From contig OZ336896.1 in NCBI GenBank assembly GCA_965287045.1, forward strand, positions 38,378,001 to 38,442,000: 64,000 nt of DNA, given 5' to 3'. The notes under the pieces are model-generated. The model saw only the letters and a list, made by a program, of their open reading frames with translations. It was not told the origin of the DNA and ran no database searches. This DNA comes from Carcharhinus amblyrhynchos. Its lineage: Eukaryota. This document shows positions 1 to 64,000 of this stretch, piece by piece; the first letter of the stretch is position 1; every line of letters starts with the position of its first letter. The translations under genes were made by a program, and so were the position numbers.

Positions 1-11692: not shown

Positions 11693-14498
11693 CAAGCTAT
11701 AGCTTCCTTTCACGCAGCGACTGTTTCACATTGTATCTGAATTCAGCACGGAGCCCGGTCCTTGGGCCTTTTGGGGGGCTAATTTGGAGTATTTTTCAAA
11801 ACCAAGCTCTCAGTTGTGATTTAAGACATATTTACGTGGACGTCTTACGGTGCTCTATAATTTAAGGTGTATGACGACTTCCCCTATTGTTGTCCCATTA
11901 ACTAGGATGCTTATTTTCTGTATATTTAACACATTTCGGACAATCAAATTCCCCTTCGCTTGTTTAGCTCTGTAAGGACTTGCGATCTGCAGGTACTGCG
12001 TGTCGGGACTATGGGGAGTGAAATCTTAGGATATTACTCTCCAAGCCTCTGTGCTTCTCCGAAACATGGTGGCAACCGGCGACTGGAGCACGCCTGACTT
12101 TTCTGACTCTGTTCTATATTTACCAAAGCACCATTAGAAATAGAACCATTCATTTATATTGCTGTAAAATTCTAGCTTTATTAGCACGCTTAAACTCCGT
12201 TGCAATCTACAGCTTCCTTCAGTCCATTCGTAGCACCCGGCTGAAGGCGGGTCTTTTTTTTAGAATTTATTATGTTTACATAGGTAAATAAAACTTTGAA
12301 ACGCTTTCTCTCTGTTGCAATGGGTGGAAAGGGATTTCTCTATGCGGCTTTGAAAGCAAAGCTTGCAATTTCACTATGCATTTTATCTTCTAATTGTAGC
12401 CAATTAGAAACTCTGAACCTGCTTTAAAGAACAAAGATAATATCCGACAACCGGCTGTACCAACCCCGCGAAGTGCAAATAAGCAGAAACGTAAACTCCT
12501 GCATTATAAATTCCGATTTTATGTTTTAAAGAATGTCGAAGCAGGTAGCCCGTGTCGACTGAATCTCATTTTGTAACAGACCTATTCGATTTTTCCAGAA
12601 TTTTGTATTAATTTGAATGTATTGCTTGATTTTTAAATACATTTCCAACCTTTTACTTTATATTTTATACCAAATAAATTATATATAATCCTACGCAAAC
12701 GCGAGAGCGTAATAAAGATCCCATGAAGCAAAAATCGATCTTGCCAACATATTTTAATTCCGTCTTTCACAAATGGAGATGTTTAATATATTTTCAAGGC
12801 CAAATCGTCGATAGTTCACATTCCGCTGTTATAAACTGTAAAAAGCATTAGCGTCGTTATAAATGTTAAATCACATTTAGCATGGCGAGAGGTATTGCAC
12901 GCGATACAGACAAGCAAGCATTTGAATTGTGTTGCTTGCACTTATTCGAATAATTTTGCTTCACGTATCTTTAATCAATGTCAGATACCAAAACTGATAT
13001 TTCAAAATAACTAGCTTTTAGAGAGAGAGAGAGAAACCGTGCAAGCCTTAGGAAGAACTGGCTGGTTCTTGCACATAATTCGCCGATTTTCTGATGCGCT
13101 CTTTCTAATTCTGCCAAGCGCTTCGGGTCATTTAAAAAGTGTCAAACTGGAATTGTACTTGAAGCACAAACTCGAAAGTGATGTGCGAGTCTGGAGCAGA
13201 AATGAGAACTCTGTATATTCGAGCAGCGTGGGGTTTGTGTCGGGGATGTCTCGCGGTTTGAGCTGCTCCGGGAGTCCTTGGGCATTTTTCACCCAAAAAA
13301 AATCTTTGTTGGTCGGCTGGCCCTCATACATCAAATTATAGAGCACCTTCCAAGACAGTACCTATTATCCTTTTTGTTTCTTGGTTAAGAGAGAGGTTCA
13401 AATTCTGGTCATGGAGAACACAATCCCCTGTATCTTTGCCGATCCATCATGAATAGTTAAAGCTGTGGCGGGGAAGAGGAAAAGGGCCCTAAAATATCGC
13501 CGCAAGGCCAAGCATGAGCCGTCCAAAAACATATCTAGTTTGCATGGGCATGGACAGAAAAAGAAGGAGCAAAAGCACTTACTCCCTCGCCTTCACTATG
13601 GCACAGTAACACACTTTAAGCAGACACGTTAAATACATTTGTGTCCAATTTCAGAAAACAATTGTCCCAAATGGTTAAGAGACTCTAAGCGCTGTGTATA
13701 TAGAATGGGCATTGTTTCTCAGCGCTATCTCATTTTATGGGTTTTTCTTCTGTGCTTTTATCCCATGTTATCAGTGCTGCCTCTTAACAGCAAAGGAGTG
13801 AAGAGATATAAATTTTAGATTGCCGCGTTAAACAAGAAATTATGATGGCTATAAAAGTATGTTTCGGATTAGAGTTTGAATACATCGCTACTGAAACATC
13901 CATAAGTTTCCTTCTATTTAAACCAGATGTTTTCAGGCGAAATCTCACCCCGCCATGAACGCTGTACATTTACAAATGTTGATATTTTGGCAGCTCCGTT
14001 TTATAACAATAGCTGTAAACCTAATTTTAAGCGGTAGGTCAGATTTTTAATCTAGAATATTGACAGCATGACAATTAATCAAGTAAGGGGCAATGAAATG
14101 AAATGTAACGATGTTTTGTGTGTATTTTAACTGAACTGGATGTGAAAGTTTATGTAACTCCCTGCTAAGATAGCCAATCCCAGTTTGTCTGAAGTTTTTT
14201 TCATAAATAATTATCATTTTTGGAACATTGCCTAAACCAAAAGAATTTAGCTGTGAGCTAATGTTGAATCTGATCTCGATTAAAATAGTTTTGCAGTTGG
14301 CCATGTGAATTTTTTAGTTTTCTTCCAGGGCTCAGTGCAAGAGTCCCCTCCTCTGCAGTCCAAAATAGCCTGGAATCAAGACCAGCCGTGGCATCTGCTG
14401 TGCTTGTGTGGTGAACGCTATTCATGTCATTTGCTTTTGAGTATGTAAGATGGATCCACACACGTTCCACTATTATTCTGTGGTTCTTCTAACCTTAG

Positions 14499-14614
14499 GT
14501 CAACTGCCAGGAGGCTATTGGAAGAAAACGTCACGTGAATCGGGGTGCCAATGTTATTCGATAAGGGTGCAAGGACCCTGACAGTTTGTGAAATAAATAT
14601 TGGGAAACTGCGAG
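14499..14614 (+). other. HoxB3 5' UTR portion of the first coding exon
   Basis: Acceptor ttcttctaaccttAG at 14497-14498. Contains GTCACGTGA and the Hox3-type leader block GACCCTGACAGTTTGTGAAATAAATATTGGGAAAC just before the ATG. Confidence 0.7.
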
Positions 14615-15029
14615 ATGCAAAAAACGACGTACTACGACAACTGTACTCTATTCGGTGGATACACATACCAGGGAGCAAATGGTTTCAGCTATGAAGTGGC
14701 GCAGGAACCCTATCCACCATCTTCTCACGTTGAAAGTGATTACCAGAGGTCGGCCTGTTCCCTTCAGCCAGCTGGCACTAGTGCTCCGCATCCCAAATCT
14801 AAAGACATCAATGGGAGCTGCATGCGTTCGAATCTCCCCGAGCACCGCCAACCTCCACCTGTCTCACCTCCCCAAAATCCTAGCAACAACTCGACACAAC
14901 CAGGCACCAGCAAGTCTCTGCCCAAGTCTTCCCACACCTCCACACCCAGCCTCACCAAGCAGATATTCCCATGGATGAAAGAGTCACGGCAAAACTCCAA
15001 GCAAAAAAATAACAACTGTCCCACCACAG
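14615..15029 (+). CDS. HOXB3: HoxB3 coding exon 1 (MQKTTYYDN... with hexapeptide IFPWMK)
   Basis: ATG at 14615 gives the Hox3-type N-terminus [16 protein letters not shown] and the hexapeptide [18 protein letters not shown] phase-1 donor ACAG|GTACAC at 15029/15030 joins in frame to exon 2. Confidence 0.95.
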
Positions 15030-15872
15030 GTACACTAACTTTCTTTTTGCAGTTTTAGGGATTCAAGCATCAAATGAAAAGGCTGCAAGATTATTTAAGT
15101 CAAAACATTAAAAACACTATTTTCAAATTTCTGCAGCATGTAAAGCCTTTGTCTATACATCGTTAACACTTTGTTGGCCCATTGTTAACATTAAAACATA
15201 TTGTTCCCCCACCCTCCCACCCACCCCCACGTCTTCCAAATTCTCAAAGTTATTATTTTGCTTTGAAACTGAAACATGTTCTACCATGTAATTCAATAAA
15301 TGTGTTACACTATGCCACTGCTCCTAAACAGCCCAGAATGCACAAAGGTCACGTACTGGTTGATTGTGAAACCAGAAAGTTGACATGACATCAAAAAGTG
15401 AAGTAATAAAACGCAGGTAATACAAAAATTGCTACAACCTTATAAATACTAATGCTGCTTCCACTAATATAATTACTAATAACAACAATATTAACCATAT
15501 CGGTGTAGCAGTTCTTGATTCTAAGCATGATCTTGGATGGGTCATAATTATATAATACGACTGGTTACGTTGCAAAACATCATTTGGCCTGTCCTCTTTA
15601 AGTGTATCACTTCAACTGTGGAATATATTGTTCTAAACATTGTGTCAATATGATTATGATTCAATTTTCTGAGCTCCAGGGATCCCACGTCATATTTCTG
15701 GTGTTGGGGGTATAGAACTTTTAATAACGTTTATTGTGAAATGATAGGCCTTGATGTGTTAAAGGGAGAGCCTCTGTTTTTCTTTCAAGACTTATTAAAT
15801 TTATGTGGAGAATTTTCTTGTTCAGATCGGTGCACTTTTAAGAGGTAATTATCTTTATTTTATTGCTCACAG

Positions 15873-16642
15873 CTGAAAATGTCAGCGGGGACAAAAGCCC
15901 GCCGGGTTCTGCCTCAAAGCGAGCGCGCACTGCCTATACCAGCGCGCAGCTGGTGGAACTGGAGAAAGAATTCCATTTTAACCGTTACCTTTGCAGACCT
16001 CGCCGAGTGGAGATGGCGAACCTGCTTAACCTCAGTGAACGACAGATCAAGATCTGGTTTCAGAATCGCCGAATGAAGTACAAAAAGGATCAAAAAACGA
16101 AAGGCATGGTGAGCTCTTCCGGAGGACAATCGCCCACGGGAAGCCCTCCGCTTTCCGTCCAGCCCCCCACCGGATTTGTAAACGCCATGCATCCGCTTGC
16201 TAACAACTCTGCCTATGACGCCCCATCACCGCCGCCTTTCAATAAACCTCATCAGAACGCTTATGCTATGACCACAAGTTACCAAAACCCAATGAAAGGT
16301 TGCCCATCTCAGCAACAGAAAAGATACCCTGGGACAGCTCCAGAATACGACCCCCATGTACTACAGGGAAATGGCAACTACGGGACACCAAACTTGCAGG
16401 GTAGCCCTGTGTATGTTGGCGGGAACTATGTGGATTCTATGTCCGCTTCGGGGCCTTCCCTCTTTGGCCTCAATCATCTTTCTCACCCTCCATCCACAAA
16501 CATGGACTACAATGGTGCTGCTCAGATGGCTCCCAGTCAGCACCATGGACCTTGTGACCCACATCCAACCTACACAGACCTTTCATCGCATCATCCTTCT
16601 CAGGGAAGAATTCAAGAAGCTCCCAAGCTGACCCATCTGTAG
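15873..16642 (+). CDS. HOXB3: HoxB3 coding exon 2 (homeodomain and PG3 C-terminal domain)
   Basis: Acceptor ...ttgctcacAG at 15871-15872. Homeodomain [58 protein letters not shown]; LNLSERQ is B3-type (A3/D3 have LNLTERQ). Ends with the PG3 tail [13 protein letters not shown]. Spliced ORF is 1185 nt = 394 aa. Confidence 0.96.
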
Positions 16643-17300
16643 CAGGCCTAAGCAGGGAGCTTTACTGAAGAGAATAATGAGTTATCCTTTCCTTTTCTCA
16701 TGATACCTCTTTGGCCCATTCCCTTACTTGTGTCTTCTTGTTTCATGTATGTTGACTTGTATTAATATATTTTGTTCATATTGTCCCTTCACAGAACCAC
16801 CCTTCCTCTACAGAGTATCCCTGCTCCACCCCACCACCCTAGCCCTCTCCTAACTCCCAGATCCCTCCACCCCTCCTCCTCCTCCTGCCCCCACCCCCCC
16901 ATTACAATCTTTAGGGTTCTTTGAAATTGGTAATGCACAATCCTAAAGGTTGTACAGGTACATTTCCTTTTTGGACTTAACGTGAAACAGGGTAAATTAA
17001 CAAATCTTCTGTCCTTTGAAAAAAGCAAAAGTGAAGACATTTTGGGTATTTGCTAATGCTGAATTTCCTTTGGACACCTGTATTGCACTTATTGTTTACA
17101 TTTCAATGGGTGAAAAAGCTCATAAGAGGCAAACAACTCCAACTCGGCCTTGAAGGAATCTTAAAAATGAGTAGCTGGTGCGTCTTTCAATATGTGTCTA
17201 TTCTGGTGAACATTCAGATATATTTATTGATTAATGCCAGGAAAATATTTCTTCTTTTTTTGTATTATTTATCCCCAACAATACGTATTTATATAAAAAA

Positions 17301-17587
17301 AATAAAAATCTGTACTTTTTAGTATTTACCTGTCGAAGCAGTTGTATTCACGTCACTGTAAACAAGTTTATTTTAGTTAATGTAAACTAGAACAAAAATG
17401 TAGCTTTCTGTTACCATTGTACCTACAAATAATGTAGTTATATTGAAGGCATGGGAACAGAATTGGACAGTAATTGTATAGTCATGATTTAGAAAAATAT
17501 AGCAAATTCTCCTTTTCTGACACTACTTGCCTTCTTCGTAGTTATTTTCCTTGCTAAGAGTTGTCTGTCAAACAATTCTGGAATAAA
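17301..17587 (+). terminator. Candidate HoxB3 polyadenylation signals
   Basis: AATAAA at 17301-17306 and at 17582-17587. The second is followed by a GT-rich tract (gatttttgttgtatggttt). Confidence 0.55.
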
Positions 17588-19964
17588 TCTCCTGTTAACA
17601 GATTTTTGTTGTATGGTTTATGTATCAATGATCATAACATGGAAATATAACATATATATGCAACCATTAAAAATATTTAAGAGGCTGTACATTAGCCATT
17701 ATCTCTGAAATAGGCAACTGTGATGGCCAAGCTATTCAAATCATGCATTTTAAGCTCTCTTTGCATTACTCCTACACAGACAAACACGCTTACACACATT
17801 GGTACCAGTAGGAAAATTTAACTCGTTTATAGGTCGTTGCCTAATCATTCCACTGCTTTTATATGTCTCGTCTATTCTAATATCAGAATGGGGGAGGGGA
17901 TTTGTGCGGAGGACAGTGCTCACATAATGCCTCTTACAAAACTAAAGAATGAAGCACTTCTCCAGCTTGTAAATATCTTTATTACCAAACAAGGTCCAGA
18001 GACTTACACAAACATTCAGGAATTAAGGGGTAAAAAGTTTCCATCCAGTGTAAGGAGACACCACGTGCTGTCTGGGCAAAGCAGTCATTGGATCTGCAAT
18101 AGAAACAAAGACCAAAGCATGAGCAGTCTGCCAAAGTACACAGACATTTCCAGCCCATTCCATTCAAAATGAAAGATGTTTTCCTCGGTCTGGCAATCAA
18201 TTCATTTTATAAAGTGATGTTATGAGATCAGGATGTGTATGAGAATGAATTTTACTCTCAAGGTTTCTATAAAATCTGAAGCATGGGAAAATAGTATTAA
18301 CAGCCATGAAAACCTAATTTGATTTCCCAATTATTCAGTTGTTGATACAAAATTGCAGAATGTAAATATCTGAGAAGCTTACTGCTCTAACAAAACTTTT
18401 ATTATGCTTTTTAAAATTAGATTTATTGGATTTTCGTGCTCTAAAACAGTATGAAGCTGGCCGTTTATAGTAACCACTTTAAACATAGCCATAACCACAC
18501 ATTGGTTTAACTCTAATAATGGTTTTACCCTATCTGCGACCTAGGGAAAGCTAAACACGGCGATTCTGGTTATCTAATCATATAACATAGCATTTATTTC
18601 TAACAGTGACTAAAAGATAATCTTACCCCCCACAAACCAATTATATTGACTCATTCTTTAAGCTTTCTGTACACTAATTGTTTGAACAGCAAAAATTACA
18701 TTTAGTACTTTCCATTCGTAGGCAAGTAAAATTAATTGCTGAATATAAAGTATTAAATTGCTTTATTTTATATGTTACTTATTTCTCAAGGCAAGAGTTC
18801 ATCGATATGTTCTTATTGCTGTAACATTAGAACAAAACCAAACACGAGTTAAAGCGGGCATTAGTTATAATTTTTAATATCCAATGTATTGATAATCATA
18901 TTTAGTGCTTCTTTAACTAATGTTCTCCATTTTAAATCGCAATCCTGGTGATTTTACCACCATGTTTGCTTTTTTTTGCGAAACTTTGATTTTTTAAAGA
19001 AGTTATTTTATGTTCTTGTAGTACCAACATGAAAAGCAAAGCTCTCCCTGTCAGTTCCTAATCATATGCATAGTGATATGGATCATTTAAAAGCCACAGA
19101 TCTGTGTGAAAGTTTTCCTGAGATCATATAACAATTCTCCAGGGTTTTCCAAATACAATTTCGCAGCTGATGTCAACCATCGCTAAAACGATTCGGCGCC
19201 ATATTGTTCGATTTTCGACCTCTCGCTGCCCAGAGAGAAGAAAAACAGCTTCCAGCAAAAAAGGCCCGAACACATTTTGCTTTCGATGGCGGTCCGCAGA
19301 AATGCTTCAATCATTTAGCATTTTTCAGATCGCAGCTAAAAAACAGTATTTTACCATCAAAAAAGCAATTTTATTTTTGGCACTATTGGTGTTACTTAAT
19401 TAATTACATTGCTTTTATATTCCCCGCTACTTAATGTATTGAAGACTTGTCTGCAGCGCCAAGAATCTTATTTCACTGTTTATATTGGATCCGTTTAAAT
19501 ATGTGTACAGGGAGAGACTGAGTACAAAACAACACCAAAAAATGGAAAATATTTAACTTTATCTCTTCTTAACTCGTAAATCTTTTCTATATTTTCAAAG
19601 ATCAAAGAGTTTCACAGCTAAAAATAAGCGTCGTTTTAAGATACGCGCACAATGAAAATAATTCCGCAGCTACCAATTCAAAACAAAACCACACGCCATG
19701 TTACATACAGCATTTTCTCACGTCACATTTTAACCAATTATTCCTCGGTCAATGCTCCCGCTGCAACCCTCACACTCAATGAATCACAGTGTGGTGCAGC
19801 AAAAATTGCTGCTAATTTTACTGGCCGGATCAGACGTATTTTAAAATTAATTAAAGATCCTAATGTTGGGATCATTTTCTTGCAGTGTTAAGGATAGATT
19901 TCTTCTGTTCTGAATGGTTTCAGTATCTCAGCGGCAAGTAAAGGGGCCCGCACTTAAATACTTG

Positions 19965-19990
19965 CACCCACACATGTTTGGCAAACAAAG
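19965..19990 (-). promoter_or_regulatory. Krox20 (Egr2) site plus Sox site, Hox2 r3/r5 enhancer-like
   Basis: CACCCACAC (reverse complement GTGTGGGTG) at 19965-19973 with ACAAAG at 19985-19990, about 1.4 kb upstream of the HoxB2 ATG. This is the arrangement known from Hoxa2/Hoxb2 hindbrain enhancers. Confidence 0.65.
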
Positions 19991-20314
19991 GTTTCTAGGC
20001 CCCATCGCACGAATTCGTTTACACATCCTACACAGCGTTTTAACAGGAGGGATTGCATGCCAAACCAAGGCAATGTTTTATATATTTCCCTTGAAAACAT
20101 GAAGGGGCTCCAATCTGACTATTCACTTGTAGCCTCACTCCGTTCTCATGAAGTCAGGGATTCATTATTATTATGTGTTTGCGGCTTTTGATTTAAAAAT
20201 AAATGCATTTCGTCACCCTGCTTTTAAAAAAATGGTAAGAAAGGAAGGCCAGCCTCACTTCCTGGCATTTGATATGGGGAAGCAAATTCTTCTGTGTTTG
20301 CTCCCAAGCCTTAG

Positions 20315-20347
20315 CTGTCAAGCCATTTTGTGGGGAAAGATTGATCG
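20315..20347 (+). promoter_or_regulatory. HoxB2 r4/neural crest Meis(Prep) + Pbx-Hox element
   Basis: CTGTCA at 20315-20320 and AGATTGATCG at 20338-20347. The latter matches the Hoxb1/Pbx site I recall from the mouse Hoxb2 r4 enhancer. Confidence 0.85.
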
Positions 20348-21218
20348 TGGCCGCTTTCAGTTCCTCCTTAAGTTCAGCGTTTTAAAAAGATTTTTATTGC
20401 AACTTTCAAGCTAGTGACTCTTTCAAATAACTTTTCTTAAAATAAATGTCTCCTTTTTACATTGTCATGAGTTTTTTCATGAAGCTGTAGATTTAAAATG
20501 AGTTTTCAATAAACTTGGGTAGTTTTAAACAAGTTTTTTTGGAATGATAGTAATTTAAAAACACCTCAAAAAGGAAATTCTGTCTATAATTAGATAGCGG
20601 GATAGATAAATGAATGGATAAATAGATAGCCAGAAAAGTGTTGCAGTAAAATTTTCCAGGATACATAAATAGGTTAAACTGGTTACTCAATAGTTTCTCA
20701 CTGTTTCAAGCCTACCTCAAATTAAAATCCAATACTTACCTGGTTTCAGAAACCTCTTCTCTGCTTTGACAAACTATAGTAATAACACTTATATCCATTC
20801 GATAATTGGAGAAAACACATTTTGTGAATTGTGTCCAATGATACAGGCATTTAAAGGGTTTGGAACTTTCCTACAGGCAAATTGCAACTGCCTGGCTGAT
20901 CTTGTGAAAGTTCTATTTTGTTACAGGCCCTCTTGTCAAAACTTTGAAGATTAATGAGGTACCTTGTTAATTACTCAAGCCGCCAGATTTTAGGTGCAAA
21001 TCTTCTTCACTTGAATTGCAAAATACTTTGATATAATAGACAGATTTAAAAAAAAATCAACATGCAGCTTTCTTCAAAATAACAAAAAGCATGAGAAGAA
21101 TTGGTAAAATCTGAAGGTAAATTTAGAATTCTAACAATAAAAATAAAGTCGAATTTTCCTTCACTTTTTTGGATCAATTGCAGAGATAATGATTTCTTTT
21201 CATAGACAACAAATTGCT

Positions 21219-21310
21219 ATTGGGCAACGCCAATCATGTGACAACGAATTTGGTCCAATTTCAATCTGGTCCTCAGTTTAATAGAGTCTGTCCCCATACG
21301 CCTTGTAATA
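21219..21310 (+). promoter_or_regulatory. HoxB2 proximal promoter with three CCAAT boxes
   Basis: ATTGG at 21219-21223, CCAAT at 21230-21234 and 21255-21259, CATGTGAC between them, then the Hox2-type leader block tttaatag...gtccccatacg. Confidence 0.65.
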
Positions 21311-21394
21311 TCAGAGATACAGAATTAAAGCCTGAAAATATTTTTTCTCGACCTGCAATATTCATAACTTTCTCCATTCGGGATTAAGAAAGCC

Positions 21395-21758
21395 ATGAAT
21401 TTCGAATTGGAGCGAGAGACTGGTTTTATTAACAGCCAGCCTTCGCTTGCCGAGTGCCTGACGTCCTTCCCTGCTGTCGCTGATACATTTCAAAGTTCAT
21501 CAATCAAGAACTCGACGCTTTCACACTCGACACTAATTCCTCCTCCTTTTGAGCAGACCATCCCGAGCCTGAATCCCAGCAGCAACCAGCCGCGGCCAAG
21601 TCGCGAAAAGCGGCCTCCAAATGGCTCATTCCCATCTGCTGCCGCGGCCGAGTTTCCATGGATGAAAGAGAAAAAGTCGTCGAAAAAAATCAACGAAACA
21701 CCTTTGTCATTGTCAGCTCCGGTCCCTAGCTCCTCTCGTACGGTGGAGTCTCCGACAG
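21395..21758 (+). CDS. HOXB2: HoxB2 coding exon 1
   Basis: PG2 N-terminus [26 protein letters not shown] and hexapeptide EFPWMKEKK. Phase-1 donor ACAG|GTCTGC at 21758/21759. Lies between HoxB3 and HoxB1. Confidence 0.93.
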
Positions 21759-22371
21759 GTCTGCCCAAAGCCGAGACTTCCTCTGCACGTTTATATTAAG
21801 CTATATATTTTTAGAGCAAAATACGTAATTTACAAAACTTTAGTGTGCAGCATCTATACCCATTACAGCATAGATGACAACGCCTTATAAAGCAGCGGGC
21901 TAATCTAGGATTTTATTGCTGTTTGATTTATGAAATGCATTTATAATTGCCTGATGGATCCAGTGCTTTAAAATGTTGATTTATTGTAATATTTTGTTTA
22001 ATGCTGTTTTAATATGCGATTTATGTTGTCAGAGTGTTTCAATATATTGTAGATTCTGGTATTTGCATTCTCGGCGGCCATGTTGAACAAACTCTTATAA
22101 ACTGCAACAACTCGAGGAAGGGCAAGATGCGTTTTGCTGGAAGAATTTCTTAATTTTAATGTTTTAATTAAAGGCAATGTTACTTATTGACCGGTTGCGA
22201 GAAAGTAACATTTACAAAGCTAATTTCAATTTTAATTTGTGAAAGGACGGTTTCTGGTCCAACAGAAACTACTGCAGCTTTTTTTTCAATGGGCATGTTA
22301 AACATTTACTTTCACTCCTCCTCACGGTCTTTCTCTCTTTCTCTTTCTCTCTTTCTACCCTTTATTGTTAG

Positions 22372-23087
22372 AAGGCCAGGGTGAACAAGATAACAGCAGC
22401 AGCTCTCGGAGGTTAAGGACAGCCTACACAAATACGCAGCTCTTGGAACTAGAGAAAGAGTTTCACTTCAACAAATATCTGTGCAGGCCCCGCAGAGTGG
22501 AGATCGCGGCCCTGCTCGAACTGACCGAGAGGCAAGTTAAAGTCTGGTTCCAAAATCGGCGCATGAAGCATAAGCGGCAGGCACAGTATAAAGAAAACCA
22601 AGACGGAGAGGTTAGTTACTCCAACAGCTCGCTTCCAGAAGACAAAGCCGAAGAGTCATCGCCTTATAGCCAACCTGTCGAAGCGTCAGGAACTTATTTA
22701 GAATATAAAAACTGCGCTGAACAAGCAAAAAAGCAAAACCAAAACACACTGAGCAAAGAACTCCAAAACCTGCAGGACCTGACTGTGTGCGGCAGCGATG
22801 GAAAAGCCAAGAGCCCCTTTTATCTGACTGCCAGTGTTGAAAACGGGTTTACAACAGGCCAGATGTGTAGCTCTGGTCTGGACACTCTCAACTCCGAGCA
22901 CCTGGATTTGGTCTCCTTGCCAGATTTAAACATGTTTTCTTCGGATTCCTATCTGCCGTTCTCCGATGGATTATCTCCCAGCTTGCAGGATTCCATCGAC
23001 AGTCCTGTGGATATCCCCGAGGACAGTTTTGATTTTTTCACCAGCGCTCTCTGCACAATAGACTTGCAGCACCTTAATTATCAGTAG
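22372..23087 (+). CDS. HOXB2: HoxB2 coding exon 2 (homeodomain)
   Basis: Long pyrimidine tract, then TAG ending at 22371 (alternative AAG ending at 22374). Homeodomain [58 protein letters not shown] and C-terminal DFF...TIDLQHLNY motif. Confidence 0.93.
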
Positions 23088-23536
23088 CGATTCGCAAGAC
23101 ATAAGGCCCGTGTAGAAATACAGCCATGTTTAAAATTATGCTCATTATTTCCTATTTTAAATTACAGTAATGTGGAATATTAAAGAAAGGTCTGTGTGAT
23201 ATAGGACTGATCTCACAGTAAATAATTTATCCTTCAGCCTTGACCTGGAGTCTACAAGAATTGCAGTCTTTATTGCACAGGTATTTCATTAAATACGATT
23301 TTATTCAGTTGCATTTTCCTAAATTCGTCAAGACGTAAAAAAAATGTAGATTCCTCTTGTTTACTATCTCAGGAAAACATATATCGGAATTGTATTTATA
23401 GTAAAGCTGTTTTATCCTATAGCTCCCAAAAGGACAACTGTGACGAGTTATTTTATGTTTTAGAGGTAGCCTATTTATTATAAATTCTGAAATAGTGAAC
23501 TTTAAATTATTTATTGTACATTATTTTCATAGTTTA

Positions 23537-23542
23537 AATAAA
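23537..23542 (+). terminator. Candidate HoxB2 polyadenylation signal
   Basis: AATAAA about 450 nt after the stop codon, with downstream GT-rich sequence (gtctgtgttt). Confidence 0.55.
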
Positions 23543-26500
23543 ACGACTTAATTCTTTAATGAAACCTCACAGTCTGTGTTTGAAGGTGACTGCTAGTGTG
23601 TTTTTTTTCGAGATATATGCACCAAGAATTAAAGCATAAATAGCTTACGCAGAAAATATTCGCTGTATGTTGACAAAAAAAGTAACTCACTCTTGATTAA
23701 AAAAGGAAATCATAATATTTTTAATCTAAGAGAAATGTGCCTACCCTGGATATTTGTATTGGTTTTGTTGGATCTACAATGATAAAAGGGCAGGAGTTAT
23801 TTATCCTAGTTGTTGTGCCATTCCATCGTTTTAAGCAACAAACAGGATACATAACCAAGTGTTCTAACATCGTTTGGAACTATTGCCTCCGTAATGTTCT
23901 TTGTCAAGGGTATAATGTATATGTTTTTGTATATGGCTCGCTTTATGCTTGAATGTGGCTCAGTGAAATGGGTAGATCAAATGTGTATTGAAAACGATTT
24001 GGAGAGTTAATGCCATTTCTGCCTGTGTTGAACCTCCTTTCCCCGCCCCCATTCGTTCCTGTATCAGAGTGATCAACTATTATTCAACTGACGTTCCATC
24101 TAGTGCTGAATTGAAGCGTCCAGTTCCCTGATTCCGTCAATTTCTGGGGGGTGGGGGCGAACAATAAATCTTCTGATATTATTGTATGTGTAATTCCATA
24201 GAACACTACTTGAAGAATTAATATAAAAAGTGTCTGGAAGTGGTTAAAGTAGATATCTCCAACGTGGAGCAAAGAGTATTAAAGGCTTGATGGGCAGATT
24301 GCTCAACATGCATTGAGATTTATTTTATTCTATATGATGTCCATTTTCAATTTATTCTAATGGGTTTTAGGTATCATAGGACCTAAAACAGCTGACCGAA
24401 ATGTGGAAAACATGAAGTTTATTATAAATACGGAAGCCCTGTGGGGGAGGGGCGGAGGAGTTCAATGTTCCCATCCATTCAAACGAACCCGCTTCTTTCC
24501 ACTAACCATTACTGAATGAAATGATTTAACAACTATCCGATAGTGTGCTTTTCTTGTGAAATTTAATCCCGTTGAGTTAGTGCAATGCGATGTTTCAAAT
24601 GTCTGGCGTTGTATATCTTTTCTCTTACAGTTTTTTCCCCCTCCATGTTACATAGGGTCGTCACAATGTCGCAATGCTGGCTGGTTATCCTTCATATCAA
24701 GCATCATTTTTTTGTTTTGTGGGGGTGGGGTGAAGGAAGAGAGATCTGGCGGGTGGTTTAACAGCCGGATACCCTTCCTGCCGCGAACCTTCCCAATTCC
24801 GCTGGCTTTCCTGCATCAGTGGCTGGGTCTCTCGAATTGTTTGTAATCAGTGCAAGTACCACGTTTCTCATATTTAATAGCATCGCGATAAAATGAATGG
24901 TGAGATAGATCGACAGAGTAAGATAGTGAGGAAATTAAAACGTAACATCTGGAGAGGCAGAAATTAAAATTTTACACATTGGAGCCAGATGTGCAGCTCA
25001 GACAACAAAAGAGGCAGCGGCTAAAATAATTGGGTAAGGCAGGAGAAACTGCCCGACAAAGAGGGGGTGCGAGCAGGAAAGCTTCGCGCAACTGGCCAGA
25101 AAATAACTAACAACATCGATCATCAGTCCATTTTTTTATTCGCAATTGTGCTCCCTCCCCCACCCCACCCCGCGCTCTGCCAAGGGAGGTTTATTTACAA
25201 GATGTAATTTTTTTTGCTTAAACTCATACATCAAGCTGCTTTATGAATGAGGGGGTCATCTTGAGAAATCAATCGCAGTGACATAAAAATAAATCATATT
25301 ACGCATTTGCCTAGTCACGGGTGTTTCCCAAGAAAGGCAGAAATTTGGTAGGGCCTTTGGAAACGCTCCACAGAAAATGCTGCAAATGTCCAGAATCACC
25401 AGGCCCGCCTTACTAGCTTCAAAATGGCGCCGTGTGGTCTGACACACAAAACATTCTTACCACTTGCTAATATTCTGCAGTATTTTAACTCTGCATATTG
25501 CATTCTTTGTTGAATGGTATTTTAAAATCTCAAGTTTTGTTTCGTAATGATTTCAAAATACCTTGAAACACCTACTAAATAAGATCATGTTTTAATTTTT
25601 CAGCTTCCCCCCCCTTGTCCCTCATTTCTTTATTTTATCTTTTCTTACTCTTCATATTTTAGGCACTGTTCCAATTGTAATAACTGCACCTCCTTTTCAA
25701 AGCTTCTTGTAGCACAGACTGCATATAACTCTTGTTAATCGATGGGTTTCAATACAATATTCAACAGAAAATGCATATCACACAATAAAACATTCATGTT
25801 TAATGACTGGAGGCGGGCAACGTTAATGCTGTTTCTTTAGCAAGCTTCATATTTTTCATTATCTGAATAGAAGAATCGTGAGGGACAGCAAAACAAACAT
25901 AAAGCTGCAGAGGCGGAGAAAACGGGAGGGGGCGGGGGGAGAACCAATAAATGGTTTAAAAGGCGCATTGAGAAAGGTACAAAAAGTAAAAGAAAGTTTG
26001 AGATCAGAACGTGCGGGGTAACTATAGATACAGAGGAATATACAGAAATAAACATGTAAATAAGCAGAGTCAGACACAGGGGTGAGGACAAGCAGAGACA
26101 TGTTAACAGGGACGAAGAAAGAGAGTTACATTGCCTATTAAATGATTCTAAAAACGAATTTGAAAATTGACTCCCTTGGTCAGAGGAATCCTGCACATGT
26201 GTTTAATGCAGTCTGAGGGCGTGGACTCCATTCTAAGGAATTATAAGATTTAACCTTGTCATAGAGTTATGTGCGCTGCTTTATTCCAATATAAATGCAT
26301 GACAGTTTAATTGAGTAGAAACTCCTTCAACTTACATGTGCAAACCTTGACGTGGTATCAATACAAATCTCTAACGAGCGCCTCTTTACATAGCATAATG
26401 ACCAGTAAAACTTGCTGCACGTCCAGGGAACATGCCAGTGACAATTACAAATCAATTCTACGCCCACAGAACAACCTTAATAAATGGGAACTAACCACTC

Positions 26501-29500
26501 AATCCGACCTTCCTTAAAGACATAGTGTATCCCTTTTTTTCTCCTCCTACTTGCCAATTTCTGATCAATTTCATAAATTTAAAATCAATCGTTCAGACAT
26601 ATTTCTTTATGTACTCTCATTGGCTTAAAAACTGGGAAGTCAATAAACAGATAACTGAACTAAAACTTAAATATTATTTAAGAAACAAACACTGTAATAA
26701 ATTTAACAATTAAACACTAAATGTCAATAATAAAACGATTATATAAGTCAGAATGACAAATGCCAGACATTGGATTTGTATATTACCAGTCGCTAAATTA
26801 GACCTTTAAAAGCCTCGGGATATAATGACTACCGCTTTAAAGAGGCTGCCTGTTTACACAAAAATCTACAAATCGTGTCTCAGTGAAGGACTACTATAGT
26901 CAATCCACATTGAACCGTCCATTGGTGGCGGCTGAAACATTATAACCTGCAACAAACCACATGGTTTCTCGTTTTTGAAATGTTCCATTTCTTTTCTTGC
27001 ACACCGTTTCACCTCATCGCATATACTGGGAAGTACTAACTACCGTAAGTATACTTTTTGCACATAAGCTATCCCATCAGACCTGAGAAAATGGACAACC
27101 ACTGTCAGCGCACGTCGCTATGGCAACTGAAATGCGCGAAGCTTTTGCCTGAAAATAATGCTTTACAACAGATTTTCGACAAGACACCAATTTAGCAGTG
27201 CAGCATTTTGCCATTTTCGCTGTTACTTCAATCTTGTCGGCTCTTTAACCCTTTCTTTACCAGGGCCTCAGAACAGACCGTTGCTTCTTATAATCTACTG
27301 GCCTTTAGCAATCAAGTTGTAACTTCTCCTTCAGTTATCTCACTTTCGTTCATCACTTATCTTATTATTATCTTCAAGTTTGTCCTACATATGGGCTTTG
27401 ATCCTTTGTTTAGTGTTTTGCCTCTAAAAGATTCTGATTTCTTGCATTTCTATGTTGGAAATATTTTAACAGGATAACCTAGTGGGACTTTACATCTGGT
27501 TTAGATTGGAGCCTTGGGAAAAACACAGTGCAGAAGATTTTCTGTGGCGGGGGTGGGGTGGGGTGGGGGATGACAACACAATGCTTAACTCTACTCTGTG
27601 CCTTCTTACCCCTTATGTTGTAGGGCAGATGGGTTTCATGTGATACTTCAGACATCAGTGCCCCCTTAAGACTGCATTCGGGTATCAATATTAATTCGAT
27701 GCACTGAAGAAGAAATGGAATTACTTCTTATTTTACAAAATATGTGAAGATTTTGACACAAAAGTAAAACGTACATTTATTTCTCAAATAAGGCACTTTG
27801 TAATTCTTTGAAAAAACGTATTAACCCCTTTCTCGGTAAATTGAATCCAACACTACAGCTTTGATAGTCACTGGGGTCAATGGATCACAGAGGCATTGCT
27901 AAAGGATGCTGACATAGAAACAAATCGACATCAAGAATTGTTGAGGGATCATCTGCAACTGCAATTCAAAATTTTGACCGAGGGGTTTAAAGTCTTGCTG
28001 ACAATGACCTAGGTCTGTAAATCAGTGCGAGTGAATCAAACTGCAATATCTCGTTAAAAAACGGCCCTCTAATCCTAAATCGAGCCAGTTTTGTTTCTCT
28101 GCTAAATTGAAAGTAACTATTGCCAATGAGAGCATTTTCACATTTTAAAGAGGGAAAACGGCTTCTGAACACATAATTACAATTATGACCGGATAGGATA
28201 GAATTCGCCTAGTTTCAATGCACGTTAGCTTTTACATTTTTTTGCTTTTATCAAAGATTTTGGAACTTGGACCGCTGAAAATTGAACGTATTTAGTTGAC
28301 TTCAGCTAAATGCTTGTAACTAATATTGCATAATATGGTATCAAATGCATTATCCCTGCTTCCCAACTATCGCAATCAATAAAACAATTCAGAATGGCTT
28401 GAAAGTACTATTCATTTGTCAACCACCTTCTTTCCATTTACAGGCAGCTTAAATGGAAATTGCTGGTTTATTAAGTAATCTGTGTCAGTACAGTTATTTT
28501 CAATTGATTAATTAAATGTCTTTCATAATAGGTGTAAGGCTACGCGGTGGATGCATGGTCGGACACAGGTCTACTCGAAATGCAACAACTAAAGCGAACA
28601 CTAACAAAGCATACTGCTTCATAGTGGCTGTACAGTTTTGCCAACCCATAAGTTTTACTCGCCAGAGGTCGTCTGTTCGGTCAATACTGGCTACATCTGG
28701 CAGCCTGCAAAAGCAGCCGGTCGATGAACAACATATATGGCGCTCATTCACAATCCTGTGTCAGCACGTGTTAAATCATCGGTTCAGTGAAACTCCAGCA
28801 AATGACAATACTTGGGACATTACTGTCAGAAAACTTTGCTGAGTTACTTATATGTTATATTGCAATCCAAAGGTTCATTTTGTTTTTGTAGACCATCATC
28901 CAGTATTGAGGGTTTCTTTCGGAATTCTGACAATTAAAGTAACATTTGCGAGTTTTGTCTAGTTGTAATAAAACTCATTGATAGTTATATCATTAAATAA
29001 CTCCGCTCTCTCGCTAGCTCATTTCATGCACACATCGTGCTTTCATTCTCTTTTTTTCATCCTTCTTTCACACATTTCTGTGCCACATTCTCTTTCTTCC
29101 TCTCCACACTTCGTCATCTGTACCTCTCGCCTTCTCTATCCCTATTCCTTTCAGCTATCCCTTTCCTCGTTCTATTCATTTTCTTTCGCATTCCTCCCTT
29201 TGTAACTGAAAATATCCATCTATTTCTTTATTTCTCTCTCCCTTTCTCCACCTCCCTAAAGAGAAGAATGCAATAATAAGCAGCAGCAAAATGGAGCTGA
29301 CATCAAACATTTAAATTGCTCGCTGCCAGAGCTGCCTTTGACATATGGATCCACCGACTGAATGAGTGAAGGCAAAAATAATGTTTCTTGAATTCGGTGA
29401 CAGTGATAAGGTATCATTATGTAGAAAATATAAGCTCTCCATGAACCTAACAGATGGCGGACGACGAACAGCTCGAATGTCTAGGTGCAACAGTGACACA

Positions 29501-31016
29501 TCACATACTGTACAATTAATCTTTTTCTGTTAACTGAGTAAATTAGTATAATTGTAGGCCCCGGGCTTCTAGCTAATCACCACTAAACTGTGTGTATATA
29601 TGTGATAACCCAGAATGTAAAGGGAAAACCATCTTATTATGTCAAACATATTAAACGTGCTTAAATGTTGAGATAATAGTACATTTCCTGACAGCTAACG
29701 AAACTCGACTGTGAAGGACATTGTTCGAGATGCTTTCAATTCCTCCAAAATATGAATGATCACTATTCACTTTGTCAGGCTATTCTGCCACTTTTAGTTG
29801 ACTTGAGTTTGCTGACTTAGGTAAGATGCATTTCAAAACTTTAGACGAGGAAATATTTATGATCCACTGAATAACGTCCCCTCCCCCTCTCCCCTCTCGT
29901 GTACAATCGTCAAAACTTCAGTCCTGGTGCTGGGAAGTAATGTATGGCACCCACTGAGAAAGTAGATGACTGATTTCTCCCGTAATGCTGTCAGCACTGC
30001 ATCTATTACAGATACCCATAAACGTTATAGTAAGACTAAGGATATAAAAGATAAATGCCTCAATTTTTTTTGCAAAAATGTTTTTAAATAAAAAAGCATA
30101 TAGTCTACTTAACTTATTTTCTTGAAGATACATTATTGATGATTTGACTGGATGCATTACTCCGCAAAGCGATCACTTCCATGGCGTCGTAATAAGCCTT
30201 TTAAATATACATTATTTTTGGCTCAACTCTCAAATTATGGGGAATATTCTGTCGGATTGACATTGTATTTTTAATGTTTTGCATTTCATTGAATTCCCTA
30301 TACAGTTTCACTAAAGGAATAGAAATGACAACATGAATATGTTTTATTACAATACACTTCTAAATTTAACCCATGGTTTTATGACTCTATAGCAGATCCC
30401 AACGAATTACAAAACTGGGATATAAAAAACGGTAATTAAGCAACATACAATTCTAACAGGGTAATACTCATCTATATTACATTGGTTATGAGACCTTTTA
30501 TCAGACATCCCATGAGGAACATTACATTTCCAAAAATCATATGGACATCTCATAGCTTTTAATCCAATACAGCAATCGCCAAAAGATCATCGCAATTTAT
30601 TTCAACCGGACGCTTTATTTTATAACTCCTCCTCACCACATGTTTTCTGTATTTGGGCACTGACGTTTGATTAATTTCCATGTAGTCTAGACTTTTACAA
30701 ACGAAGTTAAGCGAGATGCTATGCACCTTTTATCGCGATTCTCTTTCAAATAAAAACTGTTCTAATCGACAAGAACGCAAAGGTTTTTCTCTTATTATTT
30801 GTATTATTCAAGTAAAACATTGAAATATATATATTATATGACCTACTTGAGCTCTGCCGTGCTCCTGTAAGATATTATGCCCAAGTTGTAGGCAGCTGTA
30901 GTTCTTGCTTTGACTAAATCTTTTTAACACTTTAAAGACAATCTTGAATAATTCCAACTTTCTCTCCACCTCCCCCCCCTTATTGAAGACCGATTTGACG
31001 TTTAAGTGTTGCTATC

Positions 31017-31081
31017 AGATTGATGCGGATAACTTTGATTGAAAGCTTTTGTGATGTAAATGTCACCGCGGTGATGGATCA
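31017..31081 (+). promoter_or_regulatory. HoxB1 r4 autoregulatory element (R1, R2, Sox/Oct, R3)
   Basis: AGATTGAT 31017-31024, TGATTGAA 31036-31043, TTTGTGATGTAAAT 31048-31061 (Sox-Oct composite), TGTCA 31061-31065, TGATGGAT 31072-31079. The order and position match the described mammalian b1-ARE. Confidence 0.88.
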
Positions 31082-31117
31082 CCTCATACAGTTCACTAAC
31101 ATCAGGAGGTCCCTTGC

Positions 31118-31141
31118 CATTGGTAACTCGGGGTCACGTGA
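31118..31141 (+). promoter_or_regulatory. HoxB1 core promoter: inverted CCAAT plus E-box
   Basis: CCATTGG at ~31118-31124 and GGTCACGTGA at 31132-31141, between the ARE and the ATG. Confidence 0.6.
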
Positions 31142-31266
31142 ATGTCTTCTTGACTGATATCGTTTGATTGCCAGCGAGCCATGGAGGAAGTTGACTGGGT
31201 GACATAGTGCTTGGGGTTTCAGGGGCAGGGAGAATCCCGAACAGGTTGACCGTCCATCACTGGCAG

Positions 31267-31858
31267 ATGGACAATACCAGGATGAACTCCTTCTTAGAGT
31301 ACGCAATTTGTAATCGTGGGACGAGCGCCTACTCATCCAAGGGTTACCACCATTCAGAACAAGGGATAACAGCTTTCGCTCCTTGTGCAGGTAACGTTGA
31401 CAATTACAATGGTGATGGACGATTCTTAGTAGGAGGAAACGCGCACAATACACTCCAGCATCAGCACCAGCCAGCCAGTTATTCGCATCATTCCAGTCTG
31501 GGGAACCCATGCGCCAGTTCAGGTCCCAACAACTCTACGACCCAAACTTGCAATCCGGTTTACAATCACCATTACTTTTTCAACCAAGATTCGGATGGGG
31601 CATACTTCCAAAGCTCGGGGTACACTGGCAATATTGCATCCACTGTCAATCCGCTTTCAGAAGGTTATTGTGGAGTCACAGGGCTGGGCCAGTATCAGCA
31701 TTCCTACGGCCAAGAGCAACAGGGTTTGGCGTATGGGATTTATGCTAATCTGTCTCCATCTCAAGAAGGGGAAAAGGAACCTTCCTGCACCTCTGATTCA
31801 TCCTCAACGGGCCAGACGTTTGACTGGATGAAAGTGAAAAGAAACCCTCCTAAAACAG
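31267..31858 (+). CDS. HOXB1: HoxB1 coding exon 1
   Basis: PG1 N-terminus MDNTRMNSFLEYAICNRG and hexapeptide TFDWMKVKRNPPKT. Phase-1 donor ACAG|GTTAGT at 31858/31859. Confidence 0.95.
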
Positions 31859-32613
31859 GTTAGTATGAGACATGTTTGAATCATTTCCACCCTGAGTCAA
31901 ATAAAAACTGGCGAAAATTCAATTCAAACACTTCCCAACTTTTACAATTTAATTCTTCCAAATTGTAAAATAACTCTGACGTTAGCACGTTTTTGCTTCC
32001 AAAAGCGTCTGCAGTGAATGAAAAATACTTTGCCCTCTATGTGAACTTTGCAAAATAAGACCTACAATATTCGAATGGGTTTTGCAATCACCCATTTGCT
32101 GGCGCCCCTCCCCCTCCCCGCAATCAATTGGAGTAAATAAGAGATGAATGTTCGGTTGATTCTGAATTTATGAAACTGACCTGAAAATGACAGACTGCTT
32201 CTTGTGGAAAATGGGACTGAAGCTTTAAATGTGATGTGCAAGGGTCTGTCCGTGTAACCCCATTCGCTGTAACTTCACATCTGTATACAAGTTGCTCATT
32301 TGTTATTTAAGATGCATCTTTCTGAAAATAAGTTGACCCAATATGTATTTGAAAAACTCAAGAGGAGGGAGCAAGTGTTTCGCGTTGAATTTTCAATGAC
32401 TTAATTAAGGTTTATTGTTATGTCTTAGAATCATGTCGTTCAACGAGATGGTTTGGATTCAGCCTAAAAGCCTCGTCTTGTATTTTATCTCTTGCTTCTA
32501 TCAAGTTCCGGAACACTAAGTGCTGAAGTTGTTGGTTAATGCTGGCGGGTGGGGGAGGGGTGCTTGTTCATGTCGGGTCGATCTAATTGTATTCCTTTTC
32601 GTTTTTTTTGCAG

Positions 32614-32957
32614 CCAGAATTGCTGATTATGGGTTAGGTGGCCAGACCAATACAATGCGCACCAATTTCACCACGAAGCAATTAACAGAGTTGGAGAAAG
32701 AATTCCATTTTAACAAGTATCTCACCCGCGCCAGGAGAGTGGAGATAGCGGCCACGCTGGAGCTGAATGAAACCCAAGTAAAAATCTGGTTCCAGAACCG
32801 TAGAATGAAGCAGAAGAAGCGGGAAAAAGAGGGATTTGCCCCCCACTTGGCGGTTAACACTGCAAAGGAAACTGGGGACGGATCGGACAAGTCATCAACT
32901 ACCTCTCCATCCACATCACCCAGATCGTCGACATCAGAGAACATCCAGACCTCTTAA
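32614..32957 (+). CDS. HOXB1: HoxB1 coding exon 2 (homeodomain)
   Basis: Acceptor ttttttttgcAG at 32612-32613. Homeodomain [56 protein letters not shown]; [10 protein letters not shown] is B1-type. Spliced ORF is 936 nt = 311 aa. Confidence 0.95.
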
Positions 32958-33421
32958 CTCAGGCTATCAAAAATAACAGTACCTTTTTATATAAAAAGGG
33001 GATAATATGACTTCAATTTCTTTCATTACAATTTACTAATGTCATTTGCCCTTCTTTATTGTGCTATACTCAGGGAAATTACCAAAAAAAAGCATTGCAC
33101 TTTTCCCATGTTTACAATGGCAGAATTCCATCCCACATTTTGATACCGATGATTGTAATACTGTACATCATATTGCGATTTGACATCCCGCCTTAAGTTA
33201 TTGGTAACTTTTCAGGGAGTCTGATTTCACACAGCCTTGCTGTCTATGCATAGGTGTAGATCTCACTCTATTTTATATTTAAGAAACGTGATTTCAGACG
33301 GAATTGTTTGTATATATAGGAAATTGAGAAAAAAACATACCGTCATTCTGCAGTGTGGAGTGTGTTTTATGAAATCTGTGGTACTTTTGATTGCACTACT
33401 AATACTGTAACAGGGTTATCG

Positions 33422-33427
33422 ATTAAA
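33422..33427 (+). terminator. Candidate HoxB1 polyadenylation signal (ATTAAA)
   Basis: ATTAAA about 465 nt after the stop codon. No AATAAA is seen earlier in the UTR. Confidence 0.4.
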
Positions 33428-34586
33428 AAGATACATGTTAGGCTTAGAAAAGAGATGAAGATTTGAAAAAATTGAGTGGAAAGTGTAGCAGACGCGTATT
33501 AAATGTTAACAGACAAATACTAATCTCGTTTCTTCACTTTTCTGGCATTTTATATTGTTTCTATTGAGTTATCGAAGTTTGTTTGTCCCTAAACCAGAAA
33601 CTGTTACAACCAAACCAAACGTTTCCAGAAAAAAAATAATAATTCAGAAAATGTTTGACTTCTCAGTTTTTAAGAGTGGGAGCAGGTATTTGATGGTATC
33701 GATAGTGAAGAATTTTGGAGTGAATCCGCTCTGATGCCAAATGTGTTGTAATGTGAGAATATGCACCCACAAAGATTTCCTCTGGCCTTTGATGGTCGAG
33801 AGTACGATTTCACTCGGAAAGGCGACAGCAGCACATTTTCAGAAAGTATCATCGCCCATGTCACGAGACATGGCGACCGCAGTAATTCTACCTCAGGTGA
33901 TCATGCTGTCTGTCATTCAGCTGTTTTACTGAGTTTTATCAGTTTAGGTTTCTCAACCTGTTTAACAGCCCTTCCAACATGCTTACCTCGTTCAAATTAC
34001 AACCCTAGTGTTCAGCTACCTCATTCCAATAAAAATCAATTTACTTATTATAACACAATTTGCTTCCTGACTGTTTTCATTCCTGTTGTCTGTCTTTCTT
34101 CAAATAATACAAGTTATATAAGATGGGAGGCTCAATGATGGAGCTTTAATATCAAAGATAATACAATGATCTTGAGCTGTATTTTGTTCCTTGTGGTTAT
34201 TACACTTTGACCACAAAATATTCCAATTTATAGTCAATAATCTGTCTTCTAGTGGTCCTTAAGTAAAACAACACACAAAACAAGATCACTGAATGGCTGC
34301 TATTTGGGACATTGAAGTTGTCCTTCTGATGAAAAAATACAAGAACTTTAAGAAATGCAAATAAGATCAACAGCTCAAAACAACAGCCAGTGACTGCAAA
34401 TATGGGTAATTTCAGGAAATATTTAATCCAATGTACTCGGCACTGCTGGAATCTCAAACGAAGCAGTCACTTCTTGTAGGTTGAATATCGTTCGTGAACG
34501 ACATTAAACAAACACGAGCGACAGCCTCTTTAAAAGAAATGCATAGGCAAAGCGAGGAATGCAAGAGCAAACTCCGGATGTACGAG

Positions 34587-34600
34587 TGACCTTTTTACCT
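34587..34600 (-). promoter_or_regulatory. HoxB1 3' DR2 RARE (early neuroectoderm enhancer)
   Basis: TGACCTTTTTACCT is the reverse complement of AGGTAA-AA-AGGTCA, the Hoxb1 3' DR2 sequence as I recall it, 1.6 kb downstream of the stop codon. Confidence 0.88.
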
Positions 34601-36862
34601 CCAAACGCCTCTGGGATTAACAAACAAGTCAACAAAAGTAGCCTGAAGATTACACCATTGTTCATCTCAGGCGGAGAACTCTAACTTTTTACATGTATAT
34701 CTACATTATACATAACAGAGAGAGAGAATGAAGAGACTGGCAAAATTCAGAGTAAACTGAGGGGTACAAATAATACAATAAAACTGGACTGATGGCTTCA
34801 AAAGTCAACATCCGGGAAAGATTGAAATTTATTTTCCCTATTGGTAGATTTACATGCCGGTTGGTTCTTGTGGCATAAATCTAGGTGGAAAATGTGGTCA
34901 CATCTAAAAAAAAACCATTATTCCATAATAGCCTCTGCCTAAATATTGTGTGGTGACTGGAATAGGCCAGATTCATTTATCGAATTTAAAACAATGCAAT
35001 AATGCGTTACGCTTTCATTTCTAAATAAATCCATTCGATATATACATTGTGACCTATACAAACTAACACACATGATTCAGTTGTAAGTATCGAGTCCCAT
35101 TCTGAGGTATGGCGCGTACTCTCAAGCATACATTATAGCTTTTGCACAAAATGTAAACATTCATATATAATCCCAAACGTACTGTAACATAGTTATTTAC
35201 ACATCCACACAGATATGCAGAAGTATAAATTACATATTCAATATTCACACACAAAAATCAGAATCGCACACATTACACACACCGAGCCCTCCCATCACAA
35301 ACGCCTTGACAAACTTAAACCCGAAATGTTTTATTCGGCAAAACAAAACGGTTGAAAGACCTCTTGGAATTTTTTTTTCACCGGTGCTACCGTCACCTTT
35401 AGAAGAGTCTACTCATGTGGAAAACTGCACAAGGAAAGTTAGACCAGAGTCAGCTTAATCTGATTTAAAGTTAGAGTATTGATTGTGGAACAAAGCGACT
35501 ACATTGAGGAAGTAGGCCAAGTTATATCTAAAAATGCAAAGGGAAGGAATTAGTACAGCCTGATCCGAGAGAGCCCGTTCTTGGGAATAAAGAGATGTGG
35601 TGTTGTTTCTTGGAAAGTGTTGTTTAGTGCAAATTTGATTTCCGGCAGCAGTTATTTTCATTTCACAGCATGTTGATTTCTACTTGCGCCTAAGAATACC
35701 ATAAACTCCGCCCGAAGCGGCACATTGCAAAGCCTCATCGATAAAACATCCATTTTCAACTGAATATATGTGCTGGAGAACAATGATGTAACCAGGGAAT
35801 CCTTCTGAGTTGGTTTGTGTTGCGGAGACAAAAGACAAGAACAGCCTTCCAATGAAATCGGGAAGTTGTTAAGAGGAAAACGCTGCAAACTGCCCGGTTC
35901 CCTCAGGTTATGGGGCATTTTGTGCACTTTTACTGTAAACATCTAAGGAATTCGTCCACAATGATAAATACTGTCTAACAGTTTTGATGTAAAGTGACTC
36001 TTGGGTCAACATTTTATTTTCACTGACAACCGCACACTGTTCCAGCCCTTTAATTACAAACTCTGGGGCGATTCACATAGTTCTCGTGTCGCACTTTTTT
36101 CAAGCCTGCCTTTGAAATTCATTTTGAATGAGAAGGAGTATTCGGAGTGATGACTCCAGCAAAAAGCTGCAACAGCCCTCGCGTTCCCCCCTCCCATCTC
36201 GGTAAATATGTAAATAAATAAATGACTCCAGTGTTCATCCCCAAAAACATCTCGAGAAAGCTGAAAATAAATAAAAGCTAAGGTTCGGAATTCTCTTGTT
36301 CTTCATAGCCGTAGAGGATTTGGTTCAAAAAAGAAGTAATTTCAAAGGGACTTCTGTCCTGAGTGCAAAGACACAGCCATCTGCTCCTGACGACTTTGTG
36401 TTAATTGCACTTGTGTTTTTTTGGGGGGGGGGGGTGGTGCTGGGTTAACCTCCCTATGTGATACCTTTTGATGTAAAGGAAACCGCAGTCATAAAATTTA
36501 TGACGGTTCCCTTTGAACCATTAACAGACCTTTGTCATTGGTGTTTTTCTCTCCACAAGACTGGTGTTGAATTGGCTGCAACTTCACGCGTCTCAAAATT
36601 AAATACTTCTTGTATTTAACGAAAAGCAAACAGGGAACTTATAATCAACTTTACAAAGATAACAATCGGCAAAAGTTTAAATAACTTCCAGGATTTCAGC
36701 TCCTCTGCATTGATATTCAGCCTATAACCACGACATTTCTATTTCACAAATTAAACATCTTTTTCAGCAATACGTCCCTGTCTATTCAGCCTATCATCAC
36801 AAAATATTTGCCTGAAAATGTTACATCAAATATTGCTCGTAAAGTTCAATTACAGCCCTGGT

Positions 36863-36951
36863 TACTACAACTTGATGTGGAGATGCCGGTGTTGGACTGG
36901 GGTAAACACAGTAAGAAGGTGTTGTGAGACTTCTTACTGTACTACAACTTG
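36863..36951. mobile_element. 65-bp insertion with 12-bp flanking direct repeat and internal hairpin, Penelope-like remnant
   Basis: TACTACAACTTG at 36863-36874 and 36940-36951. Inverted repeat ACAGTAAGAAG (36908-36918) / CTTCTTACTGT (36930-36940). The family assignment is from memory of an abundant shark repeat. Confidence 0.7.
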
Positions 36952-37618
36952 CGCAGTAGCAGAGAGGGGAATTATATACGAATTACGGGGAGGGGTGGGG
37001 GATTAGAAGCTCATTTTTGAAGTTCCCAAATGGAGACTGATCCTCCCCCTGGTGTATGAGACATGATTTCTGAATTGTCCAGAGCATAGTTGCTAATCCG
37101 ATTCAATTCACTTTCTATCTTATTAAAATACCCTGGCCGCTTCCAAATCAGATCACTTATTTAGAAAGTCGGATCAGGTCGGCGTCTTATCTAATTTTCA
37201 CTTCCCTGAAAAACGACAGGAATTAAACTTTTGAGTATGCATATGTGCAAGTTATTAACTTGTGAAGAATGTTGTTTTGCCATCAGTTGTTTCCTGTGTT
37301 TTTCAGTTAAGGTTTTAAAGGGTACTGAGAATGTGAAGGCGCATTTGACAGCAACTTGTCCCTTCTCCATTTAATTACTGATCACCTCTGTGTATCTTTA
37401 CTCAGCAGGCAGGTGAAGGAGAGTTTGACCTGAATGGAAAACAATGAGGAAGTGGCTGGATAATTTTCAGCTCATTTGGGTATATCCCCTTTAAGTTTAC
37501 TTTTGCCTGACAGGACCATTTCATTTCGGCCATCAGCTGGACTCGTTCAATATTTACTCAGGCTGAAAGGTTTGCCCAGGGCCAGCCACAAGAAGTCAGC
37601 TCTCCTTCACTAGTCTTT

Positions 37619-37635
37619 GGTTCACCGAGAGTTCA
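37619..37635 (+). promoter_or_regulatory. HoxB1 3' DR5 RARE
   Basis: GGTTCA-CCGAG-AGTTCA, a perfect DR5 4.7 kb 3' of HoxB1 and distal to the DR2, as in mammals. Confidence 0.88.
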
Positions 37636-39111
37636 CGCCGAAATTAATTCAGTAGTCTGGGTCACTGTTGATTAAGCGTTCGTAAGCTCCTCGGTTAGGG
37701 TCAACTTTGGACTAGATGGAAGCTTCTCTCTTCTCTCCCTGACGTCCCAGGTTTTAAGACAAAAATTCGCCTTTTTTCAAACCAGCGTTAGAATTATTTC
37801 GTACAATGTGGAAATGTTAAGATAAAGGGTGTATAGCAACTCATTTAGATTTGGGAAGGTCAAAGGTCGCATCTACACTGCATATATGAATAGTTAATGG
37901 CAGTTTATGGATGGCGTTGGCCACGCCTGTCGCAAACTGAGGTTATGGAGATAGGGATATTACCATCCTAATAAAAACGTGACCTTATAAAAATCTGATC
38001 ACTTACACAAACTGATGGTTTATTTGGTATGAAGTAGATTGATCATGGAGTTGCAAAGGCAGACACTTTAAAAAAAATGGGAGGGGTGGAAGCTAATTAT
38101 TGAAGTTTCCAAATGCTTTCTTTCCATATTTCCAAGTATTTCGTTGTTTTATGTGTGGCGCAATCAGTTTAATTATTTAAACATTACCAACTATTATATC
38201 AAAATCCATCAATATTTGATTTAACTCAGCACCACGATGCTAAAATATTCGTAGCAAAGTCTGCCTCAGATGAATCTTTATTGCATTAATGAATGTTCTC
38301 ATTTGGCTTATTTTTTTGTATCGGGGTCACAAAAGCTTAGTTCTCATCTATCAATGAAACAAGACGTAACGGTAATAACACTGCGGCGATGGACTGTTCC
38401 AGCAACGTATTATTACAGCTATAAATTCTTATTCATTACATTATGAAAAACAGGAGGAGAAAGGAAATTGCTACAGAAAATGCAGCAACTGAAACTTAAG
38501 CATTATTTATCACAAATGATGACTATTTTCTTTTAAGAAACACGAGCACCAGTAGAACTTCTTTCAAGGATACGTGAAAAGGCCCAGCATGTCGCAAATT
38601 CTGGCCAGAATCTAATTCATCCCGTTTTTGTTAAAAGTATAATAGTTAAAATTAGGCTGAGAGGATTTTTTCCCGGAAATATCTAACAACAACAGCGAAA
38701 TCAAATCTCTCCGCCTCTATCAACAGTCAGATCCAGGGGAAAAAAATCAAATTAAAACAATTTTAAAAGTTTCCGTTCATTAATTGAGGCAGCTTATAAC
38801 CTAACTTCAGCCTTATGTCTCAGTTGCGTGGCATTATCCCGTGTATATAGAAAACTCGCAGTCATACATTTATAGGATGTCGATTATTTTGTTTGAAAAA
38901 TATAAGAAGCATTTCTTTAATGCTCAGTGTTTGGGGTTAAGGTACCACATGGGAGTATTTCAAAAACTACCAAGAAGGTTAGAACCAATAATTTTAAACA
39001 CGTATATATTTTGTTGGGGAACTTTTTCTTAAAATATTAATATGACTTCCCTTAATCAATGTTCTTGTCAAACGGATAAATGTTCAGAAACATTCTCCTG
39101 AAAATAATTAA

Positions 39112-39152
39112 ATCTATCTATCTATCTATATACCTACCTACCTATCTATCTG
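39112..39152. repeat. (CTAT/CTAC)n microsatellite
   Basis: atctatctatctatctata tacctacctacctatctatc. Confidence 0.85.
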
Positions 39153-39289
39153 TGTGTAATATATTAGGTGAGAAAAGTTTTGTATATCTAAACCATTGAA
39201 TTGCTCAGATTATCACAACATAAAACTTGTTTTCGCTTAAGGGGTGAAAGACCTCGGGGCCATAAATATAAGATAGTCACCAGTAAGAC

Positions 39290-39545
39290 CAATAGGAAAT
39301 TCAGAAAAACATCTTCAAACACCTTTACCCAGAGAGAGGTGTGAATGGGGAACGGTTGAGGCAAATCGTATAAATGCATTTGAGGGAGAACATTTTGAGG
39401 GAAAACATATTTGAGATATGAACACGAGGGAGGAAAATATAAGGATACTTTGATTGGGTTAGGTGATGGAAGGTGAAAAGAGGGCTCTGTGAAGCATAAA
39501 TACTGGCATTGACCAGTTGGACCGAATAGCCGATCTCTATGCAAT
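39290..39545 (+). mobile_element. Degenerate CR1-type LINE 3' remnant
   Basis: Resembles the CR1 ORF2 end and 3' UTR (tttacccagagag..., gaccagttggaccgaatagcc). Highly decayed. Confidence 0.45.
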
Positions 39546-42500
39546 AAAGCCGAAATGGTCAATGCCGCTGTTTCTACTCCATAAGAGTTTCCTCACACCT
39601 TACATGTATATATACATAACTACCATACACAAATATGAATATGCATATATATATTGCAAATATTGTGCATTTAATTTTATATATTATATATACAGGCAAA
39701 CACATTGCATATGAATAGGTGAATGTACATATATAATATGGATTGGCACAGGTTTGCTAACACCCTTTGCGATGTAACGTGGAACATAGGGTTTGCTATT
39801 TTTGCACCGGAAGTTATTTTTTACATCGTAATCCCTCTGAATCATTATTAATTCGTTTTAATTCCAATCTTCGTGTACACTGCAGATAAGGAATCTAAAT
39901 ACTTCAAACTGTCTGCAAGCCTTGCATCCGTTGTCAGGAACTATGTGTTAGGGATGCAGCGTGCCCGAGGAGAACCATCCAGTTCATATCTCTCACCTCG
40001 GAGTCCGATTGCTCCCACCACTGTTATTTGCATAGAAACTCGCATAAACAAACAAGCGCCTCCGGAAGGAGGTCTTATTGCATTCCCGACCAAAGTACCC
40101 TGTCAACAAGAGCTGGTCAAGAAATTCTGCAGATACATCACTCAAACCATATTTTATTATTCCTTACAAAACATACGTCCAAGGAACTTCCTCGAAATGT
40201 TGCTGGGCAAATAAATGGACAAATACATAAATTACACTGATTGAAAATCCTCGATTATCTGAGATTTCCACAAGCTCATAAAAATTGATAAATAGATACA
40301 CATTTACATCCTATCTCTTAATGGGTGGCGATCCCTACATAACTTCTCTCTTTATTAGTACATAAAATGAAAGTGAAGGAGAGTTTAAATAATTAGATAA
40401 ATTTCGAGGGAAGCGTACACTTTGTCTAAAATACATTTCCAATAACTGACAGAGCACTGTGGAAATCAAGGTCTGTTGGTCATTTGAAATTGATCGCAGC
40501 GACGAAAATTCCTAACTCGTAAGCAGTATAATGTGGCGATCCCCGTTTCTACTTCTCAGATCGCCCTCCTGCTATGATGTGAGCTTGGGGAACAGAAACT
40601 GATAAACCCCGGTGCTGGTAGTCAAAATTGGGAACACCTGCACCGATTGTGGCATAACATTTCCCTACCGGAGCCGTGGATCGAAAGAATATCCAAACAT
40701 CCATAGTCCCCATTGTACTCAGAATCCGACATCCCATAAATATGTCCCACCGAACACATCCCATATAAAACCCGAATGCAATGCTCGCCTGCAATCATAT
40801 ATCCCACAAAGATAACTCGAATCCTATCACTCTGATATTTAGCAGATATATTGTAAGTCTTGAATTCCAAAGTTAATATTGTATTTCATATTCCAAAACT
40901 TAACGGCGAGAACGAGGAACTCAAACTTAATACTAAAATTACATGTGCAATATGATCAAATCCATAATTCGAGATGCGCTCTAATCTTATTTTTGAAGCA
41001 GCTGATATACTCATTTAAAAATACGTAACTCTTTATCGTCTGTAATCAACAGTCTTAAATTGGTCTAATTCAGCACTGGATATTATGTAGAGAATCCTAA
41101 TGTCTCACATCAGTACCTACGCCAAAAAGGGCTATTTAATAAAACAACTTCAGAATGATTTTTAGTGAATTTGCTTCTATCTCATTGCGTTCTTCCAGTT
41201 CCTAAGGCAGTCGATAAATGTTTACACTCAATCTGAAATGCTGCAACAAAGAGAACATCCTAAAATGTTCAACTTTTTTTGAAAAAAATGATCCAAATCT
41301 TTTCTCAAAGTATTACAGACTGACGCAAACGCATGACTTACAGCACAAAAGGAATTATAAATCAATGTATGTTATTTATATGAAGGCATTCACACAGAAA
41401 TGTGTGATTAGCGAAAGCCACTGGCCCCAAATACACTAAACGTGCAGGTGGTCTTGTCGAGAGTTTAAGTTTTGATACTTTATATACATATACACACAAA
41501 CCTCGTGCGGTTTCCCTCATCAAAAGGTCTTTTCAAGGCAAGAAATTAAACATCAAATTATTACACATTTTTGTATTTGAAAATCAGAAGGTACTCGCTC
41601 TCCAGTGAGTGGAAGATGAATAAATGCTGTTAGAAATAAATCATCAAGTGAACACAGGAATAATGGAATAGGTGGAAAATGGAAGGCTTCATTTCAAACA
41701 TTTTAGCTTATTCTCAAATTTCCTGATCAAACTAGAGGTAGAAATTAATAAAAATGTCAGTAGTACCTTTTTAGCATGTATATTTCCTAATTATTTTGGG
41801 AACATTTAAGTTTCGTTTCCTTAACAGTATATATTGTACTTATGGAATCTGCTTGGAATTGGACCTATTCTGATATGTACACTATGGGAGAGTGGATAGT
41901 GCTATTTCTATTCTCACCAGTGGGACTCATGTCTGGCAAACATGTATTAGGACAATTCGAAGCAGAGAGCGTTCCCTCAGTTTTTGGCACCAGGTACAGA
42001 TACTGCCAATGACAGCCTTGAAACTTGTATTCGTTTTCGATTCTAACTTCAGAACCTATTGCACTTTATAACAAACAGGGTATCTGCTTCCATAATTAAC
42101 ACGAATTAATAATCTCGCTTTAGTTTTGAGGTTGAATTAATGTCTATTTCCTAATATAGTCTTGCTGCACATATCCTAGTCTCCATCCTACTAAAATTAG
42201 TAACGGAAGGTTTAAACAATAGCCAATATATTGACAGGCCTTAAAAAGGTGAATAGTTTCCTCAGGAGACATTGGCACCATGTACTATGTTTCGTGTCAG
42301 AGGTTCTGGGCAATGATGGGAAGCGAGTTTAGCTTTAACCCTACATTTGAATGCTCATTTATATACTCACACTATCAATATTCTCCACTGTTTTCATTAA
42401 CAAAGCAATCTTTCACCCCGAATACAACGAGAAAACATGTATGTTTGGTAAATAATCATCCCATGTATAATCAGTCGCATTTCATACAAGCAAAGCTCTA

Positions 42501-44767
42501 GAAATCCAGGCAAAATTAAGTCTGCGCTGTTTTATCGTCTATCAGAGGTCCAGTGAAGTTATTTCATCCCTGCTACTATTGGTCCTGATGACGGCGTTCA
42601 ACGTTTAATTGTTTAAATTTTCCCAGATTTTCCAAAGTCATGTTAATCGTCGCAACCTTGGAATATTTAGCAGCAATACTGGAGCGCCAGTGAGATAGTA
42701 ATTTCTGGTTTGTTAATCTGAAAGTGACCTGACTCCGATTGTCCTCCGTATCAAGGCAGCCAGTAACAGTAACACTTTGATCTTTTTGCACAATTCGCCT
42801 TTCTTAAGTAAGTTTTCGGTAAACCATCGCCATTGAGTATTGGAACATTTACAAATTAGAGACAAATAGAAATCTCCAGATATACAAAAGCAGATATAAA
42901 TATGTAGGTAATATTTATGTACAACCCTCGGATAGATACAGCTGCAGACTACAAGATAATGGATATGTTTTATTTTATCCATTGATACATTCCTATACAA
43001 ATAATCATGTTATTTATGTATCTTTTATGCATTCTAACGTTTAAATGAATATAAATAGCTATCTCAACCACACTTACTATCTGCCTTGGTATACATGGCT
43101 GCCGAAACAGCAGTTTTCTCTGCATTACAACTTTTAATTATTACACTTGGAAAAGTTTGTCCTACATTTCTACCATCTTCACTGAGATTTGCTTAACTTT
43201 ACAATATCTAGGTATTGGGCGTCACTGACTAACCACAGCTAGATGATCTCAATTGTAAAATGACCGAGCCATGAAAGATTTATCATGAAAAATATCTAAT
43301 AGTGTGGAACAGAACGTCGTGCGAGAATTACGGAAATAAACTGGATCCTGTTAATGTTACATATTGAGTGTCATAGCATAATATTTCACTTAGCTACCCC
43401 CCCAAACCTTAGGGACCATCTCCAAGTTGTCAAACGCTTGGCAGAGGGTTGAACCCATTGATCTACATGTAACGAGTAGAGGTCGGATTTTCATGAGCCG
43501 TTGACAGTGACCTTACAGGTGCAGAACACGAGATTCAATGAACATCGACAGAGACAGCAAAAAAAGCAGAAAATTAATCACTGTTAATGCTGGGAAAAGC
43601 CGGTGTCATGAGCTGATATATAAATGTTTAGTGTGTGCGTATATTCAAGAATAAAGCTTGTGACAGTCTTGAAGCGCTCGATTCTGACTTCGACCTTGAT
43701 CGCCTTAGAATACACAGCGAAAAGTTCAACGCATGATTAAAAATATAAATGTTAAACCGCTAACAAAATGAATATTTTTGCATGGCAGAACCCTCGGTTA
43801 CAGGACCAACGAAGTTGCAGAATGTCTACATCGGGTTTCAAACGATTCACATATCAAAAATATGTAAGAACACAGTAAAATGACAATAAGACTTTAAAGA
43901 GGAACTCAAATCTCAGTATGTGCCCGGGTTCTGTGTTTATGACGGACCTGCCTCTGGCTCCAAAACTATTCTTGGGGTATTGTTTCTTTTATCGAAGTGA
44001 AAATACAATACAATCCTTTTATGGACGTGTTGGGTTGAAAGGTTATCACTGTGTAAATATCTGAGTTCAGTAAAATCTATCTGAAGGAAAACAGATGGTG
44101 ATTCACAGCGTATTTGGAGGCTGTGCACTCTGGGCGTGTGCGCACATTATTAAAACCACATCAGGCACTTGCAAGAGGAGAGACTGAAAGCCAACAAGAG
44201 ATTAAGTCAATTCACTTTATTGAGCTTTATCAGCAAAATAGAAATCTAGAATCAACTTCAGCAAATAAACCTTTTTCTTCGACAATCGATGATTCTTGAT
44301 AACGAGCCAGAAATTATATTTGCACGAATTTAATCTATTTCTTGATTACCAATCAGGGTTCTGAGAAATTAATGTCGCGACCTTCCTTAAGTAATGGGAC
44401 TAATATTTATTACAATATCACGTAATCCGTTATAACATATAGGGGGGTTAGAATTTCCCAGTAATATACAGCAGATGACTTCCTGGTAATACTGCACTAA
44501 TGATGTCAGCAAAGAGGTTAATTACGGAATAAAGAATGCGAGGCCCATGTAATGGGATTGAATACATCCCTGATTACTTTGGGTTGAGTCAATAACATGT
44601 TCTGGTTAAATCACTACCTTGGCTAAAAATCCGCAAAATTTAGGGAGATTGTGTATTTGAGGCAGTAATCTAACTGAGCAAGGGGTCCAAACGTTTATGT
44701 TGGTTGGCAATATTGATACAATCCCTGACCCTTCAAAGGCTGCTTATTACATTTAATCTCAGAAAAT

Positions 44768-45115
44768 GGACATGGTTGGCATTGCCATCATTTATTGCCC
44801 ATCTGCCCTAGGGAGGTTGTAGATTACCTTCTTGAGAGGCTGCACTTCTGGTTTGATACATTATCCAAGGCTTACTAGGCCATTTCAGAAGGCAGTTAGA
44901 ATCAGCGACATTGGTGTATGACTGGAGTCACATGTCGCCCAGACTAGGGAATAACAGAATGTCTCATTCCCTGACGGACACCAGTGGACCAATCAGATTT
45001 ATATGACAATTCAGCAGCTTCAGAGTCATTGTTCCTGATATCAGGTTGTTATTTTCTGATGTTTTTAAAAGACTGAATTCAACTTCTGAATACAGCCACC
45101 ATGATGGGCTGTGAA
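44768..45115 (-). mobile_element. Degenerate tRNA-derived SINE, same family as 49349-49710
   Basis: Carries catttattgcccat and ctggagtcacatgt, the reverse complements of blocks in the 49349 copy, also present in the 55980 copy. Confidence 0.6.
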
Positions 45116-45874
45116 TTGTACTGTCAATTAGATAAATCTCAAGTTGCTAATACAGATAAACGTTTCGAGATATACATAGAATTATATACTTCACAACATA
45201 GAACCAGGGCATTTCGCCCAGCTGGTCTATGCTAGTGTTTATTCTCCACACATGTCTCCTTTCACCCTCTTTTATCTCACCCTAATGGCATACCCTTTCT
45301 TCCTCATGGGATCAACTAACTTCTTCTACAATGCATCTATGACTTATGGTGATTATGAATTAATACTAGTGGCTCCTAATTTTGGACTCCTCCACAAGTG
45401 GAAACATCTTCTCTATGTCTACCCTCTCAAACTCCATTGCTGCTCAATGAGACTGGATTTATACAAAGTTCTTTCTAAATTTTCAGGTTCACAAAATTAA
45501 AACAAGACAAGCCATTCAATAAGGAATAAATGCAAATAGGATGCAGGCCTTTGTGATCTTTGGAGGATCAAGATTGTCAAGTCTTTGAGACCACATGTGG
45601 CTTGGGTTATAGGCTGGACACCCATGTCATAGATCTTTCATTTCTACCTTTGGCTCCTCCATCAGGCACTTATATAAATGGGGTGAAATTTCACTCTACA
45701 ATCAGAAGAGACAGAAACTTCCTTCTCTAAATTGCTAACAGAGGCTTTAACTCATTTATTTTAGATAGCCCTTTGTCATAATAGCAGGCAGAGAAATTAA
45801 TACATAAATCTGACCCTAAAATTTTATTATGCAGCATAATGTCTTGCCAATGATATCCAAATCAATACTTAAAA

Positions 45875-46281
45875 AATACATTTATATAAAGCATTTCACA
45901 ACCTCAAAAGTATTTTATTGCCAATTTTAAAGTGCAAGAAATGCAGCAGGTAATTTGTACACAGCAAGCTCCCATGAACCAGCAGTAAATTCAGTGATTA
46001 GATTATCTGTTTAGGTATTGGCTGGCAGGGTGTGGTGGTGGGGGGTGGGGGGGTGGTTAGTATAGGCATTAACTTGAAAGCAAAGAGAACTAGCTGTTCT
46101 TCAAACAGTGCCAGTGGATCTTTTACATCTACTGAGAGGGCAGGTGGAGCCTTATTTAACATTTCACCCAAATGCCAGCACTTTTGACAGTACAGCTCTT
46201 CAGTATCAGCCCAGATCATACTCTGGAGTAGGATCTGAACCCACAACCTTCTGACTCAGAGGTGAGAACATTACCTGCTGA
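45875..46281 (-). mobile_element. DeuSINE (SacSINE1/AmnSINE1-like) copy
   Basis: tRNA-like head on the - strand (tgaacccacaaccttctgactcagagg), Deu-type core (ggatcttttacatctactgagagggcagg; acacagcaagctccca) and L2-type tail (catttatata). Confidence 0.65.
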
Positions 46282-46334
46282 AACACAAAGAAGAGTAAAG
46301 AAATTCTGCCAGGTGTCCTGTTAAGCCTCAAGCA

Positions 46335-46510
46335 ATGTCAATGAAATAGATGATCTGGTCATCAACACTTGTCATTTGCGGGATCTTGCTGTGTGCAATA
46401 TTAGCTAGTGTTTTTCCCACATTACAACAGCAGCTACAATTTAACACTTCACGAGCTACAAATTGTTTTGGGACATCCTGAGGTTGTGAAATGTGCTGTG
46501 TAAATGGAAT
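46335..46510 (+). mobile_element. 3' fragment of the same DeuSINE family, opposite orientation
   Basis: gggatcttgctgtgtgcaa...ttttgggacatcctgaggttgtgaaatgtgctgtgtaaatg is the reverse complement of the tail region of the neighbouring copy. Confidence 0.55.
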
Positions 46511-47415
46511 TTATATCCTGCCCTTTCTTTTTACAGGACCGGTACTATAAATTCCATTTGCACTGATTGCAGCTTTCTGCATCTGTTTAAACTTATGTGC
46601 AGGGCGTTCTGCTTTGTGTGACTGCAGGGCAATGCAATGATGTCTGTATTAAGCAGGGGTGCCACTGGCCAATGTTGCAAAAGCAAATACAGACTTCAAA
46701 CTGCTACCTGCTCAACAAAGACAACACTGAATCATATAAATCATTAAACCAGTAATAACTCTGAGTGACAGCTCTAAGCATAACACTTACAGAGATTTAA
46801 AGAAGCCATAATTAAACCAACTAAATGTGACACTCATTATGAATATACATGCAGTCACACGATTCTTATCACTAACGCAGTGATCTAATACTTTGGCAAT
46901 ATAAGTGCGCTGCAGTACGAAGGCTTTCTGTATCAGGTAGGAAATTCCTAACATTACATAGGCAGAATATTAAAGAAATTACCAAATGTCAACCACAACA
47001 GTAACTCCTGTTACTCCTATAATTCTTTATATATAAATCACTTGAACTCCTCTGTTAGATTCTAATTTAGGAACATAGAAACTAGAAGTGGAGGTAGGCC
47101 ATTCAGCCACTTGAACCTGCTCTGCCATTGAACTACATTGTGGCTGATCTTCTACCTCAACACCATTTTTCCTCAGTGTCCCCACATCCTTTGCATATTT
47201 AATATCAAGGAATCTGTTTGTCTCTCTCTTGAAGATTCTCAATGACTGAGAATTTCAGAGGTCTCCTCCCTTTGAATGAAGAAATTCAACTCCCCCACCA
47301 CCCCACCCCTCTGTCCCACCATTCCTCTCAGTCCACATTTGGCCCAGCTCTTATTCTGAGACTGTTCTCCTTGGTTCTACACCTCACAACCGGGGAACAT
47401 CCTTCCTGCATCCAA

Positions 47416-47755
47416 GGGCAGCATCGTGGCACAGTGATTAACACTGCTACCGCGCAGTGCCAGAAAGCTGAATTTGATTCCTAACTTGGGTCATTCTGTG
47501 TGTGGAGACTGCATGTTTGCCCCACGTCTGCATGGGTTTCCTCCAGGTGCTCTGGTTTCCTCCCACAGTCCAAAAGATATGCTGGTTAGGCTGATTGGCT
47601 ATGCTAAATTGTCCCTTAGTGTCAGGGTGTTAGTAAGGTAAATTAATAGGGTTATGGGGATAGGGTCTGGGTGGGATTGTTGTCAATGTAGACTCAGTGG
47701 GCCAAATGGCCTCCTTCTGCACTGTAGGTATTCTATGATTCTGTGATTCTATGAT
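47416..47755 (+). mobile_element. HE1-like V-SINE (tRNA-derived)
   Basis: tRNA-like head (gggcagcatcgtggcacagtg), V-domain (gggtttcctccaggtgctctggtttcctcccacagtccaaa), CR1-type tail gggccaaatggcctccttctgcactgt and an (ATTCTATG)n end. Confidence 0.8.
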
Positions 47756-48530
47756 CTTTTTCCGAAGAATTTTGAATGTTTCAATGAGATTATCTCTCAT
47801 TCTTTAGAACGCTAGAGAATATAGACCCAGTGCCCTCAATCTCTCCACAACACAATCAGGTTATCATTGTTGCATTCGTTGTCGGAAAAATATATCTTTC
47901 CTTAGGTAAAGAGATGAAAACTGTACAGAATACTCTGGTTTCCAAGACTCTATATAATTGCAGCAAGGCTCCTTTACCCCGATACTCAAATCCATTTGCA
48001 AAAAAGTCAACAAACCATTTGTCTACCTAATTACCTGCTGCGCCTGTATGTTAATTTTCAGGGACTTAAGAACAAGGACATCCAGGTCTCTATGGACATC
48101 AATATTTCCGAATCTCTCTCCATATAAGAAATACTCTGTACTTCTTATTTCCTGCCAAAGTGGATAACTTCACATTTTTCCACATTACATTCCATCTGCT
48201 ATGTTTTTGGCCACTCAAATGGTATGTCTAAGCCTCCTTGAAGCATCCTTGCATCTTTTCACAACTCACATTCTCACCTAGTTTTAGCAAACATTGAAAT
48301 ATTACATTTGGTCCCGACACCCTAATCATCGATAAACGTTGCGAATAACTGGGGCCCAAGCATTGATCCTTGTGCTAGCCAACCAGTCACAGACTGCCAA
48401 TCTGATAATGACTCTTTTTTCCTATCGTCTTTTTTTGTCCAGTAACCAGTTCTTCTATCATGCCAGTATATTATCCCCAATCCCATGTGTTCCTTAAGCC
48501 TGTTCTAAAGCTTCTGAAAATCCAAATACA

Positions 48531-48920
48531 TAAGAACATAAGAACAGAAGAAATAGGAGCAGCAGTAGGCCATCTCGCCCTTCAAGCCTGCCCCGCCATT
48601 CAATAAGATCATGGCTGATCTGAAGTGGATCAGTTCCACTTTCCCGCTTTCTCCCCATAACCCTTAATTCCCTTGTCTATCAAAAACCTATCTACCCGTG
48701 ACTTAAATATATTTAGCGAGGTAGCCTCCACCACTTCAACGGGCAGAGAATTCCAGAGATTCACCACCCTTTGATTGAAGAAGTTCCTCCTCAACTCTGA
48801 TCTAAACTGCTTCCCCCCTTTATTTTGAGGCTGTGCCCTCTAGTCCTGCTATCCTTTCTAAGCGGAAAGAATCTCTCTACCTTACCCTATCCATCCGTTT
48901 CATTATCTTATACGTCTCTT
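48531..48920 (-). mobile_element. Young CR1 LINE, short 3' fragment
   Basis: (CATAAGAA)n tail and 3' UTR closely similar to 60215-60600. Flanked by the direct repeat TACA (48527-48530, 48921-48924). Confidence 0.85.
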
Positions 48921-49348
48921 TACACCACATTCACTTGTTCCTGATTATCTATTCTGCTAGTTACATCCTCAAAATTACTAACAGGTTTGTCAAACATGAT
49001 TGCCCTTTTATAAATCCAAGTTGACACTGCCCAGTGCCACCATTATTTTCTATGTGTCCAGTTATCACATCTTTTATAATAGATTCTCATACTTTCCCTG
49101 CTACTGGTGCCAGTCTAACAGGTCTATAGATCTCCAGTTACTCTCTCCATCCTTTCATAAGTAACAAGATTACATTTGCTATTTTCCAATCTGCAGGAAC
49201 TGTTCCAGAATTTATAGAATTTTGGAAGATGACCACTAATGCATCCACTACCTCTACAGCCATTTAATGATTTTTGCCATTGAATCCCAAGCATTAGAAG
49301 GTTATATTGACAATGCAAGATGAGAAAGAACAGGCAGAAGGTGATTTA

Positions 49349-49710
49349 GGGGTGGCGATGGCCTAGTGGTATTATTGCTAGACTATTAACCCAGAGATTT
49401 AGCTAATGTTCTGGGGACCCAGGTTCGAATCCCACAACGGCACTTGGTAGAATTTGAATTCAATAAAAAATACCTGAAATTAAGAATCTACTGATAACTT
49501 TGAAATCATTGTTGATTGTCGTAACAACTCATCTGGTTCACTAATACCCTTTAAGGAAGGAAATCTACCGTCCTTATCTGGTCTGGCCTACATGTGACTC
49601 CAGATCCAGAGCAATGTGGTTGACTCTTAACTGTCTTCTGAACAAGAGCAACTAAGGATGGGCAATAAACGCTGGCCAGCCAATGATGCCCATGTCCCAC
49701 AAATGAATAG
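49349..49710 (+). mobile_element. tRNA-derived SINE
   Basis: A box TGGCCTAGTGG, B box GGTTCGAATCC, body tctggcctacatgtgactccaga and tail ggatgggcaataaacgctggcc. Further copies occur in the window. Confidence 0.8.
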
Positions 49711-49925
49711 CAGTGTGGAGCAGAAGCACTGGCACAACTAGTTGAATCAAATAGTTAAAGAGTTGCAATTTCTATGTCATTCTGTGCAATTTTGTGTTCC
49801 ACATACACAAACATTCTTTGGAACTTGTTTTCAAGTTTTCATTGGTTACCACACAATAAGGATGATAATCCAGAAATTAAACTATTTTTATCAATACATT
49901 TGAAGGTATGAAATGATAAATTATC

Positions 49926-50961
49926 ACCAGTGGAGTGCCCCAGGGGTCGGTGCTGGGGCCTCAGCTTTTTACCATTTATATAGATGATCTGGAGGAGGGA
50001 ACCGAGTGTATGGTGTCGAAATTTGCTGATGACACCAAGGTTGGGGGAACGGCAAATTGTGCGGAGGGTGTGGAGAGTCTGCAGAAGGATCTAGATAGGC
50101 TGGGCGAATGGGCCAGGAAATGGCAAATGGAATTTAATGTTGGCAAGTGTGAGGTGGTCCACTTTGGTAGGAATAATGGTAGGAAGGACTATTACTTACG
50201 GGGCGAAAAACTGCAGCAGGTGACGGTGCAGAGGGACCTCGGGGTCCTTGTGCATGCGTCGCAAAAACCCAGCTTGCAGGTGCAGCAGGTGGTCAGGAAG
50301 GCGAATGGGATGCTGGCCTTCATAGCAAGGGGGATTGAATATAAAAGTAGGGAGGTCTTGCTGCAGCTGTATAGGGCATTGGTGAGGCCGCAGCTGGAGT
50401 ACTGTGTGCAGTTTTGGGCGCCGCACCTGCGCAAGATATTTTGGCCTTGGAGGGAGTGCAGAGGAGGTTTACTAGGCTGATACCGGAGTTGAGGGGGTTG
50501 AGCTATGAGGAGAGGCTGAATAAACTAGGCTTGTACTCGTTAGAGTTTAGAAGAATGAGGGGAGATCTCATTGAGACATATAAGATGATGAATGGGATGG
50601 ATAGGATAGAGGTGGAGAGACTCTTCCCGCTCAAAAAAGACAGTAGGACTAGGGGGCACAGCCTCAAGATAAAGGGGGGGGGGGGCGGTTTAGAACGGAG
50701 TTGAGGAGGAACTTCTTCACTCAAAGGGTGGTGAATCTCTGGAATTCTCTGCCCGTTGAAGTGGTGGAGGCTGCCTCGCTAAATATTTTTAAGACGCGGG
50801 TTGATGGGTTTTTGATAAGAGAGGGGATTAAGGGTTATGGGGAGAGGGCGGGAAGGTGGAACTGAGCCACGACAGATCAGCCATGATCTTATTGAATGGC
50901 GGGGCAGGCTCGAAGGGCTAGATGGCCTACTCCTGCTCCTATTTCTTATGTTCTTATGTTC
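49926..50961 (+). mobile_element. Young CR1 LINE, 5'-truncated and frameshifted (RT C-terminal half)
   Basis: PQGSVLGP and KFADDTK motifs. Frameshifts near 50435 and at an expanded G run (~50674-50686). (TTCTTATG)n tail. Confidence 0.92.
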
Positions 50962-51399
50962 AAAGACAGAAAGATGATGAGGGACAACCATTAGCTTTAA
51001 GAGGGACATAAAAGAGTAGAGAGAAGTAACAAAATGGAAAGGCATAGTGGAGAGAATTTCAGCAAAAAAGTTTCAAAAAACTAACAGCGTGCATTTCAAT
51101 AGTGGAGCAAAATGATTGGGGTAGATAAGCACAAGAAGCTGTCATCAGAGAAACGGAGATCTTTACCTCTGTATCTCATTGTGAATCATTTACATTGTGT
51201 ATCAATATTTTAACAGTTTTAACTCATTTCTTGGGGTCAGAAAGATTTTGAAACAGTTTTTCTTTTCAGAATTGTTTTAGAGAGCATTGCAATAATAGTG
51301 GAAACAAGTAGAATTGTTTTAGGTTGGAATTCTAGTTTCAGATCCATTCTGGATTTTTAGATGATAATGATGGAATAGTAAAATCAAGGATATGTTATT

Positions 51400-51835
51400 G
51401 GCCAGAATTGAAGAAATGCAGAAATTATGGAGTGTTGTAGAGTTAGAGGAGATTTCAGAGATAAAAGGGTATGAGGCCATAGATATGTTTTTCAATGAAC
51501 TCACATTTACAGATAGGAAGTGGAAAGTGGGAGACCAGCCATGAGACAATTGAAACAATAAGGAATGGAAGTAGCAAAAGCATGGATGAGGGTTTCAGCA
51601 ACAGATGAGCTGAGGTAGGGATGGAGTTGAATGATATAATGAATATAGAAGTGGGAGGTTTTCATGATGAGGCGGATATGAGGGTGGAAGCTCAACTCAG
51701 GATCAAATAAGATGTCAGGTTTGTGAACAGTCTGGTTCAGCATCAGATAGTGGCCAGGGATTGGGATGGAATCAATGCCTAGAAACAGAGTTTGTGGCAA
51801 GACCCAATAGCTTCAATCTTTCCAATATTTAACTG
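51400..51835 (-). mobile_element. L2 LINE fragment
   Basis: Reverse-strand translation ...LFDPELSFHPHI...LHPYLSSSVAETLIHAFATS matches the L2 ORF2 C-terminal region. Confidence 0.75.
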
Positions 51836-53511
51836 GATACTGAGCTCTAATAAATGAGCTACACACGAAACCTTAACTTACTTGTTCTCATCACAGATTC
51901 TGACAGTGAACATATTGTTCTAGCCAACTTATTCCCATAACCATCATTATCAGAAATGTACCTTTCATCTCTGCATGCTTTCTGGAGCACAAAATGTGTT
52001 TGCAAATTGGCTGTTGTGTTTACATACACATAGTGAATGACTGTACTTCAAAAGGGTTTAATTGCTTACGAATCACGTTGAAACTGATAATGTGCTACAC
52101 AAATGCAAGTTCTTTTATTAGCTAGGAATTTGCTGGAGTTATGATAACTCCTATGATGTCAGTTGATGTCAGGCTTTTATGTGTCATAGACTATTATGTA
52201 TTATTCCCTTTTACACAACCAATAGTTTGAAATTCAGATTACGTTCAATGGAATTTACACCAATCAGCCGGGCACTGTTTATAGTTAACAATTTCTTTGA
52301 ACTCATACATACATTGGACAGGGATCAGACTGCAAGTCTGACAGCATATGCTCGCATTTTCCTTTAGGGAGATAAATGGCAGACATTAGAATCAGATTAT
52401 TCCATCTCAACTCTAATCTCCATGCTGCATAGTCTGATAACTAGCATCTGGATGTCAGTATCTTTTTCTTCCATTTTTACCAGCTCTGTTCTCCCCTCTC
52501 TCAAATGCTGGATAATGGTTCTGCCAGCATCTTACCCAAGTGGTTATGCTTCACATGGGAGCCACGGTAATGAATGCCGCCAGCTGGATTTGGGTGTCAC
52601 TGGCTTGGCCAGCATTTTTTGCCCATCCCTAATTGTTCTTGATAGCAGAAGATATCACAGCTGGTCTTATCTTTATCCACTGTCACGAAAAAATGAAGGC
52701 AAAGAGAAGAAAGAATGAAAGAACAAAGGAAAGAATTTGGATTCGTAGAGTATCTTTCATGACCTCAGGACATCTCAGAGCACTTTACAACTGACAATGT
52801 ACTTTATCAAGTGTGGTCACTATCATATTGCATGCCACATTCAGACCTCAGTTACACTATATGGTTTGTGCCATCATGATCGCTTTGAGTTTATACAAGC
52901 CATTTAACTTCACTGGTGTAGCAGAGGCCAGTATAAGGCTGACACCAGGATATATACATTTTTAAATCTAATCTGGAAGCAAAGCAAGAAATCTACACCA
53001 GTCAGGTCATTTAAATTTATAAGTGTATGCAAACTTGTGTGGTTTGAAGGAATGCTGTTCATTCTCTGTTTCCTTCAGTTGAAACAAGAATTTGCAATTT
53101 TAGATTTGTTTATGTATGGTCTATAGCAGCGACTGACGTAGATTTCAAACATATTTTTTACCTTGCGGGTGAAGAAAAAGTATTTGTTTTCTAATCTATT
53201 TATATTACTACTGCCAGCATTGCAAATGAAGCAATGCTATTACCTCAAGCTACTGGCCTAGATTTTATCTTCAAACAGGTTTTCAGTGCAAAAGAAAACT
53301 TACATTTATATAGCACTTGTCACAATCACCAGACATCACAAACTTTTCATTTAATGGCATAGTATTTGAAGCGTATTCAATATCGTGATGCAGGAAATGT
53401 GGCAACTAATTTGCATACAATAAACTCTCACAAGCAATGATAATGAGAAATGAATCTGTTTTTATGATGATTTTTATGAGTGATAAATATTAGCCAGGAC
53501 ACCAGGGGAAT

Positions 53512-55682
53512 GTTGACTGGGGGAGCACGTTGGAAGGTAGGTCTGCTGATGAGCAGTGGAGGATCTTTAAGGAGATCTTTCTTGGTGCTCAGCAGAAATT
53601 TATTCCGATGGTTAAAAAGGACCGTAGGAGGAGAGGTAATAAGCCGTGGATCACGAAGGAGGTGAAGGAAAGTTTTAAATTAAAAGCGGAGGCGTTTAGA
53701 GTAGCTAAGAGTAGTGGGCGAGAAGAGGATTGGGAGAGGTTTAAATGTCAACAAAGATTGACAAAGAAGTTGATAAAGAAGGGTAGGAGAAACTATGAAG
53801 CTGGGCTAGCGCTTAATATAAAAAAGGATAGCAAGAGTTTTTAAAAATATATAAAAAGGAAGAGGCTGGCTAGGGTGAACGTTGGACCCTTAGAGGATGA
53901 GAGGGGGGACTTAGTGGTAGGGGATGGGGAAATGGCTGAGGTCTTGAATAACTTTTTTGTTTCGGTCTTCACGGAGGAAGACGTGAATAATTTGCCGGGT
54001 GTTAGCGATGGAAAGGTGGTAGGACTGGAGGGTCTCGATGACATTATTGTTACTAGAGAGGCGGTGCTCGACAGACTGGAGGGACTGATTGTGGACAAGT
54101 CCCCAGGACCGGATGGAATGCATCCGAGGGTTCTGAAAGAAATGGCGGAGGTGATAGTGGATGCCTTGGTGGTTATTTTCCAAACGTCGCTGGATTCCGG
54201 GGTAGTGCCGGAAGACTGGAAAAAGGCTAATGTTACGCCGTTGTTTAAGAAGGGTGCCAGGCAAAAGGCAGGGAATTATAGGCCGGTTAGTTTAACGTCT
54301 GTTGTAGGTAAAATGTTAGAATCCGTCATCAAGGAGGAAATAGCGAAGCATCTTGAGGGGAATTGCTTGATAGAGCAGACGCAGCATGGTTTCGTTAAGG
54401 GGAAGTCGTGTCTGACAAATTTATTGGAGTTCTATGAGGATGTGTCTAGGGCGGTGGATAGAGGAGAGCAGGTGGATGTGGTCTTTCTCGATTTTCAGAA
54501 GGCGTTTGACAAGGTACCTCACAAGAGGTTATTGCAGAAGGTAAGGGGGCATGGAGTTGGGGGTAGGGTGTTAGCGTGGATAGAGGATTGGTTGTCAAAT
54601 AGGAGGCAGAGAGTGGGGGTTAATGGGTGCTATTCGGATTGGCGGTTGGTGACTAGTGGAGTGCCCCAGGGGCCGGTGCTGGGGCCTCAGCTATTTACCA
54701 TTTATATAGATGATCTGGAGGAGGGAACCGAGTGTAAGGTGTTGAAATTTGCTGATGACACCAAGATTGGTGGAACGGCAAATTGTGCGGAGGGTGTGGA
54801 GAGTCTGCAGAAGGATCTAGATAGGCTGGGCGAATGGGCCAGGAAATGGCAAATGGAATTTAATGTTGGCAAGTGCGAGGTGGTCCACTTTGGTAGGAAT
54901 AATGGTAGGAAGGACTATTACTTACGTGGCGAAAAACTGCAGCAGGCGACGGTGCAGAGGGACCTCGGGGTCCTTGTGCATGAGTCGCAAAAGCCCAGCC
55001 TGCAGGTGCAGCAGGTGGTCAGGAAGGCCAATGAGATGCTGGCCTTCATAGCAAGGGGGATTGAATATAAAAGTAGGGAGGTCTTGCTGCAGCTGTATAG
55101 GGCATTGGTGAGGCCGCAGCTGGAGTACTGTGTGCAGTTTTGGTCGCTGTACTTACGCAAGGATATTTTGGCCTTGGAGGGAGTGCAGAGGAGGTTTACT
55201 AGGCTGATACCGGAGTTGAGGGGGTTGAGCTATGAGGAGAGGCTGAATAAACTAGGCTTGTACTCGTTAGAGTTTAGAAGAATGAGGGGAGATCTCATTG
55301 AGGCGTATAAGATGATGAATGGGATGGATAGGATAGAGGTGGAGAGGCTCTTCCCGCTCAGAAAGGACAGTAGGACTAGGGGGCACAGCCTCAAGATAAA
55401 GGGGGGGCGGTTTAGAACGGAGTTGAGGAGGAACTTCTTCACTCAAAGTGTGGTGAATCTCTGGAATTCTCTGCCCGTTGAAGTGGTGGAGGCTGCCTCG
55501 CTAAATATTTTTAAGACGCTGGTTGATGGGTTTTTGATAAGCGAGGGGATTAAGGGTTATGGGGAGAGGGCGGGAATGTGGAACTGAGACATAACAGATC
55601 AGCCATGATCTTATTGAATGGCGGGGCAGGCTCGAAGGGCTGGATGGCCTACTCCTGCTCCTATTTCTTATGTTCTTATGTT
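53512..55682 (+). mobile_element. Young CR1 LINE, 5'-truncated ORF2 with complete RT domain
   Basis: KSPGPDG, NYRPVSLTS, QHGF, LDFQKAFD, PQG and FADD motifs. A single in-frame TAA at 53842-53844 separates the two tracked ORFs. No endonuclease domain. (TTCTTATG)n tail. Confidence 0.95.
53875..55587 (+). CDS. CR1 ORF2 reverse transcriptase remnant (570-codon open frame, non-ATG start)
   Basis: RT motifs as above. Part of a truncated LINE, so probably not a functional gene. Confidence 0.7.
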   Translation: MNVGPLEDERGDLVVGDGEMAEVLNNFFVSVFTEEDVNNLPGVSDGKVVGLEGLDDIIVTREAVLDRLEGLIVDKSPGPDGMHPRVLKEMAEVIVDALVVIFQTSLDSGVVPEDWKKANVTPLFKKGARQKAGNYRPVSLTSVVGKMLESVIKEEIAKHLEGNCLIEQTQHGFVKGKSCLTNLLEFYEDVSRAVDRGEQVDVVFLDFQKAFDKVPHKRLLQKVRGHGVGGRVLAWIEDWLSNRRQRVGVNGCYSDWRLVTSGVPQGPVLGPQLFTIYIDDLEEGTECKVLKFADDTKIGGTANCAEGVESLQKDLDRLGEWARKWQMEFNVGKCEVVHFGRNNGRKDYYLRGEKLQQATVQRDLGVLVHESQKPSLQVQQVVRKANEMLAFIARGIEYKSREVLLQLYRALVRPQLEYCVQFWSLYLRKDILALEGVQRRFTRLIPELRGLSYEERLNKLGLYSLEFRRMRGDLIEAYKMMNGMDRIEVERLFPLRKDSRTRGHSLKIKGGRFRTELRRNFFTQSVVNLWNSLPVEVVEAASLNIFKTLVDGFLISEGIKGYGERAGMWN

Positions 55683-55979
55683 CATCCCCTGCTCTTTCCC
55701 AAAACAATGCCATGGAGAGGAGCAGTCTAGGCCTATGTTTAATGTCATATTCAAAAGATGGCACCTCTGCTGACACTGCAGCATTCCCTGAGTACTCTAC
55801 TGGAACGTCACCCTGAATTTTGCCCTCAAGCCTTGAAGCAATATTGAATCCATAATTTTCTCACTCAGAGACGAGAGTGCTACCAACTCACACTTAGTAG
55901 CGTGACATTGCAGTTTGACTTCATTTTCCAGCTTTCATTCGTTCTCGCTCTAACCACATCTATTTTTTCAAAAAAGTTA

Positions 55980-56335
55980 TTATTCTTTCGTGGAATATGG
56001 GTGTCACAGGCTGGGCCAACATTTATTGCCCATATAAACTTGAACTGAGTGGCTTGCTAGGCTATTTAAGAGTCAACATCATTATTGTGGATCTGGAGTC
56101 ACATGTAGGCCAGACCAGGTAAAGACAGTTGATTTCCTTCCCTAAATGACATGAGTGAATGAGATGGGTTTTTGTGACAATCAAAAATGATTTAATGGTC
56201 ATCATTAGACTTTTAATTCCAAATTTTTATTGAATTCAAACTTGACCATCTGCTGTTCCAGGATTTGAACTCAGGTCCCCAGAGCATTACCTCAGGATTA
56301 CAAGCCCAGTGCCAATATCACTACACCACCACCTC
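55980..56335 (-). mobile_element. tRNA-derived SINE, same family as 49349-49710
   Basis: Reverse complement of the same body and tail (ctggagtcacatgtaggccagaccagg; ggatttgaactc B box). Confidence 0.75.
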
Positions 56336-56971
56336 TGCTTTAATTACTGATACAAGCTATTTCCTTGCGCTTTGCCCAAACAATCACCTTCTGTGCCTGA
56401 TAAAGGAATTCAACCATACGTGGCATCACAATTCAGCAACATCCCGTTCTCACCTGATACAACTTAATGGAAGTCACTGAAGATTGAAGAGGAGCAGCAG
56501 TTGATTTTCCTAGCAGCACTGAGGATAAAAAAGGGCTGGAATTTACTGCCTGACTGACATCAGGTTAATCAATATCGACTGGGGATCAGACTTGAGACTT
56601 TAGTTATCTGCATGACTCACTTTCAAGCTGGATAGAGGATATAATGAACAAGGCCATGGCAGAACTGTGCTTAAACTTTTCAGTACTAAGTTTCCACTGT
56701 TGTATAAAAAAATGCACATCTGTTTTCTGACCTGCACCATCTCAAAAAATCATGGTAACCTAACCACCTCTGAACTTCCCGTAACTCTCTCTGTTACTCT
56801 GCTAAGCTGAATATGCCAGGCAGAACACAAGAAGTGACATAATCTAGAATTAGTACAGGTAATTTTGATTTTGAGTGACATTGTAAAGCAGGTGATATTG
56901 ACTGAGCTGCCTGTTCTACATTGCTCTTGATTTTCATTTCCACTGACATTAACAAAAATGAAACAGAAGCT

Positions 56972-57680
56972 TGAATTTATATTTATATAGCACCTTGAAT
57001 GCAATAAAACTACCCAAGGCAATTCACATAGGCATTAAAAAATAAAATACAACACCAAGCTGCAGAATGAGATCTGAGGACAGATGATCAAAAGGTTTGT
57101 CAAAGAGGTAGGTTTTAAGGAGCATCTTGAAGAAAGACAGTGCGGTACCAAGGAGGAGAGTTGTAGAGAAGGAATTTCAAAGTTGAAGGCCTTGGCAATT
57201 GAAAGCACAGCTAGAAATAGTGAAGGGATTCAAATCCAGGTTTCTCAAGAGGCCATAATTAGAGGAGTGCAGATTTCACAGAGGATGGTAGGGTGAGAGG
57301 GAATTACAGGGATAGGAAAGGACCAGGTCGTGGAAGAATTTGAAAACAAAGATGATCATTTTTAAATCAAGGCATTATTTCACCATGTGCTAGTGTAGTC
57401 AGTAAGAACAGGATTGAACGGTGAACAATTTTGGTGTGAGTTAAGACATGACTGCAGTGTTTTGAATGATCTCAGGTTTTTGGGAGATGGGAAACTGGCC
57501 AGAGCGCATATGAATTATCAAGTCTGAAGGCATGGCTGAGGGAGCAGTGGAGATGACCTCTAATGGAGGTAGGAATAGATGGTCTTATTTACAGCCTGGA
57601 TACATGATTGGAAGCTTATCCCAGGTTAAATATGGCACCAAGATTGCTAAAGATCTGGTTCAGTCTTCGCCTGGGAAGTG
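56972..57680 (-). mobile_element. L2 LINE 3' fragment
   Basis: L2-type tail (tttatatagcacctt) and purine-rich body (ggttttaaggagcatctt...), related to 51400-51835. Confidence 0.6.
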
Positions 57681-57944
57681 ATGTTTGATGGGCAGCTGAA
57701 TTGATAATGTCAGTCGTACACAACACCAAAGTCCAAATTCCATATGACAGGTCACACAGAAAACCCAATCTCGCAGCAATGTTTAAACTCAAGTGCATCA
57801 GCGACACATGGATCACTTAATAGATTGAATGTAACAATCAAAGTGAGGACTAACATTAAAATGTTTTTATTAGTTTCTTTATTTCAATAAATTTTGAATA
57901 TTAATATCATGAGAGCTGATGGCATCATGGGTAAGGTGGATTAT

Positions 57945-58195
57945 TTCTACCTCTATAACATTGCCTATTTTCATGCCCTCCCCAGCCGAATTCTTTGAAG
58001 CTGAAATCCTCATGTGTGCCTTTGTTACCTCCAGATTTGATTATCCTAATGAAACCGTGACAGGCCTCCCTGTTCCAGCTTCCTTAAACTTGAGATCATT
58101 CAGAACTCTGCTGCCTGCATCCTAACTCACACTGCATGCTGTTCACACATCACCTCTGTGCTTGTTGACCTAACCTGGTTCCGGGTTAAACAATG
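57945..58195 (+). mobile_element. L2 LINE fragment
   Basis: Translation AEILMCAFVTSRFDYPN...GLP matches the L2 ORF2 motif LIHAFVTSRLDYCN. Confidence 0.65.
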
Positions 58196-60214
58196 TCTTC
58201 AATAGGAAGAGAGACTGAATCAAACTTTAGGCTGCCTTATTCATCTCATGAACCTACCCTGAACTCTGAGAGGAATAATAACATTTCAACAAAGTCTGTT
58301 CCATTGTTTAAAACCAGATTCCTCTAGTTTTCTACCCTTTTCTCCTGGAAGTAACTGATAATGCTGACTCTTTCTAAAGTATTTCTCTATTGGCAAAAGC
58401 ATCTCTCTGCTGTCTCACCCAAGTGACAATTCTTCCAATACGAGATGCCTAAGCATTGCCTGTCAGTAAGACATTCGGCAGGCGAAAACATCACAATGGC
58501 CAGTCTTCGCTCAACATTCACACACACGCTTTTTAACTGAGATCATTGGATGCTGATGAAGAATTCCGAGAATTGCCCAATTCCTCCCCCTTTCCACTCT
58601 CTAAGCCAAAGACACAGAGGCCAATTTTAGTTCCTTAAAATCAGATGAACAGAATTCAACTAACTCAACACAGATCAGACACTGTAATTAGCACTTTACT
58701 GCTTTGAGTGGTGTAGCACCACACCATGCAATTATCAACAGAACTGTTTTTACTGTACCAGGGGTCAAAATTGTGCTTTTTTATATTAGGAATGAATGGA
58801 ATGCACCGTGTGAAATTCCTATGACTGGCTTTTAAATGAAGGCATTAGTATGTTTATTTTAAATGGATTCACATCTTGACTAGAACATCAGACAGAAGAA
58901 TTTTGTGTGACATGTTAGCACATTTGTAACTGATAATGCAAATGCAAATTCAATTCATTTTTCAGTGTGAGAGTTGGCCAGTATGCAACAATCAATCAGA
59001 GCAGGTAATTAGCTCAAATTGCTGAAATTTAACTCTAAACCTGGGAAACTGAGTAATAGTTAGAATACAGCCCACAATGAAAAGTCTTGTGGAAACTAAA
59101 GGAAAAGAACATTTTCAATTTAAAACAATTTACTTTTCTCATGAACTGTAAGCATCAAATCTCAAATGCTTTATGCTTAGATGAGAAGGAAAAGAATCCT
59201 TTTCATATTCTTATCTTCTTCCCACAGGCTTGCTATATTGACAAGAGAGAGATGCCAGGCAGACAGAGCACTCCACAGAGCATTCCCTCTCCTTTCCACA
59301 ACACATGGAGGATCAGCTGAACAGCCAACAGACGAGATATCTCGTGAGTTGACAGCACTTTCTGGAGGGGGCAATGGACAGGATGACAGACACTCCAGGG
59401 CAGTGTCATCGAGGCCAGCCGTCCTTGTGTGTTGAGAGACTACCACCTGCTGGGAAATCCCAACAGACAGAACAGAGGGACAGTCTTCTCCGATAGAGTC
59501 TCAAGTGGAATAATTTTGCACTCTGGGTTTAAATGTGAAAAGGTTTCTTTTACGACAGACATATTGTTGTTGAGATATTGGTGAGAGTTTTAAGGTTGCA
59601 TTTATTGCCCTGACGTGACAAAGAGACATCCATACAATGTAGGACTCAAGTCACTTGTAATCTTCTGAGGGGCAACTAGGGATGGGCAGTGAATGCTGGC
59701 TTAGCCAGTTAAGCCCACATTTGATAAATTACTTTTTAAAAAACAGAACAAGTAGAGGCAGCAAGTTCCTTTTCCTGATTTGATAAACTAAATGCCCCAA
59801 TGGGATTTGAATGTACAATCTCTAACACCTTCTGTGTTGCCATACCCCATCACTGTAAGCGCTTTCAGCCAGAAATCCTCAGCAATCTCTGTGTTCCTTC
59901 AATTCTGGCCCCTTACGTAATCCCAATTTTAATTGCTCCAGCTTTAGCAACCAAGGTCCTACAATGCCATTGATGTAACACTAACAGTGATATGATAAAA
60001 CTGGTAGAGACATTTCTGCTGTTTTGAGTCTAACTATACATCTGCCCCTCACCTGAATTTGTATCATTTGCACAAAATAATGGAGACAACATTATCCTTA
60101 TTGCTAGGCTGACAAAAAATTCTGTCCTCCTTGCTTAAGAAAGGATACAATTGCTTTAAGAGCAGTTTAGAAAAGGTTCACTTCACTAAACCTGGGATGG
60201 GTGGGTTATCTTAT

Positions 60215-61743
60215 AAGAACATAAGAACAAAAGAAATAGGAGCAGGAGTAGGCCATCTAGCCCTTCGAGCCTGCCCCGCCATTCAATAAGATCATGGCTG
60301 ATCTGTCGTGGCTCAGTTCCACATTCCCGCCCTCTCCCCATAACCCTTAATCCCCTCGTTTATCAAAAACCCATCAACCTGCGTCTTAAAAATATTTAGC
60401 GAGGTAGCCTCCACCACTTCAACGGGCAGAGAATTCCAGAGATTCACCACCCTTTGAGTGAAGAAGTTCCTCCTCAACACCGTTCTAAACTGCCCCCCCT
60501 TTATCTTGAGGCTGTGCCCCCTAGTCCTACTGTCCTTTCTGAGCGGGAAGAGTCTCTCCACCTCTATCCTATCCATCCCATTCATCATCTTATATGTCTC
60601 AATGAGATCTCCCCTCATTCTTCTAAACTCTAACGAGTACAAGCCTAGTTTATTCAGCCTCTCCTTATAGCTCAACTCCCTCAACTCCGGTATCAGCCTG
60701 GTAAACCTCCTCTGCACTCCCTCCAAGGCCAAAATATCCTTGCGTAAGTGCGGCGACCAAAACTGCACACAGTACTCCAGCTGCGGCCTCACCAATGCCC
60801 TATACAGCTGCAGCAAGACCTCCCTACTTTTATATTCAATCCCCCTCGCTATGAACGCCAGCATCCCATTAGCCTTCCTGACCACCTGCTGCACCTGCAG
60901 GCTGGGTTTTTGCGACTCATGTACAAGGACCCCGAGGTCCCTCTGCACCGTCGCCTGCTGCAGTTTTTCGCCACGTAAGTAATAGTCCTTCCTACCATTA
61001 TTCCTACCAAAGTGGACCACCTCGCACTTGCCAACATTAAATTCCATTTGCCATTTCCTGGCCCATTCGCCCAGCCTATCTAGATCCTTCTGCAGATTCT
61101 CCACACCCTCCGCGCAATTTGCCGTTCCACCAATCTTGGTGTCATCAGCAAATTTCGACACCATACACTCGGTTCCCTCCTCCAGATCATCTATATAAAT
61201 GGTAAATAGCTGAGGCCCCAGCACCGACCCCTGGGGCACTCCACTAGTCACCAACCGCCAATCCGAATAGCACCCATTAACCCCCACTCTCTGCCTCCTA
61301 TTTGACAACCAATCCTCCATCCACGCTAACACCCTACCCCCAACTCCATGCCCCCTTACCTTCTGCAATAACCTCTTGTGAGGTACCTTGTCAAACGCCT
61401 TCTGAAAATCAAGAAAGACCACATCCACCGGCTCTCCTCTATCCACCGCCCTAGACACATCCTCATAGAACTCCAATAAATTTGTCAGACACGACTTCCC
61501 CTTAACGAAACCGTGCTGCGTCTGCTCTATCAAGCAATTCCCCTCAAGATGCCTCGCTATTTCCTCCTTGATGATGGATTCTAACATTTTACCTACAACA
61601 GGCGTTAAACTAACCGGCCTATAATTCCCTGCCTTTTGCCTGGCACCCTTCTTAAACAACGGCGTAACATTAGCCTTTTTCCAATCTTCCGGCACTTCCC
61701 CGGAATCCAGCGACGTTTGGAAAATAACCACCAAGGCATCCAC
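60215..61743 (-). mobile_element. Young CR1 LINE, 5'-truncated, open RT frame (60313-61743), 6-bp TSD
   Basis: 476-codon open frame nearly identical to the 53.9-55.6 kb copy. (CATAAGAA)n tail. TCTTAT at 60209-60214 and 61744-61749. Confidence 0.95.
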
Positions 61744-61863
61744 TCTTATGAAGAAAGGTTGGACAGACTGGGACTGTATCCATTGGAGTTTAGAAGATTG
61801 ACGTGATTTTCTTGAAATAAATCAGTTCCAAGGGGGCGTGACTGGATAGATGCTGAAATGATG

Positions 61864-63060
61864 GGGGCGATTCTCCCAAAAATTTCTAAGCACTGAATTC
61901 ATGGGAAAACAATCACGGTTGTTTTATCAGTGCAACTTCTGACAAGAATCTCCCACACTCTGCAATGCAGAGGTCGTAATCTTTAAAAGTTTGGGGGGGG
62001 GCAGTGCCTATTCACACCAGAACCTGACAGTTCCGGGCCTCTGCACATGCGCAGTGGCCCCAAACTGTCGGCCTGCAGTTTGTTGACCAACTCAATTTCT
62101 GGCAGCCCGGGACCCTCACAGCGTGGCCCCTCCAACCCCCCACCCCTCCGAGGTTGATCGTGGCCCCCACGACCATTCCTATGACAGCCCCTACCCTCCC
62201 TCCTGATCTCCAACCCCCCCTTCCAGCAATGACGATCCTCTCCACCTCCCCCACCCCAGCAGATTTTGTCCTCCGCCTCATGGGAGGCAGACACCCCCTG
62301 AAAGCAAAGCCCCCTCACCTCAGCAGACTCGCAGCCTCATGGGAGACAGATCCCCCCTGGCAGACCACCCCATTCTCCCCCCACCCCCGGCCACCCCGAT
62401 CACTGTCCTCACTCCTGCCCCCAATGATCTCAATGGCAGTGGCAGTGGCAGTGGGACAGCCCAACCCCCCACACATCAACCCCTTGGCCCTGCCCCAGCA
62501 GGCCTTGCCCCTTAGGCACTGCCCCAAGCAGGCCACACTCCCTTAGGCCCCATTCTTGGCACTGCCTGGTGCCTGGTGGGCAATGCCATGGTGCCACTTG
62601 AGCACGGGCACTTTGCCCCTTGGGCACTGCCAGTGAGGAAAGGCTGGCACTGCCAGGGTGCTCATGCCCAGAGAGGCCATCCCCACCACCTAATCCAATG
62701 GGAGGGTCCCGACTGCTCCCCTTTCACTCTAGTGGGGTTTCCTTCTAGTTCTCCAAGAGTGGGGAGTTAGTCTGAACCCTGCCAGAGTGAAGTTGCACTG
62801 ACAGGGTGGTGGGAGATGCTAGCAGGCCCGGAGACTTCAGTCCCAGGCCCGATAATGACATTTAGTTTATGTTAAAAACAGATCAAAACAACTTACCTGC
62901 TGTTCCCACCAGTTTCCAGCATGATCCCGACCACTCTGGATAGCTGGTGCTCGGAGATGCGCGCTCGTCGGGAACGCATCCCACAAAGTGGCCAACACGC
63001 GATTCTCCCGGGCCGACGCACCAAAAACATTAGCCTTTCAGGGTGGGAGAATCACCTCCA
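61864..63060. mobile_element. GC-rich non-autonomous TIR element (MITE-like)
   Basis: Left end GGGGCGATTCTCCC and right end GGGAGAATCACCTCC (63045-63059) form an imperfect inverted repeat. ATG appears on both sides (61861-61863, 63061-63063). It interrupts the old CR1 and has no transposase ORF. Confidence 0.7.
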
Positions 63061-64000
63061 ATGTTTCTCTATGTGGGAGATAGAACAAAAGAACATAGTT
63101 TAAAAATAAAGGGTCTCTCATTTAAGGTGGAGATGAGAAGAGGCTCATGTATCTCTCTTCCCCTAACAGTGGTGAAGACAGGGCCAGTGAATATTTTTAA
63201 GGCAGAGTTAGATAGATTCTTGACTAACAAGGGAGTCAAAGGTCATTGGGGTCAGGCAGAATGTGAGCTGAGTCCACAATCGGACCAGACGTGATCTTAT
63301 TGAATGGCGAGACTGATCCGGCTCAAGGGCCGAATGGCCTACTCCTGCACCTCATTTGGGCATCTTTTCCCTGTATAGATTAATTGGTAAATGAGGAACT
63401 GAACCATAAATGCCAGACAAGTCACAGCTTCGATCCTTGATGTGTATTGAGTGACAGAATCATTGTTGAGGTTTGTTAGATGAGATTCAGTTAGCCTCGC
63501 ATTTGTGGATAATGGATTAAACGGCTTATTTTCAGCTCCCATATCAGTTACTGCTGATGTCTGAATTAAGTTCAGATATGATGCACACCATTGCTGAACA
63601 GCTTGCTAATGTTTACTGTCTAAGTTCACATGTAACATGCAAGGACTTGACTAAAGGCAACTGTGGAACTGCATTCCAGCAAGAATCAGTGCCTTCTGGA
63701 AAACAGGCAAAGAAATTGAGGCGAAAAATAAAATAAATTTGATCTCAGGGCAAATAATGTTTACTATTACACAGGCCCAGAAATCCACTTTATTCAATGA
63801 GAAAGTGACACTTAACTGCTCCGATGAAGAAGGAGACTAAATAATGCACTACTGATTCAACTAAAGAGAAAACAAATCCCAGATTCAATTCTTTGCGCTG
63901 AAGGAAATGATCTCAGTTGAGGATAGAATAGAGTCTTACAGTCTCACAGTTGGGAAAGGGAGGAATAAAACATTATCCAATCATTTCACTGGACGGTAAC

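What the first reader, a model, noticed from the sequence alone, without database searches (positions are those of the whole stretch)
14551..14694. Out-of-frame overlapping uORF in HoxB3 that looks homologous to the in-frame N-terminal extension of HOXD3
Seen: an ATG at 14551, 64 nt before the main ATG and so out of frame, opens a 47-codon ORF ([47 protein letters not shown]). It runs past the HoxB3 start and stops at 14692-14694. Its context is weak (ccaATGt). Recalled knowledge: human HOXD3 begins MLFEQGQQALELPECT-MQKAAYY, an MLF.. start in frame upstream of the MQK start. Inference: one ancestral upstream AUG became an N-terminal extension in D3 but a repressive overlapping uORF in B3. HoxB3 output would then depend on leaky scanning and start-codon stringency, a paralogue-specific translational switch.
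Basis: partly seen in the sequence, partly recalled or inferred. Interest (0 to 1): 0.72.

Follow-up and report, generated by a model that had tools for sequence, protein, structure and literature searches.

The report
Ancient upstream start codon in Hox3
A weak extra start codon just upstream of a shark's HoxB3 body-patterning gene is the same ancient codon found in its sister genes: it is out of frame in HoxA3 and HoxB3, where it likely dampens protein output, and in frame in HoxD3, where it likely adds 16 amino acids.

Summary
In detail: ATG 14551, 64 nt before the HoxB3 start, opens a 47-codon overlapping ORF, inside the spliced mRNA in 4 of 4 runs laid. Homology to the HoxD3 start is shown in this shark genome: HoxD3 has the same ATG at -48, in frame; HoxA3 has it at -64, out of frame. 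So it is not B3-specific; D3 is the odd one. The ATG is kept in 7 of 7 DNA leaders, with a pyrimidine at -3 in all; all 5 A3/B3 copies keep the frame. The human HOXA3 counterpart is already a replicated Ribo-seq uoORF (c7riboseqorf27); no HOXB3 counterpart is listed. No peptide-level constraint. Main rival: the ATG lies in a CCAAT box of an E-box/CCAAT promoter module, but that box is broken in 3 of 7 leaders that keep the ATG. Repression, stringency response, mammalian B3 status and evolutionary direction are untested. New member of a known kind; the link across paralogues was not found in print. The scan had not noted it before.

The parts
14551..14694 (+). Upstream overlapping ORF, 47 codons, weak-context ATG 64 nt before the HoxB3 start; overlaps the first 80 nt of the CDS
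   Evidence: homologues
14615..15029 (+). HoxB3 coding part of the first coding exon (MQKTTYYDN...), main ATG with G at -3
   Evidence: best hits are shark Hox-B3; donor after 15029
14499..14614 (+). Exonic leader, 116 nt from the splice acceptor to the main ATG; the candidate acceptor of shark HoxA3 is also at -116
14517..14552 (.). Promoter-type module: reverse CCAAT (14517-14521), 10 nt, E-box CACGTG (14532-14537), 10 nt, forward CCAAT (14548-14552), whose last two bases are the AT of the upstream ATG
   Evidence: sequence; E-box kept in 7 of 7 leaders, forward CCAAT in 4 of 7, reverse in 4 of 7
11560..11593 (+). 3' end of the upstream non-coding exon that splices to 14499; holds a 10-codon uORF (11560-11592) whose stop abuts the donor
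14447..14455 (+). Conserved AAGATGGAT motif (ATG at 14450) in the intron before the acceptor; kept in 5 of 5 A3/B3 leaders, but its frame drifts; absent from spliced mRNA
15873..16642 (+). HoxB3 second coding exon (homeobox to stop)
   Evidence: loose end matches its start

Best explanation
The ATG at 14551 is an ancient weak-context upstream start codon shared by the Hox group-3 paralogues, and in spliced HoxB3 and HoxA3 mRNAs it likely diverts a fraction of scanning ribosomes into an overlapping dead-end frame, which would lower Hox3 protein output. Shown: position, frame, homology, presence in spliced transcripts, conservation, and a Ribo-seq catalogue entry for the human HOXA3 copy. Inferred: ribosomes that start here pass the main ATG out of frame and cannot reinitiate at it, so HoxB3 and HoxA3 protein comes from ribosomes that leak past the weak codon. 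The stop lies 335 nt before the last exon junction, so it could also trigger nonsense-mediated decay (50-55 nt rule, established knowledge). In HoxD3 a net 16-nt difference puts the same codon in frame, so either start gives a HoxD3 protein, long or short. What is selected is the codon, its weak context and its frame, not the peptide. The same bases probably also serve as an E-box/CCAAT proximal promoter, whose own transcripts would likely start downstream of the codon and escape it.
For: Homology in one genome: A3 at -64, B3 at -64, D3 at -48 with a 16-nt gap; 56 of 64 nt identical between A3 and B3. In mRNA: 4 of 4 runs (at most 4 studies; RNA status is a guess, but the contigs are spliced) join 11593 to 14499; 3 of 4 also show the exon-2 joint. 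Sample picked on the CDS start only: 4 of 5 metagenome matches are vertebrate Hox3 contigs (the fifth, a chance match, was dropped), and all 4 keep the ATG. With the 3 shark genes: ATG 7 of 7, pyrimidine at -3 7 of 7, purine at -3 of the main ATG 7 of 7, A3/B3 distances 64, 64, 64, 64, 67, all 1 mod 3. The -67 leader matches shark B3 at only 26 of 61 nt yet keeps ATG and frame; protein P0196 implies the same -67 state (read by eye). Forward CCAAT is broken in 3 of 7 leaders with the ATG kept, and no sampled leader keeps CCAAT while losing the G. The annotated mouse Hoxd3 leader has no E-box, while human HOXD3 has the conserved poor context UCAAUGU. Profile search: 9 of 11 hits are Hox3 overlap frames, all with Met 21 codons before the junction (P0197 counted by eye). 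Human HOXA3 uoORF c7riboseqorf27, 47 aa, is in the GENCODE Ribo-seq catalogue under a name reserved for replicated ORFs. D3 extension: 5 of 5 cartilaginous-fish and 16 of 17 lobe-finned/tetrapod proteins; 143 of 145 non-D3 group-3 proteins start at MQK and none at MLF. Internal control: the equally conserved intronic ATG near -165/-170 falls in frames 0, 2, 2, 0, 0.
Against: No reporter or ribosome data for any HoxB3. The human catalogue lists no HOXB3 uoORF among 8 HOXB rows, and mammalian B3 leaders could not be read. Ivanov et al. examined all 39 mouse Hox leaders and did not list Hoxa3 or Hoxb3 among the 13 with conserved uORFs; their CAGE table was unreadable, so the major start may lie downstream of the codon. 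The E-box is as invariant as the ATG (7 of 7), spacing fits the NF-Y/USF 10-12 bp preference, and the mouse Hoxa3 region has E-box-dependent promoter activity. The Hoxa9 promoter CCAAT also reads CCAATG. The CCAAT breaks come from few independent events, and changes in the A-run leave an ATG more easily than other changes would. The profile hits are biased towards frame-preserving copies. In ray-finned fish only 2 of 25 D3 proteins are annotated with the extension, and leader L006 has a stop at codon 13, so the D3 state is not universal; annotation starts are also the annotators' choice (P0212 versus P0213).
Confidence: 0.6

Rival explanations
1. The ATG is a by-product of a conserved NF-Y/USF-type proximal promoter (reverse CCAAT, E-box, CCAATG). 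It is translated at a low level when distal transcripts include the region, but this has no selected role.
For: Module with 10-nt spacings on both sides of the E-box. Similar modules precede HoxB1, HoxB2, HoxA2 and HoxD1 in this genome. Mouse Hoxa3 E-box mutation lowers promoter activity and bHLH factors bind there; a later preprint calls the region a native promoter. Conservation of the 64 nt is at nucleotide level with no indels in most lineages.
Against: ATG kept where CCAAT is broken (3 of 7) and, in mouse D3, where the annotated leader has no E-box. Spacing from E-box to ATG varies (13, 14; 17 from a mouse Hoxa3 primer) while ATG-to-ATG spacing stays at 64 or shifts by 3. Replicated Ribo-seq call in human HOXA3.
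Confidence: 0.25
2. The codon was the original in-frame start of Hox3 (the D3 state). The A/B lineage gained 16 nt, and the out-of-frame ATG is a tolerated relic frozen by constraints on neighbouring sequence.
For: No HoxC3 in this genome (3 matches only) and no lamprey leader, so direction is open. The differing segment holds a short direct repeat 14 nt apart that fits either duplication or deletion. If A and B are sister clusters (recalled), their shared state is one event.
Against: A purely harmful out-of-frame AUG should be lost over this span, yet it is kept in a teleost-like B3 leader whose surroundings have diverged to 26 of 61 identity.
Confidence: 0.1
3. The overlapping ORF encodes a functional or ribosome-stalling peptide.
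For: Peptides look alike across paralogues (73% shark B3/A3; 21 of 42 to the mammal-like copy); the length is 45-47 codons in shark B3, shark A3, L004 and human A3.
Against: Variable sites by codon position are 6/9/9 against 3/3/12 in the CDS control. Only 1 of 6 changed codons between shark A3 and B3 is synonymous. Length ranges 45-95 codons. PhyloCSF is negative and there are 0 MS studies for the human A3 copy. Likeness in the second half is forced by the overlapping CDS.
Confidence: 0.05

Closest known systems
Conserved weak-context inhibitory Hox uORFs (Ivanov et al. 2022, PMC8892498; Hoxa1, a9, a11 tested)
   Same: Upstream AUG in conserved poor context in a Hox leader, kept from fish to amniotes; predicted sensitivity to eIF1/eIF5. 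HOXD3 is in their conserved poor-context start list (UCAAUGU).
   Different: Hoxa3 and Hoxb3 are not among their 13 genes. The three uORFs they tested are 7-21 codons long; this one overlaps the CDS, which rules out reinitiation. They do not link the HOXD3 start to an A3/B3 uAUG in the text I read (parts 1-4 of 9, section 12, term searches; SI PDF unreadable).
Human HOXA3 uoORF c7riboseqorf27 (GENCODE Ribo-seq catalogue, row in Sandmann et al. 2023, PMC10032668, Table S1)
   Same: The paralogous ORF itself: same start position (21 codons before the junction), same frame, 47 codons.
   Different: A catalogue row only, labelled conserved, with no function or deep history given. No HOXB3 or HOXD3 counterpart is listed.
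Mouse Hoxa3 TIE uORF from uAUG111 (Alghoul et al. 2021, PMC8172242)
   Same: An inhibitory uORF that overlaps the Hoxa3 CDS; a 1-nt deletion fuses it to the reporter, which means the same frame class as the -64 codon.
   Different: Starts further upstream at a strong-context AUG. It is probably the counterpart of the intronic ATG at 14450 (inference; figures not seen), which is spliced out of the transcripts seen here. The -64 codon is not discussed in the sections read (7, 11, passages).
E-box/CCAAT promoters of Hoxa genes (Akirtava et al. 2022, PMC9456764) and the NF-Y/USF composite (Dolfini et al. 2016, PMC4889920)
   Same: CACGTG with CCAAT boxes 10 nt away; the mouse Hoxa3 E-box tested there is the counterpart of 14532-14537 (primer rows).
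   Different: In Hoxa9 the module lies upstream of the transcription start. In Hox3 it also lies inside a spliced exon of distal transcripts, so its ATG reaches the mRNA.

Membership tests
Conserved weak-context inhibitory Hox uORF (Ivanov type) | AUG lies within the mRNA leader | tested here: met
   Spliced contigs in 4 of 4 runs include it; transcription starts were not mapped
Conserved weak-context inhibitory Hox uORF (Ivanov type) | Suboptimal context, conserved | tested here: met
   Pyrimidine at -3 in 7 of 7 leaders; G at +4 in 1 of 7
Conserved weak-context inhibitory Hox uORF (Ivanov type) | Present in at least 90% of placental mammals | not testable with these tools
   No mammalian HoxB3 leader could be read; the mouse row is cut at 400 characters
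Conserved weak-context inhibitory Hox uORF (Ivanov type) | Translated (ribosome profiling) | tested here: inconclusive
   Listed as replicated for human HOXA3; not listed for HOXB3; no shark data
Conserved weak-context inhibitory Hox uORF (Ivanov type) | Represses the main ORF and responds to eIF1/eIF5 | not testable with these tools
   Needs reporters
Conserved-peptide uORF | Codon-level purifying selection and conserved length | tested here: not met
   6/9/9 against 3/3/12; lengths 45-95; PhyloCSF negative
NF-Y/USF E-box-CCAAT composite promoter | CACGTG 10-12 bp from CCAAT | tested here: met
   10 nt on both sides in shark B3
NF-Y/USF E-box-CCAAT composite promoter | Intact CCAAT conserved across orthologues and paralogues | tested here: inconclusive
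   Forward box intact in 4 of 7, reverse in 4 of 7, E-box in 7 of 7
NF-Y/USF E-box-CCAAT composite promoter | Factor binding and promoter activity | not testable with these tools
   Reported for the mouse Hoxa3 E-box
ATF4-type two-uORF delayed reinitiation | One short first uORF followed by an overlapping uORF, both conserved | tested here: inconclusive
   A 10-codon uORF precedes it in B3, with the ATG also in mouse, but shark A3 has GTG there and three more ATGs lie upstream if the exon is contiguous
uAUG strengthened by a downstream hairpin | Conserved stable stem about 14 nt after the AUG | tested here: not met
   5-bp stem at +14 in the three shark genes, only -7.6 kcal/mol; across 7 leaders the covariation term is +0.51 and it is broken in 3

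The most novel reading that the evidence does not exclude
One AUG older than the A/B/D split works as a three-state switch among Hox3 paralogues: overlapping repressor in A3/B3, N-terminal extension in D3, and short contained uORF in some teleost D3. A fall in start-codon stringency would then cut HoxA3/B3 protein while sparing HoxD3 and shifting it to the long form, and a proximal promoter built on the same bases would make transcripts that bypass the brake. This would explain the hyperconservation of the contested Hoxa3 'IRES' and give a translational basis for dosage differences among interchangeable group-3 proteins.
Probability: 0.3. Interest if true: 0.72.

Novelty: new member of a known kind. 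Interest (0 to 1): 0.52.

Why it matters
Why Hox 5' leaders are so conserved (IRES, promoter or uORF) is an open dispute, and the Hoxa3 leader is one of the contested cases. This codon sits in that region, is kept from sharks to human HOXA3, and was not among the published conserved Hox uORFs. One base change (CCAATG to CCAATC) separates the promoter role from the start-codon role, which makes the dispute directly testable. The same codon in two frames in sister genes is a natural experiment on how a start codon moves between repression and protein extension. Group-3 Hox proteins are reported to be interchangeable and dose-dependent (recalled: Greer et al. 2000, not read here), so a paralogue-biased brake on translation would matter for patterning.

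Tried and rejected
Peptide function: rejected. Downstream hairpin: seen in the three shark genes, not supported across 7 leaders. ATF4-like two-uORF model: left as a lead only. HoxC3 as outgroup: 3 group-3 loci only, in two searches; P0202 is best matched by A3 proteins (19 of 23). Mouse Hoxb3 leader: motif searches gave no hit in that row, but cells are cut at 400 characters, so this is uninformative. The run search listed no holder on record as RNA; the laid runs are contigs, so starts, strand and levels cannot be read. Reads were laid only on 14100-15200, so the transcript's 5' end and further upstream exons remain unmapped. Viral-contig scan: 0 matches. Metagenome match L008 and profile hits P0205 and P0207 are unrelated and were dropped. 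Unreadable or not held: Ivanov SI PDF (CAGE Table S1 and uORF Table S2, which may bear on why Hoxa3/b3 were not listed), supplement of the expanded Ribo-seq catalogue (may list a HOXB3 uoORF), two papers asked for by id, Alghoul and Koch figures (Koch Figs EV2B and 4F mark uAUGs on the Hoxa3 element). Ten literature searches listed no paper that, by title and abstract or by the passages I read, links the A3/B3 uAUG to the HOXD3 start; most subscription papers are not in the library.

Full report
Observation. The window holds a shark HoxB3-B2-B1 stretch. The ATG at 14551 is 64 nt before the MQK start at 14615, opens 47 codons and stops at 14694, with C at -3 and T at +4. One upstream ATG in 116 nt is ordinary by itself (about 2.1 expected), so the case rests on homology, transcript structure and conservation.

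Homology within the genome. A search with the first coding exon finds three group-3 genes, and so does a search with the group-3 C-terminal family. HoxA3 has the same ATG at -64, out of frame, opening 45 codons. HoxD3 has it at -48, in frame, giving MLFDKGVKTLSFRNSE before MQK. The alignment is unambiguous around the ATG and shows a net 16-nt gap in D3; A3 and B3 match at 56 of 64 nt.

In the mRNA. Contigs from 4 of 4 runs laid (at most 4 studies; RNA status guessed by the tool) enter the locus at 14497-14499 with a loose end that maps to an exon ending at 11593. Three of the four also show the joint to the homeobox exon, and one run holds an unspliced contig too. The ATG is therefore in spliced transcripts, 52 nt after the acceptor. 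Contigs cannot show transcription starts or levels.

Conservation. A pattern for the CDS start alone gave 5 metagenome matches. Four are vertebrate Hox3 contigs (labelled by protein likeness as teleost-like A3, bird-like B3, teleost-like B3 and teleost-like D3); one was chance and was dropped. With the three shark genes, the ATG is present in 7 of 7, is the only ATG in the exonic leader, and has a pyrimidine at -3 in 7 of 7. A3/B3 distances are 64, 64, 64, 64 and 67. Both D3 leaders have 48, but L006 has a stop at codon 13, which makes a contained 12-codon uORF. A profile of the two shark peptides found 11 proteins; 9 are Hox3 overlap frames (8 A3-like, 1 newt B3), all with Met at the -64 position, though this sample favours frame-preserving copies. 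Among D3 proteins the extension is annotated in 5 of 5 cartilaginous fishes, 16 of 17 lobe-finned fishes and tetrapods (15 with 16 codons, one with 17) and 2 of 25 ray-finned fishes; unnamed proteins were placed by likeness. Of 145 other group-3 proteins 143 start at MQK and none at MLF.

Translation. The human HOXA3 counterpart is c7riboseqorf27, a 47-aa uoORF in the GENCODE Ribo-seq catalogue (Sandmann et al. 2023, Table S1 row); that name class marks replicated calls (PMC13010147 passage). The same table has 8 HOXB rows and none is the B3 counterpart. Human HOXD3 is on Ivanov's list of conserved poor-context starts (UCAAUGU), and Hoxa3 and Hoxb3 are not among their 13 uORF genes.

Not the peptide. 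Variable sites by codon position are 6/9/9 in the uORF against 3/3/12 in the CDS for the same pair of leaders, and lengths run from 45 to 95 codons. PhyloCSF of the human copy is negative. A 5-bp stem at +14 seen in the shark genes is weak and has no covariation support.

The promoter rival. The AT of the codon ends a CCAAT box 10 nt after an E-box, with a reverse CCAAT 10 nt before it, which fits the 10-12 bp NF-Y/USF spacing (Dolfini et al., passages). Similar modules precede HoxB1, B2, A2 and D1. The mouse Hoxa3 E-box supports promoter activity (Akirtava et al., passages and supplement rows); Koch et al. also saw promoter-like activity but dispute its meaning (section 10). This role is probably real. 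It does not fully explain the ATG: the forward box is broken in both D3 leaders and in the teleost-like B3 leader while the ATG stays, in segments only 22 of 45 and 26 of 61 identical to the shark. These are few independent events, so the rival keeps about a quarter of the odds.

Mechanism. Shown: anatomy, homology, inclusion in spliced RNA, conservation, and a catalogue entry for human A3. Inferred from the scanning model: some ribosomes start at the weak codon, pass the main ATG out of frame and cannot reinitiate; the rest leak through to a main ATG with a purine at -3. Output of A3 and B3 would rise with start-codon stringency. In D3 both starts are productive. The stop lies 335 nt before the last junction and could feed nonsense-mediated decay. 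Proximal transcripts would likely bypass the codon, which may be why a CAGE-based survey missed it; I could not read that table. Direction of change is open without HoxC3 or lamprey.

Relation to known work. It works like Ivanov's weak-context Hox uORFs; two membership features were met, one was inconclusive and two could not be tested. Alghoul et al. described a mouse Hoxa3 uORF overlapping the CDS in the same frame class from a stronger AUG further upstream (sections 7 and 11), probably the counterpart of the intronic ATG at 14450 (inference). Ten searches showed no paper that links these codons across paralogues, within a library that lacks most subscription papers. The scan's own notes hold no earlier record of it.

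Verdict. A real, deeply conserved feature. It is a new member of a known kind with an apparently unreported cross-paralogue twist; function is untested for B3. Interest 0.52.

Noticed in passing
window 11560-11593 (+): A 10-codon uORF with A at -3 ends at a TAA that abuts the splice donor of the upstream HoxB3 exon. The mouse Hoxb3 leader has an ATG at the same place (its stop lies beyond the readable part, and human protein P0193 is compatible with one). Shark HoxA3 has GTG there with the same stop and donor.
   Followed up: partly
window 31181-31207 (+): An 8-codon uORF 86 nt before the HoxB1 start begins MEEV, as does the human HOXA1 uORF c7riboseqorf24; likely a paralogue of the tested Hoxa1 uORF. 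HoxB1 is not on Ivanov's list.
   Followed up: no
window about 31120-31140 and 21219-21260; L018; L019: A reverse-CCAAT plus E-box(-like) module precedes HoxB1, HoxB2, HoxA2 and HoxD1 as it does Hox3.
   Followed up: partly
window 359-485, 7454-7547, 7682-7764, 10502-10573, 11126-11167, about 11.4-11.7 kb, 13318-13373: Non-coding blocks shared between the HoxB3 and HoxA3 upstream regions at 78-90% identity; two short ones also match HoxD3.
   Followed up: no
L006 (teleost-like HoxD3 leader): The homologous ATG is in frame at -48 but meets a stop at codon 13, a third state (contained uORF), while two other fish D3 proteins keep the open 16-codon extension.
   Followed up: partly
L019, HoxD1 leader: An in-frame ATG 72 nt before the MNSYLEY start would add 24 residues to shark HoxD1.
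   Followed up: no
proteins P0332, P0334, P0337: Three catfish HoxB2a proteins carry a 19-residue extension that starts MLF; shark HoxB2 has no such ATG, so probably unrelated.
   Followed up: partly
window 25197-25427 (-): Rfam match to HOTAIRM1 conserved region 2 (46 bits, cut-off 37) between HoxB2 and HoxB1; the family is named from the HOXA cluster.
   Followed up: no
window 49920-50477, 53845-55584, 60316-61821: Long open frames that look like reverse-transcriptase fragments of LINE-type repeats, downstream of the cluster (label by eye).
   Followed up: no
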